Positions 1 through 64,000 of a stretch of DNA of 64,000 nucleotides are shown here, one piece after another. This DNA comes from Candidatus Iainarchaeum sp. (GTDB lineage: Archaea; Iainarchaeota; Iainarchaeia; Iainarchaeales; DTGL01), in the NCBI GenBank assembly GCA_026413945.1, contig JAOAJX010000004.1, forward strand, positions 1 to 64,000, written 5' to 3'. Within the stretch, counting starts at the first letter, position 1. Each line of letters begins with the position of its first letter. The position numbers were made by a program, and so were the translations under genes. The notes below the pieces were generated by a model. The model was given only the letters and a program-made list of their open reading frames with translations, did not search any database and was not told the origin of the DNA.

Positions 1-162
1 ATGATTTTCAATTACTGAGAATAGATGTGTCGGTTGATGACTTTGAAGTCGGTCATAGTTCTTTCTTCATCAAGAGATGATTTTCAATTTAGTAAGGAGG
101 TGGAAAAATGAACATGAATGAAATTGTCATAGTTCTTTCTTCATCAAGAGATGATTTTCAAT
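1..162 (-). CRISPR. CRISPR array, leader-proximal end; continues beyond window start. 37-bp repeat ATTGAAAATCATCTCTTGATGAAGAAAGAACTATGAC (- strand)
   Basis: Identical repeats at 52-88 and 126-162 plus a partial copy at 1-12; spacers 13-51 (39 bp) and 89-125 (37 bp). Orientation inferred from the AT-rich leader on the cas side. Confidence 0.95.
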
Positions 163-343
163 AGTATAAAATTATTAGAAAGTATTAATATTTATGCTAT
201 TTTGATTTTGGTTGTTTTGGCATAACTAAAAAATGGAATATTTTTGCCTTTTTGTGAGAAAACAAATAAATTATTTTTTAACTTATTCAGCCATTTAAAG
301 AAATTTAAGGTCTTTTTACTTATTTTTGAACTTCGCAAAAAAA
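163..343 (-). promoter_or_regulatory. CRISPR leader
   Basis: Very AT-rich noncoding stretch between the terminal repeat and the cas2 stop. Confidence 0.7.
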
Positions 344-622
344 TTAAAAAAGCTCAAAGGCGCTATCTTCCACTATTTCTGCATTTCCAAGCAGTTTTAC
401 CTTTTTATAGCATTTGTTGCAAAGCTCTATGATGTGCATTTTGTCTGTAATTATAAAATCTTTCATAACCCTTTCTATTTCGGCCAATTTTTCACTCGGG
501 ATTTCACCATTAAAAACGCTGTATCCTATTCTATATAATCCAAAATTCTTCAGCTGCTCTGTTACTTGATTTCTCGTCTTATCATCAGTAATATCATAAA
601 CTATTACAACCTTTTTCACCAA
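344..622 (-). CDS. cas2: CRISPR-associated endoribonuclease Cas2
   Basis: 92 aa; VYDI..D..R and YSVF.G motifs; follows cas1. Confidence 0.93.
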   Translation of the reverse strand: MVKKVVIVYDITDDKTRNQVTEQLKNFGLYRIGYSVFNGEIPSEKLAEIERVMKDFIITDKMHIIELCNKCYKKVKLLGNAEIVEDSAFELF

Positions 623-1599
623 TACGTCACCACATAAAAGTAATCGTTTTTTTTCAACAAAAAATCCCTCAAGTTATAGCAAGTATAAAGTATTGCTTTT
701 TCAGTAGCTTGTTTGTTTCCTTTAATCTCGACAATTTTCTCAAAAGAACTAATCGTTCTGGATAGGACTTTTTCTTTGCCGCTTTTTGTTAAAACAAATT
801 CTTGCAAATTAAAATCTGCCGCAACATCAAAAATTTTCTTAGTGAAGAGCGTAATTATTGCGCGATCTATCATAGCCCGGTATGGTTCCATCAAATCATA
901 AACAAGCGAAGACCTGTTTGGTATAGTGGAATGCAAAATACCAACGGTTGGATCAAGCCCTGCTTTTATGCAAGAACTCAGTACTCTCGAAGCTAAAACA
1001 GCATATCCATAGTTAAGACACGAATTTAGCGCATCCCTGGCGCCTTTTTTCTCTCTTTTAGTAAAACAATACTCTGGTGGTATAGCCAAGCTAAGAGTAA
1101 CCCAATAATGTTGGGCAAATTCTGCTTCTAGAGCAAACAAATTATTCCGAATTTCACCAAAGTTTCCAGACATGGTATTTATTTTACCATTAACATCCTC
1201 AAATTTGCTCTCAATAGAATCTATGCTATCAATTAAACCTGTCTTCTTAAGCCCACGAAGAAGATGCATTTGCCCAAATATTTTTTTCATGATAATCTCT
1301 TTGGATACTTTTGCTTTGTTATCATCTTGCATAAGCAAAAGTTCTTTCGTAAGAAGTGGGTTTCTTTCTAGATAACTTATAAAAGCGATTGGCTTGTCTT
1401 TATCGCAAAAAATAATATTGACTTCTTCATCTTTGAGCTCCTTCACCAGGTTTGATGAAATAGAAGTTCCACGACACTCGATTAATACAGAATCAACCTT
1501 GTATATGGCAAATTCTTTTTGCAAACCTTTTTGTTTTATAACTAGCCTTTGTCCTTTTTTAGCAAGAAAAGTACCAAAACCATCTACAACGATATTCAT
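616..1599 (-). CDS. cas1: CRISPR-associated endonuclease Cas1
   Basis: LEAEFAQHYW, NSCLNYGYAVL, GLDPTVGILH, LVYDLMEPYR motifs. Confidence 0.95.
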   Translation of the reverse strand: MNIVVDGFGTFLAKKGQRLVIKQKGLQKEFAIYKVDSVLIECRGTSISSNLVKELKDEEVNIIFCDKDKPIAFISYLERNPLLTKELLLMQDDNKAKVSKEIIMKKIFGQMHLLRGLKKTGLIDSIDSIESKFEDVNGKINTMSGNFGEIRNNLFALEAEFAQHYWVTLSLAIPPEYCFTKREKKGARDALNSCLNYGYAVLASRVLSSCIKAGLDPTVGILHSTIPNRSSLVYDLMEPYRAMIDRAIITLFTKKIFDVAADFNLQEFVLTKSGKEKVLSRTISSFEKIVEIKGNKQATEKAILYTCYNLRDFLLKKNDYFYVVTYW

Positions 1600-2477
1600 G
1601 AAAGTGAAAAGTTGTACATTCCATTACCAAATGAAGAAAATTTTCCAATGTGTGAATATTTACCAAAGTCAAGTAGGTAGTAAATAAGCTTTTTGTCGAG
1701 TATATCGCTGCAATCAAATCCCAAAAGACCAATAAAACCCAGCATCTTACGGTTTTTGCCTGATTTTGATGAGTAAGTTTCAATTATTTTATGCTCAAGC
1801 TTGTCTTCTATTTTAATGGCTTTGTCTGCTTCACAAAACACCTCAGGCCAATTTATCTTCTCAATTTTGTTTTCATGGAAATAAACGATTGCTGAATACT
1901 TTCTTGATAGGTTCTTAATGATATGAGAAAAGGAAATATCCGCTTGCACAGAATCTCCAAAAACTAATTGTGTAGGTGTCAAAAACTCAATTTTGATAAT
2001 TTTGTAGTTAGAATAATCCTTGCCAATTAATATTTTCCTCTGCTCCTTTCCGCTGTAAGATACAGATCCGAAGCCCCTGTTCCTAAAGCGACCTAAAGAA
2101 GTTATTTCCTTAATCGCATTTTCAATATCACCAACATATTTCTTGCTTTTACCAAAAAAATTAATCGTGAATTTTATTATGTCTCCCGGCAAATAGAGTG
2201 TCTTATCTTCTAAAGGTGGTTCAAAAACTATCGGCTTAGTAACTTGTTTATAAGCAGAGAATTTTTCTGCGCTTATTTTGGGCTGTGTTTCATATAAGTA
2301 GCCATAAGGACAAACATCGCCGTTCTTACACTTATAGCAGCTTTTTCTTTCTGGCAATAGACAATAAAGATTTTTTAATGATGCACCGACAGCACCACGC
2401 AAAGTAGAGCCTTTCCAAGTTGGCAATAGAACTTTAGACGTGGCACAAAGTCTAAATTCTGCTTGCTCGATTTCCAT
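1596..2477 (-). CDS. cas6: CRISPR pre-crRNA processing endoribonuclease Cas6
   Basis: KGSTLRGAVG with Cys cluster (C..C...CPY); C-terminal G-loop HIGKFSSFGNG. Confidence 0.88.
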   Translation of the reverse strand: MEIEQAEFRLCATSKVLLPTWKGSTLRGAVGASLKNLYCLLPERKSCYKCKNGDVCPYGYLYETQPKISAEKFSAYKQVTKPIVFEPPLEDKTLYLPGDIIKFTINFFGKSKKYVGDIENAIKEITSLGRFRNRGFGSVSYSGKEQRKILIGKDYSNYKIIKIEFLTPTQLVFGDSVQADISFSHIIKNLSRKYSAIVYFHENKIEKINWPEVFCEADKAIKIEDKLEHKIIETYSSKSGKNRKMLGFIGLLGFDCSDILDKKLIYYLLDFGKYSHIGKFSSFGNGMYNFSLS

Positions 2478-2486
2478 TAAATCACT

Positions 2487-3773
2487 TTAAATAAAATTAA
2501 TAGAGTTTGGAAAAGAAATTTGTTCCTTTATGTCGTTTTCTTCCTTGAATATGCTAAATATCTCACTTTCAACGAACCGTTTAATCTCATTGTATTTGGT
2601 TTCATCTATGCTATCAAAGCCATGAGCTAATATTGAATTATTTCTAAGATTTAAAGGACTATCTGATTTACCGCTGAGAGTGCATAATTTATCCCGCAAA
2701 TGCCCATATTTGTCATCATTTAAAACATTGAGCAACCAGTAGCAATCTTGCAATGCCAACCTTATTTTATTATCATCGCGCTTTTTGCTATTCAAATAAG
2801 CCAGGTTTTCCTCACCAATCTTTTTAATATATTCGTTCTCAATGTTGACGTTATTAGCTTTTATCAAATATGTTCTTTCTAGCCTTATCTGAGCTACAGC
2901 TTCAGCAAAGCGGTATAATCTAGCGACCGCATCGTCGTATTTTTTATCTCTTTCACGCCTCAAAGCATTATAGTATATATCAAGGGCCAAATAGATGGCC
3001 CTATTTATGCCTTCTTTGGAATTAATTTTTTCTAGTATTTTTTCATTTTTTTTAAGCTTTTTGACTGCATCGTGTATTGCACCGTTTTCAGTGTAGCCAA
3101 TATTCTTTAAAAAGTTTTTTAAATTTCTTAACGCGTTTTTGTGATCAAACAAATCCCAATAGTAGAAGATTTCCACATAACTAGTCAACAAATTTCTTTT
3201 TTGCTCTGATAGTTTGGTTTTTTCTATAATTTCCAAGCAAGCTGAATAGTTACCTACTTTAAAAAACTCATCTATCAATTTTATTCTTAATGCTTCAGCT
3301 GCCGACATCTCAACTGCATATTCAGTGGTTTTTACTAAGCCATCATGGCCTCTTGGACCGGTTTCATAACAAATAATTGGATTATTGAATTCTATAGCCG
3401 CCAAAGAGATGCCTGCAGCCATCGCTTTCGTTCCACCAGTAATATCAAAAATTATTTTTTTGGCTTCTCTTAATCTTTCTAATTTTCGAATTTTTTCATA
3501 GATTTTTTTAATATCGTTTACATCAACGACGACAATCTCATGTTGCTTCTCTTGTGGTATCCATTTTTTCTGCAAAGCATTTGCTAGTTCCCGCGAGTCT
3601 TTAGTTGCTGCAAGATATACAAAATCCACTTTGTTTAAATAGCGGTCTAAGGTTTGTTTTTCCGGGCCTTTATCTAATCTATCTTCTAAAGCTTTTTTCT
3701 TCTGGTCTTCACCAGGCTTACAAAACCTTGTACCAACTGCTGGCAAACCTACCCCCAACACAAGCACATTCAT
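2487..3773 (-). CDS. CARF-HEPN CRISPR ancillary ribonuclease (Csm6/Csx1-like, TIGR02710-type)
   Basis: CARF motif FDITGGTKAM, WDLFDH, DAVARLYRFAE, HEPN-like RNNSILAHG; start placed at ATG 3773 (ORF track extends to 3806). Confidence 0.85.
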   Translation of the reverse strand: MNVLVLGVGLPAVGTRFCKPGEDQKKKALEDRLDKGPEKQTLDRYLNKVDFVYLAATKDSRELANALQKKWIPQEKQHEIVVVDVNDIKKIYEKIRKLERLREAKKIIFDITGGTKAMAAGISLAAIEFNNPIICYETGPRGHDGLVKTTEYAVEMSAAEALRIKLIDEFFKVGNYSACLEIIEKTKLSEQKRNLLTSYVEIFYYWDLFDHKNALRNLKNFLKNIGYTENGAIHDAVKKLKKNEKILEKINSKEGINRAIYLALDIYYNALRRERDKKYDDAVARLYRFAEAVAQIRLERTYLIKANNVNIENEYIKKIGEENLAYLNSKKRDDNKIRLALQDCYWLLNVLNDDKYGHLRDKLCTLSGKSDSPLNLRNNSILAHGFDSIDETKYNEIKRFVESEIFSIFKEENDIKEQISFPNSINFI

Positions 3774-3778
3774 AAAAA

Positions 3779-4927
3779 TCACCCACAAAGGTCTATTTTT
3801 ATCCACCCAAATGGCAAATATTCTTTTTTGAAGTTAACCAGCAATCTAGATTTAACTTTCATGTCTCTATCTCTATCCCTCTTTATCGGTTTTCGATTCC
3901 TAGGTGCTTCTTTGGGAAGTGCGAAATCGATTAGATTTTCTTTTCCATCTATTGCTTTGCAATACAAAGATGAAGTGCTCTTAAAACCTGAGCCGTGGCC
4001 AACACGCAAAATTAATTCTTCCTTTTCAAGCAAATCGCGTAGGTTTTCATAAAAATCAATCAATCTGATGATACTGTCTTCGTCTATGCCTGTTGTTTTT
4101 TTGATTTTATTAAAGAATTTAAGTTCACTATCAACAACAAAAGAATTCTTACTTATAACAGCTTCCAAAATCTCTTCTTTGAAATTAGTTTTTCTAAATA
4201 AAAGTTCTGACTCAAATTTGGTTTGTGGCTTAACGGCTTCGCAGAAGAACGCTGCTGGCTGTTGGCTCTTAAAAACTAATTCGGAAATAGTCTTTACACT
4301 ACCAAGTTCTTTAGAAAAAACATAGCTCTTTGCTCCACCACCTGTAAGTGTAAAAATCCCAACATTGCTGAAGAACAAGCAATCTTTTGTACTAGATGCA
4401 CTGTCTCTAAAACCAAAATTGGATCCAAGATCCGGTTTTAACTCATAATCTAAATCCCTTTGTTTTTGAAAACTTTGCCTTAAACCACTTACTTTAGAAT
4501 AACTTACCAGTGCGGTATTAACTGCACCTTTCAAGCTAGAGCCTGGAATATATGGCTTATCTGAAATCTTTGCAGTTATCAATACATCCGACATTAAGCG
4601 AACTTTTTCACTTGAGTGGTTTTCTATAGCATAAGTAACAAACTTCAATATATCTTCCACTTTGCCTGTATTGTGAAGAATTTTTCGTAGATCCCCTTCT
4701 GTGTTTTTCTGGGCCTTGCTTGTTGATATAAGCAAATTTTTAACTATTATATCCAAAACATTCTTTTCTTCGGGGTATTTGATGCTTTCAATGAAACCAT
4801 CAAAATTAATTCTAAAAACTTTATCATTTTGACATACGTAAGAAAAACCCGCTGGTTCACTCTCTTGGCCTATAAGCAACGGAGATAAAGTCTCAACCTT
4901 GATTTTTTCTGACTGAAGTAAATTCAT
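3779..4927 (-). CDS. csm5: Type III-A RAMP Csm5
   Basis: TLSPLLIG, PYIPGSSLKGA, LRVGHGSG, terminal PFGW. Confidence 0.88.
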   Translation of the reverse strand: MNLLQSEKIKVETLSPLLIGQESEPAGFSYVCQNDKVFRINFDGFIESIKYPEEKNVLDIIVKNLLISTSKAQKNTEGDLRKILHNTGKVEDILKFVTYAIENHSSEKVRLMSDVLITAKISDKPYIPGSSLKGAVNTALVSYSKVSGLRQSFQKQRDLDYELKPDLGSNFGFRDSASSTKDCLFFSNVGIFTLTGGGAKSYVFSKELGSVKTISELVFKSQQPAAFFCEAVKPQTKFESELLFRKTNFKEEILEAVISKNSFVVDSELKFFNKIKKTTGIDEDSIIRLIDFYENLRDLLEKEELILRVGHGSGFKSTSSLYCKAIDGKENLIDFALPKEAPRNRKPIKRDRDRDMKVKSRLLVNFKKEYLPFGWIKIDLCG

Positions 4928-4933
4928 GGCAAG

Positions 4934-5827
4934 TCACCCCCGTTTGAATTTATAAATTGGGGTTATCCCATTCCAATATATTTTGTGTTTGAAATTGCCT
5001 TCAAGCTCAGCATAGGGCCCCCTCCTCCCATACGAAGTTTTACCGAGACTTGGAAAAATCGACCCTTCTTTAAAATAGTACTTTGCTGGTTTCTCCATAT
5101 TGACAGTAAAGTGGCCATCTGAAACTTCAGTCCAGCCAGCATATTGTACAAGCACGTAATTGGGCCCAAAAAACTCATCTTCTTTGCTCTTCTCTAAAAA
5201 CTGTTTTAATTCATCTTTAGTTGGAGAATATAAAGCTAAGTTAATAAAGAAGTCACCATCATCTTCAATCTCATGAAATTCGAAATCTTCAAATGGTTGA
5301 GATGAAGTAGTTTTGTCACGTCCAAAGCCAAAGTATTTCATTTCAAGAAGGGCTTTTTCTATAATGCTTTTGAATTGTGGAGAATAAGAAAACCACAAGC
5401 CACTTTTTTTTGTGCTTTTAATTCTATAAGAAAAAAACAATTTTGTCTCCCCAGCCATCTTGGTAGTCCTAGGAACGCTGTTATGGGCATTTTTAATTAG
5501 AAATACATCCTCTGGTTTATCATCGAGGTATTTTTCATTAAGGCCCTCTTTGAATGCATCAACTACAAGCAGTTTTTTACTTTTGATTTTCTTATTTAAT
5601 TCATCGTTTTTATCTTTCATTAAAATTTTTGCATTAACTATTGGCAGATATATTTTATTTCCAGAAAATGGAAACATAGAGCTAACCGCAAATCTATCAT
5701 CTAATATTAGCTTTTCAGCAAGATTTGGCATTGCGTTTAACAAAGCGGCGAAAATACTTTGCGAACTCACGATTGGGTAGTCTTCGTTTACTCCAATATC
5801 TACCTTATAAAGCTTCACTATATGCAT
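4934..5827 (-). CDS. csm4: Type III-A RAMP Csm4
   Basis: SQSIFAAL, VSSMFPF, GFGRDKT, FKEGSIF; lies between csm3 and csm5. Confidence 0.82.
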   Translation of the reverse strand: MHIVKLYKVDIGVNEDYPIVSSQSIFAALLNAMPNLAEKLILDDRFAVSSMFPFSGNKIYLPIVNAKILMKDKNDELNKKIKSKKLLVVDAFKEGLNEKYLDDKPEDVFLIKNAHNSVPRTTKMAGETKLFFSYRIKSTKKSGLWFSYSPQFKSIIEKALLEMKYFGFGRDKTTSSQPFEDFEFHEIEDDGDFFINLALYSPTKDELKQFLEKSKEDEFFGPNYVLVQYAGWTEVSDGHFTVNMEKPAKYYFKEGSIFPSLGKTSYGRRGPYAELEGNFKHKIYWNGITPIYKFKRG

Positions 5828-5831
5828 AAAA

Positions 5832-6476
5832 TCACTTATTCAAAATCTCTTTCCACCCACTTTGCTCTATTTTTACTTGTCCATATCCTCGCGTACCGCA
5901 ACCACCCAGATAATCATTTTGAAGTAGTTCTAATGCTTCTGCAACTATTTCTTTATATTTTTCCTCTTTATCAAGTTCATTGTCTAGCACTTTAAGGACG
6001 AACTCGCCTTTGAAAACAGTACCTGGTAAAACCCGTTCAACAAAACGAGGATTGGCTGCCTTTCCTGTCCCCCTACTAACAGTGTTCTCTGCTTTCAGCT
6101 CCAAAAATTTATCTTCCATATATTCTTCCTCATTCTCTAAGTAAAAGTCCCTAACAATTAAAGCGCCTGTTATCTTAGAACCACCTTTACCACCAGAACA
6201 TCCAAAAGTTTGGCAAATAAGGCAATCGTCTTTTCCACAATCACAAACCCCTTCTTTGCTTATTCCTTCTTTATTATACTTGGCTTGTTCCAAAAGGGAT
6301 CTCATCTTGCCTTTTAGGCTAGAGCCCGGAATATATGGGATTTCTACTCTTTGGTTTGGCCCCCTTATTTTAGCAACTGGCAGATCGGTGTTGCCAATTT
6401 CAAAATCATCTTTGTTGCCACCTATGTGAAGACCAGTAACAACTTTTATTTTTATTTCATTTCTCAAATATTTCAT
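5832..6476 (-). CDS. csm3: Type III-A backbone RNase Csm3
   Basis: TGLHIGG, catalytic-region IGNTDLPV, PYIPGSSLKGKMRSLLE, YLGGCGTRGYG. Confidence 0.95.
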   Translation of the reverse strand: MKYLRNEIKIKVVTGLHIGGNKDDFEIGNTDLPVAKIRGPNQRVEIPYIPGSSLKGKMRSLLEQAKYNKEGISKEGVCDCGKDDCLICQTFGCSGGKGGSKITGALIVRDFYLENEEEYMEDKFLELKAENTVSRGTGKAANPRFVERVLPGTVFKGEFVLKVLDNELDKEEKYKEIVAEALELLQNDYLGGCGTRGYGQVKIEQSGWKEILNK

Positions 6477-6482
6477 ACAAAA

Positions 6483-6890
6483 TCACCCCTCACCTTTAGG
6501 ATTGAAATATTTAAAGTAGCATATTATTGCCTCATTAAACTGATCTAAAAATTCTCTCTTCTCTGGATCTTTTACAGCAAGTTCAATCAAATCAAAATAA
6601 ATTGATAGAAAGTCCTCATTTTGTATAATTCTGTTTTGGTAAGCAATTTTAGGTTTAGCTAGAACAAGACTTTTTTCGTCTTTTGCATTTTTTATGATAG
6701 AAAAGATCCTACGAAGTTGATGATATTTTATATTCCTGTTATTGGCGATATTTTTAGCTATCTCTTTAGCAGAATGATCTACAACCTCTGTGCTCAATTC
6801 ATCATTTTTTATTTTTTTAGAAAATTCAATAAGTTGCTTTGAAAAATCACTTCTTTCTTGTTCTCTCCCACTAAAATAGCTTTTATTCAT
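6483..6890 (-). CDS. csm2: Type III-A small subunit Csm2
   Basis: 135 aa helical protein; QLRRIF, KPKIAY, EAIICYFKY motifs. Confidence 0.88.
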   Translation of the reverse strand: MNKSYFSGREQERSDFSKQLIEFSKKIKNDELSTEVVDHSAKEIAKNIANNRNIKYHQLRRIFSIIKNAKDEKSLVLAKPKIAYQNRIIQNEDFLSIYFDLIELAVKDPEKREFLDQFNEAIICYFKYFNPKGEG

Positions 6891-9299
6891 TCAACCACAC
6901 TCCTTATAAGTTTTAATTCTTCTTAATAAGAGCGCTAGCTTAAGTGTCAGAAGTGTTTTTTTGGATTGATAATCTTCAAGGTTCTGCATAGAACTTGAAA
7001 AGATCTCTTTCTCTAAGCGTTCGATGATCTCTTCGTCTTTATTACTGCTGCTTTCTTTAAGTCTTCCGATCAAGTAGTATAAAATATGAACTTTCTTGCT
7101 TCTACTATGTGCACTTTCAAAAAAAGATGTTAATCTGTAAAGCTGTGAAGATGCGATATTAGAGTCGCTTATTTGCTGGCTGAACAGTAAGATTCTAGAC
7201 CAATCTTCCCAACGTATGCTTTTTCCAAATAAGGAAATAGCATCTTTTTCATATTCTTTGTATTTGAAACTCTTTGCGTTATTACACTCTTCTGCTGCAA
7301 TGCCCATGGCAACATTCATAGGATAATGATGACCGAACAAAGTAATTCCGCCCGAGATACTCAGCTTTTTGTTGTAAAATTCTTTGAACTGCTCTACAAG
7401 TTCCTTTGCATGATAAAAAATCATATCGTAGCGGCCGATTATGTAAAGATCATCACCACCCACGAAAACCGTATAGAACAAATCTTTTTCTTCCTTAAGG
7501 TTCCATAACTCAGATACTTTTTTTCCAAAAAACAATAATAGTTGATCTGACATAGTGCTAATTTGTGATAGTGTCTTAGCGCTCTTCACAAACTTTCCTA
7601 AGCTATCGACATCAAGTTTTAAATGTGCTATTTTAGCAGTCTGTGCCTTATTCTCTGCTAACTTAGCTATTTTTTCGAGTTCTGGTGTACCACTGCTTGG
7701 CTTAAAGCCAAAGTCAAATGAAATATCTTTGTTGGAAATAAGTTTTAGAACTTCAGCAACAAACAATTTTTGTCTTTGCTCAAATTTTTCAGTAATGTAA
7801 GAGTAATCCAAAAAGCAGTAGAAAAACCCTGTTTCAAGTTTTCTTGGAAGAACAATATCGTCTTCTTCAGCACAAATTGCTAAATGTCCAAGCTCATTGA
7901 AAGGAGGTTCTAAAAAAATAGCAGATTCTATTAATCCTCCTTTTGGCAAAGCCACAATATTGTTGGAGGATATAAGGTAGATTTTGCTGTAGCTATATTT
8001 TTCACCAATTTTTTCGGCTAATTGACACATCTCGCATAACTGTTTTTCATTTTGTTCTTTGTATTTACCAATTTCCTTAAATCCACAGCTACCACAAGAT
8101 TTTCTGCCAAATTCTGTATCAAACAATATTTCAAACATATCTTCATTGAAAAGCCTTTGCATCTTACACTTAAAGCCTTTATCTTCGTTTAAATTCCCAA
8201 TCAGTTTGCTGAGCTTCTTTGGTTTGAAATCCTCCTTTTTTGCTTCAATCCAAGCTATGTTTAAAAAAAGAGTATCTGTATATTTGATAAAGAACTTGTT
8301 TATATCCGTCAAAGTCCTTTGTAATATTTCTTTGTTTTCTTTTGAATTTGGTGCTAGAATGTAAAATCTACCCCCCGCAGCTAAAACAAGACAACTACGA
8401 TCAAGATTAAGTCTTTTCAAAATTAGCTGAAGGGTTAATTCTGTAAATATCTGAACTAAAAACGAACGCCCTCTACTTCTTTTAGTAAAGCCTTTTTGAT
8501 CTTCGCTTTTGAAAGTTTGAGTTTTTATAAAATTCTGTATTCCTGAGAAGTCACCTAAAATTAACAGAACTGGCTTTTTGCGATCGCCATCAAGCAAAGC
8601 TCTTGTGATAGCAGCCACATTTTTAGAATGTTCAAACAATGAAGTTTTATTTTCACCACTGTGGGTCGAAGCAGGCATAAACCATGTAAACTCTCTAAGC
8701 CAGACCAAAGAATTATTTATTGAGTTATGAAATGACTTATTGCTAACAGCATAACTTAGAGCTAAATTAAAATCACAGTTTTTCAAAATTTTACTAATAT
8801 AACTGTAACTGTAACCGCCTTCATTTACACCGAATGATCTTCCTGAAAATAATTGAAGTGGAAAAAAATCGAATCCATCTTCAGTTTTCTCATCTTTGGC
8901 GTAAGAAAAAAATGATAGAACTCTTGTTTTTTGTAGCTTTTCCTGAAGTGCCATTTTATTATCTGGATCAAAATCATCTATGCCTTCTTGTCTTCCTTCT
9001 CTTTGGCCGGCATCAAATCTGTCGGCTTCTATTAAAATCTTTTTATATTCCTTTACCTCACTTTCTTTCAGAAGCTGCTCTGCAAACTTCAGCTCCTTAT
9101 CACTTAATTTTCTGTGGTAATGATGGTCATAAATAAATGTTTGCACGGCTTTAGAGAAAAAAGGTATTTTTAAGTCATTTAAGTAGGAGGCGCCAACAAA
9201 TGTATGTGGTTCTGCCATATTTTCCATACGCATTATTGCTTTACCAATATCATGGAAAAGAGCTGCAACAATCAAATCTTGCTTTGTTTCAGAATCCAT
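6891..9299 (-). CDS. cas10: Type III-A Cas10/Csm1 (HD nuclease + cyclase)
   Basis: AALFHDIGK HD domain, GDFSGIQNFI, Zn finger CGSCG..CEMC, LKLDVDSLG, VGGDD cyclase motif. Confidence 0.96.
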   Translation of the reverse strand: MDSETKQDLIVAALFHDIGKAIMRMENMAEPHTFVGASYLNDLKIPFFSKAVQTFIYDHHYHRKLSDKELKFAEQLLKESEVKEYKKILIEADRFDAGQREGRQEGIDDFDPDNKMALQEKLQKTRVLSFFSYAKDEKTEDGFDFFPLQLFSGRSFGVNEGGYSYSYISKILKNCDFNLALSYAVSNKSFHNSINNSLVWLREFTWFMPASTHSGENKTSLFEHSKNVAAITRALLDGDRKKPVLLILGDFSGIQNFIKTQTFKSEDQKGFTKRSRGRSFLVQIFTELTLQLILKRLNLDRSCLVLAAGGRFYILAPNSKENKEILQRTLTDINKFFIKYTDTLFLNIAWIEAKKEDFKPKKLSKLIGNLNEDKGFKCKMQRLFNEDMFEILFDTEFGRKSCGSCGFKEIGKYKEQNEKQLCEMCQLAEKIGEKYSYSKIYLISSNNIVALPKGGLIESAIFLEPPFNELGHLAICAEEDDIVLPRKLETGFFYCFLDYSYITEKFEQRQKLFVAEVLKLISNKDISFDFGFKPSSGTPELEKIAKLAENKAQTAKIAHLKLDVDSLGKFVKSAKTLSQISTMSDQLLLFFGKKVSELWNLKEEKDLFYTVFVGGDDLYIIGRYDMIFYHAKELVEQFKEFYNKKLSISGGITLFGHHYPMNVAMGIAAEECNNAKSFKYKEYEKDAISLFGKSIRWEDWSRILLFSQQISDSNIASSQLYRLTSFFESAHSRSKKVHILYYLIGRLKESSSNKDEEIIERLEKEIFSSSMQNLEDYQSKKTLLTLKLALLLRRIKTYKECG

Positions 9300-9508
9300 T
9301 ATAAAAAACTCCCTACAAAAAAGATTTAAACATAACTGAAAACATCTTTTAGTTTATCAAAGCTACTTTATAATTAATTTTATATTTTTATAACAAAAGT
9401 TTTAAAATTATTATAGTCCTAATAACAGTAAAATATATCTTTTACTAATAAAATATAAAAAAAGAGATGGCTGATACCTTTTTAAATTTTAAACACTTTT
9501 TTTATTAA
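9300..9508. promoter_or_regulatory. Divergent promoter region cas10/csa3 with palindrome AGTAAAA-N6-TTTTACT (9427-9446)
   Basis: AT-rich intergenic region between divergent genes, several TATA-like runs, one inverted repeat. Confidence 0.55.
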
Positions 9509-10105
9509 ATGGCTAATGTTCTAATATCAACAATATACTCTGTTGAATCTATAGTTCTAGCGATAACTCGCTTTTCTATAGATCGTGTTTTCCTTTTGAT
9601 AAGTGACGAGTATGACGAGACACAGCAGAAGGCACTAAAACAAATAGAAGATAATTATGCCAAAGTAATCGAAGTTAAAGAAAAAAAGATACCTTTGTAT
9701 GACATTGTAAGCATAACTGAGAAATGTGTAGAGCTAATAGATGCAATTTCGAGCACAGATAGAATTATAATAAATATCACTCCGGCTAGAAAAACACAAT
9801 CAATAGGTTTGCTTTACGCTGCTTATAAAAGAGCTAAGCTAGTAGACAAGATAATTTACATATGTGAAGATAGGAAAGAGGTAATAGTGTTGCCGATACT
9901 TGAATTCTCAATAACTGAGACACAACAACAAATTCTGGAAAACATAAGGCCTGATATGACATTAAATGAGCTATCAAGTAAGCTAAAAAACAAGCAATCA
10001 AAGGCGATGCTTTACAAAAATATAAAAGAATTAAAAGAAAAGGGGTACATAGATTACGGGAAAGGCTTAACCCTCACAGATGCTGGTAAGATTGCAAGAC
10101 TTTAG
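9509..10105 (+). CDS. csa3: Csa3-like CARF + winged-HTH transcriptional regulator
   Basis: Rossmann-like N-terminal domain (IIINITPARK) plus C-terminal wHTH (..LYKNIKELKEKGYI..LTDAGKIARL); divergent from the cas operon. Confidence 0.75.
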   Translation: MANVLISTIYSVESIVLAITRFSIDRVFLLISDEYDETQQKALKQIEDNYAKVIEVKEKKIPLYDIVSITEKCVELIDAISSTDRIIINITPARKTQSIGLLYAAYKRAKLVDKIIYICEDRKEVIVLPILEFSITETQQQILENIRPDMTLNELSSKLKNKQSKAMLYKNIKELKEKGYIDYGKGLTLTDAGKIARL

Positions 10106-10108
10106 TTT

Positions 10109-10840
10109 TCAAAACGATAAAATCTTTACATCTCTTGCATCCTTTATCTCTTTATTCAGGTCTACAACAGCAACTCTTCTTGGCAGTGGATAGTATTTAG
10201 AAGTGAACAGTGTTATGCATCTCATATTATAGCCAAACAGTGGTGCATTGGGCTGATGTGCCCTTATCAGCAGATTCATCTTACATGAAAGCATAACCTT
10301 ATCAAAATGTTCTTTGCTGTATTTAGGCCTCCCAGAGCAAAGGTGAATTCCCTTTAACTCTTCATCAAACTCGAAATCACCCCATGTAATTGCTTTCCAA
10401 TCATCACTGCCTAAAGCAATTCTTTCAATTTCTCTAACACTCTTTATATTTGGCAAAGATCCGTGCAAAGCGATTATGCAATTTTTCGCTACAGCAACTA
10501 GAGGAAGACTCAAAAGCAAAGATGAATAATACTTGTACTCTTCTTTACTCAAAGATGCCCAAAACTCGTCAGGTGAAAATGGTTTAATGCTATGTGCCTC
10601 ATGGTTCCCCATCAAAAGAAAAACATTGTCTGGATGCTTTTCTTTCATCTCTAAAAGATAATCTAAATTTTCCCTTGAAAATTCGCCTCTGTCAACATAG
10701 TCGCCGAGGAGTATTATATTGGTATCTTTATCAAGAAATCTGGAAAAAACTTCTTTTGATGCCTCGACATCACCATGAGTGTCACCTACAAAAACAGCGC
10801 GTTTTCCGGCATTTATTTCTACTAGTCTGCTTTTCAGCAT
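10109..10840 (-). CDS. PPP-family Ser/Thr protein phosphatase (calcineurin-like metallophosphoesterase)
   Basis: GDTHGD, GDYVDRG, GNHE, HG, RAHQ, TLFTS motifs. Confidence 0.88.
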   Translation of the reverse strand: MLKSRLVEINAGKRAVFVGDTHGDVEASKEVFSRFLDKDTNIILLGDYVDRGEFSRENLDYLLEMKEKHPDNVFLLMGNHEAHSIKPFSPDEFWASLSKEEYKYYSSLLLSLPLVAVAKNCIIALHGSLPNIKSVREIERIALGSDDWKAITWGDFEFDEELKGIHLCSGRPKYSKEHFDKVMLSCKMNLLIRAHQPNAPLFGYNMRCITLFTSKYYPLPRRVAVVDLNKEIKDARDVKILSF

Positions 10841-10891
10841 AAAAATCTATAGTTAGAAAATAAAAAAGTAAAAAAATGGTAATAAAAAGTA

Positions 10892-13534
10892 TTAGCCATA
10901 TGTCGGTGGGCTTTCTATCCCAACCTTAGAGCTCACAAAATCTGACGGCAATGGCTTTCCATCTCTATCTGTACCGCCGCCAATAGCAGTGAAGGTATAT
11001 TCGCCACGCTCTCCAATATTTATGGGGATTACAACATTGCCAGTTGCGGTACATGTCTCTGATCTTCCTGACAACGTATTTCTACAAACCTTTTCAATAT
11101 TTGTACCCCACGGACCACTAATCTTAATATGAGTTTGCGAAGTTCTGACTTGACAATTGATAGTGGCAGTTAAAGTTATGGTGCTACCAGGATATGCAAC
11201 ACGTGGAGAGATTGTGAAACTTGAAATTGAACAAGGTATTTCAGATGAAACAAAGTATGAAGTGTTTGCATTTATTGATAAACTCTTATCTGATGCATCT
11301 GTTATCGTCGCTTCTGCTAAAGCTGCTTTTGAGGTGTTTGGTTCTGTACTGGCAGGTATAAATACATTCATGCTATGAGAACACCCAGATACAGTACCAA
11401 TACATATCGTCGTCCAAGGGAAACATACTCCAAATCCACAAGATCTACTAGAACTCTTGCCATCAGATGATATTTTTATTTCAATTTTTGGATAGTTAGT
11501 TGGGCAGCTAACATTAGCTGTTAAAGTTGTATCACCACCTCTAAGAACATAAGTAGGTGAAGCTAAAAGGCTCATGTAGCAAGCTTGTGGAGACGTAACT
11601 ACCTGTGTTGTATAAGAGCTGGCGTAATTTGAAACATCGCCATCATTTTCTGTAACTGAGGCTTCTGCTGTTAATATATATAGTACACCATCTTCTTCGT
11701 TTATGGGTATGACTGCACTAACATCAGCAGTATTGCTAACAGCTGGAGACCCAGTAGTTACACTCCTAAGTACATATGGATTGCTGTTAACACATTTAGT
11801 TGGTTCTAGAGCTGTGGCTTTGCTTAAACACAAATTTATACTTAGCGAACGGATGTTTTCCCCGTATTCACATTCAATTTTAGCTGTTGCTTTGATTTCA
11901 GAGCCTGGGATAAATTTTTCTTTAGGCACTTCTAACCATGATATGCTGCAACTATTTGAAGATAGAATCTCGAAACTAGCTTTAGCTGGGCCTATTTTAA
12001 TGGAAGCACCAGTGGTATCAACAACAGTTGCTTCTGCTTCAAAATATTTGAGCCCGGGTGGTTCTTTAAGTTTTACATAATAGGGCATTGATAACGAACC
12101 TGAGTTCGAAGAGAAAGATGATATTTTGTCTTTCTTCCCATCTGGTGCGGACATATCTATGGTAATTTTATTAACCTTTACACCACTAGCACAAGAAACT
12201 TCGGCATTTGCTGTTACTTTCTGGCCGCGTTTAACTTGTGCTGGTTCTACAACTATATTTAGACCACAAGGAGCTGAATAAACCACAACACTAGCAGAAG
12301 CCTTGAGGTTTAACGGTATAGTGCTGCTTGTACTATAAACAGTTGTACTAACATTTACAATATATGCGCCGGGTTTTGCAGAAAGCGGAACATTAATAGA
12401 ATAGGTTTCACTGTAACTGGCTGTTCCGCCAGTTCCGCCAATTGCTGACGCCAAACTGGTAGAAAAAGCATATTGCTTTCCAGAAAATGGATCATCAATT
12501 TGACCAGAAAATGTAATTTTTTGGTTACAACTTATCTCAACGGATGCATTAACTTTGCCACCAGAAGCAACAACTTTAGGATCAGCGCTAACTGACAAAT
12601 TGCATTTGAGCTCATTAGTGTCTGTAGGCACATTTTTATCACATTTCAGGAAAGTATAGCAGCTTCTAGAACTATCCCATCCACAAACTACGCTGTCATA
12701 GGGACAATTGGGGGCAGCATTACCTTTTTTGCAAGTTGCATAGTCGTAATAGCATGCTGGCGTTGGAGTTGGTGTTTTTGTTGGGGTTGGTTTGACGCAC
12801 AAAGAATTGTCACATTTTGCAAATGCGTAACAATAATGATTTGGATGATAATCGCAAACTACAGCATCTTCACAATTGCACTTGCTTGAATTGTTTACCA
12901 TACATTGTGTTGGTGTGGCAACGCAACCTTCTGGTGGGCACAAATTGTTATCACAACTGTCAAAAGTGTAACATTTATGGGTGCTATTGTATTTACATTT
13001 TACTGCTTGCTGACATGAACATTTTGATGCGTTTTGAGTATAACAGCTTCCGTAATAATCATAACAATCAGATGGCTTAGAACATTTTGAGTTATTGCAT
13101 GAAGAAAACATGTAGCAATCGTAATTCCAATTGTAAGTGCAATTTACTGCATCATAACAAGCACACTTGTTTGCATTGGCTGATGCGCACTCATAGCTCC
13201 AGTTGTAGCAATTAGTTGGCTTCGGAGTTGGTGTAGAGCCAATCCAGCTGCAACCTGCAACTTTGCAAGTAAATTCATTTCCATAGTTATAACATGCGTT
13301 AGGAGTTCCTGTACAATAATCGAAATCCCATATGCAACCAGCCCCAGTGCATCCAGAGCGCTCAATCCAATAGCTGCACGGATGTGGAGTGCCGACGCAA
13401 GAATTAGAAGATAGGGAGGCGATTACAAATCCTGTTTGATCCTTTTCTTTTGATAAGTTATAGCCAACATAAAAATACAAAAATAAAAATGTTAAAAAAA
13501 TGGCAATTACCACAAAAGCTTTAGTGTATTTCAT
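10892..13534 (-). CDS. Membrane-anchored/secreted Cys-rich repeat protein with tandem Ig-like beta-sandwich domains
   Basis: N-terminal hydrophobic helix, Cys repeats, PT linkers, about five ~110-aa beta-rich repeats starting C.(L/I)...P....(P/R/S)G. Confidence 0.75.
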   Translation of the reverse strand: MKYTKAFVVIAIFLTFLFLYFYVGYNLSKEKDQTGFVIASLSSNSCVGTPHPCSYWIERSGCTGAGCIWDFDYCTGTPNACYNYGNEFTCKVAGCSWIGSTPTPKPTNCYNWSYECASANANKCACYDAVNCTYNWNYDCYMFSSCNNSKCSKPSDCYDYYGSCYTQNASKCSCQQAVKCKYNSTHKCYTFDSCDNNLCPPEGCVATPTQCMVNNSSKCNCEDAVVCDYHPNHYCYAFAKCDNSLCVKPTPTKTPTPTPACYYDYATCKKGNAAPNCPYDSVVCGWDSSRSCYTFLKCDKNVPTDTNELKCNLSVSADPKVVASGGKVNASVEISCNQKITFSGQIDDPFSGKQYAFSTSLASAIGGTGGTASYSETYSINVPLSAKPGAYIVNVSTTVYSTSSTIPLNLKASASVVVYSAPCGLNIVVEPAQVKRGQKVTANAEVSCASGVKVNKITIDMSAPDGKKDKISSFSSNSGSLSMPYYVKLKEPPGLKYFEAEATVVDTTGASIKIGPAKASFEILSSNSCSISWLEVPKEKFIPGSEIKATAKIECEYGENIRSLSINLCLSKATALEPTKCVNSNPYVLRSVTTGSPAVSNTADVSAVIPINEEDGVLYILTAEASVTENDGDVSNYASSYTTQVVTSPQACYMSLLASPTYVLRGGDTTLTANVSCPTNYPKIEIKISSDGKSSSRSCGFGVCFPWTTICIGTVSGCSHSMNVFIPASTEPNTSKAALAEATITDASDKSLSINANTSYFVSSEIPCSISSFTISPRVAYPGSTITLTATINCQVRTSQTHIKISGPWGTNIEKVCRNTLSGRSETCTATGNVVIPINIGERGEYTFTAIGGGTDRDGKPLPSDFVSSKVGIESPPTYG

Positions 13535-13677
13535 AAAGACACCACATTAATATGGATGAATAATATGTAAAGTAGTATTTAAATTTTTCCTCAAGAAGTT
13601 AAAATAGATTATGATTCTCAGTGCAATTTATTTATATTGGCTAAAAAGCAAAACCCATTATGCTTTATCCTAAAAAA

Positions 13678-13751
13678 AGCCCGAGGCGGGATTTGAACCC
13701 GCGGCCCCCGACTTACGAGGTCGGTGCTCTCGCCAGCTGAGCTACTCGGGC
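13678..13751 (-). tRNA. tRNA-Thr(CGT)
   Basis: Cloverleaf GCCCGAG..CTCGGGC, anticodon arm CCGAC-CTCGTAA-GTCGG, GTTCAAAT T-loop; no encoded CCA. Confidence 0.95.
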
Positions 13752-13765
13752 ATAGCAAAAATTAC

Positions 13766-15262
13766 TCATTTGATATCTTCAAATCTTATCTTGCTTATTG
13801 AAAGCTTCCAGAGAAGCTCCGGCAGGGCATATATTTTAATGCGCTTCTGTGCCATTGTGTTGCGCTCTCTTAGTGTAATGGTGTCATCATTTAGCGTATC
13901 ATAATCTATTGTTATAGCGTAAGGCACGCCAATCTCATCAACTCTTGCATAGCGCCTTCCTATAGAGCCTTTTTCATCGTAGACACAAAAAAAGCCATGG
14001 CTTTCAAGATATTGGAAAACCTCTTCTGCTTTTGTGTCAATGTTATCCTTATTAACAAGCGGGAAAACTGCAACAAAGTATGGTGCTAACTGAGGCCTTA
14101 GATCAAGGTAAAGGCGCTCTTCTTTTCCACGGGTTTCCTTTCTTATTGCCTGATCCAAAACCGCATAAAAAGTCCTATCTATGCCTGCTGAAAGCTCGAA
14201 TACGTGAGGAATAAACTCTTTGCTGTCTTCTTTGACGCTAAGGTCTTTCTTACTTCCTTGCGCATGGCCTTTTAAGTCATAATCAGTGCGATAATTGCAA
14301 GCCACTAGCTCAGTCCATCCAACATCAAGCAACACTTCAAAATCCCAGCTTTCCTTTGAGTAAAATGCCTTCTCATCATCGGTGAGTTGCCTGAAGCGCA
14401 TCTTTTCTTTTGCAATACCGCATTTCTCATAAAACTGCTGCAACCTTGCAAGCCAGTAGGCAATTAGTTTCCCTGAAACAATCTTTTTTGAAACTGCTTC
14501 TTTGCAGGAAACATCATCAACCTTATTAGAGCTAAGCGACTGTAACCTAAGCTTGTAACCTGCAACTTCCTCGAACTTTTCAAATTCATTGATCCTCTCA
14601 GGATTAAAAAAGATTTCAATCTCCATCTGCCCAAGTTCGCGTTCTCTAAGCAAAGTTTGCTTTGGTGCAATCTCATTCCTGAAAGATGAGCCTGCCTGTG
14701 CAATTCCTATCGGCAGGTTTTCCCTACCAGACCTATAAATTCTCTGGAAATCAAGGAAGATGTTTTGACATGTTTCTGGTCGCAGAAAACATTCCTGGCT
14801 TTGAGTTGCACCTATGCGCAATGACATCATCATGTTAAAAAGCTTTACATTACCCAAAGCACCTTTGCATTTTGGGCAAAAAATCTTTTCTTGTGAAATA
14901 AGCAAATCCATTTCTTTTGGAGACATTGCTTCAGCTACTGGTTTTCCTATTTTTTCCTCAATAAGTGAGTTTGCTTTGTGAAAGGAGTGACATTTTGTGC
15001 ATTGTACAATTGGGTCATTAAAAGATTTTAGATGCCCAGAAGCTTCAAAAACTTCTCGCGGCAAAACTACAGAACCATGTATTTCAAAAAGACGCTCTTT
15101 CTCAAGAAGCTCACGGCGCCAAAAAGCAACTATGTTGTTCCTTATCCGCACCCCTACTGGGCCAAACTCCCAAAAGCCCGCTGGTGCACCCGCGTATATC
15201 TCAGCAGCGGGATAAAAAAGCATTCGCCTAAAAGCAAGGTTTTGAAGCTCTTCTTTCGGCAT
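13766..15262 (-). CDS. glyS: Glycine--tRNA ligase (archaeal/eukaryotic homodimeric type)
   Basis: ASGH, LRPETCQNIF, SFRNEI, GSIGRRYARVDEIG. Confidence 0.95.
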   Translation of the reverse strand: MPKEELQNLAFRRMLFYPAAEIYAGAPAGFWEFGPVGVRIRNNIVAFWRRELLEKERLFEIHGSVVLPREVFEASGHLKSFNDPIVQCTKCHSFHKANSLIEEKIGKPVAEAMSPKEMDLLISQEKIFCPKCKGALGNVKLFNMMMSLRIGATQSQECFLRPETCQNIFLDFQRIYRSGRENLPIGIAQAGSSFRNEIAPKQTLLRERELGQMEIEIFFNPERINEFEKFEEVAGYKLRLQSLSSNKVDDVSCKEAVSKKIVSGKLIAYWLARLQQFYEKCGIAKEKMRFRQLTDDEKAFYSKESWDFEVLLDVGWTELVACNYRTDYDLKGHAQGSKKDLSVKEDSKEFIPHVFELSAGIDRTFYAVLDQAIRKETRGKEERLYLDLRPQLAPYFVAVFPLVNKDNIDTKAEEVFQYLESHGFFCVYDEKGSIGRRYARVDEIGVPYAITIDYDTLNDDTITLRERNTMAQKRIKIYALPELLWKLSISKIRFEDIK

Positions 15263-15326
15263 AAAAATACCCAGTGTGTAAAAAAAGGTTACCGCAAAGT
15301 GTTTTAAATGGTTTCTTGCTTATTTT

Positions 15327-16133
15327 TTGGTTAGGCCTATGAACGCAGAGCAGCTGAGAAAAAAAATATTGGAAAAAACAAAAAAGCAAGTTAGAGAGAA
15401 GCTAAGCGGCAAAGAAACGCACATAACAAAAGCTATGAATGCGTTAGAAGACCTTGAGCTCATGTTCAACATGCTATTTGAAGACGTGCGCGAGTGGTAT
15501 TCATTGCATTTTCCGGAGCTCTTTTCGGTAGTCAAAGACCCTGATAAGTGCCTTTTGCTAATATCAGAGCTCGGCCAGAGAGAAAATTTCAAAAAAAATG
15601 AAATCGAAAAGCTCTATAGCAACCCTGAAGCCGTTGCCTTACTCGAAGAAAAAGCAAAAAACAGCATTGGCGGAAAAGCAAGCAAAGAAAATATTGCGCA
15701 AATTTCATCTGTAGCAAAAAAAGCGCTTGAGTTAAGGAAACAAAAGGATGAGCTTGCTTCACATATTGAGAGAGAGATGCTTGAGCAGACACCGAACCTT
15801 GCAAAGGTTGCTGGGCCTATGCTTGGCGCAAAGCTCTTGTGCCATGCCAAGTCACTTAAGAAACTTGCTTTTGTGCCATCGTCAACAATACAGCTTATGG
15901 GTGCCGAAAAGGCATTGTTCAAGCACCTAAGGAAAGGTACAAAGCCTCCGAAGCATGGCATCATATTCCAGCATCCGCTTATGAGGCGCGTAAGGAAAGA
16001 AAACCGAGGAAAGATGGCAAGAGCTCTTGCAAATAAGATAAGCATTGCGGCAAAAGAGGATTACTTTGGAAAAAATGACATAAGTCAAGAGCTTATAAAA
16101 GAGCTGGAAGAAAAGGCAAAGATGCTAACATAA
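15327..16133 (+). CDS. nop5: C/D box sRNP protein Nop5 (Nop56/58), N-terminally short
   Basis: REWYSLHFPEL, PSSTIQLMGAEKALF, PKHGIIFQHP. Confidence 0.92.
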   Translation: MVRPMNAEQLRKKILEKTKKQVREKLSGKETHITKAMNALEDLELMFNMLFEDVREWYSLHFPELFSVVKDPDKCLLLISELGQRENFKKNEIEKLYSNPEAVALLEEKAKNSIGGKASKENIAQISSVAKKALELRKQKDELASHIEREMLEQTPNLAKVAGPMLGAKLLCHAKSLKKLAFVPSSTIQLMGAEKALFKHLRKGTKPPKHGIIFQHPLMRRVRKENRGKMARALANKISIAAKEDYFGKNDISQELIKELEEKAKMLT

Positions 16134-16206
16134 TTGGCATTCTTTCAGCGGAAAAATACACGAAAATAATAAATAGATCAAGTGCGATATTATTAGTGGT
16201 GATGCA

Positions 16207-16980
16207 ATGAGATATGAAAAATTCTTTATTATTTGTATACTTTTTGTTGTATTTTTATCTGTTTCCGTTTTTGCCTTAGCTGGAAAAAATGCTGCGAATG
16301 AAAGAGAAAATCCATTTTTGCAAATCAAAGAAAAAGACGAAGAGCCAATGTCTATGGCTCTTGAGAAGATTATAATCCTGCACTATGCAAATGGAAAGTT
16401 TAAGGTAGAGTCAGGAAGAACAAGAGAAACAACATGCTATGGATTTCTGGGAAAAGATTTGAGATGGAAAACAACGATTAATTACTACATAAACCCTGCA
16501 AACAATCAAGGATTAAGCCAAGACTTTATTACTACTGCAATTGATATTGCTGCAGATGAATGGGACAAATACACTTCTACAGCTCTTTTTGGGAATTACC
16601 AAATTGATGAAACTGCAAACTGGGATGATGCAAAACCCGATGGCAGAACAGAGATGTCATTTGGCAATTACAAACAAAACGGGGTTATTGCAGTAACGGT
16701 TATTTGGGGAGTTTTTAGTGGCAGAAACAAACAGATAACTGAATTTGATATACTATTTGACACTGATTTCAGGTGGGGAGACGCAACTGCAGACCCAACA
16801 AAAATGGACTTGCAAAATATTGCAACACACGAGATAGGTCATGGTTTGGGACTGAAGGATCTGTATAACACAGCATGCGCAGAAGAGACGATGTACGGTT
16901 ATTCCAGTGAGGGTGAAACAAAGAAAAGAGATTTAGGCAATGGAGATATAATAGGGCTGAGGACACTTTACGGAAGCTAA
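16207..16980 (+). CDS. Secreted matrixin-family (M10) zinc metalloprotease
   Basis: Signal peptide; DLQNIATHEIGHGLGLKD zinc motif; Met-turn TMY; DIIGLRTLYG. Confidence 0.88.
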   Translation: MRYEKFFIICILFVVFLSVSVFALAGKNAANERENPFLQIKEKDEEPMSMALEKIIILHYANGKFKVESGRTRETTCYGFLGKDLRWKTTINYYINPANNQGLSQDFITTAIDIAADEWDKYTSTALFGNYQIDETANWDDAKPDGRTEMSFGNYKQNGVIAVTVIWGVFSGRNKQITEFDILFDTDFRWGDATADPTKMDLQNIATHEIGHGLGLKDLYNTACAEETMYGYSSEGETKKRDLGNGDIIGLRTLYGS

Positions 16981-17067
16981 GGTCAATAGGATTTAGCAGG
17001 AATTGATGAGGAAACTTTTCTCATACATAATTTCTTTTTTTATTTGTTTTTATTCTTTTTTTAAATT

Positions 17068-17730
17068 ATGCGTGAGATTTTCCACGGTGTTTACAAATGG
17101 CAGGAAAAGCTCTGGACAAAAAATCTTGTGCCTGGGCAAAGAGTTTATGGCGAAAAGCTTGCTGTTTATAATGGGGTTGAGTACCGCGAATGGAATCCTT
17201 TCAGGTCAAAACTCGCTGCAGCCATAAAGAAGAAGCTTAAGAGTTTACCATTATATGATGGCTCGAAGGTGCTTTACTTGGGCGTAGCAGAAGGCACCAC
17301 TGCTTCACATATTAGCGATATAATCGGCAGCCGTGGAGTAATTTTGGGAATAGATATAAGTGAGAAATGTATCGCAAAGCTTGTGCAAGTTTCGGAGGAA
17401 AGAAAAAACATATTGCCGTTGGCTGCAGATGCTAACAGGCCTGAAACCTATGCTGAATATGCTAAGGAAATAATGCCAGATATTATTTATCAGGATATTG
17501 CTCAAAAAAACCAAGTCGAGATACTTGAAAAAAACGCAAGGTTTTTCCTGGGAAAGGGTAATTTTGCGATGCTTGCACTTAAGGCACCAAGCATTGATTC
17601 AACATCTAATGCAAAAAGGGTTTTTAGTGAGCAGGAGAGCATGCTTGAAAGAAGTTTTGAGATAAGTGAAAAAATACCACTTGAACCTTTTGAAAAAAAG
17701 CATAGGTTTTACTTGTTGGTGAGAAAATAA
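17068..17730 (+). CDS. flpA: Fibrillarin-like rRNA/tRNA 2'-O-methyltransferase
   Basis: YREWNPFRSKLAAAI, VLYLG...GTT.SHISDI, IYQDIAQ. Confidence 0.95.
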   Translation: MREIFHGVYKWQEKLWTKNLVPGQRVYGEKLAVYNGVEYREWNPFRSKLAAAIKKKLKSLPLYDGSKVLYLGVAEGTTASHISDIIGSRGVILGIDISEKCIAKLVQVSEERKNILPLAADANRPETYAEYAKEIMPDIIYQDIAQKNQVEILEKNARFFLGKGNFAMLALKAPSIDSTSNAKRVFSEQESMLERSFEISEKIPLEPFEKKHRFYLLVRK

Positions 17731-17869
17731 TTTAAATAGCATATACATAATAAGAGCATTGATATTGTTTTTATGCAAAAAAATCTAAAAAATCCTGCAA
17801 AGTTATGTTGAGTTTATGTAATGTTTATAAAGATGCACACACTTAATCATTATCGCTTGGCTTTTTTGG

Positions 17870-20002
17870 TTGGGTGGTAACATGGAAAAATTCCTGTCCA
17901 AAGTAAAGAAGCGCGACGGCCGAATTGTTCCATTTCAAAAGGAGAAAATAGAAGAAGCAATATGGAAAGCCGCAAAAGCTGTTGGCGGTGAGGACAGGAA
18001 GCTTGCCTCGAAACTTGCTGACAAAGTTGTGCATGAGCTTAAGAAAAAGTTTGGCACAAAAATTCCAACTGTAGAAGAAATACAAGACATGGTTGAAAAG
18101 GTGCTCATTGAAGAGGGCCATGCTAAAACGGCAAAAGCATATATTCTTTATAGGGCAAAAAGATCAGCTATAAGAGATACAAAAGCATTTCTTGCAAAGA
18201 CCGCTAACATAATAGAAGAATATATGAACCAAAAGGATTGGCGTGTAAGGGAAAATAGTAATGCGGGTTATTCATTAAGTGGCATGCAAGCAAGAATCTC
18301 TGAGGCAATTATTTCCGAATATACGCTAAAGCACATATACCCAGCAGAGATTTCAAAGGCACATAAACATGCAAGTTTCCACATACACGATCTTGGCGTG
18401 GGAACTTTTGCAGCTTACTGTGCGGGTTGGTCTTTAAAGCAATTGCTACAAGAGGGTTTTAATGGTGTGGAAGGCAAAGTAGCAGCTAGGCCGGCAAAGC
18501 ATTTCACTGCTGCTGTTGGACAGCTTGTAAACTTCATGGGAACTCTGCAAAACGAATGGGCTGGGGCCCAAGCTTTGAGTTCTTTTGATACATACCTGGC
18601 GCCTTTTGTGGCCAAAGATAAGCTTGATTATAAAAGGGTAAAGCAAGGCATGCAGGAATTTGTGTATTCTCTTAATGCAACATCTCGTTGGGGTAACCAG
18701 GTGCCATTTACAAACATTACACTTGACTGGAGCGTACCCAAGGATTTAAAGGATGTGCCGGCTGTATTTGGCGGAAAAGAAATAAGCGAAACATATGGAG
18801 AATTCCAACAAGAAATGGACTTAATAAATAGGGCTTTCATAGAAGTAATGATTGAAGGCGATATGAACGGGCGAATATTTACTTTTCCTATACCAACATA
18901 TAATATAACTAAGGACTTTGATTGGAACAGTGAAAATGCAGATTTGCTCTTTAAGATGACCTCTAGGTATGGTATACCTTATTTCCAAAACTTTGTGAAT
19001 TCTTCTCTTAAGCCAAGCGATGTAAGAAGCATGTGCTGCAGGCTTCAGCTCGATGTCAGAGAACTTCGCAATAAAACAGGCGGTCTTTTTGGGTCAGGAG
19101 AAAAAACCGGGTCAATAGGAGTTGTGACAATAAACATGCCACAAATAGCGCATTTAACAAAAGACGAGGATAAGTTTATTGAGAGACTTGATTATTTGAT
19201 GTATCTTGCAAAGGAATCTCTCGAGATAAAAAGGAAAGAAGTCGAAAAAAATATGAAAAACGGCTTATTGCCATGGACTAAAAGATATCTCGGCACTCTT
19301 GAATTTCATTTCTCAACAATTGGGCTTATAGGTATGAATGAGGCTTGCCTAAATCTTTTCGGCAAAAGCATCGCTAACAAGGATAGCAAAAAATTTGCTC
19401 TAAAAGTGCTTGATTTCATGCGCTCAAGGCTACAAGACTTCCAAGAGGAGACAGGAAACATATACAATTTAGAAGCCACACCGGGTGAAGGCGCATCGTA
19501 TCGTTTGGCGAGAATAGATGTTAAGAATTATCCTGATATTATAACAGCCGGTACAAAAGAAGCCCCATATTATACGAATTCAACACATCTGCCAGTTGGA
19601 TATACTGATGACATATTTGAAGCTTTAGATCACCAAGATGAGTTGCAATGTAAATACACTGGTGGAACAGTATTGCATGGTTTTATAGGCGAAGAGATGC
19701 CTGATTCAGAAGCATGCAAAAAGCTTGTTAGGGCTATCGCACATAATTATAAACTCCCATATTTTACGATAACACCAACTTTCAGTGTATGCCCAGTGCA
19801 TGGCTATATAGCCGGAAAGCATTACACATGCCCTGCGGATATTGACGGTGGCCAACCAACGAAATGTGGGAAAAGAGCTGAGGTTTATAGCAGAGTTGTA
19901 GGCTATTACAGACCTGTGCAAAACTGGAACACTGGAAAACAACGTGAGTTCGAGGAAAGAAAGCCGTATGATGTAATAAAAGCACTTGAGAAGACAAAGT
20001 AA
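17870..20002 (+). CDS. nrdD: Anaerobic (class III) ribonucleoside-triphosphate reductase with ATP cone
   Basis: VKKRDG ATP cone, HIHDL, YCAG, SMCCRL, glycyl radical loop YSRVVGYYRP. Confidence 0.95.
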   Translation: MGGNMEKFLSKVKKRDGRIVPFQKEKIEEAIWKAAKAVGGEDRKLASKLADKVVHELKKKFGTKIPTVEEIQDMVEKVLIEEGHAKTAKAYILYRAKRSAIRDTKAFLAKTANIIEEYMNQKDWRVRENSNAGYSLSGMQARISEAIISEYTLKHIYPAEISKAHKHASFHIHDLGVGTFAAYCAGWSLKQLLQEGFNGVEGKVAARPAKHFTAAVGQLVNFMGTLQNEWAGAQALSSFDTYLAPFVAKDKLDYKRVKQGMQEFVYSLNATSRWGNQVPFTNITLDWSVPKDLKDVPAVFGGKEISETYGEFQQEMDLINRAFIEVMIEGDMNGRIFTFPIPTYNITKDFDWNSENADLLFKMTSRYGIPYFQNFVNSSLKPSDVRSMCCRLQLDVRELRNKTGGLFGSGEKTGSIGVVTINMPQIAHLTKDEDKFIERLDYLMYLAKESLEIKRKEVEKNMKNGLLPWTKRYLGTLEFHFSTIGLIGMNEACLNLFGKSIANKDSKKFALKVLDFMRSRLQDFQEETGNIYNLEATPGEGASYRLARIDVKNYPDIITAGTKEAPYYTNSTHLPVGYTDDIFEALDHQDELQCKYTGGTVLHGFIGEEMPDSEACKKLVRAIAHNYKLPYFTITPTFSVCPVHGYIAGKHYTCPADIDGGQPTKCGKRAEVYSRVVGYYRPVQNWNTGKQREFEERKPYDVIKALEKTK

Positions 20003-20120
20003 AGCAGAAAATGAAGGCGCAGATGCAGAGAAACTCATTTTAGGTTTAAGGCTTTGGCCGAAGCCACGATGAAGCATTAAAACCTTTTGTAAATGAATAG
20101 TTATTGCTAAAGGTGGTTTT

Positions 20121-21875
20121 TTGCGCACTCATACATGCGGTGAGCTTAATGAGAAATTTGCTGGCAAAGAAGTAGTGCTTTGCGGCTGGGTGCATACAAA
20201 AAGAAGCCATGGGGGGCTAATTTTTATAGATCTCAGGGATAGGTACGGAATAACTCAGCTTATAGTCAATTCAAAAGACAGCCCAAGTGCATACGATCAG
20301 GCACATAGAGTCGAAAAGGAGTTTGTGATCAGAGTAAAAGGAATCGTTAAAAAGCGCATGCAACCAAACCCAAAGCTAAAAACAGGCAACATCGAGATTA
20401 ATTGCAATGAAATTGAAATACTTAGTGAAGCGAAACAACCGCTTCCAATCGAGATAGCTTCAGAGCTACTTGCAAGTGAAGACACTAGGTTAAAGTATCG
20501 CTACCTAGACCTGCGTAGGCCTGAAATGCAGCAAAACATCATATTGAGGCACAAGCTTGTTAAGGCCATAAGGGATTATCTTGACAGCGATGGCTTTATA
20601 GAAATTGAAACACCAATATTGGCAAAATCAACACCAGAGGGCGCCCGTGACTATCTTGTTCCAAGCAGAGTACATAAAGGAAAGTTCTTTGCGCTGCCTC
20701 AAAGCCCGCAAATATTCAAGCAGCTTTTAATGGTTTCTGGTTTCGATAAGTATTTTCAAATTGCACGGTGTTTCAGGGATGAAGACTTAAGGGCTGACAG
20801 GCAGCCAGAATTTACGCAGCTTGACCTCGAAATTTCATTTGCAGATGAAGAAAAAGTTTTTGAGGTTATTGAGGGTTGCATAGCACATGTGATGAGAGAA
20901 GTAAAAAAAATTGACATTAAGAGACCTTTCCCAAGAATTTCATATGAAGATGCAATGAACAGATTTGGTTCGGACAAACCTGATGTAAGGTTTGATATGG
21001 AGCTTATTGATGTAACAAAATGCTTTGAAAAAACAGGGTTTGAAATATTTAAAGAGATCATAAGAAAAGGCGGGTGCATAAAAGCGCTTGTGGTTGACGA
21101 TAAATACAAAATAACAAAAGATCAACTTAAAGAAATTACTGAAATTGCAAAAACATTTGGTGCAAAAGGACTTATAATAGCGAGAGTGGAGGGAAAAGAG
21201 ATTGACTCCTCTATTGCAAAACATTTAAGTGCATCTGAAAGTAGCAAATTGCTAAAGGAAACAAAGGCAAAGGAAGGCATGCTTCTACTCATTGTAGCTG
21301 CCGACTGGAGAACTGCTTGCATTTCTTTGGGAGAGATAAGGCTAAAGATAGCTGAGTTGCTCTCACTAGTCAAAAAAGAATCTTACTGCTTCTTATGGGT
21401 AACTGACTTCCCACTTTTTGAGTACAATATCGAAGAGAAGAAAATAAATTCAGTGCATCATCCTTTCACTGCCCCAAAAGATGAAGATATAGCAAAAATG
21501 GATAAGGAACCTCTAAAAGTAAGAAGTAGGGCTTATGATATAGTGCTTAATGGCATAGAGCTTGGTGGTGGTAGCATAAGGATACATAATAAAGAGCTAC
21601 AAAAAAAAGTTTTCAAGATACTTGGCCTCTCAGAAGAACAGGCCAAAGAAAAATTTGGCTTTCTGCTTGAGGCATTCGAATACGGAGCACCGCCGCATGG
21701 TGGCATAGCAATAGGCATAGATAGATTTGCAATGCTGCTCGCAGACCAAAAATCAATAAGGCAGGTAATTGCGTTTCCAAAAAATAAAGCATGTCAATCA
21801 TTAATGGACGATGCGCCAAGTGATGTTTCTGAAGAGCAGTTGAAAGAGTTGGGCCTTAAAATAGAAAAGAGTTAG
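20121..21875 (+). CDS. aspS: Aspartate--tRNA ligase, bacterial type with GAD insertion
   Basis: MRTHTCGEL start, HGGLIFIDLRDRYG, TPEGARDYLVPSR, FRDEDLRADRQPEFTQ, GAPPHGG; 584 aa. Confidence 0.95.
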   Translation: MRTHTCGELNEKFAGKEVVLCGWVHTKRSHGGLIFIDLRDRYGITQLIVNSKDSPSAYDQAHRVEKEFVIRVKGIVKKRMQPNPKLKTGNIEINCNEIEILSEAKQPLPIEIASELLASEDTRLKYRYLDLRRPEMQQNIILRHKLVKAIRDYLDSDGFIEIETPILAKSTPEGARDYLVPSRVHKGKFFALPQSPQIFKQLLMVSGFDKYFQIARCFRDEDLRADRQPEFTQLDLEISFADEEKVFEVIEGCIAHVMREVKKIDIKRPFPRISYEDAMNRFGSDKPDVRFDMELIDVTKCFEKTGFEIFKEIIRKGGCIKALVVDDKYKITKDQLKEITEIAKTFGAKGLIIARVEGKEIDSSIAKHLSASESSKLLKETKAKEGMLLLIVAADWRTACISLGEIRLKIAELLSLVKKESYCFLWVTDFPLFEYNIEEKKINSVHHPFTAPKDEDIAKMDKEPLKVRSRAYDIVLNGIELGGGSIRIHNKELQKKVFKILGLSEEQAKEKFGFLLEAFEYGAPPHGGIAIGIDRFAMLLADQKSIRQVIAFPKNKACQSLMDDAPSDVSEEQLKELGLKIEKS

Positions 21876-22591
21876 TGGTTTTTTTGAAATCAAAAAACAT
21901 ATGTTTTGGTGGTATTCAAAAGACAACGCTTATAGATTTTCCTGGCATGGTTGCATGCACGCTCTTTGTAAATAATTGCAATTTCAGGTGCCCTTTTTGC
22001 CAGAATCCGGATCTGGCAATAGGAAAAGCAAAATGCATAAGCAACGAAGAGATCATGAATTTTCTTGATAAGAGAAAAGGATTGATTGAAGGCGTATGCA
22101 TAAGTGGCGGCGAGCCAACAATTTATGATAATCTTGTTGATTTCACTAAAAAGATTAAAGAAATTGGCTATATGGTGAAAATTGACACCAACGGCTCAAG
22201 ACCAGAGATTATTGAAAAATTTATAAGAAAAAAAACTGTTGACTACATTGCAATGGACTTAAAAGCGCCATTGGAAAAATATTCTATTGCTGCTGGGGTC
22301 AAGGTAGATACAAATGCATTGAGAAAAAGCATTTCTTTAATTCTTGAGGGAAAAATAGATTACGAGTTTCGCACAACCGTGGTGCCAAAAATAATTCTCA
22401 GAGAAGATATTGAAAAAATATGCTTTGAGATTAGGGGTGCCAAAAAATATTTTTTGCAGCAGTTTGTCAACAGCACAGCTCTCCTGGATAAAAGTTTCAG
22501 TGAGATTATACCTTATCCAAAGAGTGTGCTTGAAGAGATGGCCAAAGTTGCCTCAAAGTATGTAAAAAATGTTGAAGTCAGGGCTAATTAA
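21875..22591 (+). CDS. nrdG: Anaerobic RNR activating radical SAM protein
   Basis: TLIDFPG, CNFRCPFCQN, SGGEPT, KIDTNG, YEFRTT. Confidence 0.9.
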   Translation: MVFLKSKNICFGGIQKTTLIDFPGMVACTLFVNNCNFRCPFCQNPDLAIGKAKCISNEEIMNFLDKRKGLIEGVCISGGEPTIYDNLVDFTKKIKEIGYMVKIDTNGSRPEIIEKFIRKKTVDYIAMDLKAPLEKYSIAAGVKVDTNALRKSISLILEGKIDYEFRTTVVPKIILREDIEKICFEIRGAKKYFLQQFVNSTALLDKSFSEIIPYPKSVLEEMAKVASKYVKNVEVRAN

Positions 22592-22649
22592 ATAGATAAT
22601 TAATGGCGTTTTTTATATTTTACTATAGTGATTTATATTAGATTTCTGA

Positions 22650-22737
22650 GGGCCTGTAGCTCAGTTGGATAGAGCACCGACCTCCTAATTTCAAAGGAGT
22701 TAGTCGGGTGTCGGGGGTTCAAGTCCCTCCGGGCCCG
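22650..22737 (+). tRNA. tRNA-Arg(CCT) with 14-nt intron (22688-22701) at position 37/38
   Basis: Cloverleaf; anticodon CCT at 22684-22686; intron GGAG pairs with CTCC, forming the BHB helix. Confidence 0.92.
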
Positions 22738-25617
22738 TTATTTAGTTTTGGTTATTTCAAACCTGAACTCTCTCTGAATTATCTTTTCAAATTCTTTTTT
22801 AATGACCCCACTTTTATTTATTTTTGTGTTTGTTTCTTTCTCTATCCTTTTAACAAATTTTTCCAGAAAAACAACATCGTTACATTCGAGAATAAGACTT
22901 GCCTTTTGCTTTGGCATAAGGCCTTTTACTTTTCTCTCTGCCTGAATCCTTCTCACAAGCTCTCTAAACTCCCATTCATCTTTAAGCCACTGCTCAGCAA
23001 AGGTATCAATACAAACTTTGAAATTTTCAGTTTCAGTGCAAACTAAAGAGCTGTCTTTTGGGAAATTTTCAAGAACTTCAAGAACATTGCAACCAATTTT
23101 TAGTATTTGGGCAACTTTGCTAACCTTAAATTTTGCTTTTGGCTGAACAACAATGCTTCTTAGTGTCCAGCGCCTCCTAAGGTGGTTTTTTTCGCGAAGC
23201 AACAGCACGGCTTGAATTATTTCTAATGCCGATGCAAAGTCCTTTTCCAATTTCTTGTTTATTTTTGCCTTTTTTGACATAGGCATTGAACAAAAGTGTA
23301 TGCTTTCAGGCATATTCTTTGCTCTTAATTCCCTGTAGATATATTCTGAAAAGTGTGGCACTATTGGTGCTAAAAGTTTTGCGATTCCTAAAAGGATCTC
23401 TGAAAAAATTTTGCACAATATTGCCTTATCCTCATCTACGCGATCCCTTATGAGCTTTATATAGTTTCTGCTGAAATCTTCAATCACGAAGTATTCAACT
23501 AGCATCAGAACTCTCCAAAATTCGTAATTCGCATATGCTTGAGTTGCCTCTGAAATTATAGAGTTGTATCTACTCAAAATCCACAAGTCCTCTGTTCTTA
23601 GATCTTTGCCATTTTTCTTTGTTGCTGTTGCATCTTTAAGGTACATTAGGTAATAGTTTGTGGAATTCGTAAAGGTATTGAAAAATCTTCTTATGTCTTT
23701 AAACTCATCCCAGCTAAAAAGCATGTCTGTTCCACGGGAATTTTTGACTAAATAATACCTTAAGTAGTCTCTTGAGTATTCTTTTATAACATCGCTGGGC
23801 ATAACAACATTACCAATGCTTTTGCTCATTTTTCTTTTGTCAATGTCAAGGACCATGCCATGTACTGACACAGCCTTATATGGTGATTTTCCAAAGCATA
23901 TGAGCCCTGCAATTAGCTGAGAATTCCACCAGCCACGAATTTGGTCTGTGCCTTCAAGATTCAAATCAGCTGGCCAGAAGCTCTTGAAAAGCTTTTTTTC
24001 TTTTGGAAAGCCTAACGCAGCCCAGCTCGAAACGCCGGAATCGAACCACACATCAAGCACTTCTGGAATTCTAACCATTTCTCCGCCACACTTGCATTTT
24101 AGCCTAATCTCGTCTATATAAGGCCTGTGAGGCTCTGGCAGTTTTTTAACCCCTGATGCCTTTTTAAGTTCCTCGAGTGTTCCAAAGACATGGTATGAGT
24201 TGCACTTTTTGCATGACCATATAGGTACTGGGGTGCCCCAATAACGCATTCTTGAAATGGGCCAATCGCTCAAAGATTCTAACCAATTTTGCATTCTTGC
24301 TCCAACCCATTCTGGCACCCATCTCACTTTCTTGTTTGCAGCAATAAGCTTTTTTTGTATCTTAGAAACATTCAGGAACCACTGTGGTGTTGAGAGCATT
24401 ATGAGCGGCGTAGAACAGCGCCAGCATATGGGATAATCGTGAGTGTAGCTGTGCTTATAAACAATAAAGCCACTGCTTTCAAGGTCATCTATTATCTCTT
24501 GGTCAACTTCTCTGGCTTTTTTACCAGCGTATTTGCCTGCTTCCTCAAGCATTGTGCCATCAATACCAACAGGGCAAAGTAATGGTAGGCATGCTTTCCT
24601 TCCTGCTTCGTAATCTTCCTTTCCATGCCCTGGTGCACAGTGCACTAAGCCAGTACCAAAATCAAGGGTAACATAGCGGCTACTTGTTACAACACGATAT
24701 GCACCATTTAGTCCAGAATCAATTTTTAGGTTTTTGGCAAGAGGATTGGTGTAATGCATACCTTCAAGCTCTTTGCCTTTTACAACTTTTTCAATTGTGT
24801 AAGCGTATTCTAACTTCTCCATTATACCATGAATAAGTTCTTTAGCAATTATCCATACTTCGCCATTGCTTAGTGTTGCAAAGGCATAATCGAAATCGGG
24901 ATGCACCATAACTCCAGTATTGCCAGGCAAAGTCCAAGGGGTTGTAGTCCATATTATAAGATATGTTTTTTCTTTGCCTACAACTGGAAACTTAACATAT
25001 ATGCTTTCATCAGTAAGTTTTGTATAATTTATTTCATAATAGGCCAAAGGTGTTGCACACCTTGGACAAACATGTATTGGATAATAGCCTAAATAAAGCA
25101 TTTTCTTTTTTTCTGCATTTTTAAAAGCCCACCATATGGCTTCTATGTATTGTGCATCTAATGTTAAGTATGGATTCTCCCAGTCCATCCATACGCCTAA
25201 ATCCATAAATTCGGAGTTCATTGTGTCTATAAACTCAGTTGCAAACTTTTTGCATTCTTCTACAAAATTTGCAATTCCAAAACGCTCAATATCGCCTTTA
25301 TTTGAAAAGCCCAGCTTTTTTTCCACTTTGTGCTCTATTGGCAAACCATGGGTGTCGTAGCCGGGCCTATCAAAAACTTTGTAACCGTGCATGCGCTTTG
25401 AGCGCATTGCAACATCTTTCAAAACCTTGTTGAGTGCGGTGCCCAAGTGTATATGCCCTGTTGCATAAGGCGGGCCATCCATAAGGTAAAATTTCTTTTT
25501 TGCTTTAGAATTTAGTTGCCTCGATTTTTTTGGGATTTCTTTGGCTAACCAAAAGTCTTTTATAAGTTCTTCCTCTTCTCTGCCAAAATCCTTGAGAGGC
25601 AATAAAATCACCTTCAA
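22738..25617 (-). CDS. ileS: Isoleucine--tRNA ligase
   Basis: DGPPYATG.IHLGT, WTTTPWTLP, GTGLVH, DQIRGW, KMSKS. Confidence 0.96.
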   Translation of the reverse strand: MKVILLPLKDFGREEEELIKDFWLAKEIPKKSRQLNSKAKKKFYLMDGPPYATGHIHLGTALNKVLKDVAMRSKRMHGYKVFDRPGYDTHGLPIEHKVEKKLGFSNKGDIERFGIANFVEECKKFATEFIDTMNSEFMDLGVWMDWENPYLTLDAQYIEAIWWAFKNAEKKKMLYLGYYPIHVCPRCATPLAYYEINYTKLTDESIYVKFPVVGKEKTYLIIWTTTPWTLPGNTGVMVHPDFDYAFATLSNGEVWIIAKELIHGIMEKLEYAYTIEKVVKGKELEGMHYTNPLAKNLKIDSGLNGAYRVVTSSRYVTLDFGTGLVHCAPGHGKEDYEAGRKACLPLLCPVGIDGTMLEEAGKYAGKKAREVDQEIIDDLESSGFIVYKHSYTHDYPICWRCSTPLIMLSTPQWFLNVSKIQKKLIAANKKVRWVPEWVGARMQNWLESLSDWPISRMRYWGTPVPIWSCKKCNSYHVFGTLEELKKASGVKKLPEPHRPYIDEIRLKCKCGGEMVRIPEVLDVWFDSGVSSWAALGFPKEKKLFKSFWPADLNLEGTDQIRGWWNSQLIAGLICFGKSPYKAVSVHGMVLDIDKRKMSKSIGNVVMPSDVIKEYSRDYLRYYLVKNSRGTDMLFSWDEFKDIRRFFNTFTNSTNYYLMYLKDATATKKNGKDLRTEDLWILSRYNSIISEATQAYANYEFWRVLMLVEYFVIEDFSRNYIKLIRDRVDEDKAILCKIFSEILLGIAKLLAPIVPHFSEYIYRELRAKNMPESIHFCSMPMSKKAKINKKLEKDFASALEIIQAVLLLREKNHLRRRWTLRSIVVQPKAKFKVSKVAQILKIGCNVLEVLENFPKDSSLVCTETENFKVCIDTFAEQWLKDEWEFRELVRRIQAERKVKGLMPKQKASLILECNDVVFLEKFVKRIEKETNTKINKSGVIKKEFEKIIQREFRFEITKTK

Positions 25618-25658
25618 GCAGTTTTAATAAGTTTGCTAAAAAAGTAATATAAAGGTTG

Positions 25659-26429
25659 CTAAGAAACAATAACAAAAGATGCCAGCTGGGATATATTTTC
25701 AATTTCAATGACCTGCATGCCATACTGCTCATACATAAGCTCGTTCAAATCAACTTTTTTTGGTTCATAATATACTTTTTTGATTAAAAACCCACGGCCG
25801 CGCTGCTCGCTTTCCTTGCGCTCATAAAAAATCACTTCTTTTTGGCCTTTTGGCACTAAAAAATACTTAAAGCCATTCTCTGCTGCAGCCTGTGCTTTTT
25901 CTAAAATTCCGCCGACATGACCTATGGAGCCATTGCTCTGTATCGTGCCTGTTATTGCAACATTGCTCCTTAAGCTTTTACCTTCTATTGCGGCAATCGT
26001 TGCAACACAAATTGCTGCGCCAGCGCTTGGACCGCCAACAAGCAGTGCTTTTGGAGCTTCTACTGAATAAACAACATCCTTTTGAGACAAAGAAACTTTA
26101 GCAAAGCTTTCAGCAACATTTTTTGCTGTTTCTATAGAGTATTGCATATCTGGCTCAACAAAGGGGTTTGTGTTAAAAAGCACTCGGCCTTTGCCATCAG
26201 CAATCTCAACTGTTGCTTTGCATATCACTCCTTGACCATCAGAGGATACTGCCACTACTGGAACTTCAGCACTTCTTTCCTTAAAAGCTGGTTTAGAAAG
26301 TTCATTTCTTGAAAAGGGCTTCTGTAAAGAGTATTCAAAAATTATGGTTGAAGCAATGAAACCCACCAGCACGCCTAACAACAAAACAAATGCAAAAAAA
26401 AGAGCTCTCTTTTTATCCAGAAAAATCAC
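25659..26429 (-). CDS. Membrane-anchored S16 (Lon proteolytic domain) serine protease
   Basis: N-terminal TM helix; GGPSAG catalytic Ser; ITGTI..G.IG.VGGI.EK. Confidence 0.85.
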   Translation of the reverse strand: MIFLDKKRALFFAFVLLLGVLVGFIASTIIFEYSLQKPFSRNELSKPAFKERSAEVPVVAVSSDGQGVICKATVEIADGKGRVLFNTNPFVEPDMQYSIETAKNVAESFAKVSLSQKDVVYSVEAPKALLVGGPSAGAAICVATIAAIEGKSLRSNVAITGTIQSNGSIGHVGGILEKAQAAAENGFKYFLVPKGQKEVIFYERKESEQRGRGFLIKKVYYEPKKVDLNELMYEQYGMQVIEIENISQLASFVIVS

Positions 26430-26482
26430 CGACTATTTGCTATTAAAACATATTAAAGTAAGTCCCACACTTTTTAAAATTA

Positions 26483-28234
26483 ATGCAGTTTTATTTCGCT
26501 ATGATTGATTTAAGAAAAATGCTTGTCGAAAGCATTGCAAAAGAGCTTGGCCTTGATGTGGAAAAAATTAATTCTCTTGTTGAAGTTCCGAAGAAAAAGG
26601 AGTTCGGGGATTATAGCTTGCCTTGTTTTGTAATTTCAAAAGAACTCAATAAAAAGGCAAGTGAGATTGCTAGCGACCTTGTGAAAACTCTTTCTTTGCC
26701 AAAAGGTTTTTCAAAGGCCATAGCAGTTGGACCTTATGCGAATTTTTACATAGATCAACGGCAAATAGCTGGACTTGTAATAAACAAAATACTTAGAGAG
26801 AGAAAAAAATACGGGCAAAACAAAATAGGTGCTGGGAAAAGAGTCATGGTTGAATACTCACAACCTAACACCAACAAGCCAATGCATATTGGGCATTTGC
26901 GCAATGACTCAATAGGACTTTCAATAAGCAGGCTTTTTGGCTTTTGTGGCTACGAGGTTATAAAAGCAAACCTTTTCAATGACCGAGGCATACACATATG
27001 CCAAGCGATGTTAGCATACAAGCTATGGGGCAAAAAAGAAACACCTAAAAGCACAAGTCTTAGCGGCGACAAGTTTGTTGGAAAATATTACGTGATGTTT
27101 CACCAGAAAGCAAAGGATAATCCAAAGCTAAATGAGATGGCAAGGGAACTCCTCAAAAAATGGGAAAATAAAGACAAGAAAACGATTGCGCTTTGGAAAA
27201 AGATGCGCTCTTGGGTTCTAAGCGGCTTTGAGAAAACTTATAAGAAGTTCGGTTCTGAGTTCGATGTTTACTTCTTTGAATCTGATTTTTATGACAAGGT
27301 TGAAAGCATAATTAAAGAAGGGCTTGATAAAGGTGTCTTTGTTAAGGATGCTAACGGCACCATAATTGCAAAGTTAGCGCCATTGCCAGATAAGGTTATA
27401 TTGCGAGAGGATGGCACAAGCATATATATCTCAAATGATTTAGTGCTAACAAAACACAAGATAGAGAGATACAAGCTTGATTTAAATGTATTTGTTGTTG
27501 CTAGCGAGCAGAGAGAATATTTCAGGCAATTATTTAGGATATTTGAGCTTTTGGGATATGAATGGCACAAAAAAAATGAGCACCTCAGCTATGGTCTTGT
27601 GCTATTACCAGAAGGAAAGCTGAAAAGCAGAGAAGGCATAGTAATAGATGCTGAAGACTTCATAGAAGTGGTCAAAGAGCTTGCTAAAAAAGAGCTTTTA
27701 AAAAGATACGAAAAGTTGGGCAAAAAAGAGTTGGAAAAAAGGGCTCTTGCAATTGCTGTCGCAGCAATAAAGTTTTCAATGCTAAAAATAGAGCCAAACA
27801 AAGACATAATGTTTGAACCGGAAAAAAGCATATCGTTTGAAGGAAACACAGGACCATATTTGCAATACACATATGCAAGGGCTAAAAGCATAATTAGAAA
27901 GGCTCCAAAGTATAGAAAGAGTTGCACAAATAAAAAAAATTGCCTTGAAGCTGCGCTCAGGGGGCTTTCAGATGAATATGAAAAAGAGCTCATAGTTAAA
28001 TTAGACGCTTTTGAAGATGTTATAAAAAAAGCAATGTATGAAAGGAAGCCAAACATTGTTTGTAACTATTTGATTGAGCTTTGCGAAACATTTAATGCTT
28101 TTTATCATAAGTTGCCTGTGCTTAATGCTGACAGCAAGATGAGGATTGCACGATTAGCACTTGTGAAAGCTACAAGCATAACAATAAGAAATGGACTTTA
28201 CCTTTTGGGCATACCTGTCCTTGAGGAGATGTAA
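26483..28234 (+). CDS. argS: Arginine--tRNA ligase
   Basis: EYSQPNTNKPMHIGHLRN, FEGNTGPYLQYTYAR, C-terminal LEEM. Confidence 0.96.
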   Translation: MQFYFAMIDLRKMLVESIAKELGLDVEKINSLVEVPKKKEFGDYSLPCFVISKELNKKASEIASDLVKTLSLPKGFSKAIAVGPYANFYIDQRQIAGLVINKILRERKKYGQNKIGAGKRVMVEYSQPNTNKPMHIGHLRNDSIGLSISRLFGFCGYEVIKANLFNDRGIHICQAMLAYKLWGKKETPKSTSLSGDKFVGKYYVMFHQKAKDNPKLNEMARELLKKWENKDKKTIALWKKMRSWVLSGFEKTYKKFGSEFDVYFFESDFYDKVESIIKEGLDKGVFVKDANGTIIAKLAPLPDKVILREDGTSIYISNDLVLTKHKIERYKLDLNVFVVASEQREYFRQLFRIFELLGYEWHKKNEHLSYGLVLLPEGKLKSREGIVIDAEDFIEVVKELAKKELLKRYEKLGKKELEKRALAIAVAAIKFSMLKIEPNKDIMFEPEKSISFEGNTGPYLQYTYARAKSIIRKAPKYRKSCTNKKNCLEAALRGLSDEYEKELIVKLDAFEDVIKKAMYERKPNIVCNYLIELCETFNAFYHKLPVLNADSKMRIARLALVKATSITIRNGLYLLGIPVLEEM

Positions 28235-29733
28235 TGATTATAAGGGTTCCGAAGATAAGAAGCAATGTAATTCCTGAGGAAGAATTAAATAGGCTTCTTA
28301 AAAACATATACCAAAAATACGAGAAACCAGATATAGTTCTTGTAAAAAATGCAATATCTTTTGTTAGGAGGCGTCTTGCTTCGAGAGAGCTTGGCCTTGT
28401 TTCCCGCGCATATGATTTTTCCAAAAGAAAACACGATATGCAAAAAAGATATTCTGGCGAACCATATTTTAACCACCTTATTTCTACTGCGCTTATACTG
28501 AGCGAATATGAAGTTGATGCAAAGACTATATCTGCAGCATTACTTCACGATATACTTGAGGATACTAATGTCCAAAAGGAAGATCTTGAAAAGGAATTTG
28601 GTAAAGAAATTGCAAATGTGGTAGAAGCACTTACCAAAGCAAACAAAGAAAAACGAAGCAACGAGCCATACATGCAGAAGCTTTTGCTCAGCGCTTGCAC
28701 TGACATGAGTGTGCTCACAATAAAAATTGCGGATAAGCTTCATAATCTAAGGACTATAGAGGCATTACCAAAAGGAAAGAAGATAAGGATATGCAAGCAA
28801 GCGTTTGAGTTCTATGCTCCTTTGGCTGAACTTATTGGAATGAAAAAGGCTGCGGAAGAGATGCGTGAAATATGCATATCTGTGCTTTGGCCAAAAGAGT
28901 ATAAAGAACTTAAGGAAAGATTATCTGTAGAGTATACAAAAAAAGAGCTGGAAGTCGATGAAGCAATTTCTATCTTGAACAAGAAAATTGGCGGCAAGCC
29001 TTTTAGATCTTTTTCAATAAAAAAGGCAAAAAAACCATTTTCCCACTATTTTCAAAAGATAAGAGAGGGAAAAATACTTGAAGAATTATACGATTTCTTC
29101 TATATAGTGATATCTGCAAAATCTAAAGATGACTGCTATTTAGCCATGAAGATGGTGCACGAGAGCTTTCATCCAATACCAAGGAAATTTAAAGACTACA
29201 TTGCAACACCAGCTGGAAGCTATAAAGCATTACATACTTCAGTGATTGGGCCTAGTGGCAATCCGATAAAAGTTTATATTATGACTAACGAAGTGTATGA
29301 AATACAAGAAAGAAGCGCTGGCTGGTTTGCTAAAAGCAAGAAGAAACAGCAATTGCCACAGAAAATTGTGTGGCTTGCGCACAGACCAAAAGAAGAGTTT
29401 GAAGAGGCAATAGCCCATGGCCTTAAATGGCAGGATATAACAATATTTGATAGCAAAGGGAAGCCATCAAATATACCAAAGGGCTCAACAGTTATAGACT
29501 TTGCATTTGAAATAGAGCCTACTGTGGCAGAAAACCTTATCGCTGCAAAGATACATGGAAAGTTTGTGCCATTATCAACAGAGCTTAAGCATGCGGATAG
29601 GGTTGAGCTTTTCTTTGCTGAAGAAAAACAGATAAGACCTGAATGGTTAAGGATGGCAAAGCTTTACGAGACCAAGAAAAAAATAGGTCGTCTATTGGCA
29701 AAAGAAAAAGCCGAGGTAGACATTAATTTCTGA
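28234..29733 (+). CDS. RelA/SpoT homolog: HD hydrolase + degenerate synthetase + TGS
   Basis: RYSGEPY..H, LLHDILED, IKIADKLHN; KDYIA.P...Y.ALHT; TGS GSTVIDFAF; no ACT/ZFD domain. Confidence 0.85.
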   Translation: MIIRVPKIRSNVIPEEELNRLLKNIYQKYEKPDIVLVKNAISFVRRRLASRELGLVSRAYDFSKRKHDMQKRYSGEPYFNHLISTALILSEYEVDAKTISAALLHDILEDTNVQKEDLEKEFGKEIANVVEALTKANKEKRSNEPYMQKLLLSACTDMSVLTIKIADKLHNLRTIEALPKGKKIRICKQAFEFYAPLAELIGMKKAAEEMREICISVLWPKEYKELKERLSVEYTKKELEVDEAISILNKKIGGKPFRSFSIKKAKKPFSHYFQKIREGKILEELYDFFYIVISAKSKDDCYLAMKMVHESFHPIPRKFKDYIATPAGSYKALHTSVIGPSGNPIKVYIMTNEVYEIQERSAGWFAKSKKKQQLPQKIVWLAHRPKEEFEEAIAHGLKWQDITIFDSKGKPSNIPKGSTVIDFAFEIEPTVAENLIAAKIHGKFVPLSTELKHADRVELFFAEEKQIRPEWLRMAKLYETKKKIGRLLAKEKAEVDINF

Positions 29734-29746
29734 TATTAAGCAAACA

Positions 29747-32620
29747 CTATTCGATATATATTGCTGGCTTGAATGGCATTGCGTCTTTTGCTTTGCTTTT
29801 AGGATCATATTCTACCTTATCTTCAAGTTGCACAATAACATCACATTCAAAAAGCCCTGAAAGGAAGTCCTTTGATGCAGCAAGTATTTTCATTTCATCT
29901 ACAGGCACCATTTCCCTAAGCTCGCTCCACTTTGCTAAGAGCTTTTTTATAATGTTTACAGCATATTGCCCTTTTGCTTTTATTGATTCGTCACTCATAG
30001 CAATCCTTATAGCACTACTTTGGTCCGGTATTTGGAGTTTTTCCTTGAGAAGGCCAAATAAGTTTCTTTTCCACTCACTGCAAACATAGATATAAATCTT
30101 TTTTGGCTTATCAATCTTTGCAAGCTTTTTTATTTCATTCAAATCATCAACAATGTTGGCAACGATACTCTCTGCAGCGCTGATCTTTTGATCTGTCTTT
30201 AGCTTTTTTGGAATTCTTGCGAAGAATATTGAGCTCCTGTTGCCTAGCTTTTGCCAAAGCTCCTCTGCTAGGTGAGGCATAAATGGAGCGATACAAACAG
30301 CCCAATTGCTCAAAAAATAATACATAAGTTGCTTATTATACTTATTTTTTCTATGCTCATACCAGTTAAAATCCTTCAGAAGCTGGAAAGATATGCACTG
30401 TAGAGCTCTTCTGAACTCCATTTTTTCCATTGCCTGGACATATTCATTTATGCGCTCATTTATCCTATTGTAAAACCACTTTTCTGGAAGGTTCAGCCCC
30501 TTAATTTTACCCTTTTTGGCTTTTGACGCATTTCTGAAAAGCAACTCTACAAAAGAATTCAGTTTAGAGAAGCTCTTTTCAATCTCCCTTTGCTGCCAAT
30601 TTAGTTCTTCCCATGGTTCAACGATATTCATTAGGAAAAACCTGACGAAGTCGGCACCTATGGAGTCACATAAGTCATTTATAAGAACAACGTTGCCTTT
30701 GGATGATGACATTTTTTTACCTTCAAGAACAACCATGCCTAGGTTAAGTGTTCCTTTTTGTCTTTTATTTGGTGGGAAAATCGCAGTGTGTTGGAAAATG
30801 GAAAAAGACATGTGATTTGGTATTAGCTCAATAGCACTCACATTATACGCCAAAGGATACCAATATTTGAATGAGTCATGCATTTCCTTGAGAACACTCT
30901 TTTTAATCCCATATTTTTTTGAGATCTCAGCTATTCTTCCCTTACCAAGAAAGATGTAATCAAATACTTCTGGCTCAAGCTTTTCTGCGGGCACCTGTTT
31001 TATTATGTTTGCAATAGTAAAATAAGCCATATAAATTGTTGAGTCTGCAAGCGGCTCTAGTATTAACTCTTTTTGGAATGGAAAGTTTGTTCCGAGCCCC
31101 TTAGATCTTGTACACGGTTTGTCATCAAGCCACTCGAAGACCTTCTCATAATTTATCTTGAAAAGTGCTGGCACTATTTGCATTCCTGACAAGGTTTTCT
31201 TTGATTCCTCCTTCCACCTTTCATCAGAATATTTCACAAACCATTGATCTTCTAAAACGCGCACCACACACTGAGAACCACACCTGCACACAACCTTCCC
31301 TTCAAGCTCATAAAAAATAGCTGCTTGGTTTTTTTCTATGAGCTCTTTTTTAACTAGCTCTTTCGCCTTATTTACTTGCATACCCGCATATTTGTTACAA
31401 TTGCTGTTCATGATTCCTTTGTGGAATCCGAGCTTGTAAACAGTTTTTTTTGCTTCTTCGAGTTTTTCAGCATCAGATTGGCTTTTTATTCCCAAATCAT
31501 TGCAAATCTTCACCGCTGATAGATTTCCATAGCCTTCAAGCTCTATTATTGGAATTGGCTTTATTGAAGTAAGCAAATCGTAATTTAGACCAAAGCTTTC
31601 AGCCAAAGCTTGGTTTTGCTGCAATTCTCTTAGAGCGATGTAATCTATTGGTGCATCACTCGGTACTGATGTTACAATGCCTGTGCCTGTTGCAGGATCA
31701 CAAAAGTCTGCTGGGAGAACAATAATGTTCCTTTCAATACCGGGTGCAAGCACCTGCCTGCCAACAAGCTCAGAGCCATTTAAAGTACCAACTTTCTCTA
31801 TATCCTTAACTTGTTCTTTGTACTTGTCGAAAAACTCTTTGCTTGCAATCCATTGCTCAGCCCCTACTTTTACCTTCGCATATTCAATATCTGGCCTAAC
31901 CCAAAGATTTGTTTGGCCAAAAACTGTTTCTGGTCGAAGAGTTGCAGCAATCAAATAAGTATTCTCATCGAGCTTGAACTTAAGCAAAGTATATTCCTGT
32001 ATGCCGAGGCCTTCGCCTTCGCTAAGGTCATGATCACCAACAGGATTCTTGCACTGTGGACAATATCGCACAGGATAAGCCTTCTTTATAATATATCCTT
32101 TTGATGCAAGTGTCTTGTATTGCCATTCTATAAAGCGCTTATATTGAGGATCTATCGTTTTAAGCTCACGCCTCCAATCAATGCCAAGGCCTAATTTCTT
32201 AAAACCTGCTTTATATCCATATTTTGCTTTGTTTATCATATAATCAACGAAGCTTTCTGGGCTTTCCGTAAGATATTTGAAATCTTCTTTTGGAATCCTT
32301 GCATTCTCATGGAATATTTTTATTGTTTTTTCATTTCCTTTTTGCAATGCTTCCACTGCAGCAATGACAGGAGTGCCTGAGACGTGCCATCCCATAGGCA
32401 TTAGCACATTAAATCCAGTAAGCATCTTGTACTTTGCGGCTACGTCCGTTGCGGTATATGTGCGTGCATGTCCTATATGCATAGCACCACTAGGATACGG
32501 ATAAGCTACTTGAATGTAAAAAGGCCTTTTTCCCTTTTTTATCTCTGGCTCAAAAACCTTATTTGAAGACCAAAATTTTTGCCATTTTTGCTCGATTCTT
32601 TTAAAATCCAAAAAGATCAC
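29747..32620 (-). CDS. leuS: Leucine--tRNA ligase (archaeal type)
   Basis: YPYPSGAMHIGH, ATLRPET, TGIVTSVPSDAP, KMSSSKGN, terminal PFKPAIYIE. Confidence 0.96.
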   Translation of the reverse strand: MIFLDFKRIEQKWQKFWSSNKVFEPEIKKGKRPFYIQVAYPYPSGAMHIGHARTYTATDVAAKYKMLTGFNVLMPMGWHVSGTPVIAAVEALQKGNEKTIKIFHENARIPKEDFKYLTESPESFVDYMINKAKYGYKAGFKKLGLGIDWRRELKTIDPQYKRFIEWQYKTLASKGYIIKKAYPVRYCPQCKNPVGDHDLSEGEGLGIQEYTLLKFKLDENTYLIAATLRPETVFGQTNLWVRPDIEYAKVKVGAEQWIASKEFFDKYKEQVKDIEKVGTLNGSELVGRQVLAPGIERNIIVLPADFCDPATGTGIVTSVPSDAPIDYIALRELQQNQALAESFGLNYDLLTSIKPIPIIELEGYGNLSAVKICNDLGIKSQSDAEKLEEAKKTVYKLGFHKGIMNSNCNKYAGMQVNKAKELVKKELIEKNQAAIFYELEGKVVCRCGSQCVVRVLEDQWFVKYSDERWKEESKKTLSGMQIVPALFKINYEKVFEWLDDKPCTRSKGLGTNFPFQKELILEPLADSTIYMAYFTIANIIKQVPAEKLEPEVFDYIFLGKGRIAEISKKYGIKKSVLKEMHDSFKYWYPLAYNVSAIELIPNHMSFSIFQHTAIFPPNKRQKGTLNLGMVVLEGKKMSSSKGNVVLINDLCDSIGADFVRFFLMNIVEPWEELNWQQREIEKSFSKLNSFVELLFRNASKAKKGKIKGLNLPEKWFYNRINERINEYVQAMEKMEFRRALQCISFQLLKDFNWYEHRKNKYNKQLMYYFLSNWAVCIAPFMPHLAEELWQKLGNRSSIFFARIPKKLKTDQKISAAESIVANIVDDLNEIKKLAKIDKPKKIYIYVCSEWKRNLFGLLKEKLQIPDQSSAIRIAMSDESIKAKGQYAVNIIKKLLAKWSELREMVPVDEMKILAASKDFLSGLFECDVIVQLEDKVEYDPKSKAKDAMPFKPAIYIE

Positions 32621-35295
32621 CTGTTTGTAGAAAAGTAAGCCCTTATCTTTTCACCGTCTGCTGTACCAATCGCCATACGGTCATTTCCACCGCCTTTGCC
32701 GTTCAATGTTGCCAATACTTCCTTAAGCAACTCTGTTGCTTTTTTGTTTGATTTCTCACCGCAAAAAACAACGATGTCTTTGCCTGAGCCAAGAACAAGC
32801 GCAATATCAGGTCTCTTTGACATAACATAATTGCCTATCTCAATAAGTGTTTTCTTTTCTGTATCATCAATAAAAAGCTTAACAATAGGGCCTTTTTCTG
32901 AAATCAAAGACCTGCCAATTATAGAAGCGCTTCTCTCTGTCATCAAATCAACCTTTTTCCTAAGCTGCTTCCACTCAGAGAAAAACCTTTCAACTGCTTT
33001 TGGAAGCTCATGTGGTTGTACAGATATCTTGGCTGCGGCTTCCTCAAGTATTGCTTCTTTTTCTTGAACAGTCTTTAGGGCTTCGGGACCACAAACAAAT
33101 GTAAGGCGCTCTATGCCGTCTTGAACACTTTCGCGCTTTATTATCTTAAAGAATCCGATCTCTGAAGTTCTCAATGCATGTGTGCCCCCACATGCCTCAA
33201 CATCAACGCCGGGTATTTCTACAATCCTAAGCTCTTTACCAGGGACATAACCACCTTGGTAAAGCGTAAAGCCATATTTTTGCTCTGCCTTGTTTCTTGC
33301 CATGAAAAATGTTCTAACAGGAATGTTAGCAAGCACGAGTGCATTTACCATCTTCTCTAACTCTTTTATTTGCTCTTTAGTAATGCGTTTGTAGTGAGTC
33401 ACATCTAAATGCGCTTTATCCACATCTTTTTGTGCACCTGCTTGCCAAATGTGCATTCCTAGAAGCTTTTTACAGCATGCATTTAAAAGGTGGGTTGCTG
33501 TGTGGTGTCTCATAAGCTGCTTACGTCTTTCCATATCAATTGTAGCAGAAACAATATTTCCTATCCTAAACTTTTCTGGTTCTGAAACAGTATGTAGAGT
33601 TATTCCATTAATCTTCTCAACGCACACGACAGGCACTCCGCTTATTTTGCCCAAATCATGTGCTTGTCCACCTGAAGTGCCATAAAAAGCAGTCTGATCC
33701 AAAATGAGTTTGTTACCTTCTTTTCCGATAACTTTTGCTTTAAAGTTACTAAGCATTGGTTCTTTATAATATAGTTCTTTTGTCTTAGGATACTCTCTAG
33801 AAAGCGCTGTTTTTTGTTCGCTTGAAATTGCTTTTTCGTTTTTCTTGGCAATAAGATAATAGAAGTTTTCTGGAATCTCTATCTTCAGACCCTTCTTTGA
33901 GGCTTCTCTTTCAATTAGTTCTGGTGCAATGCCATTGCTTTCATATAGCTTTATCAGTTCTTTTTCAGTAATTATGTCACCCTTAGCGGCCTTATCAACA
34001 ATGTTGGCAATTATTTGCCCTGCCTTTGCGCGCAGCTCCTTATTTTTTTGTTCTTCCTCTGAAATTATTTCAACAACTGAACTGACACCTGCGCTCAATA
34101 AAGGATCAAGGCTTTTTAAAGCTATTGCATGTTTTTCCAAAAGACCTGGAACATCTAGCTTAAGATCATACTCTTCGTTGAATGAAAAAACACGTCTCAA
34201 CAAAATCCTTAGGTTATAGCCTCCACCCGAATTACTTGGAAGCATTCCATCAGTAATTGCATATAATAGTGCCTTAAGATGGTCAGCACAGGCATATAAC
34301 GCTTGCACAGGCCTGATTGATTCGTCAAAATCTTTTTCTTCAAGCCCTATGCTCTTAAGTATCTGAGATCTTTTTTCCCTCAGATTACCCTCTTCTATAT
34401 TTAGCGCACCGCCAAGCTTAGCATATAGAGCAAACTTCCTTGAGTCATATCTCAAGCCAGAGTCAGAAAACATCTTTTTTAGAACATCTTTGAAGACAAC
34501 ATCATAACTTGTTGGTGTTCCGTTTGTGTACCATGCCAGTCGCTCAAGGCCTGCGCCCATATCTATTACTTTTGTTTTAAGCTCTTCATAACCAGCGTTA
34601 GTCTCTCTAAATTGCATGAATACGCAATTACCAAGCTCAACTCCATTAGCAAGATATTCCATGCTTGGGCCGAAAGTGCCTCCACCTGCCCAAACATCCT
34701 CCATGAAAACAAGCTCCTGTTTTGGTACGCCTATAACCTTTGTAAGATAATTAAAGTCATGTTCCAAAGCTTCATTTTTCCAATAGAAAAGGCCTGTTTT
34801 TTTGGAATTAAAAGCGTGTTGCCCAAACATTATAAAGGCTGAATAATGTTGACCTGTTGCACCAACATTCTGAAGATCATTGAAACGCAAGCATGGTTGT
34901 GGTACAACTAAGGGATTTGCCGGCGGCTCAAGTTCACCACTAACAACATATGGCTGAAAATCAATTATTGAGGCATTAGTAAAATACAAATCATCTCGCC
35001 ATCGAGCAACCACGGGATAACGAGCAATGCTTTTATGACCATGTCTTACAAAGTAGCGTTCTATTGCACGCCATGTTTCGACATAACTATAACCTTTTGT
35101 TTTTTTTCCAATGAAGCCAAAACTTGAACAACTCGAATCAGCACATGATTTTCTCTCAGGGTTCAAACTCCAAAAAAATCGCCCGCATTTTTCACATTTT
35201 AGTCTAACGAAGCCCATCTCCTTGAGAAAAGGCACTTTGTAATGCTTTTCCCATTCTTTAGAAAATTGCTCGCGTAATTCTTTTTTATCAGCCAT
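32617..35295 (-). CDS. alaS: Alanine--tRNA ligase (archaeal type)
   Basis: RYPVVARWRDDL, DMGAGLER, HHTATH editing motif, EACGGTH, DHHA1 GKGGG. Confidence 0.96.
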   Translation of the reverse strand: MADKKELREQFSKEWEKHYKVPFLKEMGFVRLKCEKCGRFFWSLNPERKSCADSSCSSFGFIGKKTKGYSYVETWRAIERYFVRHGHKSIARYPVVARWRDDLYFTNASIIDFQPYVVSGELEPPANPLVVPQPCLRFNDLQNVGATGQHYSAFIMFGQHAFNSKKTGLFYWKNEALEHDFNYLTKVIGVPKQELVFMEDVWAGGGTFGPSMEYLANGVELGNCVFMQFRETNAGYEELKTKVIDMGAGLERLAWYTNGTPTSYDVVFKDVLKKMFSDSGLRYDSRKFALYAKLGGALNIEEGNLREKRSQILKSIGLEEKDFDESIRPVQALYACADHLKALLYAITDGMLPSNSGGGYNLRILLRRVFSFNEEYDLKLDVPGLLEKHAIALKSLDPLLSAGVSSVVEIISEEEQKNKELRAKAGQIIANIVDKAAKGDIITEKELIKLYESNGIAPELIEREASKKGLKIEIPENFYYLIAKKNEKAISSEQKTALSREYPKTKELYYKEPMLSNFKAKVIGKEGNKLILDQTAFYGTSGGQAHDLGKISGVPVVCVEKINGITLHTVSEPEKFRIGNIVSATIDMERRKQLMRHHTATHLLNACCKKLLGMHIWQAGAQKDVDKAHLDVTHYKRITKEQIKELEKMVNALVLANIPVRTFFMARNKAEQKYGFTLYQGGYVPGKELRIVEIPGVDVEACGGTHALRTSEIGFFKIIKRESVQDGIERLTFVCGPEALKTVQEKEAILEEAAAKISVQPHELPKAVERFFSEWKQLRKKVDLMTERSASIIGRSLISEKGPIVKLFIDDTEKKTLIEIGNYVMSKRPDIALVLGSGKDIVVFCGEKSNKKATELLKEVLATLNGKGGGNDRMAIGTADGEKIRAYFSTNR

Positions 35296-35357
35296 AATTA
35301 GGAATATTTACCTGCAAAATAATAAAATACTTTTTCAGAACTGCTTTTTTAATCTTT

Positions 35358-35365
35358 GTTAAAGT
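35358..35365. repeat. Left 8-bp target-site duplication GTTAAAGT
   Basis: Identical to 39173-39180; both abut the TIRs. Confidence 0.9.
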
Positions 35366-35386
35366 GGTTCTGTTAACTTAATGTTG
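35366..35386 (+). repeat. Terminal inverted repeat GGTTCTGTTAACTTAATGTTG
   Basis: Exact reverse complement of 39152-39172. Confidence 0.92.
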
Positions 35387-35426
35387 ATGAATTAAACATT
35401 AAAATTTTCATTTTATTACCCCCAAT

Positions 35427-35651
35427 TTAGTCAGAATTAACAGCTTGGAATTTGGTTGCTTTTTGTATCATACATTTCCAATTCTCAACTTCGATATCCA
35501 CTCCAGAGATTTTAGCTGGAGTATTACCATTAAGACTTTGATGAGGTCTTAAGAAGTTATAAAAGACAAACCAACCATCAAGAAATGTTTGGGCTGTTTC
35601 TTGTTTTTTCAATCCTCGCATCGGTTTAAGCCTGTCCTTAAGTGTTCCATG
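35427..35651 (-). pseudogene. DDE transposase C-terminal remnant (IS6-like)
   Basis: HGTLKDRLKPMRGLK..FLDGWFVFYNFLRPHQSLNGNTPA; frame closed by a stop just upstream; ends 40 bp from the TIR. Confidence 0.78.
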
Positions 35652-35801
35652 AAACGAATACTAGTAAGCCTTCCAGATGGGGCATGGAAATTTATCGAGA
35701 AAAAACTAAAGGGCAAACTCGGTGACAAAGAGTCAGAATTAGTTAGAAACATCGTTATCGCTTACTTGTCTGAAAAAGGCTATTTTGAAGATGAGAAATA
35801 G
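35649..35801 (+). CDS. Small ribbon-helix-helix (CopG-like) DNA-binding protein
   Basis: MKRILVSLP beta strand then ..ESELVRNIVIAYL helices; 50 aa. Confidence 0.6.
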   Translation: MKRILVSLPDGAWKFIEKKLKGKLGDKESELVRNIVIAYLSEKGYFEDEK

Positions 35802-35802
35802 C

Positions 35803-35979
35803 ATGGTTGACAAAGAGATCAAAGAGGTAAAAGAAGATATAGAAACTCTTGAGAACATGTTCTCTGCCTTAGTACACATTCTAGAAAAAAAGAAAATACT
35901 TTCTGATAAGGAACTTGACGAACAAATAAAGAGAAGAATTGATAAAGATAAGAAATTAAAGAAATTTGAAGATCTTTGA
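35803..35979 (+). CDS. Small charged coiled-coil hypothetical protein
   Basis: MVDKEIKEVKEDIETLENMF..; follows RHH stop; its own stop abuts the attC-like site (track ORF starts 35785). Confidence 0.55.
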   Translation: MVDKEIKEVKEDIETLENMFSALVHILEKKKILSDKELDEQIKRRIDKDKKLKKFEDL

Positions 35980-36120
35980 TTAACTAATTAGTTCTGAGAA
36001 GTTTGCGAAGCAAATTTCCCCCGAGCCCAATATTTCATGATTAAATTATATATTGGCGAGGGGCGACTGAACGAGCTCTGTAAGAAGCGAGTGAAGGAGT
36101 CAGAACGAGTGTTAGTAGAC
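35978..36120. other. attC-like structured recombination site
   Basis: TAAC(35981-84)-N6-GTTCTGA(35991-97)...TCAGAAC(36100-06)-N4-GTTA(36111-14); internal hairpins TTTGCGAAGCAAA and CCAATAT/ATATTGG. Confidence 0.6.
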
Positions 36121-36353
36121 CGAGTGAGATTGAAGCGTTTAGCAGAATGTCTGAGCGAGGCAAGGAGCTTCGAAGAAGCGACGAAGCGTTGCTGGCGATC
36201 ATTTGGGGCGCCGTGGTTTGCTCCAGTTCAATATAGAAGCAAATCTCGTTTAACCATAGTTCAACGAAATAGCCAGCCTCGCCTTTTATAGAGACTAAAT
36301 GAAAGCCACCTCTCACTAAAAAGTTAATAAATATTATTAGATTATCTTAACAT

Positions 36354-38153
36354 ATGAAAAAAGCATTTGTCTGGGATCCTGTGATGAGATCTTCAGCAAT
36401 AAAATACGATCCTTGTATATTATTAAATGGAAAAATATGTAAAACTAAATGTGATAATTGCAAAATTACTCTTATCGCAGATAGGTTTTTAGGTAAAGAA
36501 TTCCAGCAAGAGATACTTGGAAAAATTGGTGGGAGCAAAGGAAGATACCCGTATGTTATTATCGCCGATAGTTTAGGTTGTAATCTGCATTGTTGGTTCT
36601 GTTACGCATATAAATTTCTTACAAAAGAAAGTGCAGAAGCAAATAAATGCGACATAGCTTATGTTTCTCCTAAAGAACTTGCAGAACAATTTGGTTGCAA
36701 AATCAGAAAATTAGCAGACTTTCAAGAATTACTCAGAGTTGTTGAATCAAAGAATCTCAACGAACAGGTAAAAAAAGCGGCAATTAAACATTTACAGATG
36801 AAATTACCTTTAATGAGGATCAGATTATCGGGTGGTGAACCAACATTCTCAACTAAAGATACATTGTTTGAACCTCAAGATGAAAATCTAATCAAATCTA
36901 CAGTTATGTATTGGCTCTCTTTTTTTAAAGAATTGGATAAAATTATTGGTCTTTTAAAAAAAGATGGAAAATTAAATATTGCCAATAAAATGGATGTTAA
37001 AAATAAAGAGTGGAAAGGAGATTTACCGTTTCCTACATGTCTTGGAGAAAGAGAAGGAAGATTGAATATAAGATACGACACAAATGGTATCATATTTGGC
37101 AACAAAGAAATTACCAAGATGTTTATCGGTGGACTTTTTAAATTATTCAAACAAAATAAGCTAAATCATATATTCATAGAATTTGATTATTCTTTTAAAG
37201 GTGCGACACCTGTTGAATACGAATGGTCTCAAAGGAGAGGTTTACCAGTTGACGCTTCAAAAATCTCTTTTGATTATAAATTAAAAGAACACCCACAAAT
37301 TCCTGGTTATCTAAATATAATCAAAACTATTACTGAGCATTGCAAAAAAGATGTAGAGTTTAATAATTGTGCGGGTATTACTGTAGAAAGAGGTATAAAC
37401 CACAACAAAAGTTTTAAAACATACCTGAATTGCAAAGAATCACTTAATTGGGAAAATTTTTCTAAAAAAAGTAGAATTCGATTCTCAGTCGTAGATAATC
37501 CGATAGAAATGTTTAATTGGAGAAATTATACGCCTAAAAGCTGTTTTATTAAGAACGGTGCGAGCATCAAGGTAATATCAGGAGAAGCAGAATTTGATTT
37601 GAAAAATTGTCCGGATATGAACAAATTTTCTGAATTTGTCCAGAACCATCCAAATTGTTACTTTGTAATATACCCAGTTGAGACCAAAGTTAATCTTCAA
37701 AAAATTACAAAAATAGGAAAAATAAAACTTGATTCTTCCCAAACGACATTAATAGACATGCAGTTTTCTGGTTGGGTCTTTTCTGGTACTAAAGAAAATT
37801 GGAAAATTGCATTGGAAAAAAGAAAGTGGGGTGTTAAGGAAAAAAACCGTTCTCTTTGGCAAAAAATAAAACCTGGGGATATTGTATTATTTTATGTTAC
37901 TACCCCTATAAGTCGAATTATGGGTTTTGGAAAAGTTAAAGAAACTTCTGAAGAAAATTCCCTTTTGTGGCCAGATGAAATAAAAGAGAATAATCTAAAA
38001 TATCCACTAAGAATAATTTTTGAAGAGATGAAATGTATTGAAGATTGGGAAAATGGTGTAAAACCTTTTGGTTTAGAAATAAAACACGGCATAAATCAAG
38101 TTAACAATTATAAAACATTCGAAAAAATAGTCAATACTTTTAGAAATGAATAA
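36354..38153 (+). CDS. Radical SAM protein fused to a C-terminal EVE domain
   Basis: ADSLGCNLHCWFCY, RLSGGEPT, YDTNG; C-terminus ENWKIA..WG..IKPGDIVLFY..GFGKV..WPDE..YPLRI. Confidence 0.82.
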   Translation: MKKAFVWDPVMRSSAIKYDPCILLNGKICKTKCDNCKITLIADRFLGKEFQQEILGKIGGSKGRYPYVIIADSLGCNLHCWFCYAYKFLTKESAEANKCDIAYVSPKELAEQFGCKIRKLADFQELLRVVESKNLNEQVKKAAIKHLQMKLPLMRIRLSGGEPTFSTKDTLFEPQDENLIKSTVMYWLSFFKELDKIIGLLKKDGKLNIANKMDVKNKEWKGDLPFPTCLGEREGRLNIRYDTNGIIFGNKEITKMFIGGLFKLFKQNKLNHIFIEFDYSFKGATPVEYEWSQRRGLPVDASKISFDYKLKEHPQIPGYLNIIKTITEHCKKDVEFNNCAGITVERGINHNKSFKTYLNCKESLNWENFSKKSRIRFSVVDNPIEMFNWRNYTPKSCFIKNGASIKVISGEAEFDLKNCPDMNKFSEFVQNHPNCYFVIYPVETKVNLQKITKIGKIKLDSSQTTLIDMQFSGWVFSGTKENWKIALEKRKWGVKEKNRSLWQKIKPGDIVLFYVTTPISRIMGFGKVKETSEENSLLWPDEIKENNLKYPLRIIFEEMKCIEDWENGVKPFGLEIKHGINQVNNYKTFEKIVNTFRNE

Positions 38154-38159
38154 ACTCAT

Positions 38160-38299
38160 GGCGGCGGCTTCAATATAAATTAAATATAGCCAGCAATGTC
38201 TACTAACAACTATTAAGTGAAATAAATATTCGCTTTATAGTATGAAGAAGTATAAAAAGCGAGATTTTATATAGTCCGTCTCAATAATGTCTCAATAAT
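38160..38299. other. Cassette right boundary / attI-like and integrase promoter region
   Basis: GTCTACTAACA (38198-38208) is the reverse complement of 36110-36120; IR TCGCTTT..AAAGCGA at 38230-38262; tandem GTCTCAATAAT x2 at 38278-38299. Confidence 0.5.
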
Positions 38300-38305
38300 A
38301 AATTT

Positions 38306-39115
38306 ATGACGAACGAGAGCAAGATTTATTCTCCAGAAGAGAGGTATAAACTGATTGGCAAGCTGATTGAAGAAATAAAACTCAGAAGATATTCTTTTCA
38401 AACTGGAAAATCTTATATCTCTATTGCAAAAGACTTTCTGGCGTCAGGAAAGATACCAAGAGAATTTTTGCTGTCTTATACAAACAAAAGCAAATCTGCA
38501 ATGAGGTTTGCCTATTTTGCTTTGAAGTTCTTTCACGAGAATATTCTGAATGCTAAATTCGGGGAAAAGTTGCCGCTTGCCAGAAAATCCATGAAATTGC
38601 CGTTAGTTTTAAGCAAAGAGGAGGTAATCAAAATGATTAACGCCACAAATAATTTGAAGCATAAGCTTGTTATTATGTTTCTCTATTATGCTGGCTTGCG
38701 TCTGAATGAGGTAAGAAATCTCAAATGGGAAGAAATTGATTTTGGCAGAGAGATAATACACTTAAAAACTGCAAAAGGAGATAAGGAACGAATAGTATTT
38801 CTTAATAAAAAACTGACTTATATGCTGAAAATGTATGGAATTAATGAAGAAGGCTTGATTTTTGTTTCTCAAAAATTGGGAAAATACAACAAGAGGACAA
38901 TCCAGCAAATTGTCAAATCCTCTTCCAAGAAAGCAGAGATAAAGAAGAAAATTACACCACATACGCTGCGGCACAGCTTTGCGAATCATCTATTAGAATC
39001 TGGCGCCGATATTCGATACATTCAACATCTTTTAGGCCATAAAGATTTGAAAACAACGCAAATCTACACTCACGTTGCGAATAAGGACATAAAGAAACTT
39101 GCAAATCTGCTTTAG
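38306..39115 (+). CDS. Tyrosine recombinase/integrase with short SAM-like N-terminal domain
   Basis: GLRLNE (R), KGDKER (K), HTLRHSFA (HxxR), LLGH, TQIY; N-terminal LRRYS.QT.KSY. Confidence 0.92.
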   Translation: MTNESKIYSPEERYKLIGKLIEEIKLRRYSFQTGKSYISIAKDFLASGKIPREFLLSYTNKSKSAMRFAYFALKFFHENILNAKFGEKLPLARKSMKLPLVLSKEEVIKMINATNNLKHKLVIMFLYYAGLRLNEVRNLKWEEIDFGREIIHLKTAKGDKERIVFLNKKLTYMLKMYGINEEGLIFVSQKLGKYNKRTIQQIVKSSSKKAEIKKKITPHTLRHSFANHLLESGADIRYIQHLLGHKDLKTTQIYTHVANKDIKKLANLL

Positions 39116-39151
39116 AATTTTAGAAAACATTTACTAAAAACAAATATTGAC

Positions 39152-39172
39152 CAACATTAAGTTAACAGAACC
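39152..39172 (-). repeat. Terminal inverted repeat (right)
   Basis: CAACATTAAGTTAACAGAACC, reverse complement of 35366-35386. Confidence 0.92.
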
Positions 39173-39180
39173 GTTAAAGT
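39173..39180. repeat. Right 8-bp target-site duplication GTTAAAGT
   Basis: Identical to 35358-35365. Confidence 0.9.
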
Positions 39181-39185
39181 CTAGC

Positions 39186-39782
39186 TTAAGAAGCATATTT
39201 CAGTACTACTAAACAACACTCTTGTTCTCTAAGCAGCTCATCTTCGAGGCATTTGCACTTAAAGGAGCCACTATCCATCCATTCAGGCTTTATATCCCGA
39301 TAAAGTGTCTCTTCCAAGTATTTATAAAGGCCTGTAGCCGTTGCTCCGCAAATAACTGACACACTAACTTCTTTCTTATCTAAATTATATCTTATTAGAG
39401 AGCCATCTTCATATGCGCTCCAAGACTTTGAGGGCTTTTCCACCCTACCAAATTCTGTTTCGTCCATATAAACGCCTGGACTCAAGCATATTTGCTTAGA
39501 CTCTATTCCAACATCAGAATTACCCAAAATTGCCTGTGTTGTAATAGTAATATAGCCATCCCTCTTTGAAAAAACTATCTTGCCAGATAATGGCGTTGAC
39601 TTAGACTTGTGGGCATTGTTAAGCACTTCTGCGATTATTTTATTTGGCTCGGAAGTTGAGGGGGGTTTAATTAGACCTAAAATATACAAAAGTATTGTCA
39701 ATATGGCCAGAGCAATTATGGCCGATATAAGAAGTTGAAATGTTGAAAAGGATTGTCCCCTATAATTCATCACATCACCCAA
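39186..39782 (-). CDS. Class III signal peptide (pilin-like) protein
   Basis: RGQSFSTFQLLISAIIALAIL prepilin-type N-terminus; Cys-rich C-terminus. Confidence 0.6.
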   Translation of the reverse strand: MGDVMNYRGQSFSTFQLLISAIIALAILTILLYILGLIKPPSTSEPNKIIAEVLNNAHKSKSTPLSGKIVFSKRDGYITITTQAILGNSDVGIESKQICLSPGVYMDETEFGRVEKPSKSWSAYEDGSLIRYNLDKKEVSVSVICGATATGLYKYLEETLYRDIKPEWMDSGSFKCKCLEDELLREQECCLVVLKYAS

Positions 39783-39992
39783 AAATATTTAACAAAAATA
39801 AGTTTTTTCTTATATTTAAAGTTATCGTAATTAAATAAATTTTGGCTTTATCTTGCTTTTTCTTAACACCATAGACCAAAGCAAAAAACACCAACATTTA
39901 AAAATAAATCTTACAGCTATTTAATAGTAACTTAAATGATGAAACATTAGATTTGGATTAGAATACTAAAACAGCGCAATAATGCTTTTTAG

Positions 39993-40730
39993 GTGTTAAA
40001 AGTGGGATTAAGGCCAGGGCATTGTTATTCAAGTATAAAGCACAGGCCATATACAAGGGTAGCCATAACTGTGCATGAAAAGAATTATATAGGCACTGTG
40101 CCGCCTGTTAGAATAAGGCAATTCAACATGGGAAACCCATCAATGCCTTATACTCACATAATTGATCTTATTGCTGACGACGCTGTGCAGATAAGAGACA
40201 ACGCAATAGAAGCACTAAGGATCTCAATAAACAGATTTCTAATAAGGAATGTTGGCAAGGAAAACTATTTCATGCGCATAAGGGTCTTTCCTCATCAGAT
40301 TTTAAGAGAGCACAAGCAAGCACAAGGTGCAGGCGCAGACAGGGTTTCACAAGGTATGAGTCATGCTTTTGGCAAACCAATAGGTCGCGCTATAAGAGTA
40401 AAAAAAGGCACAATTGTTTTGAGCATCCTTGCACTTCCGCAACATGTTAACCTAATTGAAAAAACCCTAGAGAAAAGGGCCAAGTCAAAGCTGCCTTGCA
40501 GCTTAAAAGTAAAAACACACACTGATTTGAAGTCGATAGGCACATTGCCGAGGAAAGCCATAATTGAGGAAAAGATTGAAGAGGCGAAGCCAGAAGAAGA
40601 AAAGGCAGCAGAGGAAAAAGCAGCAGAGGCAACAGAAAAAATTGAGGGCAAAGAAGATAGCAAGAAGGAAGATAAAGGAGAGGCAAAGAAAAGCGAAAAA
40701 ACCTCGGAAAAAAAGCCAGAGAAAAAGTAG
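39993..40730 (+). CDS. rpl10e: 50S ribosomal protein uL16 (L10e) with Lys/Glu-rich tail
   Basis: QIRDNAIEALR, FPHQILRE, GADRVSQGMSHAFGKPIG. Confidence 0.94.
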   Translation: MLKVGLRPGHCYSSIKHRPYTRVAITVHEKNYIGTVPPVRIRQFNMGNPSMPYTHIIDLIADDAVQIRDNAIEALRISINRFLIRNVGKENYFMRIRVFPHQILREHKQAQGAGADRVSQGMSHAFGKPIGRAIRVKKGTIVLSILALPQHVNLIEKTLEKRAKSKLPCSLKVKTHTDLKSIGTLPRKAIIEEKIEEAKPEEEKAAEEKAAEATEKIEGKEDSKKEDKGEAKKSEKTSEKKPEKK

Positions 40731-40796
40731 CGAACAAGCCAACTAATTTAAAGATAAAAATAATGGCACAGCAATTAGAGAATGCGAATTTAAAAG

Positions 40797-40867
40797 AGCG
40801 GGAGGAGGGAGTCGAACCCCCTTAATCCGGTCTGCAGCCGGATGCATGGCCGTTCTGCCACTCCCGC
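40797..40867 (-). tRNA. tRNA-Cys(GCA)
   Basis: GCGGGAG/CTCCCGC acceptor stem, TCCGG-CTGCAGA-CCGGA anticodon arm, U73. Confidence 0.95.
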
Positions 40868-40904
40868 ATAGATAGTACTGATATAAGTTAACTCAGACCT
40901 TTTT

Positions 40905-42218
40905 TTAACTTTTTTCATTTTGAATATTGACCTTGCTTTTTTCTTCGCCGAGACTAAGCAGATAGTTTTTTGCACCATCAATGTCATCAGCTTCCAACAT
41001 GCTGAAAAGTTTTCTTGCATCAAATGCGTTATTGAAGTTTGTTTCGCCAAGTTTTTTCTCGAGGAGTTCATAGCCAAACTCCAGCACTGATTTATTTTTT
41101 TCTTGCAATGCAACTAGCTCAGAGAGTTTTTTTGAAAAAGATTGCGCGAAAAAGTCTGAATCTATAGATATTATTGCTTTCTTGGAATACTCATCCAAAA
41201 TATCCTTAATATCAATGCTTTCAGGAGTATGGCCTTTTGCCAAAGATCCTGAAAGCTTGATTTTCACAAGTGGCATTTTGCAGTATTGCTCCGATGTTAT
41301 CTTACCAAGAACCTCCCGCAGTCGCTTTGCGACAATGTTTTTTTCAGCGTTTTCAAACTCTAATTTTTCATATATAAAAGGCCTTTGATTTGGCAAATGC
41401 AAAAAATCAAGTGCTTTGCTTTTTGTATCCATGATGTATATGCCTTTTGGCTTTTTGGCTTCTAGGCGCTTCATCTGCGTAAGCATTGTAGAGCCGGTGA
41501 GAATTAAATGCTTATTACCCTGCTTTACTTCATTTTGCCAGTGAAGATGCCCATTGACTATGATGTCAAAGCCTTCTGGAAGTGAGTCAATGGTTAGCGT
41601 AGCAATCATTTCATCATCAAATGGCAGAAATTCCTTGAATGATTGATGCAGCACAAGAATGTTAAATGCTTTTGGTTCTGGCTTTGGGTTCCAGGCGCGG
41701 AGCACGTCTAAGGCCTTCTTTTCTGGAACACCGCCAAGCCCATGAATTGCGATGAGTTCTCCATTTTGCTCAAAAAGAGCCCTTTCACCATGCAGATATG
41801 CTATAAACCCAGCTTCTTCAAAAAGCTGCAGATAATTGGCATAATCACGGCTTCTAAACTCATGTGTGCCATGGATTGCAAAAATTGGAATGCCATTGAG
41901 CTTAAGCTCTCGCTCTTTTTCAGAGCTAATTTTCTTTACAATGAGCAAATTTTTGTTGGCATTTTTTGCGATTGAAAAAACTGAAAAAGCCTGAATTAGA
42001 TGCAATGACTCTGGAACTTCCTTATCAAATATATCGCCAGCAATAACTATTGCTTGTGCGCCTCTTTCAACAGCCAGCTTCATTGCAGCAAAAGCATTCT
42101 CAAAAGCCTCGTTTTCGCGCCCCTTCTGGGAAAAGCCAAGATGGAAATCTGACAAAAAAGCAATCTTCATGAAGTATATGAAGCTAAATTTTAATTTAAA
42201 TATATGCTGTATAACCAA
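40905..42218 (-). CDS. mre11: Mre11/SbcD-family DNA repair nuclease
   Basis: SDFHLG, AGDIFD, HGTHE, LHQ, GHLH. Confidence 0.82.
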   Translation of the reverse strand: MVIQHIFKLKFSFIYFMKIAFLSDFHLGFSQKGRENEAFENAFAAMKLAVERGAQAIVIAGDIFDKEVPESLHLIQAFSVFSIAKNANKNLLIVKKISSEKERELKLNGIPIFAIHGTHEFRSRDYANYLQLFEEAGFIAYLHGERALFEQNGELIAIHGLGGVPEKKALDVLRAWNPKPEPKAFNILVLHQSFKEFLPFDDEMIATLTIDSLPEGFDIIVNGHLHWQNEVKQGNKHLILTGSTMLTQMKRLEAKKPKGIYIMDTKSKALDFLHLPNQRPFIYEKLEFENAEKNIVAKRLREVLGKITSEQYCKMPLVKIKLSGSLAKGHTPESIDIKDILDEYSKKAIISIDSDFFAQSFSKKLSELVALQEKNKSVLEFGYELLEKKLGETNFNNAFDARKLFSMLEADDIDGAKNYLLSLGEEKSKVNIQNEKS

Positions 42219-43140
42219 CTTTTTCGGTTTTGCCCAGCAGAATTTTTTCTAAATTTGCCATACCTGCTTTTGACATCAGCAAAAGAGGTCTAAAAATCGG
42301 AATTTTGATATTTGAATCTAACAAAAATTGCCCACAAAAATTAGTTTTTGAAATTTTTCTTTCTGGGACTACAAGTGCAGAAATTCCCTCCTCGTTTATA
42401 AGGCAATCAATATCTGCAAAATTAGTTACTTTAAAATTACGCCAAAGATTCCATTGCGATAAAATCTCGAGTGCATTGCCAATATTTCCAGCATTAGAGC
42501 CAGTAACTGGAAAAACATTGCAGCCTTTGCGCATCATGAGCCAAGCGCAAATAGCGCTCTCAATCTTATTTTTATCGCCCTCAAACAGAACAGCCACATT
42601 ACCTTCTACACCTAAAGGTAAACCACCAAAGCATTTTAGCTCATTAAAGTAAAATAAAGCTTTATCATTTTCTATATCTATGTGAAGCCTATAATCTGGT
42701 TTTGAGAGATTAACTTTAAGGCCGTAAGTTTTAACAACATCGGCTCCAACAAAAACTTCAGCATCCTTCGAAGTAAAACTGTGCTTACCAGAACGTGAGC
42801 ATTCAATTGCAAAAGTGCCATCTTTTCCAGAAAAAAGATCCCGGGATATTAAGGCTAAGTCTTCAATATCTTGAAAAAAGTACTTATGAGCAATTGCAAC
42901 AGAATAGATCCCAAAAATTTTCTTCAATATTTTAATACAAGTCTCAGATGCATCTGATTGTAAAAGAAGTCTATCGCTTAAAGTTTGAATATACCTAAAA
43001 GCAATTTGATTACGCTTTAGAGCACACCCAACATTGCTGCGTAGCTTCTTTACAAAGTAGCGCCTAGTCGGAGCGCTTTTTAGGAATATGGAGGGAGAAA
43101 ATTTAGCCATTATTAGTTGTCCTTCGCTATTGTAAGCCAT
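42196..43140 (-). CDS. THUMP-domain ThiI-like protein with degenerate PP-loop
   Basis: IFLKS..TRR, RSGKHSFTS, VNLSKPD, GGLPLG; SGGxDS replaced by FEGDKNKIES. Confidence 0.75.
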   Translation of the reverse strand: MAYNSEGQLIMAKFSPSIFLKSAPTRRYFVKKLRSNVGCALKRNQIAFRYIQTLSDRLLLQSDASETCIKILKKIFGIYSVAIAHKYFFQDIEDLALISRDLFSGKDGTFAIECSRSGKHSFTSKDAEVFVGADVVKTYGLKVNLSKPDYRLHIDIENDKALFYFNELKCFGGLPLGVEGNVAVLFEGDKNKIESAICAWLMMRKGCNVFPVTGSNAGNIGNALEILSQWNLWRNFKVTNFADIDCLINEEGISALVVPERKISKTNFCGQFLLDSNIKIPIFRPLLLMSKAGMANLEKILLGKTEKVGYTAYI

Positions 43141-43229
43141 AATTAGACTCTGTCAGCAAACATTTAATTTTAAATATGTTATGTAATTCCAATTTATTTA
43201 ATTTTTGTCACCACTCAGGGGGTTGAAAT

Positions 43230-45179
43230 ATGAAAAAATGGGTTACTGACAAAGATAGTAAAGGTTATTACTGGCCGAGCGAAGAAGCAAAAAGCTACGC
43301 TTGGGTCAAAGATGAGAAAATATATGAAGAAGCTGCAAAAGACCCTATAGCTTTTTGGGACAAAAAGGCAAGAGAAGGAATAAGCTGGTTCAAGCCTTGG
43401 AAGAAGACATATTTGTGGAAACCGCCATATTACAAATGGTTCATAGGCGGCAAGCTAAATGTATGTTACAATTGTGTTGATAGGCATGTTGAATCTGGCA
43501 AGGGGAAAAAGCCTGCAATAATATGGATACCGGAGCCAATGAACGAAGAGAAAAAAGTATTGACATTTGAAGAGTTGCACAAAGAGGTACAGAAGTTTGC
43601 AAATGTTCTTAAAGAGCTTGGAGTAAAGAAAGGCGACCGCGTAACCATATATCTCCCTATGATACCCGAAGCACAAATTGCCATGCTTGCATGTGCAAGA
43701 ATAGGCGCTATACATAGCGTGGTTTTCTCTGCATTTAGCCCGGAGTCTTTAAGAGCAAGAATAGATGACGCAAAGTCAAAAGTGCTCATAACTTCTGATG
43801 GTTACTATAGACGGGGCAAAATAGTGGAACTTAAGAAAAATGCTGATGAAGCAGTGAGTGGAAAGAGCCCAATAAAAAAGGTAATTGTTGTTAAGCGTGC
43901 AGGCAATCAGGTTGAAATGAAAAAAAAGCGCGATTTCTGGTGGCATGAGTTAATGGCAAAAGCAAAGGAAAAGTGCGCACCAGCAAAGCTTGACAGTGAA
44001 CAGCCGCTATTTATTCTATACACAAGTGGCACAACGGGAAAGCCAAAAGGTGTAATTCATGTCAATGGCGGTTATATTGTAATGGCTTATTGGACATCAA
44101 AGTATGTATTTGATCTTCATGATGAAGACATATTTTGGTGTACTGCAGATATTGGTTGGGTAACTGGGCACACTTACAACTGCTATGGCATATTAGCAAC
44201 CGGATCAACACTGCTCTTCTACGAAGGAACACCTGATTTCCCAGACAAAGATAGATGGTGGAAGATAGTTGAAGAAAACAAAGTAACAATCTTTTACACT
44301 GCACCAACCGCTATAAGGATGTGTGCCCAATGGGGTTCTGAGTGGCCGGCAAAGCATGACCTTAGCTCATTGAGGCTCTTGGGCACTGTTGGTGAACCGA
44401 TAGATCAACAAGCTTGGTCATGGTACTTTGAAAACATCGGTGGCTCTAGATGTCCGATTGTAGATACTTGGTGGCAGACAGAAACTGGAGCAACACTCAT
44501 AACAACTCTTCCGGGCGTAGGTCCATTCATACCCACTGTAGCGGGCAGGACTTTTCCTGGCGTAACTGCAGATATTGTAGATGCAGAGAAAAACAGTGTT
44601 AGCGGTGATATGGGTGGCTACCTTGTGCTAAAGAGCCCTTTCCCGCCAAGCTTGCTTAGAGGTCTTTGGAAAGCTGAAAAGAAGTACATTGAAACATATT
44701 GGCTTAGCTACGACAAAGAGTTTTACTCTACCAATGATGGGGCAAGGCGTGTTGATAATAAGTATATAAGGATAACTGGCAGGGTTGACGACGTAATGAA
44801 TGTATCAGGCCATAGAATATCAACTGCAGAGATTGAAAATGCAATAGCTTCGCATAAGAACGTTGCTGAGTGTGCAGTTGTTTCTCAGCCGCACCCCATA
44901 AAAGGCGAAGCTCCGTTTGCTTTTGTGGTTTTGAAGGAAGCGCAGCCAAGCGAACAGCTAAAGAATGAGCTCTTTGAGACAGTAAGAGTTAAAATAGGGC
45001 CAATTGCAAAACCAGAGGTAATAGCGTTTGCGGACGCACTGCCAAAAACAAGGTCTGGCAAAATCATGAGAAGGATGCTTCGCGCTCTTGTAACGAATCA
45101 GCCAATTGGCGATACAACAACGTTGCTTAATCCTGAAAGCATAGAGCAACTAAAGAAAGTAGTTGGATATAAGGGGTGA
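43230..45179 (+). CDS. acs: Acetate--CoA ligase (AMP-forming)
   Basis: YTSGTTGKPKG, ADIGWVTGH, DTWWQTETG, PKTRSGKIMRR. Confidence 0.95.
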   Translation: MKKWVTDKDSKGYYWPSEEAKSYAWVKDEKIYEEAAKDPIAFWDKKAREGISWFKPWKKTYLWKPPYYKWFIGGKLNVCYNCVDRHVESGKGKKPAIIWIPEPMNEEKKVLTFEELHKEVQKFANVLKELGVKKGDRVTIYLPMIPEAQIAMLACARIGAIHSVVFSAFSPESLRARIDDAKSKVLITSDGYYRRGKIVELKKNADEAVSGKSPIKKVIVVKRAGNQVEMKKKRDFWWHELMAKAKEKCAPAKLDSEQPLFILYTSGTTGKPKGVIHVNGGYIVMAYWTSKYVFDLHDEDIFWCTADIGWVTGHTYNCYGILATGSTLLFYEGTPDFPDKDRWWKIVEENKVTIFYTAPTAIRMCAQWGSEWPAKHDLSSLRLLGTVGEPIDQQAWSWYFENIGGSRCPIVDTWWQTETGATLITTLPGVGPFIPTVAGRTFPGVTADIVDAEKNSVSGDMGGYLVLKSPFPPSLLRGLWKAEKKYIETYWLSYDKEFYSTNDGARRVDNKYIRITGRVDDVMNVSGHRISTAEIENAIASHKNVAECAVVSQPHPIKGEAPFAFVVLKEAQPSEQLKNELFETVRVKIGPIAKPEVIAFADALPKTRSGKIMRRMLRALVTNQPIGDTTTLLNPESIEQLKKVVGYKG

Positions 45180-45181
45180 GG

Positions 45182-45257
45182 TTTTTTTTTACTTTTTAAC
45201 TTCCTTTTCCTTTATTCTTTTTTTCTTTATTTTTATTTAATCTTTTTTTAATTTTCT
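45182..45257 (+). terminator. T-rich terminator region between convergent acs and top6A
   Basis: Multiple oligo-T runs directly after the acs stop. Confidence 0.5.
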
Positions 45258-46460
45258 TTATGGTAAAAATATCTTCTTTTTTATCTTAGTTGGTAAATAC
45301 TCTGTTGCAACAAACTCAAGGCTTCTGTTTGCAAGTGCTTGTTGCTCTATCCTTACTTTCATGTCCATAGCGAGCTTTAATTCCTCTTGCCAAGGCTTGT
45401 TTTGGAACCAATCGTAAGACATTAGCTCTTTTGCTCTTTTAAGATCAAGCAATTTCATCTTTTCAGTTACATTCTCAAGCTTATATTCTTTTATATCCTC
45501 TATGGTCATGCCAATATACTTTGCATCAGGACATGCTAAAAGCTGCGAATGTGCAGCCAAAGCCATTGATCCCTGTTTTATAACGCTGTAAATATACCAA
45601 CCGTATGGGTCTCCGTCTGTAAATACATAAACAGGAAGATTACACTCAAAGTGAAGCCTATGTATTAGACGCCTTGTTCCTCTCGCAGCTTGACCACCGG
45701 TTCCAACAAGTATTGCTCTATTTTTTCTTGCAAAATCTTCCTCTATTAGGCGCTCATACATAGCGCTTGTCTCAATCACTAAAACATAATCAGCATTAAC
45801 ACTTTCAATCTCTATTTCATTTGGCTCCATACGGCTCATTATGCTCCAACCACCACGACCTAATTTTAGACAATTGAATTTGTCGTTTCTGTGTTGCCGG
45901 TCTATAAGAGTAATATCCCCATAAAGAGTTCCCTTTGGATTTGCGTGCACATTAAGCTTTTCCCTTATAGTGTCAATGCTGTGCTCAAGGTCCACTATGG
46001 CTGCATCACTCTCACGTTGATCTTCAAAAGTGTTTTCGTTTGTTTTTCCAACCGTGTGCTTAAGTTCGTAGTAAATCTCCCTGATTGATGCTGTTTTGTT
46101 ATGCGTAAGATACTCATGTGTTTTTCCCATAACAAGCATTGTTTGCATGAACTTTCTTGCATGAGCTATGTTTAAGAACGTCCTTGTTGAGCTTTTGTCA
46201 CCAAGCTTTATTATGCCCATATCTTCATCAAAAAGAACATTGCCTCGGCCTCTTAGCTTTGTCTCAAACTTAGGGTTTTTGCCAGACTCTATTTCAGAGA
46301 CTATCTTAAGCCCAATGTTTTTTATCTTGTCAGCAATCTCTTTTGGACCTTCTGTTTCCATGTGTTTTATTGATTTTTTGCCAAAAGTCTTGCTTTTTTC
46401 AGTAGGTTTGCTAGATTCAGACTTCTTCTGCTTCTTCATCGTCTTCACCTTCTTCATCAT
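45258..46460 (-). CDS. top6A: DNA topoisomerase VI subunit A
   Basis: SIREIYY catalytic Tyr, FTDGDPYG TOPRIM, EQQAL; true start possibly ATG 46439. Confidence 0.95.
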   Translation of the reverse strand: MMKKVKTMKKQKKSESSKPTEKSKTFGKKSIKHMETEGPKEIADKIKNIGLKIVSEIESGKNPKFETKLRGRGNVLFDEDMGIIKLGDKSSTRTFLNIAHARKFMQTMLVMGKTHEYLTHNKTASIREIYYELKHTVGKTNENTFEDQRESDAAIVDLEHSIDTIREKLNVHANPKGTLYGDITLIDRQHRNDKFNCLKLGRGGWSIMSRMEPNEIEIESVNADYVLVIETSAMYERLIEEDFARKNRAILVGTGGQAARGTRRLIHRLHFECNLPVYVFTDGDPYGWYIYSVIKQGSMALAAHSQLLACPDAKYIGMTIEDIKEYKLENVTEKMKLLDLKRAKELMSYDWFQNKPWQEELKLAMDMKVRIEQQALANRSLEFVATEYLPTKIKKKIFLP

Positions 46461-48162
46461 CTACTTTCTTTACAGCCTTAGCCTCTTCTTTTTCATCAAT
46501 CTTAAGCTTATTTGCTACAAGCCACTCAAGCTTATTGATGAGGTGCTCCTTCTGCTTTTTTGTTATCTTGCTCAATGCATCAGCAATTTCGGGTATGTAG
46601 CGGTAGAATATATCACGCTTCATTTTCCTTTCAATCAAAGCCCTTTTTGCTGAGATATACCTGCTTGTCTTCCTTGCACACATCATTATTGCTAAGCGAA
46701 GTTCTTCAACAATCTCATCCTCATCAGCTACTGCTTGCTTGCCTGCTCCAGTATAAGGAACATGCACAGATATGAAGTTCACAAATATTGTCAATGGAAC
46801 ATTTTCAAGGTCTTTGACTCCGTAGCGCTTCCAGTCAATGTCATGGACTGTTTTTGTTATAGCACAGTTGCCGGCATCGAAAAGCAATGGTGCCCTGTTT
46901 GCAAATCTCATTATTTCAACCTTGGCTCCTTGATTTTGTTCATCTATTGCAGCAGCATTATTTGCGTTGCTTTTCTGTGTTTCTTCTGTTTCTTGTGTCA
47001 AAATGCCCGCTTTCCCGCCATAAGCAATACCAATTTCAACCTGAAAAGGATATCCGCCTGCATAAACCTTCGGTGGCCTTGTAAGCGTACAAACGTGCTC
47101 AGGCTGCACTATAGTTTCGAGAGATTTTTTTATGCGTTCTTCGCCTATGGGAATGAGGCCTTCTGTGCTCGGAGCTATGAACTTTATTTGCTTGAATGCA
47201 TTGATTATTGTTTCTGCCTCTTGCCATGTAAGCTTTTTTGGATCCTTATTTAAGTCGAAATTAACCAATTTCTGGAGGTTTTCTATGGCAGTATCGCCCA
47301 TGCGATCAAACTCAGACTTAAGAAAAGATGAAACCTTCTGTGCCTTTGTTGCCTGTGCCATTGTTATGATGTCATCAACTGTTGCTCCGGCTGGATGCGG
47401 TTTCATTGGCTTTGGAATTTTTGGCAAATATGTTGTGCTTCTGTTAAAAATAATCTTTTCACCTTTTGGTGAGCGAAATATTATTTTAGCATGCGGGTTC
47501 GCAATGGCTGTTCTTCTCAAATATTCCAAAGGGCCGGTTGCTGATTCCTTATAAAGAACACCTTTAAACCTTGCTTGAACCATAAGGCCACGGAAGTCCC
47601 TTTCAACCTCCTTAAAATTGTATATCTTTGGCTCATTTTTCTTTGGATCAATAGCAAGCTCGCACGCGAACGCTTTACCTTTTCCTGTGCCACTTATCAC
47701 TTTTATGGCTTTGCCGGTGGTCATCTGACTTAGCATAGTACAGCCACTTGCACCAATTCCCTGTTGGCCACGCATTTGTATTATTCTATGGAATTTTGTG
47801 CCAGCTAGCAATTGACCGAGTGCTTTGCCTATGGTTTCTTTTGTTAAACCTGGGCCGTTGTCTTTCACTGTAACAAGATAGTATTCAGGACCGAGCTCAT
47901 CAATCTTAACTTCTATTTCAGGCAGTATGCCTGCTTCCTCGCAAGCATCTAGTGAGTTTGTGACGTATTCATGTACTATTGTTGTGAGCATTCTTATCTT
48001 TCCGTAAAGGCCAAGCATCTGCATGTTCTTCTTGAAAAATTCTGCAACGCTATGTTCCTTGAATTCTTTTGCGAGAGCTTCAGCGGTTAAAATATTTATT
48101 TTATCGTTATCCTCTTTTAGCTCAGTTTTATTTGAAGCTGCTTTTTCAGCTTTTTTTGCCAT
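46417..48162 (-). CDS. top6B: DNA topoisomerase VI subunit B
   Basis: EYVTNSLDACE, DNGPG, RGQQGIG, RFANRAPL. Confidence 0.96.
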   Translation of the reverse strand: MAKKAEKAASNKTELKEDNDKINILTAEALAKEFKEHSVAEFFKKNMQMLGLYGKIRMLTTIVHEYVTNSLDACEEAGILPEIEVKIDELGPEYYLVTVKDNGPGLTKETIGKALGQLLAGTKFHRIIQMRGQQGIGASGCTMLSQMTTGKAIKVISGTGKGKAFACELAIDPKKNEPKIYNFKEVERDFRGLMVQARFKGVLYKESATGPLEYLRRTAIANPHAKIIFRSPKGEKIIFNRSTTYLPKIPKPMKPHPAGATVDDIITMAQATKAQKVSSFLKSEFDRMGDTAIENLQKLVNFDLNKDPKKLTWQEAETIINAFKQIKFIAPSTEGLIPIGEERIKKSLETIVQPEHVCTLTRPPKVYAGGYPFQVEIGIAYGGKAGILTQETEETQKSNANNAAAIDEQNQGAKVEIMRFANRAPLLFDAGNCAITKTVHDIDWKRYGVKDLENVPLTIFVNFISVHVPYTGAGKQAVADEDEIVEELRLAIMMCARKTSRYISAKRALIERKMKRDIFYRYIPEIADALSKITKKQKEHLINKLEWLVANKLKIDEKEEAKAVKKVDDEEGEDDEEAEEV

Positions 48163-48170
48163 AGAACCAC

Positions 48171-48701
48171 CTAAAAATCAAAATCTGCTTTGCCACTCTT
48201 TCTTAAGCTATGGTGCCTAAACGCAGTTTCTATCTCTGCACCTGACAAAATGTCAAGCACAATTGCTTCGGCAAAATCTAAATCATCTTGTGTACCAATT
48301 ATCGACACTGTATCACCATAAACTGAAAGGTAGCAGTTACAGGATTCTTCTATGCGCTTCCTTATACTTCCTTCCGTACCAATCACCCTGGATTTTTTTG
48401 TGTGTATCGCTTTTTGACTTTTGCCAACCAACTCACGAACATCAAGTACCCTCAGCTCATAATAGTCTTTGCTTAACATAAAGGCCTTTTCTGGAGCAAA
48501 GCCCCTTGCAATTGCTTTGCAAATTTTTTCGGCAACCATAACCTGAAATGCATCATCGCCAGTTATTGAAACTTCACCATTTTCGCTATCTACAACAATA
48601 TTTGTCTTCGTAAGTGCCTCTATTCTTTTTTTAGTTTTGCCTTTAGGCCCTATTATCACGCCTATACGCTCCTCTGGGACTAAAAGACAAGTGGAGGCCA
48701 T
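48171..48701 (-). CDS. KH-domain RNA-processing protein (Dim2/Pno1-like)
   Basis: RIGVIIGPKG, AIARGF.PE.A, RVIGTEG; usual rio1-top6 context. Confidence 0.88.
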   Translation of the reverse strand: MASTCLLVPEERIGVIIGPKGKTKKRIEALTKTNIVVDSENGEVSITGDDAFQVMVAEKICKAIARGFAPEKAFMLSKDYYELRVLDVRELVGKSQKAIHTKKSRVIGTEGSIRKRIEESCNCYLSVYGDTVSIIGTQDDLDFAEAIVLDILSGAEIETAFRHHSLRKSGKADFDF

Positions 48702-48785
48702 TAAAAACCACTATGTTCCAACGAAACTAACTGCAAAAGATTTTAAAAGTATAACTAAAACCAATAGAATTGGATATTATAGCAC

Positions 48786-49523
48786 TTATCTGGCTTTTTT
48801 TATGTCTTGTTTTATCTCTTCTAAGCTCTTCTTTAGCCCATTTTTAGCAAGGTATGAGGAAATATTTTTGATATCTCTCTGAAAGAACTCCATGGCATGT
48901 GGATGCGCAGTCGTAACAGCTTGACCGCAGTCAATTATTACTGGTTTACCTTCAAAGTTAAGAATATTGTATTCTGAAAGATCGCCATGCACAAGCTTTG
49001 CATGGTAAATCATTTTTGCAACCTCTTTTATTATAAATTCGTAAAGGAAATCAAAATCCGTTATTGGATCTTCCTTTAGTGGCATTGCAGCAGCATCATT
49101 TCCAATAAATTCCATCACAAGAACATTTTGGTTAAAAGCATATGGAAGCGGCACTCTGACTCCAGCATCAGCGAGCTTCTCGAGGTTTTTGTACTCCTTC
49201 CTTGCCCAAAGGCAGATTATATCGCGCCTGTCGCTGCTGATATTTTTAAAGCGGGGGTCCCCCTCAATATATTTGCGAAGGTTACGGAAGTTGCTTGTTT
49301 CTATCTTATATATTTTCACTGCCCTTTTTTTGCCAGCTTTGTCAAATGCAAGATATACGTGAGCTTCTTTGCCAGTGCTTATGATATGCTCAAGATGGTC
49401 TATAAAACCCTTTGCCGCAAGTTCGTGGATTGCTGCTACTGTTGTGTAGTCGAAAACCTGTGAGAATGTATTTCGAAGCTTCTCATCTTTTATATAATCC
49501 TCAATTCTTGCTTTTGTTGACAT
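48786..49523 (-). CDS. rio1: Rio1 Ser/Thr kinase
   Basis: STGKEAHVY, VHGDLSEYNIL, IIDCGQAV. Confidence 0.93.
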   Translation of the reverse strand: MSTKARIEDYIKDEKLRNTFSQVFDYTTVAAIHELAAKGFIDHLEHIISTGKEAHVYLAFDKAGKKRAVKIYKIETSNFRNLRKYIEGDPRFKNISSDRRDIICLWARKEYKNLEKLADAGVRVPLPYAFNQNVLVMEFIGNDAAAMPLKEDPITDFDFLYEFIIKEVAKMIYHAKLVHGDLSEYNILNFEGKPVIIDCGQAVTTAHPHAMEFFQRDIKNISSYLAKNGLKKSLEEIKQDIKKAR

Positions 49524-49572
49524 TTATAACAACCAAAATTTCGATCTGAAAAAGTTTGGGGTTTTGGATTTT

Positions 49573-49902
49573 TTAGACTGGCAACCCCTTTAGTAATCCT
49601 TTCTTAGCAAGGTGGTATTTTTCATTATTGGAATACCGCCATTCGATATCCGCCTTGTCCTTTTGGAATTCCCAAAGCTTAACTATTACAAGATCACCCT
49701 CGCGGAGCCATACGCGCTTTTTCATTCTGCCAGGAATCCTGCAATTGCGCTCTTTGCCATCTTGGCACAAAGCCATAACCTTATTTGTGCCCATAAGCTT
49801 GCTTATAACAGCAAATTGCTCCAGTTCATTTGAATTTGGCATACGAAGCTTCTTGAAAATGAATTCTTGCTCTTGTTGATCATCTTGCTCTCTATCGCCC
49901 AT
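49573..49902 (-). CDS. eif1a: Translation initiation factor aIF-1A
   Basis: CRIPGRMKKRVWLREGDLVIV, WEFQ. Confidence 0.94.
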   Translation of the reverse strand: MGDREQDDQQEQEFIFKKLRMPNSNELEQFAVISKLMGTNKVMALCQDGKERNCRIPGRMKKRVWLREGDLVIVKLWEFQKDKADIEWRYSNNEKYHLAKKGLLKGLPV

Positions 49903-49908
49903 ATAATA

Positions 49909-50199
49909 TCACAGCTTATAAATTTGAACATGAGGTATGTTACCTATCTTAACTATATTTCGCTCAGTTATTAAACCTTTTTGAAGGGCAACACGCACTG
50001 CTTTTTCTCCAACAATGTTTATGTTAGTATGGCTTTCAAGAAGCTCAGCAAGCTTTTTCGGGGATATTTCAAACCCCTTATAAAAGGCCTCACTTACATG
50101 AAAATGAAGACCTGAGCTTTCAAATGTCTTGCCAATAAGTTCGTTATCACATACTGCGAGCACAGATCCCGACACGCTTTTATGGATTTTACAGTACAC
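49909..50199 (-). CDS. DUF424 family protein
   Basis: VLAVCD.ELIG, FYKG, NIVG, IPHVQ. Confidence 0.8.
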   Translation of the reverse strand: MYCKIHKSVSGSVLAVCDNELIGKTFESSGLHFHVSEAFYKGFEISPKKLAELLESHTNINIVGEKAVRVALQKGLITERNIVKIGNIPHVQIYKL

Positions 50200-50605
50200 T
50201 TTGCTCCCTCACAGATGCAATTGCACCACAGGCACTGCATTTAAGGCGCTTTACGCCATGTTGCTCTATAAACTTTGTGTCTGGCCTCCCGCATTCGGGG
50301 CATATTACAAATTCTTTTATATAAGCTTCAAGTATGCGTTGAACTTGCTGCTGTGTAAAAATGCCTTTAAGTATCAATCTACCGGAATCGATGCTTGCCG
50401 CTGTTGCAAGCTGCTTGGTCATATATTTGAAAGCGTGGTTTTCTTCCCTGCTTATTGCTTCCATGATCTTTGAAAAATTAGATATAATTGTTTTATTCCC
50501 TTGCACTAAGCTTTGCACAACAGGCATCTCAAAGCGCTCCTTCTTTAATGTCTTTTCCGGCATAGCTTTGTATGCTTCGTCCAGTAACTCATTGTAATCC
50601 ATCAA
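50189..50605 (-). CDS. eif2b: Translation initiation factor aIF-2 beta
   Basis: ERFEMP, GNKTII.NF, CPECGRPDT, CSACGA. Confidence 0.94.
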   Translation of the reverse strand: MMDYNELLDEAYKAMPEKTLKKERFEMPVVQSLVQGNKTIISNFSKIMEAISREENHAFKYMTKQLATAASIDSGRLILKGIFTQQQVQRILEAYIKEFVICPECGRPDTKFIEQHGVKRLKCSACGAIASVREQSVL

Positions 50606-51162
50606 ATCACCTTCTCATCAATATCAAGTTCATCTGCTGGAATAAAATCAGCAAGCATTGGCTCCTTGCCAAATTTCTTTTTATCAGCATCAAGCTTTTT
50701 AAGCCCATCTTTTGCACTCTCTGAACCTAAGCTTTGTTGCATTCCTTTTAAATAACTATTATAAACGAAAAGTATTTCAAGGCGCTTAAGCATTTCCTCA
50801 GAAAAGGAAATCCTTAATGCATTTTCTGCAGCAATAAAAATGCCATTATTGCCTTGTTTCAACTTACCAATGACTTTGACTGAGTCGCCTTCTTTTAGCT
50901 TTTTAATTGAATTCATTTCTAATTCTGTGTCAAAAGCCATTACATCTACTGTGCCAGTAAAGTCGTCTATCTTTAAACTTAAAAATCTCTCATCTTCGTA
51001 GCGTCTCACAACGACACCCCAGACGCTAACCCTTGAAACCTTTAAGCCTGACTTGGTAAGGACATAGCTTGGAACATATTGCTCTTCAACCTTCACGAAA
51101 GTAGCATCTTCGAGCTCTTTCAAAGGAATCCTCATAGCATTTGAGCGCATAAAAAAACCCAA
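50602..51162 (-). CDS. OB-fold protein (RPA32/RPA-associated-like)
   Basis: VSRVSVWGVVV, IDDFTG, VKVIGK. Confidence 0.7.
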   Translation of the reverse strand: MGFFMRSNAMRIPLKELEDATFVKVEEQYVPSYVLTKSGLKVSRVSVWGVVVRRYEDERFLSLKIDDFTGTVDVMAFDTELEMNSIKKLKEGDSVKVIGKLKQGNNGIFIAAENALRISFSEEMLKRLEILFVYNSYLKGMQQSLGSESAKDGLKKLDADKKKFGKEPMLADFIPADELDIDEKVI

Positions 51163-51236
51163 TTTTTGAGTTAAATTTCAACTAAATAAATTTATTAAGG
51201 TAAGGTTATTAACTTTAACATATTGCCGGTGGTTTT

Positions 51237-51857
51237 TTGGAGAAAGATAGGACAAATGAGGCCAAAAAAACTATTTTTTGGGCACTAATTTTCGTTTTTG
51301 CAATAATTGTCGTTTACAAAATTGGCACATATCTAATAGATCACATGTCTGTTGATAATATAAAAAGGGCAATGCATGATTACGGCCTGATAGGGATTTT
51401 TTTTATGGTGCTAATAGGAAACCTTACACTTTTCTTGCCAATGCCAATTGACTTAGCAATTTATGTTTTGGGCAGCTTTGATTTCGGCTTCGGGTTTTTA
51501 AGCCCAGCAATCATTGGAATTGTTGCTGGCTTTGGTGCTGGCATTGGGGAGCTTAGCGGTTATGCTGCAGGCTTTCTTGGACGAAGAAGTGTAAGAAACC
51601 TTGCCAAAGGCGAACATAAGAGATTTGAGAGAGTTTACCATGAAATAAAAAAGCATGGTTTGTGGTTCATAATTATTGCTTCATTCACCCCCTTTCCATT
51701 CGACTTAGTTGGTATAGCTGCTGGAATTGTCAAATATGATTTGAAAAAATTCCTTCTTGGCGCAATCATTGGCAAAATACTTAGATGTGCTTTAATAGCT
51801 TACGCTGGTTACTTTTCCTTGTCATTCATCGCAAAATTATTCGGTGTAGGTCTTTGA
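51237..51857 (+). CDS. DedA/VTT-domain membrane protein
   Basis: GAGIGELSGY..G..G, P.PFDLVGIAAG, GKILR. Confidence 0.85.
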   Translation: MEKDRTNEAKKTIFWALIFVFAIIVVYKIGTYLIDHMSVDNIKRAMHDYGLIGIFFMVLIGNLTLFLPMPIDLAIYVLGSFDFGFGFLSPAIIGIVAGFGAGIGELSGYAAGFLGRRSVRNLAKGEHKRFERVYHEIKKHGLWFIIIASFTPFPFDLVGIAAGIVKYDLKKFLLGAIIGKILRCALIAYAGYFSLSFIAKLFGVGL

Positions 51858-51918
51858 TTTTGTTCGTTTTTACATAAACAAATAAAATTTAAAACCATTC
51901 AAGGCAATATTTTTAGGT

Positions 51919-52065
51919 GCCGGGATGGCAGAGCGGCCCAATGCGCCAGCTTGGAGTTCTCCAAATTCTTTCTTTTTATAAAAGAAAGAAAATTTTTAAT
52001 CACGAAGATAAGACCAATGAGCTGGTGTGCGCAAGCACTCGTGGGTTCAAATCCCACTCCCGGCG
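51919..52065 (+). tRNA. tRNA-Ser(GGA) with 63-nt intron (51957-52019)
   Basis: GCCGGGA/TCCCGGC acceptor stem, CCAGC-TTGGAG|intron|A-GCTGG, long variable arm, BHB helix TTGG/CCAA. Confidence 0.9.
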
Positions 52066-52101
52066 ATAATTTTTCTATTTGCTTCTTGCAAATGCGAAAA
52101 G

Positions 52102-52923
52102 TCAAATTAGCGGAAGGCCTCCAAAAACCATGCCTAGCCATGCTGCAAGCATGAATAAGCCTTGCAGGGGTAAAGCCGGAAGGGCTTGCTTCTTCTTAAA
52201 TAGGTAACAAAAAGTCAGTGAAAGGCCAAGCAACGACGCTATAAAAATAACGAAGACTGGGATAAAATAATACGGTGCAACATATGCTGCCTTTGCCTTT
52301 CTGAGTACTGCTGTCGAAAACACTAAAGGCAGAACAAGGTCACCAGTGCCGAGCTGATAAATTTTTTCCTTTGATGGTAAGCTAAATGTAAAGGCAGTAT
52401 TATCCCTTGCGATGGCCTCAGCCATTTTAACCATGTGCTTTGTCTTGAAAACCGCAATGTAATCATAGACGCATAAGGCTGCAAGCAAAAACACAATAGG
52501 CAAAACACCCAAGCTAACACCAATAAGCGCACCCACAACTGCTGTTGAGATTAAACTTGAAGTATTCTTTATGATAATATTCTCCTTGAAGAGAACCCTC
52601 ACTGCAACTATTACTAGTGGAAAAAGCAGCACCACTTCAGGAAGAAAAATTTCAAAAAGTATTATAGATGTCAAAAGAAGTGAAAAGATCTCAAATAGCA
52701 TTGTCACGCCGCGCACTTTGATAAAAGATATTATAATAATGAAGATTAGCGTAAAAAAAAGCATATACAATAGCAATGCCAATGCATTTGAAACATCATC
52801 GGGGTTATCAGTCAATATTTTTGCCCTAACATTTTCCTTTATGAAAAAGTCTGCTATGGAAAGCCCGATCAATTGCACCATCAAGAAAAAGAATATCAGA
52901 AGCAGAACAACGCCCTTGTGCAT
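52102..52923 (-). CDS. Presenilin/signal-peptide-peptidase-family intramembrane aspartyl protease
   Basis: YDYIAVFKTKHM, LGTGD, PALP. Confidence 0.92.
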   Translation of the reverse strand: MHKGVVLLLIFFFLMVQLIGLSIADFFIKENVRAKILTDNPDDVSNALALLLYMLFFTLIFIIIISFIKVRGVTMLFEIFSLLLTSIILFEIFLPEVVLLFPLVIVAVRVLFKENIIIKNTSSLISTAVVGALIGVSLGVLPIVFLLAALCVYDYIAVFKTKHMVKMAEAIARDNTAFTFSLPSKEKIYQLGTGDLVLPLVFSTAVLRKAKAAYVAPYYFIPVFVIFIASLLGLSLTFCYLFKKKQALPALPLQGLFMLAAWLGMVFGGLPLI

Positions 52924-52958
52924 ATTTTTATAAAGAACTTAAGTGTTTTTTAAAATAT

Positions 52959-53315
52959 ATGGCAAGAAAAAAGCCAGAAAACCTTAAAACAAAAAGGGAG
53001 AGGAAAAGATATGTGTTGTTCACTTTAGAAGGACACAAGAGTGAAAGCAATTTTGCTTTATTCGGCCACATAAAAAGCTTTATAAGACAAAAAATGGGGG
53101 AGAAATTTCTTCAAAAGGCATCGTTAAAACTTATTGAGTTTGATGGCAAGTTTGGCATATTACAGTGTGAGCGCTCTTCAAAAGATGCGATTGTAGAAAC
53201 ACTAAGAAAAAATTCTGAAAGAGCGGGCAAAGTTGCTATAAGAACTCTTTCAGCAAGCGGCACCTTAAAAGCATTAAGAAAAAGAAAGAATATATTTAAA
53301 TTAGGGAAAAAATAA
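52959..53315 (+). CDS. rnp2: RNase P protein Pop5/Rpp14
   Basis: RERKRYVLF, GILQC, SGTLK. Confidence 0.85.
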   Translation: MARKKPENLKTKRERKRYVLFTLEGHKSESNFALFGHIKSFIRQKMGEKFLQKASLKLIEFDGKFGILQCERSSKDAIVETLRKNSERAGKVAIRTLSASGTLKALRKRKNIFKLGKK

Positions 53316-53319
53316 TGCA

Positions 53320-55746
53320 TTAACCATCTTTCTCAGTTCCAGCTCTTTTTGCAATAAACAAAACAATTAGCAGCATTATTAGAATTGCTATTGGGTTAAT
53401 TTCAGGTGTTTTTACTTCTGGTAACTCAGGCGAAACATAAAAAGATGTGGAGCGCTTGCACTCAAGGGCGTCACAGCCCATGATCTCTGCCGTAATAGTG
53501 TATCTGCCCGGTTCAACAAGAGGCCCTATAGTAGATGTTGTATTGCAGGGAAACCCTGAAAGCTTTATTCTGTTATTCTCTGTGCCAAATTCAATGGAAA
53601 TAGTGTCAGATGAAACACATTTTGTTGAAATGCTTGCTAAGCCATATAAATGCGTATCCTTAACATGCAAACCGGTTATTCCTTTTGCTTCAGTTACATT
53701 TACCTCTGCAGAGCCAAGTGCAAAAAAGCCCAATTGGTTTGAGGCTAAAACTCTTGCTAAATATGTTCCTTTGCTTCGATAAGCATGAAACAACTCATGG
53801 TCACCGCTTCTTGTAATACCATCGCCAAAATCCCACTCATAATTTGTAAAAAAATTCTTATCATCAGTTTTTGATGCAATAAACAGCACAATTAAAGGTT
53901 CCATGCCGTTGTCTGGATTCGCAATTAGACGCAATGTTTCAATTTCTTTGCCAACCAAAATCTTTTTCATTGAAATGGCTGACATTTTTTGTTTTGTCCC
54001 ATCTTTGCCGTTGTCAGAAACAATTAGGGTTACAGTATAAACCATATATTTTGAGCTAATATCTGAATATGTGTGAGTTACTTTTTTCCCTGAAGCTTTT
54101 GAACCATCGCCAAAGTCCCAAGAATAAGAAGTTATAAAATCACCGGCATCAGGGTCTGATGAGCATGAAGCATCAAAAGTGAACTCAGTTATGCTGGGAA
54201 GACCTTTTAAAGGAGAAACCTCAAAGCATGCTATTGGCGGCATATTCTCCGATATTGGATCTTGCTGTTGACCAGTTGCCTTTCTCTTCACAGCATTTAT
54301 TATCGCATAATCGTAATCACACAAGCTAGCACTATCGCAAGCTTTAAGCTTTACAGTTTTACTGCCAAGGGTTGCATGAATCGTTATTTTTGCCCAATCA
54401 TAATAATCAGCACCAATTTCCCATTCGCACCTTGAAATATTGCCATCTGGGTCTATGCTATCTAAGCATGAGAGCTCAACTCTGTCATTTTCAAAGACAT
54501 TGATTGTTTTGTTTGCTTCTTCCAAGTATGGTTGTGAAGTTATCACGGCTTTTGGAAGACAATTTGGTAAGCCTGCTTGTTCGAAGCAGCCAAAGCTACA
54601 ATACGTTGATAAACCACAATCTTCTTCTGTATTAGTAGTTGAGCAATATGCTCCGGTAACTATTGAATCTACACAGACTCCAGCCCTTGTGCTTCTATAA
54701 GTTTTTTTGTAGGTAGGCGCAGTTGTTATCTGGAGGCATTTTTGGATATTGCACTGACCCATGTAAGAGTACCTCGAGCAATCATCACTCTCATAAAGAG
54801 GACCATTGCAAGTATCATAAAGCCAAACTGAATTTTCTCGGCACTTTTTTTCTTCTTGGCATCTTGCACAATGACAGCCATCACAATGATAACCAGCTGA
54901 GCAATCAGAATCATATTGGCAGTCACAAGGTCTTCTTGTTGGGGTTTGACTCGGTGTGATCGTTGGTGTAACTGTGGGCGTAATTGATGTTATTGGGCCT
55001 TGGCATCTGGAATCCTCACATCTTGCAAATGAATAGCAATAGATTTCCTCTGCACAGTCATGGCCGCTTTCCGGATCTCTTATAACTCTTGTGCAAACAT
55101 AGCTGCCTGTGCATTTTACAGCATCCAAGCATTGGCATTTGGATTGATTGGCAATAACACATTCTGTTTCGCTTTTGTAGTAAGAAGAATTATTTCTTTG
55201 GCAGTCATCTTGCCCTGGCGAACAAGCTGAATTGGTGCAACCATTAAATTTAAAGCAGTTCAAACCAGCAACGCTAACAGAACTACAATTCACAGCGGCT
55301 ACGCAATTGCATTGATTGCTGTTTGCGTTTACGCAATCAACATTTGTGGAGTAATATCCTTGCTCTGAACAGGAAGCTATTTGGGAGCAAGAGGTGCATT
55401 GGCCATTTATACAGCAACGCCCATCACCACATTGAGAATCGGAAGTGCATGAAGTTGGGGCACATGGATCACAGACACAAGCAAAGCAGCACCAATCTCC
55501 ACAATCACTATGACTTTGGCATTCGCAATTATCTGGTGGCTTTGGTGAGTCGGCTGGTGGCACAGGCGACTCAGAAGGTGGCTCTCCACCACCATTGCCA
55601 TTGTCGATAATTCTACTCGAAGATAAGGTTGCAAAAAGCAGTATTGAGATAACAAAACAAATAAAAGCCAGCAGGAATATTTTTGTCTTACTCCAAAACT
55701 TAAAATTATGCCGGCAAAATATATTGCACAGAATCATATTTTTCAA
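53320..55746 (-). CDS. Cys-rich, PKD-domain cell-surface protein with C-terminal PE-containing membrane anchor
   Basis: N-terminal TM helix, C..DSDC repeats, PKD motifs SDPD..I.SYSWDFGDG and YEWDFGDG, C-terminal TPEINP-TM-KR. Confidence 0.8.
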   Translation of the reverse strand: MKNMILCNIFCRHNFKFWSKTKIFLLAFICFVISILLFATLSSSRIIDNGNGGGEPPSESPVPPADSPKPPDNCECQSHSDCGDWCCFACVCDPCAPTSCTSDSQCGDGRCCINGQCTSCSQIASCSEQGYYSTNVDCVNANSNQCNCVAAVNCSSVSVAGLNCFKFNGCTNSACSPGQDDCQRNNSSYYKSETECVIANQSKCQCLDAVKCTGSYVCTRVIRDPESGHDCAEEIYCYSFARCEDSRCQGPITSITPTVTPTITPSQTPTRRPCDCQYDSDCSAGYHCDGCHCARCQEEKKCRENSVWLYDTCNGPLYESDDCSRYSYMGQCNIQKCLQITTAPTYKKTYRSTRAGVCVDSIVTGAYCSTTNTEEDCGLSTYCSFGCFEQAGLPNCLPKAVITSQPYLEEANKTINVFENDRVELSCLDSIDPDGNISRCEWEIGADYYDWAKITIHATLGSKTVKLKACDSASLCDYDYAIINAVKRKATGQQQDPISENMPPIACFEVSPLKGLPSITEFTFDASCSSDPDAGDFITSYSWDFGDGSKASGKKVTHTYSDISSKYMVYTVTLIVSDNGKDGTKQKMSAISMKKILVGKEIETLRLIANPDNGMEPLIVLFIASKTDDKNFFTNYEWDFGDGITRSGDHELFHAYRSKGTYLARVLASNQLGFFALGSAEVNVTEAKGITGLHVKDTHLYGLASISTKCVSSDTISIEFGTENNRIKLSGFPCNTTSTIGPLVEPGRYTITAEIMGCDALECKRSTSFYVSPELPEVKTPEINPIAILIMLLIVLFIAKRAGTEKDG

Positions 55747-55794
55747 ACTAAATAGAACACAAAAAAATAAAAAAAGGGATGATGTAATTTAGAT

Positions 55795-56562
55795 ATGCTT
55801 TTGGATAAATTCAGGGGGTTTCTTGGGAGAAAGAAAATAAAGTTAGCAATTTTTTTCATATTGGTTTTTACAGGTTCGCTTTTTTTAGGGGCTTTTTTGA
55901 TAAAGCCACAAAACAATGTTAAAATAACAATTAAGGCATCTCAGCTTGAAGAGCATAGACTTTTCTTTTTACCATCTGGGAATTTGGAGCTTGAACTCAA
56001 TAACGACACCGCAAAGAAATGCATATTCATAATGTTCCCATACATGAACGCTGGAAACATGAAGTCACACTTTGTTAAGCTTGTTGAGCCAAGTGAATCC
56101 TTTCCTTTCACAAAAGAGATAAAAGAAAATGAAGCTTATGCAATTAAATGTGCTTTGGAGAATGTAAACTTTGAATGGAAAGATCTGCCTGTTTTAATAG
56201 TGGGAAGTAAAAGTGACTATATTGTGCATGCAAAAATAACCAATGGCAAGATCGTTGATTTCGAGACTGGTGCCAAGATTTCAGAAGTCATTGTGAGCCC
56301 AAAAACAAGGGTGTGGTTCATTGTAAAGAATACTGACCAAAACTATTGGTCTTTTGACATAATAACTGAAAAGGAGAGAGTTGCCAAAGAAGGCGAACTC
56401 ATCAAATTTTATACTGAAAGGTATTGGCCGCCGCTAAAGCAAAACCAGGTTGTTGTAATTGGTCCAACATCTTTCAAGGCAGGAACATATAAGGGCGGGT
56501 TACATGACCATTACTGTAAAGATTGTCCAACACAATCAGAGTTTCGTATTAAGTCTGATTAG
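55795..56562 (+). CDS. Membrane-anchored hypothetical protein (possibly cupredoxin-like beta domain)
   Basis: N-terminal TM helix; C-terminal AGTY..HDHYCKDC. Confidence 0.55.
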   Translation: MLLDKFRGFLGRKKIKLAIFFILVFTGSLFLGAFLIKPQNNVKITIKASQLEEHRLFFLPSGNLELELNNDTAKKCIFIMFPYMNAGNMKSHFVKLVEPSESFPFTKEIKENEAYAIKCALENVNFEWKDLPVLIVGSKSDYIVHAKITNGKIVDFETGAKISEVIVSPKTRVWFIVKNTDQNYWSFDIITEKERVAKEGELIKFYTERYWPPLKQNQVVVIGPTSFKAGTYKGGLHDHYCKDCPTQSEFRIKSD

Positions 56563-56687
56563 AAAAAACAGGGTTTTTTAGAAAGATTGGTGTTTAAACC
56601 ACCTTGGAAAACATTTAAATTATTATCATATATAAATTCTTCAGTTGGGGCAACTTTTTATGTTTAAAATTCTTGTCTTAAAACGAG

Positions 56688-57425
56688 GTGAAATCAATGT
56701 ATATGGATGAAGGAGCTAAAATGGCTTCAGCATATGATCGCGCAGCAACAATGTTTTCGCCAAAAGGGCGCCTTTATCAGGTAGAATATGCTTCAAAGAT
56801 AGTTGAGCAAGGAACTCTTGGCATAGGCCTTGTCTATGCAAACGGCGTCCTGTTTGGCGCTGAAAAGGCTATAACAAGCAATCTTATGATACCTGAATCA
56901 GTTGAAAAGCTTTTCAAAATAGATGACCACATAGGTGCAATAAGTGCTGGCCTTGTTGGGGATGCGAGGCGCCTTATAAAAATAGCCAGAGAGCTTGCTC
57001 AAGAGAACATGATTTATTATGATGAGCTCATTGATGTTGAATATCTTGCAAAAGAGATAAGCTCAATAAAGCAAGTTTTTACACAGTATGCTGGCATGAG
57101 ACCTTTTGGCATAAGTTTTATAATTGGCGGCATTAACAATGGCAATAAGCGCATATTTGAGACCGAACCATCTGGTGCGTTGGCTGAATACAAGGCAACA
57201 GCAATAGGTAGAAACAAAAAGAAGGCAATGGATTTTATGGAAAAGAAGTATAACGAAAAAATGAATCTTGAAGAAGGAATAAAGTTGATAACAAACACGA
57301 TAAAGCAAACAAAAGAGAAAAACGAAACATTTGAAATAAACAGCTTGGAGTTTGCATATATTGAGGAAGGCAAACCATTCACAAAATTGAGCGCAAAGGA
57401 GCTTAAGGCAATAATTTCGAAGTAA
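56688..57425 (+). CDS. psmA: Proteasome subunit alpha
   Basis: YDRAATMFSPKGRLYQVEYA, GLVGDAR, RPFG. Confidence 0.96.
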   Translation: MKSMYMDEGAKMASAYDRAATMFSPKGRLYQVEYASKIVEQGTLGIGLVYANGVLFGAEKAITSNLMIPESVEKLFKIDDHIGAISAGLVGDARRLIKIARELAQENMIYYDELIDVEYLAKEISSIKQVFTQYAGMRPFGISFIIGGINNGNKRIFETEPSGALAEYKATAIGRNKKKAMDFMEKKYNEKMNLEEGIKLITNTIKQTKEKNETFEINSLEFAYIEEGKPFTKLSAKELKAIISK

Positions 57426-57453
57426 TTGCCTGTAATTTCAGGCGTGGTTTTTA

Positions 57454-58155
57454 ATGGTCAAAATTGAGAATGCGGTAGTGGCACGTTATAGTTATAAGGG
57501 AGAAAAGTTCGAGATACTTGTTGATCCAAACTTAGCCATGGAAGTTAAAAAAGGTAAAAAAGTAAATACAGATGAGTTGCTTGCAATTGATGAGGTTTTT
57601 AAAGATGCTGCAAGAGGCGAGAGACAATCAGAACATGCTGTAAAAGACGCATTTGGCACAGATGATATTTCAGAAATTGCTAGTAAGATAATAACGAGGG
57701 GGGAAATTCAACTTACCACAGAGCAGAGAAGAGAGTTGAGAGAGAGAAAAAAGAACGAGATAATACAAATAATATGCAAAAATGCTTATAATCCACAAAC
57801 AAATGCACAGCATCCCCCTGCAAGAATTGAAACCGCGATTAATGAATTAAAAATAAGTATAAATGAGTTTGAGCCAGCAGATGAACAGGCAACAAAAATA
57901 ATAAAGCAACTGAGCAAAGTTCTGCCCATATCAGTTGAAAAATTTGAGATTGCAATAAAAGTGCCTGCCGGCTATGCTGGCCGCGCAAGTCCAATAATAT
58001 ATAGCTATGAAATAAAAAAACAAGAATGGCAGAAGGATGGATCACTCATAGCAGTTCTTGACGTTCCAGCTGGAATGAAAGCAGAATTGATAGACAAAAT
58101 AAGCAAACTAACCCAGGGAGAAGCGCAGATAAAAATTTTGAATAAGGAGGCATAA
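57454..58155 (+). CDS. Ribosome maturation factor SBDS/SDO1
   Basis: FEILVDP, GEIQLTTEQR, HPPARIE. Confidence 0.93.
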   Translation: MVKIENAVVARYSYKGEKFEILVDPNLAMEVKKGKKVNTDELLAIDEVFKDAARGERQSEHAVKDAFGTDDISEIASKIITRGEIQLTTEQRRELRERKKNEIIQIICKNAYNPQTNAQHPPARIETAINELKISINEFEPADEQATKIIKQLSKVLPISVEKFEIAIKVPAGYAGRASPIIYSYEIKKQEWQKDGSLIAVLDVPAGMKAELIDKISKLTQGEAQIKILNKEA

Positions 58156-58164
58156 GGAGGCATC

Positions 58165-58794
58165 TTGATGGAATATAAAGTTGTTGTGCCTGGTGAGCTC
58201 ATAAGCGAATCTAGGTTAAAACTTGGGCAGCACGTTTTTATTGAAAATGGCAAGATATATGCAGAAACTGTTGGAATTGCAAGAACAGATAAAGGCATAG
58301 CGAGGGTTGTGGCTCTTCAAGGCAGATACATCCCAAAAATTGGAGATTTAGTAATCGGCGTTGTTGTATCAGAAGAATACTCAGTCTATGCTGTAGATGT
58401 GAATTCGTTTTATTATTCTTTCATTCCAAAAGAAGAGATCAGGGTTTTATTAAGGAAAGGGAACATAATAAGTGCCAAAGTTTCAAAGATAAATGAGATT
58501 AATGAAATATCGCTCACTAATGTTAGGGTCCTTTATGGTGGTGAAATCCTGCTTGTAGAACCAACTAAAGTCCCGAGAATCATAGGCAAAAACGCCAGCA
58601 TGATAAAGCTTCTTCAGAATAGTACTAGATGCTCAATAATTGTTGGGATGAATGGCATATTATGGGCAAAAGGGACAGAGCAAGGAATTGAGCTTCTCAA
58701 GAAAGCTCTTGACAAAATAGAGCGTGAATCGCATTTAGGCAACCTCACGCTTAAAATACAAAAGATGTTAAGCGAAAAACCATCATCTGAATAG
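58165..58794 (+). CDS. rrp4: Exosome RNA-binding subunit Rrp4
   Basis: VVPGE, YIPKIGDLVIG, KVPRIIGK..SMI. Confidence 0.93.
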   Translation: MMEYKVVVPGELISESRLKLGQHVFIENGKIYAETVGIARTDKGIARVVALQGRYIPKIGDLVIGVVVSEEYSVYAVDVNSFYYSFIPKEEIRVLLRKGNIISAKVSKINEINEISLTNVRVLYGGEILLVEPTKVPRIIGKNASMIKLLQNSTRCSIIVGMNGILWAKGTEQGIELLKKALDKIERESHLGNLTLKIQKMLSEKPSSE

Positions 58795-58798
58795 AGGT

Positions 58799-59605
58799 GT
58801 GTATATGGAAAAGTCAGTTTATGAAAGACCGGATGGAAGGAAGATTGACGAGCTTAGAAAAATAAAGATTGTGCCGTCTGTTCTCACTAGGGCGGATGGC
58901 TCGGCCTACATAGAGTGGGGGCAAAATAAAGCAATTGTTGGCGTATTTGGACCAAGAGAAGCATTGCCACAGCACATACAAAATCCAACAAAAGCACTTG
59001 TAAATTATGTGTACAGAATGGCTACTTTTTCTGTTCCTGAAAGAAAGAGTGCAAAGCCTGGACGCAGAGAAATAGAGATATCAAAAGTGTCTGGGGAAGC
59101 GCTTGAAAGTGCAATCTTTGTAGAAAGGTTTGCGAATGCTACGATAGACATATATGCATATCTGTTTGACAGCAATGCTGGAACAAGATGTGCTGCACTC
59201 ACGGCAGCGAGCGTTGCGCTTGCTGATGCTGGCATTCCTATGCGAGACCTTGTACCAGCCTGCGCAGTTGGTCGTGCCAATGGACAACTAATAGTAGACC
59301 CCTGTAAAGAGGAGGAAGATGCTGAAGATGCAGTTGATATGCCAATGGCCATATTGCCAAGAAATAAAGAAGTTGTTCTTTTGCAAATGGATGGTCTCCT
59401 AAGCCTAGAAGAATGGAAAAAAGCATTTCACTTAGGCCTAAATGGATGTATGCAAGTATACGAGATTCAAAAAAAAGCAATAAAAGAAAAATATGAAAGC
59501 ATAGAAAAAGAAGACAAAAAAGCAATAGAGGCATTAAATGAGGAAATGGAATGCCTCGAAAGCGAGGGTCAAAACTCAGCGGAGGGCGATTACGTTGAGG
59601 GATGA
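58799..59605 (+). CDS. rrp41: Exosome exonuclease Rrp41
   Basis: RPDGR..ELR, ADGSAY, GPRE, AGTRCA, ALADAGIPM. Confidence 0.94.
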   Translation: MYMEKSVYERPDGRKIDELRKIKIVPSVLTRADGSAYIEWGQNKAIVGVFGPREALPQHIQNPTKALVNYVYRMATFSVPERKSAKPGRREIEISKVSGEALESAIFVERFANATIDIYAYLFDSNAGTRCAALTAASVALADAGIPMRDLVPACAVGRANGQLIVDPCKEEEDAEDAVDMPMAILPRNKEVVLLQMDGLLSLEEWKKAFHLGLNGCMQVYEIQKKAIKEKYESIEKEDKKAIEALNEEMECLESEGQNSAEGDYVEG

Positions 59606-60401
59606 TATTTTGTTTGAACTGCAAGGAGAAAAAGCAAAAGCATATCTTGCGAAGGGAAAAAGGATAGATGGCCGCTCACTTATGGAGTACAGACCAATCT
59701 CAATAATACCAAATTTCTCTAAGAACGCAGACGGATCATGTCGTGTTAAAGTCGGGGAAACAGATGTTATTGCAGGTATAAAGATGGAGATAGGTGCGCC
59801 ATATCCTGATTCACCCAATGAAGGATCAATAAGTGTTGGTGCTGAGTTTACACCAATGGCATCACCGATATTCGAAACTGGACCGCCAGATGAATACTCA
59901 ATAGAGCTTGCAAGGGTGGTTGATAGGTGCATACGGGAGAGCAAAACGCTTGATTTTAAGCAGCTTCTTATAGAGGAAGCCACAAAGGCATGGATTGTCA
60001 ACATAGATGTATACGTGGTAAATGATGGTGGCAATCTTTTTGATGCAAGCTCTCTTGCAGCACTTGGTGCACTTATTGTTGCGAAAATACCAAAGATAGA
60101 AGGAGATAAGATAGTTAAAAACGAATATTCTGGAAAACTTGAACTTAGCTGTATGCCCTTGCTTACAACATTTTTCAAGATTGGAAACACAATATTTGCA
60201 GATGCAACTATAAGTGAAGAAAAAGCGGCAGATGCGAGGATTTCAGTTGGTTCTACGGAAAATAGGCAAATCTGTGCCATGCAGAAAGGGCTTGCTGGAA
60301 AGTTTACACAGCAAGAGATAGAAAGATGTTTTGAAATGACTTTTGAAAAGGCAGATGAGCTGAGGTCAACTCTTAAAGATGCCTTAGCAGCAGAAAGCTA
60401 A
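59538..60401 (+). CDS. rrp42: Exosome subunit Rrp42
   Basis: RIDGR..EYR, ELARVVDR.IRES, DGGNLFDA; true start likely TTG near 59595. Confidence 0.93.
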   Translation: MRKWNASKARVKTQRRAITLRDDILFELQGEKAKAYLAKGKRIDGRSLMEYRPISIIPNFSKNADGSCRVKVGETDVIAGIKMEIGAPYPDSPNEGSISVGAEFTPMASPIFETGPPDEYSIELARVVDRCIRESKTLDFKQLLIEEATKAWIVNIDVYVVNDGGNLFDASSLAALGALIVAKIPKIEGDKIVKNEYSGKLELSCMPLLTTFFKIGNTIFADATISEEKAADARISVGSTENRQICAMQKGLAGKFTQQEIERCFEMTFEKADELRSTLKDALAAES

Positions 60402-60420
60402 CATTATTTCAAAAGGATGA

Positions 60421-60807
60421 GTGATTTGTATGGGTGATACAAAAAAAGTAAAATATGCCGGTCGTTTTGGGCCGAGGTATGGAAAAGCCATTAGAGAAAG
60501 TATTGTGGAGGTAGAATCAAAACAACGCAAAAAACATACTTGCCCAAAGTGTGAATCAGAATCAGTAAAAAGAATCTCGACAGGAATTTTCTTTTGCAAG
60601 AAATGCAATGCTAAGTTTGCTGGGGGGGCATACACTCCGAACACCATGTCAGGAACAATTGTAAAAAAGATGGTTCGAACAAAAACATTCTTGCCTATGT
60701 TGAAAGAACTCATGGAGCAAACTGAGAAAAAGTTAGAACCGAGGGAAAATAAGGAAAAGCAGGGGAGTCAAAAAATGGAAGATAAAAATCAGTTTGATGA
60801 GGGGTAG
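60421..60807 (+). CDS. rpl37ae: 50S ribosomal protein eL43 (L37ae) with charged C-terminal extension
   Basis: AGRFGPRYG, CPKC, GIFFCKKC..FAGGAY. Confidence 0.93.
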   Translation: MICMGDTKKVKYAGRFGPRYGKAIRESIVEVESKQRKKHTCPKCESESVKRISTGIFFCKKCNAKFAGGAYTPNTMSGTIVKKMVRTKTFLPMLKELMEQTEKKLEPRENKEKQGSQKMEDKNQFDEG

Positions 60808-60815
60808 GTGTAAAA

Positions 60816-60947
60816 ATGTACAAATGCCTTAAATGTGGAAAAGAGTTTGCGGACATGCCAAAAGACCAAGTCAGATGCCCTTACTGTGCATATAGGGTTG
60901 TACTCAAAGCAAGATCAGAAGTTACAAAAAAGATAAAAGCGAGATAA
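60816..60947 (+). CDS. rpoP: RNA polymerase subunit P (Rpo12); missing from the ORF track because <60 aa
   Basis: MYKCLKCGKEFADMPKDQVRCPYCAYRVVLKARSEVTKKIKAR; GGTG upstream; conserved position after rpl37ae. Confidence 0.9.
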   Translation: MYKCLKCGKEFADMPKDQVRCPYCAYRVVLKARSEVTKKIKAR

Positions 60948-60948
60948 G

Positions 60949-61191
60949 ATGCTTGAGCAAATTATTGAATTAAAGCTTCTGTTTAAAAGCACAGCAGAAG
61001 CTAAAATCATATATTGGGCTGTTAAGCCAGATGTGATGAAGCACCAGAGGCGTTCTGAAACAAGGTTCAGAAGAAGCGGTCATACTTTAGAAATATTCAT
61101 AAGAGCTCATGATAAAAATGCACTGAGAGCATCTTTTAATGCAATAATGTCTCATTTATCACTAGCAAAAAAAGTAACTGAAATTTGCTAG
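60949..61191 (+). CDS. pcc1: KEOPS complex subunit Pcc1
   Basis: AVKPD, RS, I.A.D..ALRASFN. Confidence 0.85.
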   Translation: MLEQIIELKLLFKSTAEAKIIYWAVKPDVMKHQRRSETRFRRSGHTLEIFIRAHDKNALRASFNAIMSHLSLAKKVTEIC

Positions 61192-61221
61192 GTTTTTTAA
61201 ATAAAAAACAGAGGTGGTTTT

Positions 61222-61560
61222 ATGACTGAAGAACAGCAAAAGCAGCAAAGAATTATGGAATTCCAAAAAGGGAGAGAGCAGCTATTAAGCTTGGGGTCCA
61301 GGAAACAACAGCTCCAGATGCAACTTGCTATTGTGGACAGCGCACTAGTTGAGCTAAAGGATTCTAAACAAGAGAAAGTTTATAAGTTAGTTGGCAATAT
61401 AATGATCGAAAAAAGCACAAAAGACGCGGAGAAAGAGCTTAAAGAACTCAAGGAGCAACTCGAATCTAAAATAGATACTATGCAAAAACAAGAAGATTCT
61501 CTTATAAACCGCTTAAACAAGCTTAAGTCGCAAATAGAATCAAAAGAAAAAGAAGAGTAA
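61222..61560 (+). CDS. pfdB: Prefoldin subunit beta
   Basis: Coiled coils flanking VYKLVGNIMI. Confidence 0.9.
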   Translation: MTEEQQKQQRIMEFQKGREQLLSLGSRKQQLQMQLAIVDSALVELKDSKQEKVYKLVGNIMIEKSTKDAEKELKELKEQLESKIDTMQKQEDSLINRLNKLKSQIESKEKEE

Positions 61561-61565
61561 TTATA

Positions 61566-62540
61566 ATGGCTGTCAAAGATATTTTGCAATTACGTGGAAA
61601 AAACATACTTATTATAACGCATAAAGGGGCTGATGTTGATGCAATAGCATCAGCTGCAGTTTTAAGGGCGACCCTTATTAAAAATAACAATGTTGAAATT
61701 GCTGTCCCTGAACATGTAAATAGGAAAGCGAAGGAGATTGCAGAGAACTTAGACATACCATATTCAATGATGCCTGATTTTTCTCTTTTTCATGCACTTG
61801 TTTTTGTTGATCTAAATTCTTATGAAATGCTTGGCCGCTTTGAGGAAGAAGTTAAGGGCTCTAAATGCCAAAAATTTCTTTTTGATCACCATACTAAAAG
61901 CCAGGATGCTATTACAACTAAAGAAAACAGCTTAATAATTGAAGATGCCGCATCAACCACAGAAGTGCTGTCCTACTTCTTAAAAGATGAGAAAGAAGAA
62001 ATAAGCGAAGAACAAGCACTTTTAATTGCTTTAGGCATAATTTCTGACACAGATAGGTTTTCTTTTGCAAGCAAAGATACCTTTGGCATAATTGCAGATA
62101 TGCTAAAGATTAGTAAAAAAGACTTCAATGAAATTTTAAGCATGGTTTCTGAGCAGAGAAGCTTATCTGAGAAGATTGCAATATTAAAAGCCATGCAAAA
62201 AACCGAGATTATAAAGATAGGTGATATAATAATTGCTAAAGGTTGGATAGGTTCGTTTGAGGCACAAGCAGCTGAAGCCTTAATAAGCTGTGGCGCTGAT
62301 GTAGCCTTTGTTGGTGGTGTAACCGACGGCCATGCACGCATTTCTGGAAGGGCTGATTTTTTGTTTGCAAAAAATTATGGCTTAGACCTTGCAAATGAAA
62401 TATTTCAGAAGCTAACTCTTTTTTTTGAGGGTCGGGGTGGTGGCCATGCGACTGCAGCTTCTTTCACCGGCAAAGCTCAGGACCTAGAAAGAATTATGCA
62501 AAAATGCTTGGATCTGATAAGTGAAAGACTCGAAGCTTAA
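61566..62540 (+). CDS. DHH/DHHA1 phosphoesterase
   Basis: THKGADVDA, FVD, FDHH, SDT, GGGH. Confidence 0.9.
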   Translation: MAVKDILQLRGKNILIITHKGADVDAIASAAVLRATLIKNNNVEIAVPEHVNRKAKEIAENLDIPYSMMPDFSLFHALVFVDLNSYEMLGRFEEEVKGSKCQKFLFDHHTKSQDAITTKENSLIIEDAASTTEVLSYFLKDEKEEISEEQALLIALGIISDTDRFSFASKDTFGIIADMLKISKKDFNEILSMVSEQRSLSEKIAILKAMQKTEIIKIGDIIIAKGWIGSFEAQAAEALISCGADVAFVGGVTDGHARISGRADFLFAKNYGLDLANEIFQKLTLFFEGRGGGHATAASFTGKAQDLERIMQKCLDLISERLEA

Positions 62541-62564
62541 TTTGGATTTAGGCAGCTTTAAGAG

Positions 62565-63263
62565 TCAATTATTAGCTTTTTCAGAATTAAGTGTGTTAAC
62601 TATATCAATGAGCTCGCTTATATCTTTTAGTTCAAAATCTGGTTTTGTTGATGAGTAGTCATGTACCACTTGCCCATATTTTGCAAGGGCTGTCTTCATG
62701 CCCAATTTTTTTGCACCTAGAATGTCCCTCGCTGGATTATCTCCAACAAAGAGAATCTCTTGCGGTTTAAGATGGAGTGCCTTTAGGGCTTTTTTGTAGG
62801 GGCTTGCATGTGGCTTCATTTTTCCCTTGGGGCCACGAGCAACCACAACATCAAAAAATTCGCAAAGATTCATTTCGGCCAGACGCAACCATGCTTGCTT
62901 TATTGGTGCATCGCTTACTATGCCTATGCCAATTCCAAGCGACTTTAGTTTTATTAGTGTTTTCCTTGTGTTTGGATAAGGCGTCAATGATCCCATTTTG
63001 GCTTTCCTATATGCTACAATTGCGTTTGCAAGCATTGCATAATCCATTTTTCCGTTTACCTCTTTGATAAATCTATCAAATATGCTTTGATTTTCCATTC
63101 CATACTTCTCGTACATATCAAAAAGGATCTTAATTCCCTTTTCTTCATCTATCTGCAGACCAGCCTCAATCATTGCTCTTATAGCGGCTTCGCTTGCTGC
63201 GCGTTTCATCCGCATGAAATCTACTAAAGTGTTATCTAAATCAAATACAACAGCTCTTATCAT
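62565..63263 (-). CDS. HAD-superfamily hydrolase
   Basis: FDLDNTL, SD, KPH, VGDN..RDI.GA. Confidence 0.9.
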   Translation of the reverse strand: MIRAVVFDLDNTLVDFMRMKRAASEAAIRAMIEAGLQIDEEKGIKILFDMYEKYGMENQSIFDRFIKEVNGKMDYAMLANAIVAYRKAKMGSLTPYPNTRKTLIKLKSLGIGIGIVSDAPIKQAWLRLAEMNLCEFFDVVVARGPKGKMKPHASPYKKALKALHLKPQEILFVGDNPARDILGAKKLGMKTALAKYGQVVHDYSSTKPDFELKDISELIDIVNTLNSEKANN

Positions 63264-63315
63264 AAAAATCTATACTTATGAATAATTTTAAAAGACTCGA
63301 GTTTACAAAAAGGTG

Positions 63316-63639
63316 TCATTTCATGTTTTTTATTTTTAGGAAACAGTATTCACATATAAATTTCTTGTTGAAATCAATGCCAACTTCACTGTAGTTTCCG
63401 CAAAGAGTACATTGAGTCCCTTTTTTTTGTGTCTTCATAGTTGCCCAATCATAAAGCAGTTCCCATGTTACCCAATTTGGTAGCATTAACTCTTGCATCA
63501 CACTTTTATCATTGCGTGCTATTCGCTCAGCATAAGTTGTCAGAACATATTTTTCAATGTTCTCTAACCACTTAACACGGTCAATGTTGCCCTTGCGTGT
63601 GAATTCCATTATCTTTTGTTTATAGATTTCTCCTGCCAT
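63316..63639 (-). CDS. Hypothetical protein with C-terminal Zn ribbon
   Basis: CTLCG...ICEYC; GGTGA upstream. Confidence 0.65.
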   Translation of the reverse strand: MAGEIYKQKIMEFTRKGNIDRVKWLENIEKYVLTTYAERIARNDKSVMQELMLPNWVTWELLYDWATMKTQKKGTQCTLCGNYSEVGIDFNKKFICEYCFLKIKNMK

Positions 63640-63696
63640 ATAATCACCAAATAAAGATAAGCGGTATTATTTTTATTTTTTTGCTTTAAGCGAAAA

Positions 63697-64000
63697 TTAC
63701 CTTAGATAAACTATTAAACTACGGCTTTTTACTTTTTTTCTTTTTGAGTATTTTTCAAGATAGTGAATGGTGCTTTTTGGTATACCAGTAACTTGCTCAA
63801 TTTCGCGCAAAGGTCTGTGGTCACGGCGCATTTCAATTGCTGCTTTTATCTTAAACAATGGCACGCTAAGTGCATTTCCCCGCTCGGAGACAATAGCAGT
63901 GCATATATTGTTGGCTTCTATGAGCTTTTTTGCATTTTTTGAAAGTCTAGCATGAGAAGTTTTGCTCATAGTTATATTCTTTAAATTTTTACACTTTTTG
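63697..64000 (-). CDS. HTH-containing protein (DUF1699-like), 5' end beyond window
   Basis: Frame stays open to the window end (KKCKNLKNITMSKTS..); HTH LREIEQVTGIPKSTIHY. Confidence 0.55.
   Translation of the reverse strand, partial: KKCKNLKNITMSKTSHARLSKNAKKLIEANNICTAIVSERGNALSVPLFKIKAAIEMRRDHRPLREIEQVTGIPKSTIHYLEKYSKRKKVKSRSLIVYLR

Follow-up and report, generated by a model that had tools for sequence, protein, structure and literature searches.

A window of 64,000 nt from Candidatus Iainarchaeum sp. (positions 1 to 64,000 of contig JAOAJX010000004.1, the whole stretch analysed here) contained, between positions 35,358 and 39,180, two IS-like ends enclosing a transposase tail, an RHH-like orf, a small orf, a radical-SAM/EVE gene and a tyrosine recombinase gene that ended 36 bp from the right repeat, all as originally listed. 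This locus raised the questions of what kind of element it is, how it came to be without a working transposase, and whether its recombinase makes it an integron-like unit. The best explanation overall, which we regard as highly probable, is that the element arose by deletion from an IS6-family transposon of DPANN archaea that carries passengers, and is itself non-autonomous.

Element boundaries and insertion site

The element consisted of 3,807 bp between perfect 21-bp inverted ends, flanked by a perfect 8-bp duplication, GTTAAAGT, the left (35358..35365) and right (39173..39180) copies of which were read directly from the window letters. The sequence GGTTCTGTTAACTTAATGTTG at 35366-35386 had its exact reverse complement at 39152-39172 (21/21), and the arms were lengthened to 27 nt at 93% by the repeat finder. 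The transposase-proximal terminal inverted repeat (IRR, 35366..35392, plus strand) carried the GG tip and the CTGTT motif; the recombinase-proximal repeat (IRL, 39146..39172, minus strand) was defined by sequence reading and the repeat finder. With up to 3 mismatches allowed, the 21-mer occurred twice in the window, two or more matches being found in 0 of 100 shuffles; genome-wide (948,649 bases, 21 contigs) there were only 2 occurrences and none of the reversed control pattern. Short (15–20 bp), near-perfect repeats with a GG tip and CTGTT are features of IS6-type ends, although the 'caaa' motif named for such ends in a section of PMC7986276 was absent from those of the window.

The element was inserted 63 bp upstream of alaS, the left neighbour, whose predicted product matched tRNA-synt_2c with 304 bits; the pilin-like label given at first to the right neighbour was supported by no family search. 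Empty sites were found in two of the six same-genus genomes (G002 and G004), where the flanks lay 31–32 bp apart around a single GTTACAAA, a single copy related to GTTAAAGT; the view of a recent, passenger-carrying insertion is borne out. In addition, a 759-nt contig of run X1, the probable source sample, joined position 35357 to 39173 with 8 letters shared and had 0 differences over 528 nt of the right flank; its left side comprised only 22 (+8 shared) letters and was flagged as unreliable, and the contig may carry the empty site.

Solo ends turn up often in metagenome contigs (at 11 of 15 loci there was one end only and no nearby transposase or recombinase), and two unrelated solo ends could in principle flank ordinary chromosomal or island genes by chance. 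This is extremely improbable here, and is already refuted by the duplication and the empty site: the flanking 8-mers were identical and the empty site in the sister genomes closed exactly over the 3,807 bp. Against it stand also a gene order shared with three related loci (L003, L010 and L027) and a GC content of 27–34% within the element versus 36–45% outside.

Transposase remnant and its deletion

The IS6-family transposase gene was represented by a remnant on the minus strand (35427..35654) encoding residues 211–285 and the stop codon only, with all three DDE residues, which we take to be D110, D169 and E210, gone. The tail matched rve_3 with 27.3 bits (cut-off 26.5), and a protein carrying PF13610 (P0001) was 89% identical to it. 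By tblastn, its 74 residues were 88% identical to residues 211–284 of the transposase of L003, an element of a Woesearchaeota genome. L003 encoded a full 285-aa transposase between identical 21-bp ends, with an 8-bp duplication of its own, CAGTTTAG, and the same two small genes as in the window together with other cargo. Its transposase scored 154.4 bits on the IS6 model NF033587 (cut-off 125) and 89.2 bits on PF13610 (cut-off 27), and it is by way of this relative that the predicted IS6 affiliation is upheld. With this full-transposase copy, the empty sites and the family-model matches, each of the three checks suggested at the outset gave a positive result.

Two blastn blocks between the window and L003 overlapped by 5 nt at an ATGAA microhomology (35649..35653), and 762 bp of L003 (positions 5750–6511), corresponding to the transposase promoter region and codons 1–210, were absent from the window. 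A DDE transposase of the parental type inserted the element upstream of alaS, making the 8-bp duplication. Loss of 762 bp between two ATGAA pentamers took away the promoter together with codons 1–210 and left this copy no catalytic residue. No helper transposase of more than 41% identity was found in the same genome or in 215 genomes of the phylum, nor was another element copy or related transposase present in the 92%-complete assembly. The loss of self-mobility suggested at the outset holds, while the suggested dependence on a transposase in trans found no helper in the genome and means in practice that the element is immobile there.

In mobile insertion cassettes (MIC), such as MIC231 of Bacillus cereus, and in transporter IS (tIS), one IS supplies both ends around the passenger genes. 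By definition the window copy is a MIC, because its IS ends and target duplication surround passenger genes and no working transposase; these terms come from bacterial IS families, whereas the host here is a DPANN archaeon and the element has a cargo slot and a conserved recombinase module. The deletion rather probably came after insertion. The alternative that the transposase had already been lost at insertion, a true MIC having moved in trans with no loss in place, is a possible course of events that on balance we doubt. It would agree with the truncated transposase in all five recombinase-type copies with a known IRR side (the window, L010, L011/L112, L013 and L027), with the matching 8-bp flank, CAGATTCA, still present at both ends of the truncated copy in G218 (L112 and L011), and with a 138-bp MITE-like derivative having a 7/8 duplication (L113). 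The source metagenome also holds further related copies, summed depth being 38–67 over the end regions versus about 10 in the interior. However, the breakpoint at residue 211 was seen in the window only among 9 truncated copies, the helper was missing from the genomes searched as described above, and a simple in-place microhomology deletion accounts for everything.

A passenger-carrying IS6 clade and its small companion genes

IS6 elements are described as having 8-bp repeats and GG...cTGTt ends and as needing homologous recombination to resolve cointegrates, in the portion of Varani et al. (2021, PMC7986276) drawn on here, where a typical member has a single gene in about 800 bp, ISDsp3 is the sole passenger-carrying member named, and an N-terminal zinc-binding domain is reported mainly in Clostridia. 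The present elements resemble this family, which includes IS26, IS257 and archaeal ISH/ISC774-type elements, in the DDE transposase (L003) passing IS6 models, the short perfect ends with GG/CTGTT, and the 8-bp duplication. They differ from it in size and content: the window element (3,807 bp), L003 (3,223 bp), L028 (5,590 bp) and the Bathyarchaeia relatives L004, L006 and L007 (2.7–3.6 kb) all had extra genes instead of the single-gene organisation of 700–900 bp, a conserved pair of small companion genes lay between the ends together with several passengers, and the three Bathyarchaeia relatives duplicated 9 bp rather than 8 bp. The transposase of this clade possessed an N-terminal zinc-binding domain (NF050000). 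These elements of DPANN and Bathyarchaeia form a clade of 2.7–5.6 kb that is always passenger-carrying. Since IS6 elements normally carry only a transposase, a recombinase and passengers in such an element are unusual.

The first companion gene (35649..35801, plus strand) encoded 50 aa and shared 92–96% identity with its counterparts in L003 and L009 and 51–53% with those in four Bathyarchaeia elements. Its product was predicted by AF2 to have a beta-alpha-alpha arrangement (pLDDT 73), and no RHH family match was found in Pfam, NCBIfam or PDB profiles (none below E = 1 in PDB); the predicted secondary structure is the sole basis on which we call it RHH-like. It is probably a regulator of the clade transposase. 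In the window, antisense transposase DNA is now joined to this gene, which has consequently lost its native promoter. The second companion gene (35803..35979, plus strand) encoded a charged coiled-coil protein of 58 aa with no family match; its identity by tblastn was 78% in L003, 71% in L009, 64% in L012, 70% in L027 and 41–49% in Bathyarchaeia. Both genes are conserved core genes of the IS clade and not cargo. The parental order would have been IRL, Xer-like recombinase and palindromic site, variable cargo, GC-rich element, coiled-coil gene, RHH-like gene, divergent zinc-finger/HTH/DDE transposase, and IRR.

Tyrosine recombinase and upstream palindrome

The recombinase gene (38306..39115, plus strand) encoded a 269-aa Xer-like protein with the catalytic motifs present, matching Phage_integrase with 146.9 bits. 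XerA_Arch was its best family match, with 196.2 bits, and it shares with the XerA and XerC-XerD dimer resolvases a similar size and the lack of an arm-binding domain. It differs from XerA in that the score lay under the cut-off of 220 and in that a separate, true XerA was encoded elsewhere in the same genome (G000:C11:138763-139536, 277.4 bits); XerA was present in 127 of the 215 genomes of the phylum, with 34–44% identity to the element recombinase, close relatives of which (at least 58%) occurred in only 3 other places. In all five loci keeping its 3′-end (the window, L010, L027, L069 and L112) the gene lay beside IRL, and it was intact in three. Compared with the L112 copy its dN/dS was 0.07, and the gene is judged to be under purifying selection. 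On these comparisons we read the recombinase as a kept, functional, fixed end-adjacent part of one sublineage, not picked up at this locus. The full-length transposase copies L003 and L026 had no recombinase, so that the clade can transpose without one, and no copy having both a full transposase and a recombinase was found.

A conserved, imperfect palindrome, CTATTAAGTGA-AATAAATAT-TCGCTTTATAG (38210..38240), preceded the recombinase start codon by about 65 nt and is a candidate site for binding or recombination by the enzyme. It was found with at most 4 mismatches in five loci (the window, L010, L023, L069 and L112), and similarity between loci ended sharply about 8 nt upstream of it. The cargo beside it varied: the window has the radical-SAM/EVE gene there, L010 a restriction-modification system, L112 a gene for a membrane protein, and L013 one for a HIT protein. 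Between palindrome and start codon, at 38255..38299 (plus strand), lay a promoter-like motif, AAAAGCGAGATTTTATATAG, followed by two tandem copies of GTCTCAATAAT; AAAAGCGAGATTTTATATAG was invariant in the five-locus alignment, and we infer that it is an archaeal BRE/TATA element. Promoter-like sequence overlaps the palindrome, which might be no more than an operator.

The original prediction saw here an integrase-cassette module, effectively a mobile integron-like unit. On such a reading the recombinase would capture cassettes at the palindrome, acting like an attI site, and the IS6 ends would do no more than mobilise the platform. The likeness to mobile integrons lies in a transposon-borne tyrosine recombinase whose gene is preceded by a site with variable genes just past it, and the NCBIfam XerA model is itself labelled 'tyrosine recombinase/integron integrase'. 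Nevertheless, the recombinase was not of the IntI type, scoring 176.7 bits on the integron integrase model TIGR02249 (cut-off 265) and 114.4 bits on NF011946 (cut-off 435), with the match split into two stretches. In 28 sources scanned, no element contained a second copy of the palindrome (up to 8 mismatches of 31), single-mismatch matches to the half-site were scattered, and no attC-like second site or half-site bounded the cargo. The cargo genes occurred in both orientations, as one unit per element and in no array, and the small orfs belong to the core rather than to the cargo. An integron-like unit is therefore very unlikely.

It is also conceivable, though we consider it somewhat unlikely, that the recombinase, its site and the GC-rich element are an independent integrative or plasmid-maintenance module riding in the passenger slot with no role in the transposon. 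G031 and G037 contained related recombinases (58–59% identity) that lacked IS ends, that of G031 being accompanied by a palindrome and an RNA-like element of the GC-patch type 1.4 kb away. At locus L070 a module of recombinase, palindrome and GC patch stood outside any IS ends, its more distant recombinase (58% identity) being preceded at the same place by a different, perfect palindrome with 12-bp arms. The lack of a recombinase in L003 and L026 agrees with such a module, as do the other passengers, which are of kinds typical of plasmids or defence islands. On the other side, the recombinase kept the same position and orientation relative to IRL in 5/5 loci, it has stayed under purifying selection within the element across hosts of different DPANN lineages, no duplicated att-like sequence was present at the module flanks, and resolution is a better fit than integration for a small Xer-like enzyme that has one simple site.

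We give an even chance to the reading that the recombinase and the conserved palindrome are a simple-site resolution system. In its favour are the conservation of the palindrome in five loci, the sharp similarity boundary beside it, the finding of a single site in each element, and the different palindrome at the same place before the L070 recombinase. Replicative transposition of the IS6 type would produce cointegrates, which the element's own recombinase, given a single site in each copy, would resolve without homologous recombination by the host. Recombination at the palindrome between different copies would leave cargo differing immediately past it and would thus explain the change of cargo right beyond this site.

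Close analogues are Tn4430 and Tn5401 of the Tn3 family, in which the tyrosine recombinase TnpI resolves cointegrates at an internal resolution site (IRS); elements of this family have 38-bp ends and a 5-bp duplication. Common to them and the present element are a replicative DDE transposon with internal passengers, a small tyrosine recombinase, one site per copy, and, immediately before the recombinase gene, a palindrome accompanied by an additional repeated motif, resolution being putative in the present case. The window element departs from the Tn3 family in its transposase (IS6), its ends (21 bp) and its duplication (8 bp). Tentatively, and with more doubt than confidence, it may be proposed that DPANN and Bathyarchaeia hold IS6-family 'unit transposons' which, unlike all described IS6 elements, have internal cargo, often for defence; that one sublineage gained its own Xer-like cointegrate resolution with a res-like palindrome exchanging cargo modules, a convergent archaeal counterpart of the Tn3-family organisation; and that most copies of this sublineage, the window's not among them, carry a structured RNA, about 200 nt long, that has not been described before.

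GC-rich patch and passenger genes

A GC-rich patch (36040..36290) with 47–48% GC, versus about 30% around it, had GGCGAGG/CCTCGCC at its flanks and occupied the same position as the structured-RNA-like element of related elements. It had no Rfam match, no relative in 215 genomes and no match from covariance model R1 or nhmmer, and its folding z-scores were only -0.9 and -1.2.

The cargo of the relatives included REase_II (E 1.4e-10), MTase_II (E 3.9e-77) and AbiU (E 5e-34) matches; given these type II restriction-modification genes, the Abi-like gene and others, most of what occupies the cargo slot is of the defence type. The passenger of the window (36354..38153, plus strand) encoded a 599-aa radical-SAM/EVE protein with a C76-x3-C80-x2-C83 motif and a C-terminal EVE/PUA-like domain. 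It matched Pfam EVE with 25.2 bits and Radical_SAM weakly, and there was a weak match to viperin (E 6e-4). In its AF2 model (pLDDT 83.5) the C-terminal domain resembled the EVE/YTH/ASCH folds 2p5d and 2hd9. Nineteen homologues were found, including one from Archaeoglobus neptunius at 62%, and C76, C80 and C83 were unchanged across 15 homologues.

Ends, target duplication and family assignment

The element at nt 35366-39172 of the window (3,807 bp) is a member of an archaeal clade of IS6-family transposons that has not been described before, and of a sublineage in this clade carrying a conserved module with an Xer-like recombinase. The left junction (nt 35358-35386) was read directly as GTTAAAGT followed by GGTTCTGTTAACTTAATGTTG, and the right junction (nt 39152-39180), its exact mirror, as CAACATTAAGTTAACAGAACC followed by GTTAAAGT; the perfect terminal inverted repeats and target duplication claimed in the original prediction were thereby confirmed as 21-mer inverted ends and an 8-bp duplication. 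The arms reached 27 nt at 93% when extended by a repeat finder. With up to 3 mismatches allowed, the 21-mer occurred at two positions only in the 64-kb window, and 100 shuffles that preserved dinucleotide composition never yielded two matches. No further position was found for it in the assembly as a whole (948,649 bases in 21 contigs, 92% complete).

The ends enclosed a 64-aa ORF (C-terminal part, integrase-core domain), ORFs of 50 and 58 aa, a radical-SAM/EVE protein of 599 aa (rSAM-EVE, nt 36354-38153), and a tyrosine recombinase of 269 aa (nt 38306-39115), the stop codon of which lay 36 bp short of the right repeat. The left neighbour was the alanyl-tRNA synthetase gene (alaS), with the insertion point 63 bp ahead of the start codon, and the GC content was 27-34% in the element, apart from an island of 47-48% at ~36000-36300, versus 36-45% in the flanks.

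The transposase tail shared 89% identity with a 245-aa "transposase-like protein" possessing an IS240/IS6 DDE domain (3 hits among 5 candidates), and when this 245-aa protein was used to scan a set with one genome for each species, 11 loci were obtained. One of these, L003 in a Woesearchaeota genome, was a 3,223-bp element with both ends identical to the window 21-mer, its own 8-bp duplication (CAGTTTAG), and an intact transposase of 285 aa, thus providing the copy with a full transposase that had been sought. The L003 transposase scored 89.2 bits against Pfam PF13610 (cut-off 27) and 154.4 bits against the NCBIfam model "IS6 family transposase" (cut-off 125), and had a zinc-binding domain at its N-terminus. 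Like the IS6 family as characterized in a review (PMC7986276), the window element has a GG tip, a CTGTT motif, and an 8-bp duplication. The predicted IS6 affiliation was thus borne out by the ends, the duplication, the full-length relative, and the empty site described below. Among viral contigs, there were no matches to the element ends, and the recombinase was matched at 33% identity only.

Empty site and age of the insertion

In two of the six same-genus genomes (G002 and G004), a single contig carried the sequence upstream of alaS and the right-hand gene, separated by 31-32 bp and at ~80% identity, and the spacer contained a single GTTACAAA in place of the window's GTTAAAGT-element-GTTAAAGT, which is the closed site looked for as an empty-site allele. 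In a further genome, G006, alaS was ~270 bp from the region further right, the element being absent there too. The element interior had no match in 30 relatives apart from three kinds of exception: a decayed end-plus-tail relic on another G002 contig, a piece of the sequence upstream of the recombinase gene in G019, and weak recombinase matches to the genomes' own Xer genes.

In the public metagenome run X1, labelled as a hot springs metagenome, 90% of the sampled words of the stretch were present; X1 is probably the source sample and hence not independent. A 759-nt X1 contig joined nt 35357 directly to nt 39173, with 8 shared letters and no differences across 528 nt of right flank. This is the form expected of an empty-site allele from the same population, but the left side comprised only 22 (+8) letters, which was flagged as unreliable. 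The insertion of the window element is real and recent.

Several diverged copies of the 3' half of the recombinase gene (window nt 38427-39136) and of the end regions were also present in X1 contigs, at a summed depth of 38-67 versus ~10 for the interior, depths that are contig-derived and form no basis for allele shares. Together with forms carrying internal deletions, from nt 38490 to 39059 (7 shared letters) and from nt 37960 to 39105, these copies indicate that the habitat holds a population of such elements.

Companion genes and loss of the transposase

The 50-aa and 58-aa genes accompanied the transposase in L003 and in another locus, L009 (71-96% identity), and, in rearranged order, in four Bathyarchaeia elements with transposases ~52% identical; they are part of the IS and not cargo. 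For the 50-aa protein, a strand-helix-helix fold was predicted (pLDDT 73), from which we infer an RHH-like regulator. Family models and a PDB profile search gave no match to an RHH family or a solved structure, the latter returning spurious leucine-rich-repeat matches and weak matches to Z-alpha (E 0.03-1) and MazE6 (E 1.3). Family searches lent no support to the small ORFs as a toxin-antitoxin pair.

Alignment to L003 gave two blocks, window nt 35366-35653 (end and transposase tail) and nt 35649-35946 (the two small genes), which overlapped by the pentamer ATGAA, while 762 bp of L003 (nt 5750-6511) were absent from the window. Codons 1-210 were lost along with the divergent promoter region, and with these codons the HIDET, MTDG, and VVER motifs, which we take to carry the DDE residues of the transposase. 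The RHH-like gene retained its ATG, with antisense transposase DNA now directly adjoining. A search with this transposase (E <= 1e-8) gave no other match in the genome itself, nor in close relatives: among the phylum's 215 genomes, 18 matched, at no more than 41% identity apart from the tail in the window and the relic in G002. The window element is a derivative that carries cargo, was inserted recently, and is now dead.

Four independent truncated transposase genes with differing upstream DNA (L008:~1567, L010:~5985, L011:~4097, and L031:~3668) all started close to one internal methionine (residue ~165, MTDGLWAYEK...), at a distance of no more than ~35 nt. Selection for the 120-aa C-terminal fragment or a deletion hot spot could account for this shared start, as could ascertainment, because the loci were found via C-terminal peptides or the end repeat.

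Passenger genes of the clade

Every complete delimitable element of the clade held additional genes beyond the transposase and its companions. L003 had three, the products of which are secreted or membrane proteins; L028 (5,590 bp), which had the same 21-mer ends, a transposase only 38% identical, and no duplication, carried an exonuclease gene and five other ORFs. Three Bathyarchaeia elements of 2.7-3.6 kb (L004:4817-7549, L006:5214-8830, and L007:5439-8864) had the ends GATACTGCTAACTTATTTGTC, that is, GATACTG(C/T)(T/A)AACTTAT(T/C)TGTC, the same two companion genes downstream of the transposase, and, in all three, direct repeats of 9 bp, not 8 bp. A 2021 review gives ~800 bp as the IS6 norm and names one member only with a passenger gene (PMC7986276), whereas the elements of this clade are 2.7-5.6 kb with extra genes. 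The literature search found no description of the clade; the supplementary tables and figures of that review might list more passenger-carrying IS6 members. Passenger-carrying DNA transposons and mobile integrons were given as undetected in archaea in the Discussion of a 2019 survey (PMC6563490), and the word "passenger" does not occur in a 2026 survey of archaeal ISs (PMC13343696).

In the rSAM-EVE cargo protein, the CxxxCxxC motif (C76, C80, and C83) was invariant in 15 homologues, and the C-terminal EVE/PUA-like domain was detected by Pfam (25.2 bits) and by fold matches to 2p5d, 2hd9, and YTH/ASCH domains. The viperin model matched weakly (E 6e-4), in the radical-SAM motif region only; Foldseek with the whole model recovered the EVE domain only, with no close solved structure for the radical-SAM half, and the leads from an Atlas search, which pointed to radical-SAM clusters of phages, were all weak (at most 0.82). 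Nineteen proteins of this family were found, including those of Archaeoglobus neptunius (62%) and Aenigmatarchaeota (69%), and the occurrence of so rare a family across distant archaea (DPANN, Aenigmatarchaeota, and A. neptunius) suggests horizontal transfer. The cargo slot was occupied by a type II restriction enzyme and a methyltransferase in L010, an AbiU/AIPR protein in L011, and a HIT protein in L013; this cargo and the rSAM-EVE domains make a role of the window cargo in nucleic-acid modification or defence plausible.

The recombinase sublineage

Relatives of the window recombinase were located at the same place in several loci, reading towards IRL, the recombinase-proximal end, and ending beside it. 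The gene was intact in L112 of genome G218 (85% identical) and in L069 of G074 (81%, degenerate IRL), interrupted by stops in L010 (66%, degenerate IRL), and present as N-terminal or internal fragments only in L013, L023, and L115; L027, a 1,145-bp wreck, kept the last 41 residues (95%). In G218, the 8 bases outside IRL (contig 11) were the same as those outside IRR, the transposase-proximal end (contig 8), CAGATTCA, so a single element of at least 9.3 kb appears to have one end on each contig. The dN/dS between the window and L112 genes was 0.07 (dS ~1.07; the remaining pairs were saturated), which argues that the recombinase was kept functional while travelling in these elements.

Against the archaeal XerA model, the window recombinase scored 196 bits (cut-off 220) and a separate gene on contig 11 of its own genome 277 bits. 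Matches to the recombinase at E <= 1e-40 were found in 127 of 215 phylum genomes, all at 34-44% identity except in three places (58-81%). The window recombinase is Xer-like and not the host's Xer. In all five recombinase-type copies with a known other end, the transposase was truncated, at a different point in each, and no recombinase was seen in the full-transposase copies L003 and L026. No copy with both a full transposase and the recombinase was found in a limited search covering genome contigs (via six exact peptides of the 245-aa protein), metagenome contigs (via the exact 21-mer), and the 215 phylum genomes.

A candidate recombination site

At five loci, a palindrome, CTATTAAGCGA-N9-TCGCTTTATAG, followed by AAAAGCGAGATTTTATATAG, was located ~65 nt upstream of the recombinase start codon (nt 38210-38240 in the window). 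Mean pairwise identity was 0.88 over its first 20 nt, 0.57 over the preceding 20 nt, and 0.26-0.36 further upstream, so that similarity stops ~8 nt outside the palindrome; the DNA beyond differed in each of the five loci. No element scanned had a second copy. A small Xer-like enzyme, one simple symmetric site per copy beside its gene, and a cointegrate-forming transposase family together have the layout of a resolution system, and that the recombinase and palindrome would serve as one is the reading we prefer, with roughly an even chance of being correct. The palindrome overlaps promoter-like sequence and may instead be an operator. The recombinase and palindrome can also be a module independent of the IS, as in G031, where a 58%-identical recombinase with no IS ends nearby was accompanied, at the corresponding position, by a perfect palindrome of another sequence, CTATTTCACGAA-N5-TTCGTGAAATAG.

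The geometry is superficially integron-like, and the element had been predicted to be a mobile integron-like unit. Integrons have attC-bounded cassette arrays and an integron integrase; here there were no attC-like sites and no cassette array, cargo genes lay in both orientations, and the recombinase failed both integron-integrase models; this reading is very improbable and was rejected.

If the clade is what the data suggest, it would allow genes for defence and modification to spread horizontally between archaea of very small size (Woesearchaeota, Pacearchaeota, Aenigmatarchaeota, and Micrarchaeota-like hosts). It would also be a natural experiment: the recruitment of a site-specific recombinase by an IS6 element. 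Either idea could be put to a direct test using two proteins and a pair of short DNA sites.

GC-rich patches and an RNA-like element

A GC-rich element of ~200 nt (35-50% GC) with UUCG-type hairpins and no Rfam match recurred among related elements, adjoining the 58-aa coiled-coil gene or, after deletions, the truncated transposase. Copies were located at L008:1372-1578, L010:5685-5902, L027:2635-2848, L094:1400-1635(-), L093:228-433, L022:1-164, L011:3887-4022, L009:101-195, L112:2528-2687, L023:6681-6790(-), L036:2186-2401(-), and L070:1-125(-). In 29 sources, 15 copies were detected with a covariance model, none of them in the window, and BLAST found the element in only 5 of the 215 genomes of the phylum sample. 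With the alignment fitted to the model, its 11-bp closing helix was 90.5% paired with compensatory changes in 6 of 11 pairs, the covariation score was reached by none of 500 shuffles, and slid controls were at most 46% paired. It looks like an undescribed structured RNA.

In the window, its place was occupied by a GC-rich patch of ~250 nt and different sequence (nt 36040-36290, 47-48% GC), flanked by GGCGAGG/CCTCGCC and with ORFs on both strands. Blastn, nhmmer, and the covariance model gave no match of this patch to the RNA-like family; its single-sequence folding was no better than that of shuffles (z -0.9 and -1.2), and it had no relative among the 215 genomes. Rfam gave no match in window nt 34500-40500 at E <= 1 and tRNAs only in six related loci.

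Derivatives and solitary end repeats

A 138-bp MITE-like derivative, L113:7913-8050 (contig C2 of genome G219), consisted of a recombinase-type IRL and an IRR, with flanks of CCTTAAAT and CCTTAAAG (7/8 identical) and an internal breakpoint no more than ~2 nt from the outer edge of the palindrome position in the closely related L112. In two metagenome contigs, L025:5803-5898 and L035:8259-8351, four 21-nt end repeats were arranged head to tail with a period of 25 bp (GGTTCTGTTAACTTAATGTTGATTG x4), with no transposase, recombinase, or companion gene nearby. At L034:1564-2789, a solo end repeat adjoined a VapC-type PIN gene (60.9 bits) preceded by a small ORF, with a thermosome gene next in order. 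A thermosome gene was also the left neighbour of the L010 element, and this neighbourhood may be a recurrent target region or a coincidence.

Follow-up and report, generated by a model that had tools for sequence, protein, structure and literature searches.

The window, that is, the whole stretch of 64,000 nucleotides analysed here from a contig of Candidatus Iainarchaeum sp., contains a 3.8-kb element (35366-39172) whose parts are listed in Table 1. Between two terminal inverted repeats flanked by short target-site duplications lie, from left to right, a transposase remnant, two small open reading frames (ORFs) of a truncated cassette, one complete cassette made of an attC-like hairpin site and a long cargo gene, a conserved attI-like leader, and a gene for a tyrosine recombinase.

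Table 1. Features of the element and its borders, with positions in the window
Feature	Position	Strand	Remarks
Target-site duplication, left 8-bp copy, GTTAAAGT	35358-35365	.	Site empty in G002 and one metagenome contig
Left terminal inverted repeat, GGTTCTGTTAACTTAATGTTG	35366-35386	+	IS6-family type, GG tip, CTGTT motif
IS6-family DDE transposase, C-terminal remnant	35427-35657	-	76 aa; rve_3 27.3 bits
Two small ORFs, truncated distal cassette	35589-35979	+	Without hairpin site
Distal cassette ORF 1	35589/35649-35801		50-70 aa; ribbon-helix-helix-like (by eye only)
Distal cassette ORF 2	35785-35979		64 aa; coiled-coil-like
attC-like hairpin site of cassette 1	35978-36120	+	Family motif common to relatives' sites
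R boxes of the site: GATTAA|C (GATTAAC) and GTTAGTAGAC	35978-35984 and 36111-36120		
L stem of the site: GTTCTGA / TCAGAAC	35991-35997 / 36100-36106		7 bp
Hairpin 1 of the site: GAGAAGT-TTGCGAAGCAA-ATTT			
Hairpin 2 of the site	36019-36063		
Outer arm of the site	36121-36330	+	G+C-rich (45-50%), many CGAAG/GCGAAGC mini-hairpins
Cassette cargo, 599-aa protein	36354-38153	+	CxxxCxxC radical-SAM-like N-terminal part, C-terminal EVE domain
Proximal end of cassette 1	38154-38206	+	R-box remainder GTCTACTAA at 38198-38206
Conserved leader, attI-like insertion site	38207-38305	+	
Inverted-repeat arms of the leader: CTATTAAGTGA / TCGCTTTATAG	38210-38220 / 38230-38240		11-9-11
Third repeat of the leader plus TATA-like AAAGCGAGATTTTATATA	38256-38273		
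Tandem 11-mer of the leader, GTCTCAATAAT x2	38278-38299		
Tyrosine recombinase, distinct Xer-like clade	38306-39115	+	269 aa; without IntI insertion
Right terminal inverted repeat	39152-39172	-	Perfect 21-bp inverted match to 35366-35386
Target-site duplication, right 8-bp copy	39173-39180	.	

The transposon frame of this platform is new here, being absent from the preliminary description of the locus. The element has the hallmarks that an extract from PMC7986276 gives for the IS6 family and that we used as criteria, namely GG-tipped terminal inverted repeats, a cTGTt motif and an 8-bp duplication. In the closest relative, G002, the site is empty and the flanks of the element adjoin, about 31 bp apart, and in a contig of run X1, a metagenome in which this stretch is present and possibly the same sample from which the window was assembled, position 35357 is joined to 39173 with 8 shared letters and 3815 bp skipped; this joint was seen in one contig, whose short side spans 22 letters at 90% likeness. 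The element holds no intact DDE transposase, only the 76-aa remnant, which scores 18.4 bits against DDE_Tnp_IS240 (PF13610), under the cut-off of 27, can be aligned to full-length relatives over its last ~65 aa only, and is identical in DNA at 82% to the copy in G002 and at 87.5% to that in locus L121. The same ends recur elsewhere: beside a transposase remnant in G002, around a complete 914-bp insertion sequence with an 8-bp duplication in G003 (ends GGTTCTGTT..., as in the window's element), and around a single AlkD-like gene plus one hairpin site in G005. Gene-only derivatives of insertion sequences are known as mobile insertion cassettes, to which the G005 element, with the same ends and its single gene, can be likened. 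Locus L121 repeats the order of the window (terminal repeat, transposase remnant, site, cargo, attI, recombinase, terminal repeat), and a repeat resembling the terminal ones lies 3' of the recombinase gene in about 8-12 of 70 loci (at least 7 besides the window). We consider it quite probable that the element is a 3.8-kb transposon with IS6-family inverted repeats that carries an integron-like gene-capture platform.

The recombinase had been described as a catalytically intact protein of 269 aa preceded by an inverted repeat and a tandem 11-mer, and all of this was confirmed: its ORF is open (Phage_integrase, 146.9 bits), it is collinear with XerA, and the HxLRH, LLGH and IYTH motifs are present. 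Its best PDB match is the XerA structure 4a8e (131 bits, collinear over about 200 residues) and its best NCBIfam match the XerA equivalog NF040815, at 196.2 bits under a cut-off of 220; the host genome's own XerA is encoded elsewhere (C11 protein, 277.4 bits with the same model). With 176.7 bits against TIGR02249 (cut-off 265), in a match split into 2 stretches, and 114.4 bits against NF011946 (cut-off 435), the protein is missed by integron-integrase models, as had been anticipated. The IntI-specific insertion, too, is absent as claimed, with 18 residues (176-193) in place of the 63 (179-241) of VchIntIA/IntI4 (2a3v). In bacterial integrases this insertion contacts extrahelical bases and, since it is missing here, a hairpin mechanism cannot be assumed by homology. 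Members of the recombinase clade share 56-85% identity and are spread over DPANN and other archaeal metagenome-assembled genomes (MAGs), with 269-aa proteins 68-85% identical in Pace-, Woese-, Aenigmat-, Nano-, Bilam- and Altiarchaeal records. No close ortholog was found in 60 relatives, and the six genomes of the same genus gave matches of 36-41% identity only. A tree with 46 rows recovers the clade (24 rows) as one monophyletic group, with SH-aLRT support of 100 and intermixed phyla; the XerA proteins of the order form a separate group (15 rows, 99), and the basal placement of IntI1 is not resolved. To judge from these sequences, the recombinase is additional to the genome's XerA and horizontally spread. 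Some clade members have become pseudogenes (L098, L106, L121, L141, L147, L152 and L157); the copy in the window is probably still active.

The ~100 bp before the recombinase gene are conserved among loci up to an abrupt boundary at 38202-38207 of the window (...AA|C), and beyond it the DNA differs. As the preliminary description had predicted, the switch falls at the TAAC core, since homology to the window begins at 38202-38205 in 25 of the 28 loci with a match reaching 5' of the gene. Of the 70 loci, 28 have a contig end no more than 400 nt upstream of the gene, and none (0/70) has one within that distance downstream. The attI-like site is itself a small hairpin with the same design as the cassette sites. 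The likely crossover point lies at ...AA|C, between 38206 and 38207.

The single complete cassette of the window carries the ~134-bp imperfect palindrome noticed earlier, with all four boxes in place and spacers of 6 and 4 nt. Folded as single-stranded DNA, the + strand of 35975-36122 reaches -16 kcal/mol (z = -2.65; 2 of 200 shuffles equal it), against z = -1.77 for the - strand, and in this structure the outer boxes are paired, as are the inner ones, and two apical hairpins form, in the topology of the related sites. Its score with the family model R1 (11 bits, E 0.43) is below significance; the expected recurrence and covariation hold for this type of palindrome in relatives, and the window's own site is a degenerate member of the family. 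The outer arm that follows has no Rfam family and no DNA match in 60 relatives; comparable extensions come after sites in L078, L098, L100 and L101. The 599-aa cargo protein scores 25.2 bits with EVE, 51 bits with PRK00809 and, weakly, 17.3 bits with pVip, and has only 19 relatives among 5.8 billion proteins, some with Radical_SAM. Its gene points toward the recombinase, a minority orientation, as 44 of 62 cargo ORFs point away. The small distal ORFs match no Pfam, NCBIfam or PADLOC family above threshold, and no partner R box (GTTAATCAAA) occurs on the left side. The Logan contigs showed neither a circle nor a deletion joint linking 38206 with 35984.

In related loci, the hairpin sites measure 77-197 nt and combine an AAC/GTT R box, an 11-bp L stem and two apical hairpins, with single-stranded DNA fold z values of -4.2 to -6.5. 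When 23 such sites were aligned, 96.7% of cells were paired; shuffles gave 75.9%, with none of 500 equalling the real value, and sliding the partners gave 29-48%. These training sites had, however, been selected by the presence, upstream and on the sense strand, of a perfect 10-bp L stem, so that the figure for L-stem pairing is inflated. Compensatory changes affect 9 of 11 L-stem pairs and 4 of 8 pairs in hairpin 1. G.T pairs outnumber A.C pairs by 46 to 2, which identifies the recombinase-sense strand as the folding strand. Searched over both strands of 727 kb, model R1 gave 51 matches, 47 of them in the 70 loci, and all 47 lie upstream of the recombinase on its sense strand, a compartment that makes up 13% of the space searched; 24 of these are outside the training set. 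Sites can form arrays, as in L101, which has 5 sites plus attI at a spacing of 631-1361 bp. The 20 cargo ORFs scanned are small and varied accessory genes, and the fixed neighbourhood that would have spoken against cassette capture was not seen, the largest common cluster among 560 flanking ORFs being shared by 5 of 71 loci. Sites and recombinase are not always adjacent: of 151 genomes from the order, 12 carry sites in an assembly that contains no recombinase of the clade. Since every relative is a contig from a MAG, mis-binning and repeat-induced assembly errors are possible.

A further regularity concerns the junctions. The preliminary description had pointed to complementary 11-mers bounding the cargo, and these are exact, TGTTAGTAGAC (36110-36120) being the reverse complement of GTCTACTAACA (38198-38208), each present once in the 0.95-Mb genome. 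Several other exact inverted 11-mer pairs exist in the 3.8-kb element and first-order Markov resamples average 7.2 11-mer windows, so the weight of this pair comes from its position, not its rarity. It is the local case of a rule whereby the heptamer that follows the GTT of a site is complementary to the heptamer that precedes AAC in the next junction on the recombinase side. The match is 7/7 in the window (GTCTACT at 38198-38204 with AGTAGAC at 36114-36120), and across 42 junctions, in most of which the next junction is the attI-like site conserved with the recombinase gene, the mean is 4.76/7, with at least 5/7 in 29. Control flanks gave 2.75 (the site's own) and 2.43 (random; sd 0.21, maximum 3.12 in 2000 draws). 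Moreover, one left half occurs with different partners, with attI in L078/L079 and L121 and with another site in L079 and L147. As far as sequence can tell, the complementarity at the junctions is the trace that circular cassettes leave on insertion at AA|C.

The platform would thus consist of a 269-aa Xer-like recombinase, an attI-like site and cassettes that each end in an attC-like hairpin. A cassette would be cut out in circular form; at its site, the recombinase-sense ('bottom') strand would fold into a hairpin with R and L boxes, and the recombinase would join this folded site to the attI-like site at AA|C. After such joining, the outer half of the R box would be found at the recombinase-proximal junction, and the remaining hairpin would lie at the cassette's distal end. 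The substrate would be single-stranded DNA and the clade recombinase the putative catalyst. Cassette capture by a non-IntI recombinase, as originally proposed, is supported by the homologous loci and the junction rule, with a presumed single-strand step. On balance, we give a probability of roughly 55% to the reading that these loci represent a second integron lineage, with an Xer-like integrase devoid of the IntI domain and long three-way-junction sites, that passes horizontally between DPANN, Thermoplasmatota and other archaea, at times on IS6-type transposons, and that is the missing enzyme behind many attC-like clusters reported without integrase, the IntI insertion then not being required to recombine cassettes at hairpin sites. 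A shorter, non-IntI recombinase may explain how cassettes are stacked in many archaea without a classical integron integrase.

Other explanations account for parts of these data. An IS6-derived transposon might simply carry passengers, its recombinase resolving cointegrates at the upstream repeats in the manner of TnpI/IRS of Tn4430, with the palindrome and the 11-mer incidental. In its favour, the terminal repeats, 8-bp duplication and empty site do exist, IS6-family elements move via cointegrates according to an extract from PMC7986276, and an inverted repeat and a third repeat do lie directly 5' of the gene. Yet most clade members have the leader and arrays without any IS repeat, and resolution predicts neither multi-site arrays, nor the junction rule, nor contigs that break exactly at the leader boundary. 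We regard it as unlikely in this exclusive form, resolvase and gene-capture roles being compatible. Chromosomal Xer dimer resolution, or an element integrating at a dif-like site, with upstream variation due to genome flux, would agree with the XerA proteins as best PDB and NCBIfam matches (4a8e, 131 bits; NF040815, 196 bits) and with the 11-9-11 inverted repeat of the leader. It is very improbable, because the genome already has a XerA that passes the curated cut-off, the XerA proteins of the order group apart from the clade, the gene is missing at the same site in the closest relative and has no close ortholog in 60 relatives, and ordinary flux leaves the oriented hairpin arrays unexplained.

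Equally improbable is a standard integron, with ordinary attC sites served by a canonical IntI from another locus and the Xer-like gene as a mere bystander. CALINs (attC clusters without integrase) are described for Nanoarchaeota and Aenigmatarchaeota in an extract from PMC9668308, and the R boxes resemble RYYYAAC/GTTRRRY, as with GCCTAAC/GTTAGGC in L078. However, a search of 196 genomes from the order, with no positive control among its 14 control genomes, yielded no match above the integron-integrase cut-off, every integron-integrase match in the order is split at profile positions 182/237, cassettes insert at a site conserved together with the Xer-like gene, and the three-way junction, the spacers of 3-4 nt versus 1 nt and the GTTAT... 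cores are unlike those of known attC sites. That the hairpins are structured RNAs or MITE-like repeats without any tie to recombination is extremely improbable: covariation, G.U pairs and GNRA-like loops would suit an RNA from the recombinase-sense strand, but no Rfam family matches, and neither the complementarity from flank to next junction nor identical half-sites with different partners would be predicted.

The second-lineage reading matters for how integrons are defined and sought. To our knowledge, integron biology has rested on one integrase family, defined by its extra domain, and surveys rely on this domain and on one attC model. Extracts from Ghaly et al. 2022 (PMC9668308) report the IntI-specific domain in all six archaeal IntIs, and only these six IntIs for 539 attC sites in archaea. 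What moves archaeal cassettes is thereby in question, and the Xer-like recombinase, being conserved, horizontally spread and located right where oriented cassette arrays receive their insertions, is a concrete candidate. If the reading is true, recognition of hairpin sites without the IntI helix becomes a testable question, and gene-capture platforms invisible to present tools are revealed in DPANN archaea, whose small genomes rely on acquired genes.

The resemblance to integrons is extensive. A tyrosine recombinase stands at the array edge with its 5' end facing the array and the insertion site just upstream; each cassette is mostly one small ORF directed away from the integrase, followed by an imperfect hairpin with AAC/GTT outer and paired inner boxes; the crossover lies in an AA|C (G|TT) core; the strand that folds runs antisense to the ORFs of the cassettes; and the cargo is varied and accessory. 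Unlike IntI, however, the recombinase lacks the insertion and scores below both integron-integrase models, and the sites, at 77-197 nt, exceed those of integrons in length; they have a three-way junction that is conserved (GAAGT-hairpin-ATTTGG-hairpin), their L stem measures 11 bp and their spacers are asymmetric (3-4/1 nt), and the attI-like site is a hairpin as well. With archaeal XerA/dif (4a8e, 5hxy) the system shares its nearest sequence match and the catalytic motifs, whereas the clade is distinct, patchy, horizontally spread and attached to cassette arrays. TnpI of the replicative transposon Tn4430 acts at a ~100-bp site of inverted and direct repeats (IRS) upstream of its gene, and the recombinase studied here likewise has a repeat site directly 5' of its gene, but hairpin-site arrays and cassette junctions set it apart and most copies lie outside any transposon. 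GG tips, the CTGTT motif, the 8-bp duplication and relatives with DDE_Tnp_IS240 transposases recall IS6/IS26 insertion sequences, from which the element differs by its length (3.8 kb versus 0.8-0.9 kb), by its lack of a working transposase and by having a second recombination system aboard. Class 1 integrons in Tn402-type transposons have their platform between inverted repeats next to a decayed transposition module. Similarly, the platform described here would move as a unit and leave a target duplication, with the differences that its ends are of the IS6 family, the duplication is 8 bp, the transposase is reduced to a 76-aa remnant and the host is of DPANN type; an extract from PMC7986276 mentions a passenger gene in only one IS6-family member. 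If our reading holds, the element would be an archaeal counterpart to the transposon-borne mobile integrons of bacteria.

The 269-aa Xer-like tyrosine recombinase of the window and the hairpin sites upstream of its gene form a system that works like an integron. The preliminary description had proposed to check whether DNA upstream of the gene is conserved up to a core and then switches to variable cargo, and this is what the related loci reveal. Among 80 loci fetched, of which 70 (55–85% identity) were analysed, 28 have a match that extends upstream of the gene: homology to the window starts at 38202–38205 in 25 of them and at 38192–38195 in the other three, and the DNA beyond this leader boundary is unrelated. 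Neighbour genes are unconserved on both sides of the related loci, in agreement with the idea that the recombinase has no fixed neighbours. In 28 of the 70 loci the contig stops less than 400 nt upstream of the gene, and in none does it stop so close downstream (0/70). The leader, an attI-like site directly upstream of the gene with its crossover (AA|C) at 38206|38207, repeats the design of the array sites as a minimal hairpin; a strict scan for it succeeded in 21 of 57 loci, as against 2/57 shuffled sequences and 2/70 downstream stretches. Several of the loci with clade recombinases and arrays (L090, L091, L123, L125, L131–L135, L137 and L140) lie in records named “uncultured Methanosarcinales”, bins that may be mislabelled or mixed, given their A+T-rich, DPANN-like-looking context.

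The hairpin sites constitute a family whose consensus, on the recombinase-sense strand, is AATTG-N5-AAC-N3-4-[L stem]-GAAGT-[hairpin 1]-ATTTGG-[hairpin 2]-[L' stem]-N-GTTA. The palindrome type first noticed in the window thus recurs and also covaries, with compensatory changes in 9 of 11 L-stem pairs and 4 of 8 hairpin-1 pairs across 23 aligned sites. Paired cells make up 96.7% of this alignment, compared with 75.9% in shuffles (0/500 reach the observed value) and 29–48% with slid partners. Since perfection of the L stem over 10 bp had been the criterion by which the 23 sites were chosen, only hairpin 1 and the conserved flanks give a test free of this bias. The pairs include 46 G.T against only 2 A.C on the recombinase-sense strand, an excess which implies that this is the strand that folds. 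The same strand carries GCGAAGC-type loops, which form unusually stable DNA mini-hairpins. A covariance model built on the family gave 51 matches in 727 kb searched on both strands; all 47 matches within the 70 loci, 24 of them outside the training set, are upstream of the gene and on the gene-sense strand, and none occurs in 369 kb downstream of recombinase genes. A generic AAC...stem...GTT scan (498 vs 476 matches on the two strands) was too permissive and served for candidate picking only. Locus L101, for instance, combines five sites with the leader site at a spacing of 631–1361 bp.

Cassettes would be circles opened at AA|C, an event that would leave the outer half of the R box at the adjacent junction on the recombinase side. 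The heptamer that follows a site's GTT is complementary to the one preceding AAC at that next junction in 4.76 of 7 positions on average, and in at least five of seven at 29 of 42 junctions, whereas a site's own flank scores 2.75 and random flanks 2.43 (sd 0.21, maximum 3.12). Half-sites that adjoin the leader in one locus recur in identical form elsewhere, linked there to another site. The cassettes carry small ORFs of various kinds: 44 of 62 point away from the recombinase, and 16 of 20 scanned have Pfam matches (methyltransferase, isochorismatase, serine hydrolases, HNH, HIT, glyoxalase, phosphatases and others).

In the window itself, the 143-nt palindrome has all its boxes, and the two complementary 11-mers are there as well, although an exact inverted pair of that length is not unusual in an A+T-rich element of 3.8 kb. 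It is the junction rule that lends weight to the cassette origin suggested for these 11-mers, their junction scoring 7/7 under a rule seen in 29 of the 42 related junctions. As single-stranded DNA, the palindrome folds better than shuffles on the plus strand (z −2.65; minus strand, −1.77). The window site still shows the R boxes, an L stem of 7 bp and a GAGAAGT-TTGCGAAGCAA-ATTT motif; with the family covariance model it reaches 11 bits (E 0.43) and is no scoring match, and a DNA search with 35960–36340 in 60 relatives found nothing. In the cargo (36354–38153) a radical-SAM-like part (CNLHCWFC) is fused to an EVE domain, a rare combination with only 19 relatives in 5.8 billion proteins, including Archaeoglobus neptunius and Aenigmatarchaeota; PADLOC gave only a weak viperin-like pVip match (17 bits), and the protein could be a defence or nucleic-acid-modification enzyme. 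Two small ORFs (35589–35979) have no site of their own and adjoin the transposase remnant (35427..35657). Only one public run contains the stretch, in the form of contigs. The joint from 38206 to 35984 was not seen in these contigs, which cannot show rare forms, and two other joints (37960 to 39105, 38490 to 39059) fall inside, or have an end inside, the recombinase gene, which is multi-copy.

The whole platform sits in an IS6-type transposon frame (see table). In the closest relative, G002 (88–93% protein identity), the flanks of 35336–39183 are about 31 bp apart and the inserted stretch has no counterpart. The hallmarks described for the IS6 family are GG tips, a cTGTt motif and 8-bp duplications (PMC7986276). 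Full-length relatives of the remnant transposase (about 380 aa) have SWIM, InsA-type zinc ribbon, DDE_Tnp_IS240 and rve_3 domains, and an inverted-repeat search around them revealed no common ends except at L055. In seven loci the match to the window continues to 39167–39172, the outer end of the IS repeat, and at 2.9 kb upstream L121 also carries the left repeat and the transposase remnant (87.5% identity), the cargo in between being different. One contig of the public run joins 35357 to 39173, skipping 3815 bp with 8 shared letters, and the depth of the left flank (19.2) is close to the sum of this empty-site contig (8.4) and the element's contigs (9.7–11.5); since the short side of the joint measures 22 letters and the run may be the window's source sample, this is supporting rather than independent evidence. 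Transposition in trans would most likely depend on a full-length IS6-type transposase, from an IS with GGTTCTGTTAAC... ends, elsewhere in the community. In G005 (locus L070 on contig C78, ~1501–2761), a 1261-bp element that shares these IS6-type ends and has a GTTTAACC(A) duplication carries an AlkD-like 244-aa ORF as its sole gene, neither transposase nor recombinase, and one hairpin site that directly abuts an end repeat on its inner side; it resembles a gene-only derivative bearing one cassette. The targets of all four insertions seen (window, G002, G003 and G005) contain TTAA, suggestive of a target preference. The inner part of the IS end repeat, CAACATTAAG (39152–39162), resembles the leader-site core CAACTATTAAG (38207–38219), a similarity that might have helped to unite the platform with the IS ends.

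Features of the inserted platform and its flanks
Feature	Position	Strand	Remark
Alanyl-tRNA synthetase	32617–35295	−	Flank on one side of the inserted platform
Direct repeat, 8 bp, GTTAAAGT	Directly outside the inverted repeats		
Inverted repeat, 21 bp, perfect	35366–35386 / 39152–39172		Bounds the inserted DNA
C-terminal DDE transposase remnant, 76 aa	Just inside the left end		rve_3, weak DDE_Tnp_IS240
Cassette 1	35984 to 38206		Radical-SAM-like/EVE fusion, minority orientation
Small ORF and ribosomal protein L10e	39186 onward		Flank on the other side of the platform

Taken as lox-like, the ends would be two inverted arms flanking an 8-bp spacer and form the attP of the recombinase, a reading that we reject because the same ends flank a complete 914-bp IS6-family IS in G003 (L055 on contig C7, 826–1739; GGTTCTGTT... 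ends, 292-aa transposase) with its own 8-bp duplication (TGGTTAAA), and because in G002 they adjoin a transposase remnant 82% identical to that of the window. The G+C-rich segment 36000–36320 might alternatively encode a structured RNA. Rfam has no match for this segment, whether with the gathering cut-off or with E values allowed up to 10, nor for its G002 counterpart. The SRP RNA of the genome lies elsewhere (C11:130521–130789), and the archaeal RNase P RNA model (RF00373) has no match anywhere in this 92%-complete assembly, so that here, unlike for SRP RNA, no copy elsewhere argues against it as the identity of the segment; the RNase P RNA is either very divergent, in a gap or absent. It was the junction rule that led us to drop the structured-RNA reading.

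The host genome (0.95 Mb, 37% G+C, the window being its contig C16) has archaeal housekeeping genes. Rfam calls two tRNAs in the window, at 22650–22737 and 51919–52065, that ARAGORN does not report; both have long insertions (a 16-nt insert in one, 147 nt of total length in the other) and are probably intron-containing tRNA genes. The 198-aa ORF at 39186–39782 (minus strand), whose N-terminal segment is hydrophobic and which matches no family, is conserved beside L10e in G002 (78% DNA identity) and may encode a pilin-like surface protein.

The recombinase ORF is intact, and the inverted repeat and tandem 11-mer reported ahead of the gene are indeed there. It aligns collinearly with XerA and scores 196 bits with the XerA model (cut-off 220), compared with 277 for a protein on contig C11, which is the true XerA of this genome. 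The window's recombinase is an extra gene that has spread horizontally: matches were found in 58 of 61 genomes searched, all those outside its own genome being 33–43% identical, and protein databases hold many 269-aa relatives at 68–85% identity drawn from several phyla of archaea. With 46 rows in a quick maximum-likelihood tree, from which L152 and L157 were omitted for their frameshifted genes, the clade (24 rows) has an SH-aLRT of 100, short branches and intermixed phyla; the XerA of the order form their own group, and IntI1 is on a long branch whose position is not settled. A viral contig scan gave a single match (33% identity), and a plasmid protein search Xer-like matches of at most 40% and no IntI. 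Three Clostridium plasmid records (H9, H11 and H31) have genes annotated as “xerA: site-specific tyrosine recombinase/integron integrase”, 31–37% identical to the window's, which shows that the name given by the NCBI XerA model extends to genes on bacterial plasmids.

The literature covered, including PMC8371274, contains no description of an Xer-like integrase with cassette arrays, of this clade or of its sites; Data S1–S4 of PMC9668308 may list CALINs (attC clusters without integrase) in the same MAGs, which could change the claim of novelty. According to that study, archaeal attC clusters mostly occur without integrases, and the six archaeal IntIs all have the extra domain (Ghaly et al., PMC9668308). 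The insertion specific to IntI is absent from the window's recombinase, as had been suspected, 18 of its residues facing 63 of IntI4 (VchIntIA alignment), and its score with the integron-integrase model is 177 bits, below the cut-off of 265. Across the order, no genome (0/196) has an IntI match above cut-off, and 12 of 151 have hairpin sites. In contrast with IntI integrons, the window's recombinase therefore falls outside IntI by both membership tests applied, and we infer that this Xer-like enzyme catalyses cassette recombination through single-stranded sites.

Follow-up and report, generated by a model that had tools for sequence, protein, structure and literature searches.

Viruses evade restriction by means of hypermodified DNA bases, and the known host answers are reader-guided nucleases and, more recently, glycosylases. 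The protein described here, a radical SAM core fused to a C-terminal EVE domain, is encoded in a 64,000-nucleotide stretch of DNA from the archaeon Candidatus Iainarchaeum sp. (the window). EVE-HNH restriction enzymes such as VcaM4I (6yex; PMC7897488) likewise join an EVE reader and an effector in one polypeptide, and their genomic contexts are mobile or defence-type, as in the case of the window's family. However, the effector of VcaM4I is an HNH nuclease, whereas here it is a radical SAM core, with the EVE domain C-terminal and no nuclease domain. The EVE/YTH-like N-terminal reader of Thermococcus gammatolerans McrB (6p0g) belongs to the same superfamily (Z 8.4, 22% identity), but McrBC comprises a GTPase and the McrC nuclease, neither of which was found in the fusion protein or in the window's genome. 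In both sequence and fold, the C-terminal domain is most closely related to the stand-alone archaeal EVE proteins of UPF0310 (PH1033, 1wmm; MJECL36, 2p5d), which, unlike the fusion protein, are single domains of ∼145 aa with no attached enzyme. The EVE census (PMC7641849) links such stand-alone proteins to restriction systems, and three of its supplementary files contain no 'radical' entry.

The CxxxCxxC, GGE and DTNG motifs are common to the core, PFL-activating enzyme (3c8f) and QueE (5tgs), but compared to these enzymes the core has ∼200 extra insertion residues, an N-terminal element with four cysteines and a subdomain at its C-terminus. Prokaryotic viperins (pVip) are also antiviral radical SAM proteins; however, their products are free nucleotide analogues and they lack a reader domain, whereas the fusion protein carries an EVE domain. 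No description of a radical SAM-EVE pairing was found in the literature, in agreement with the preliminary description of the locus, which had not recognised it as a described system.

The open reading frame reported in that description is present in the ORF list (Table 1) and is AT-rich, as had been stated (GC 0.306, compared to 0.373 for the window). Nineteen homologs of the protein were found, with identities of 34-100%. Its AF2 model has an average pLDDT of 88.3, and a flexible linker tethers the EVE domain. No nuclease family was detected within the protein by Pfam, NCBIfam and PADLOC profile searches.

Table 1. Features of the fusion gene and of the element that carries it (window positions).
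Feature	Positions	Strand	Basis
Left 8-bp target-site duplication copy, GTTAAAGT	35358..35365		Sequence; single copy at the relatives' empty site
Left terminal inverted repeat	35366..35392		Repeat I1; unique in the genome
DDE transposase C-terminal stump, ∼63-75 aa	35427..35621	-	Pfam rve_3, E 3.2e-6, profile positions 40-67 of 67
Two overlapping small ORFs, 70 aa (probable ATG 35649) and 64 aa	35589..35979	+	ORF list
GC-richer 331-nt segment, GC 0.459, overlapped by an 84-aa ORF	35990..36320		Composition; single copy in the genome
Radical SAM-EVE fusion gene, 599 aa, stop codon included	36354..38153	+	ORF list
Radical SAM core plus N- and C-terminal extensions, residues 1-450	36354..37703	+	Fold matches, invariant residues
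Span of C21, C33, C36 and C115, putative second four-cysteine metal site	36414..36698	+	Conservation in 21 relatives
CxxxCxxC motif C76-x3-C80-x2-C83, SAM-cleaving [4Fe-4S] cluster site	36579..36602	+	Sequence; invariant in 21/21 relatives
Disordered linker, residues 452-470	37707..37763	+	AF2 pLDDT <50
EVE (PUA-like) domain, predicted modified-base reader, residues 471-599	37764..38150	+	Pfam, NCBIfam, fold matches
Tyrosine recombinase, XerA paralog	38306..39115	+	Pfam Phage_integrase, E 6.5e-43
Right terminal inverted repeat	39146..39172		Inverted-repeat pairing, genome search
Right 8-bp target-site duplication copy	39173..39180		Sequence; X1 contig junction

The family of the fusion protein is a divergent member of the radical SAM enzymes. 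Pfam PF04055 matches the core weakly (16.3 bits, under the gathering score of 29.5), with precomputed matches in three homologs (P0013, P0014, P0016), and no NCBIfam radical SAM model matches the fusion protein at E up to 0.1. The radical SAM identity is supported by the fold: the best match is PFL-activase 3c8f (Z 11.7), followed by QueE 5tgs (Z 10.5) and viperin 5vsl (Z 9.4), and many further radical SAM structures match with Z 7-10. In the predicted model, the core is thus nearest to PFL-activase and QueE, and it forms a partial TIM barrel with the GGE SAM-binding motif. Since 212 of the 245 residues of 3c8f are aligned across model residues 1-407, the core contains long insertions, as the preliminary description had noted.

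The motifs named in that description (CxxxCxxC, GGEPT, TNG) were read in the sequence, the latter two as S-G-G-E-P-T at residues 159-164 and D-T-N-G at residues 242-245. Motif residues are invariant in all 21 aligned relatives, where the invariant positions of the core include (i) D43, C76, C80, C83, K116, R157, G160-G-E-P163 and R240, and (ii) D242-T-N-G245, S280, K282, G283, E288, W291, H313-P-Q315 and E345. The additional N-terminal cysteines noted earlier are C21, C29, C33 and C36. C21, C33, C36 and C115 are each kept in 19-20 of the 21 relatives and were lost as a set in one (L010), a pattern from which we infer a second four-cysteine metal site.

The C-terminus is an EVE domain, as the preliminary description had read it. 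Pfam PF01878 scores above its cut-off (25.2 bits versus 23; E 1.8e-5, residues 474-535), NCBIfam PRK00809 matches with E 1.1e-13, yet under its own cut-off, and the sequence matches in PDB are MJECL36 (2p5d, E 1.4e-5) and PH1033 (1wmm). The domain adopts a PUA-like beta-barrel in its model (1wmm: Z 14.3, rmsd 2.4, 121 residues aligned; Foldseek against 2p5d: E 1.1e-6; VcaM4I 6yex: Z 11.3, rmsd 3.0, 118 residues aligned). Seventeen residues are invariant in all 15 fused members and eight of these are aromatic. The conserved aromatic residues of this putative modified-base reader are W474, W492, W502, Y514, W539, Y550 and W565, with the near-invariant W483 in addition.

The fusion gene is an accessory gene. 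It was found in none of the six same-genus genomes, is missing from all 12 same-family genomes, and among 215 genomes of the phylum occurs solely in the window's own. The family as a whole gave 79 matches among 1.84 billion representative proteins, and relatives in three contigs of a 185,579-species genome collection. Representatives P0020, P0023, P0024 and P0030 are about 600 aa long, and Archaeoglobus neptunius has a homolog. RaSEA, the archaeosine radical SAM enzyme, was dismissed as a candidate, since an enzyme with a housekeeping function on tRNA should occur in close relatives, all of which lack the gene. None of 68 pattern matches in viral contigs was a family relative, and a fold search of viral proteins (BFVD) returned separate EVE/ASCH or radical SAM proteins with no instance of the two-domain architecture. 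An EVE domain is present in 22 of 45 near-full-length family members, spread over several branches of the core tree, and a single EVE profile matches all 22; the fusion is therefore not a one-off. On that tree the EVE label needs six changes, or four once a row cut by a contig end and a truncated row are omitted. Three family members (L002, L004, L022) are frameshift-split.

A sharp gap separates the family from the rest of the radical SAM enzymes. Its scores stay below the threshold of every curated radical SAM family, and the closest non-family radical SAM proteins of the large search likewise fail to reach a curated NCBIfam model. In public databases the family is annotated only as 'EVE domain-containing protein'. 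Being small, sharply separate and so annotated, it is invisible to current defence finders.

The element that carries the gene is 3807 bp long and is a recent insertion. Its 27-nt inverted ends agree at 25 positions (93% complementary), and, as in DDE insertion sequences, these terminal repeats are accompanied by an 8-bp target duplication; we take the element to be IS6-like. The empty target site was seen in two same-genus genomes, and a contig from DNA sequencing run X1 joins position 35357 to 39173, with eight letters common to both sides. These boundaries sharpen the mobile cassette of the preliminary description. Two more joints from run X1, in the recombinase region, look like related genes of other organisms. 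X1 was the only DNA run listed as containing the stretch, and no RNA run was listed. Next to the fusion gene, the element encodes a tyrosine recombinase and the remnant of a transposase, and it has three small ORFs; the fusion gene, read earlier as the only large cargo, is its largest gene and sole non-mobility enzyme.

The reading frame upstream of the stump is destroyed, so no intact transposase is present. The recombinase scores 196 bits on the XerA model NF040815 (cut-off 220), and the other recombinase copy of the genome (C11:138754-139518) scores 277 bits, on which grounds the element's enzyme was rejected as the housekeeping XerA. Homologous recombinases occur near the family gene in three related loci (L001, L006, L026). 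By eye, the 70-aa ORF appears ribbon-helix-helix-like and the 64-aa ORF coiled-coil-like; no credible Pfam family was found for either at E up to 0.1 (none at all for the former, and weak sub-threshold repeat matches only, E 0.0067 and 0.055, for the latter), and neither has a homolog in the related loci. The RNA fold z of the 331-nt segment is -2.6 on the plus strand and -1.6 on the minus strand. Rfam matched nothing in the element, even with E values up to 1 allowed, and across the whole window only tRNAs.

Gene neighbourhoods of relatives were analysed in 25 loci, many of which are short contigs, and the counts are raw, with no background comparison set. In 16 loci a nuclease, a restriction gene or a PADLOC defence-candidate gene lies within 4.5 kb, while others contain integrases or toxin-antitoxin pairs; these contexts, and the absence from same-genus genomes, indicate that the homologs are not in housekeeping contexts. 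An HNH protein adjoins an EVE-less or fused member in six loci. Its HNH domain matches Escherichia coli McrA (E 8.8e-13) and its N-terminus aligns to the window's EVE domain (hhalign 75%, E 2.4e-5, 27 columns). McrB-like genes adjoin EVE-less members in five loci, and in L022 (gene order reader-HNH, McrB, McrC, radical SAM) and L008 the family gene forms an array on one strand together with McrBC and reader-HNH genes. Further HNH proteins and Type II restriction genes are each found in three loci. PD-(D/E)XK nucleases adjoin fused members in L003 and L006, the latter with a stand-alone EVE protein in addition. PADLOC candidate systems near relatives are PDC-M19, M45, S02 and S27. The PADLOC comparison suggested in the preliminary description revealed candidate defence genes near relatives, but the fusion protein itself matched only pVip (17.3 bits, E 6e-4, residues 76-167) and has no dedicated model.

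Partner genes vary between clades of the family. One partner (A4), found in five loci, has a C-terminal domain with the fold of LigD 3'-phosphoesterase (Z 9.5 and 8.4; next 4.5). Residues 1-140 of its AF2 model are poor, and a PDB sequence search with its profile gave nothing useful. The window's fusion gene has no partner: in the window it has neither a nuclease gene nor any other defence gene next to it, the same holds for its closest relatives L004 and L007, and the protein would therefore have to act alone. Unlike in type IV restriction nucleases, no nuclease is present in the protein or adjacent to it in the element, although some relatives have one. No C5 DNA methylase was found in the host genome (92% complete).

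Because its relatives adjoin enzymes that cut modified DNA, the fusion enzyme may represent an undescribed kind of antiviral defence. We give about an even chance to the reading that it is a single-protein, modified-base-directed radical enzyme on a mobile element, similar or adjunct to type IV restriction. On foreign nucleic acid, most probably DNA, the EVE domain would flip out a modified base and bind it. The core would reduce its [4Fe-4S] cluster and cleave SAM to a 5'-deoxyadenosyl radical, which would take hydrogen from the bound nucleotide or from its neighbour. The outcome could be (i) a lesion or strand break that stops the invader, or (ii) a chemical alteration of the protective hypermodification, which would enable nucleases to cut. 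In EVE-less relatives the reader and nuclease would come from adjacent genes (reader-HNH, McrBC), and the MazG-like and LigD-phosphoesterase-like partners might handle modified nucleotides and blocked 3' ends. Comparative evidence supports the interpretation of the preliminary description, reader-directed radical chemistry in defence: the C-terminus is an EVE domain, the fusion recurs, and its homologs lie outside housekeeping contexts.

It is a rather doubtful extension that the whole family forms a new class of immune effectors, 'radical restriction enzymes', in which a fused or neighbouring reader picks hypermodified invader DNA, and radical chemistry breaks it or strips the modification for cutting by McrBC or HNH enzymes. 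If defence is indeed the function, the pairing of a reader with a radical SAM core would be a chemically different host answer to hypermodified viral DNA, and a second antiviral radical SAM family besides viperin, acting on polymers rather than free nucleotides. The locus would also be a clean natural example of defence-type cargo that travels within the shell of an insertion sequence, here in an archaeon with a reduced genome.

Several observations count against the defence reading. The top fold match of the core, PFL-activating enzyme, activates a protein and is not a nucleic-acid enzyme; LigD-phosphoesterase-like, MazG, AGOG, Vsr and NucS-like neighbours are repair families too; and PADLOC has no model for a gene that, in the window, has no adjacent defence gene. 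The frameshift-split members and RNA binding by EVE and PUA-like domains were also counted here.

An unlikely alternative is that the enzyme adds or removes a modification of DNA or nucleotides on behalf of its mobile element, as self-protection or anti-restriction. The core would install, extend or remove a base modification, and the EVE domain would guide it to marked sites in a maintenance-like manner. A modification enzyme had already been named as an option in the preliminary description. Relatives travel with mobile elements whose other genes include integrases, a Phage_rep_O gene and an AAA_25 gene, editing of the nucleotide pool would fit the MazG-like (five loci) and HD (L012) neighbours, and QueE, whose fold resembles the core, produces a 7-deazapurine precursor. 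However, in L022 and L008 the gene shares its array with McrBC and reader-HNH enzymes, which attack modified DNA, the search of viral contigs yielded no relative, and neither a transferase nor a base-exchange partner turned up. As no NCBIfam model for QueE matched and none of the 25 loci contains queuosine-pathway genes, the resemblance to QueE is one of fold alone.

It is quite improbable that the core is a viperin-like synthase making a chain terminator or toxic nucleotide analogue, with MazG-like partners controlling the pool. The weak pVip match, the viperin fold match, and the MazG-like and HD neighbours would agree with such a role, but the NCBIfam viperin model NF038283 gave no match at E up to 0.1, the PFL-activase and QueE folds score above viperin, no nucleotide kinase neighbour was seen, and a synthase of small molecules would have no evident use for an EVE domain that reads polymers.

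DNA repair, in which the core would reverse an EVE-recognised lesion as spore photoproduct lyase (SPL) would, appears very unlikely. The repair-type neighbours (AGOG, Vsr, NucS_C and Tyr-DNA phosphodiesterase-like proteins, besides the LigD-phosphoesterase-like and MazG-like ones) and the fold match to SPL (Z 8.3) speak for it; against it stand the extremely rare and patchy distribution, the mobile and restriction-type contexts, and the place of SPL below other radical SAM folds (rmsd 5.6).

RNA is also bound by EVE and PUA-like domains, and RNA-modifying enzymes often carry PUA-superfamily domains. Modification of tRNA or rRNA with EVE as the RNA-binding module, or activation of a partner protein such as a nuclease, as PFL-activating enzyme (the top fold match) acts on PFL, is nevertheless the least probable explanation, given the rarity of the family, the absence of the gene from same-genus and same-family genomes, and partners that differ by clade and are missing in the window. 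Neither an NCBIfam match to PFL-activating enzyme or NrdG activase nor a glycyl-radical enzyme partner in the 25 loci was found.

Finally, a part search of the ESM Atlas found nothing but viral radical SAM look-alikes of a generic kind (score 0.93), which have 122-132 of 256 features in common with the query. This sharing is below the level typical of one family, and these proteins were kept as leads only.

The fusion gene encodes a protein of 599 residues in the ORF list, and the features assigned to it in the preliminary description, namely the reading frame itself, CxxxCxxC (C76-x3-C80-x2-C83), GGEP (160-163), DTNG (242-245) and extra N-terminal cysteines, were all found in the sequence. 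The C-terminus, there read by eye as an EVE domain, was recognized as such by Pfam (25.2 bits vs a cut-off of 23, residues 474-535) and by its fold. The Radical_SAM Pfam match was sub-threshold (16.3 bits vs 29.5), NCBIfam matched the EVE part alone (PRK00809, E 1.1e-13), and the top PDB sequence matches, MJECL36 and PH1033, were archaeal proteins consisting of an EVE domain alone. The fusion protein is a divergent member of both the radical SAM superfamily and the EVE family.

In an AlphaFold2 model built from 19 homologs (mean pLDDT 88.3, pTM 0.73), a large N-terminal domain was joined by a disordered linker (residues 452-470) to a compact C-terminal one. In VIA-align comparisons, the latter matched PH1033 (1wmm; Z 14.3, rmsd 2.4, 121 residues aligned) and the EVE-HNH enzyme VcaM4I (6yex; Z 11.3, rmsd 3.0, 118 aligned). 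The core matched PFL-activating enzyme (3c8f; Z 11.7, rmsd 3.5, 212 aligned, model residues 1-407), QueE (5tgs; Z 10.5, rmsd 3.5, 194 aligned), viperin (5vsl; Z 9.4, rmsd 3.4, 190 aligned) and spore photoproduct lyase (4fhc; Z 8.3, rmsd 5.6, 221 aligned), and Foldseek agreed with these matches. The core is therefore modelled as a radical SAM barrel of the compact activase/QueE type, enlarged by about 200 residues. Invariant positions in all 21 aligned relatives were those of the cluster cysteines, K116, R157, GGEP, R240 and DTNG, together with S280-x-K-G, E288, W291, H313-P-Q and E345. Cysteines C21, C33, C36 and C115 were each found in 19-20 of the 21 and were all missing from one relative; they may form one additional four-cysteine metal site. 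Within the EVE domain, 17 residues (7 of them aromatic) were invariant in all 15 fused members, and one further aromatic residue nearly so.

A word-indexed search retrieved 19 homologs with 34-100% identity across the aligned regions, named in public records solely as 'EVE domain-containing protein' (a Candidatus Aenigmatarchaeota MAG and Archaeoglobus neptunius). A 21-member family profile, scored against 1,835,955,588 representative proteins, gave 79 matches at E<=1e-3, 55 at <=1e-10 and 41 at <=1e-30, many of them fragments. Matches below family level were other radical SAM proteins, aligned mostly via the cluster-binding region, none of which reached a curated NCBIfam model. Pattern scans found relatives on three contigs of a 185,579-species genome collection (labelled Bathyarchaeota, Thermoplasmatota and 'uncultured bacterium' MAG), at 23 loci in metagenomes and at none in viral contigs. 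Within the phylum, only the window's own genome among 215 matched the profile fully (0/6 in the same genus, 0/12 in the same family). In three loci (L002, L004 and L022) the family gene was divided between two frames, through either a frameshift or an error in sequencing; these include the closest metagenome relative, L004 (69% identical).

The suspicion that the fusion might be a one-off can be set aside, as EVE was carried by 22 of 45 near-full-length sequences (one a duplicate), all 22 matching one EVE profile, and three fused members lay outside the main fused clade when a maximum-likelihood tree (44 rows) was built from the core alone. On this tree the EVE label requires six changes, or four without the contig-cut L005 and the truncated homolog P0016. 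The core and this EVE type have thus repeatedly been kept together or rejoined.

A full-text literature search likewise upheld the view that the pairing is undescribed: 'EVE domain' and 'radical SAM' occurred together only in an EVE census and its preprint (PMC7641849). In the accessible text of the census, the single mention of radical SAM concerns a B12-dependent enzyme encoded by a neighbouring gene in Alteromonadales (PMC7641849), and three of its supplements contain no 'radical' entry. The available portions of two other papers (PMC4158269, PMC10853773) were unrelated to the pairing. In the literature searched, this combination of domains is undescribed.

The fusion gene had also been placed on a mobile cassette, which the surrounding sequence corroborates. 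It is flanked by inverted repeats that are unique within the 0.95-Mb genome, and an 8-bp direct repeat (GTTAAAGT) immediately outside both forms a target duplication. Two same-genus genomes have an empty site with a single diverged target copy, their flanks lying 31-32 bp apart vs 3848 bp in the window. In X1, the one public DNA sequencing run containing the stretch, 35357 and 39173 are directly joined in a contig, and 8 letters at the joint fit either side; as an exact empty-site junction this is supportive rather than conclusive, since the shorter side has only 22 letters. The GG-starting ends and the 8-bp duplication would fit an IS6-type insertion sequence.

Of a DDE transposase (rve_3), the element retains the C-terminal 63-75 residues, the remainder being destroyed; it also contains two small ORFs, the fusion gene and an intact tyrosine recombinase. 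Identification of the latter as XerA itself was rejected: the XerA model (cut-off 220) gives it 196 bits vs 277 bits for a copy on another contig (C11), so it is a XerA paralog. L001, L006 and L026 likewise have homologous recombinases close to the family gene. A segment of the element that is single-copy in the genome has a GC content of 0.459 vs 0.33 for the element overall and an RNA fold z-score of -2.6 on the + strand; it had no Rfam match and is overlapped by an 84-aa ORF without family match. The segment may represent a small RNA, what is left of a gene, or a site of recombination. Summed X1 contig depths were 40-70 in three parts of this region vs about 10 elsewhere in the element; that community seems to contain many related insertion-sequence ends and recombinases.

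Coordinates of the features discussed, in the window unless another contig or locus is named
Feature	Position	Strand	Remarks
Mobile element	35366-39172		3807 bp
Left inverted repeat	35366-35392		27 nt; matches right repeat, inverted, at 25/27 positions
Right inverted repeat	39146-39172		27 nt
Fusion gene	36354-38153	+	radical SAM core and EVE domain
GC-rich segment	35990-36320		331 nt
High X1 depth	35308-35615		inverted end with transposase stump
High X1 depth	35924-36077		start of GC-rich segment
High X1 depth	38696-39157		3' part of recombinase
tRNA gene	22650-22737		88 nt
tRNA gene	51919-52065		147 nt
Putative pilin-like ORF	39186-39782	-	197 aa
N4/N6 methylase match, contig C17	83624-84730		3 in-frame stops (1 TGA, 2 TAG)
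Core paralog, L008	7449-8840	-	back to back with next
Core paralog, L008	9293-10603	+
Unnamed partner, L013	2741-3844	-	example

Neighbourhoods were analyzed at 25 distinct loci (L025 duplicates L024), by scanning 142 ORFs <=4.5 kb from the family gene with Pfam and PADLOC and by BLASTP clustering of every ORF called. McrB-like genes occurred in L008, L018, L020, L022 and L023, with McrC too in L008 and L022; in L022 a reader-HNH gene, McrB, McrC and the radical SAM gene share one strand. An HNH family with a reader-like N-terminus was present in L005, L006, L008, L015, L016 and L022. Its HNH domain resembles that of E. coli McrA (E 8.8e-13), two members were called type IV enzymes by PADLOC, and its N-terminus aligned with the EVE of the fusion protein over 27 columns (hhalign 75%, E 2.4e-5). 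Other neighbours were further HNH genes (L010, L016, L021), MazG-like genes (L006, L008, L013, L014, L017), type II restriction genes (L011, L016, L026) and, upstream in five loci, small winged-helix regulators. In L003 a fused member adjoins PDC-M19, a candidate system, and a Cas4-like PD-(D/E)XK nuclease; in L006 the fused member adjoins a stand-alone EVE and a NucS-like PD-(D/E)XK nuclease (PDC-S02). One clade of EVE-less members is constantly adjoined by an unnamed partner of 350-416 aa (L009, L011, L012, L013, L014). Its model is weak overall (pLDDT 60, N-terminal 140 residues unmodelled), the confident C-terminal domain having a LigD 3'-phosphoesterase fold (Z 9.5 and 8.4; next best 4.5). 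In total, 16 of 25 loci had a nuclease, restriction gene or PADLOC candidate <=4.5 kb away, a raw count, uncorrected for background and taken over many short contigs; none adjoined the family gene in the window or in its closest relatives, L004 and L007. In L008, two diverged core paralogs adjoin reader-HNH, MazG-like and McrBC genes.

This is a genuine and rare finding, and by every comparative test available the fusion gene is accessory, mobile and of the restriction world. What is demonstrated is the domain composition, the conserved catalytic and pocket residues, the mobility and the gene neighbours of the family. All partners have in common a link to nucleic acid or nucleotides, specifically modified DNA, and the EVE fusion points the same way; we therefore propose, as an evenly balanced possibility, EVE docking on a modified base combined with radical chemistry on foreign DNA. 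The EVE domain would dock on a modified base in foreign DNA, the core would produce a 5'-deoxyadenosyl radical, and this would abstract hydrogen from the bound nucleotide or from one beside it, leaving a lesion or break, or altering a protective hypermodification and so giving nucleases access. As suggestions only, the 3'-phosphoesterase-like partner would suit blocked 3' ends like those from sugar radicals, and the MazG-like partner would suit hydrolysis of modified dNTPs. The fusion protein would work like the reader-effector type IV enzyme VcaM4I, but it falls outside that class because it has no nuclease.

A rival reading is a modification or demodification enzyme in the service of the mobile element that carries the gene. 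Another is a viperin-like analogue synthase. PADLOC gave a 17-bit pVip match; the fusion protein fails the curated tests for viperin, QueE and activases. A repair enzyme, or an RNA- or protein-modifying enzyme, are further rivals to the proposed radical attack on foreign DNA. As for the host, no C5 DNA methylase was found in its genome (92% complete), and N4/N6 methylase matches were weak or interrupted only; this is compatible with tolerating such an enzyme, but is weak evidence. The best N4/N6 match may be a pseudogene.

Elsewhere in the window, two tRNA genes were matched by Rfam and unreported by ARAGORN; they probably contain introns. Directly to the right of the element, an ORF has, by eye, a hydrophobic segment in its N-terminal part, as is typical of archaeal pilin-like proteins, and its paralogs lie on contigs C18 (49% identity), C21 and C15 of the same genome.
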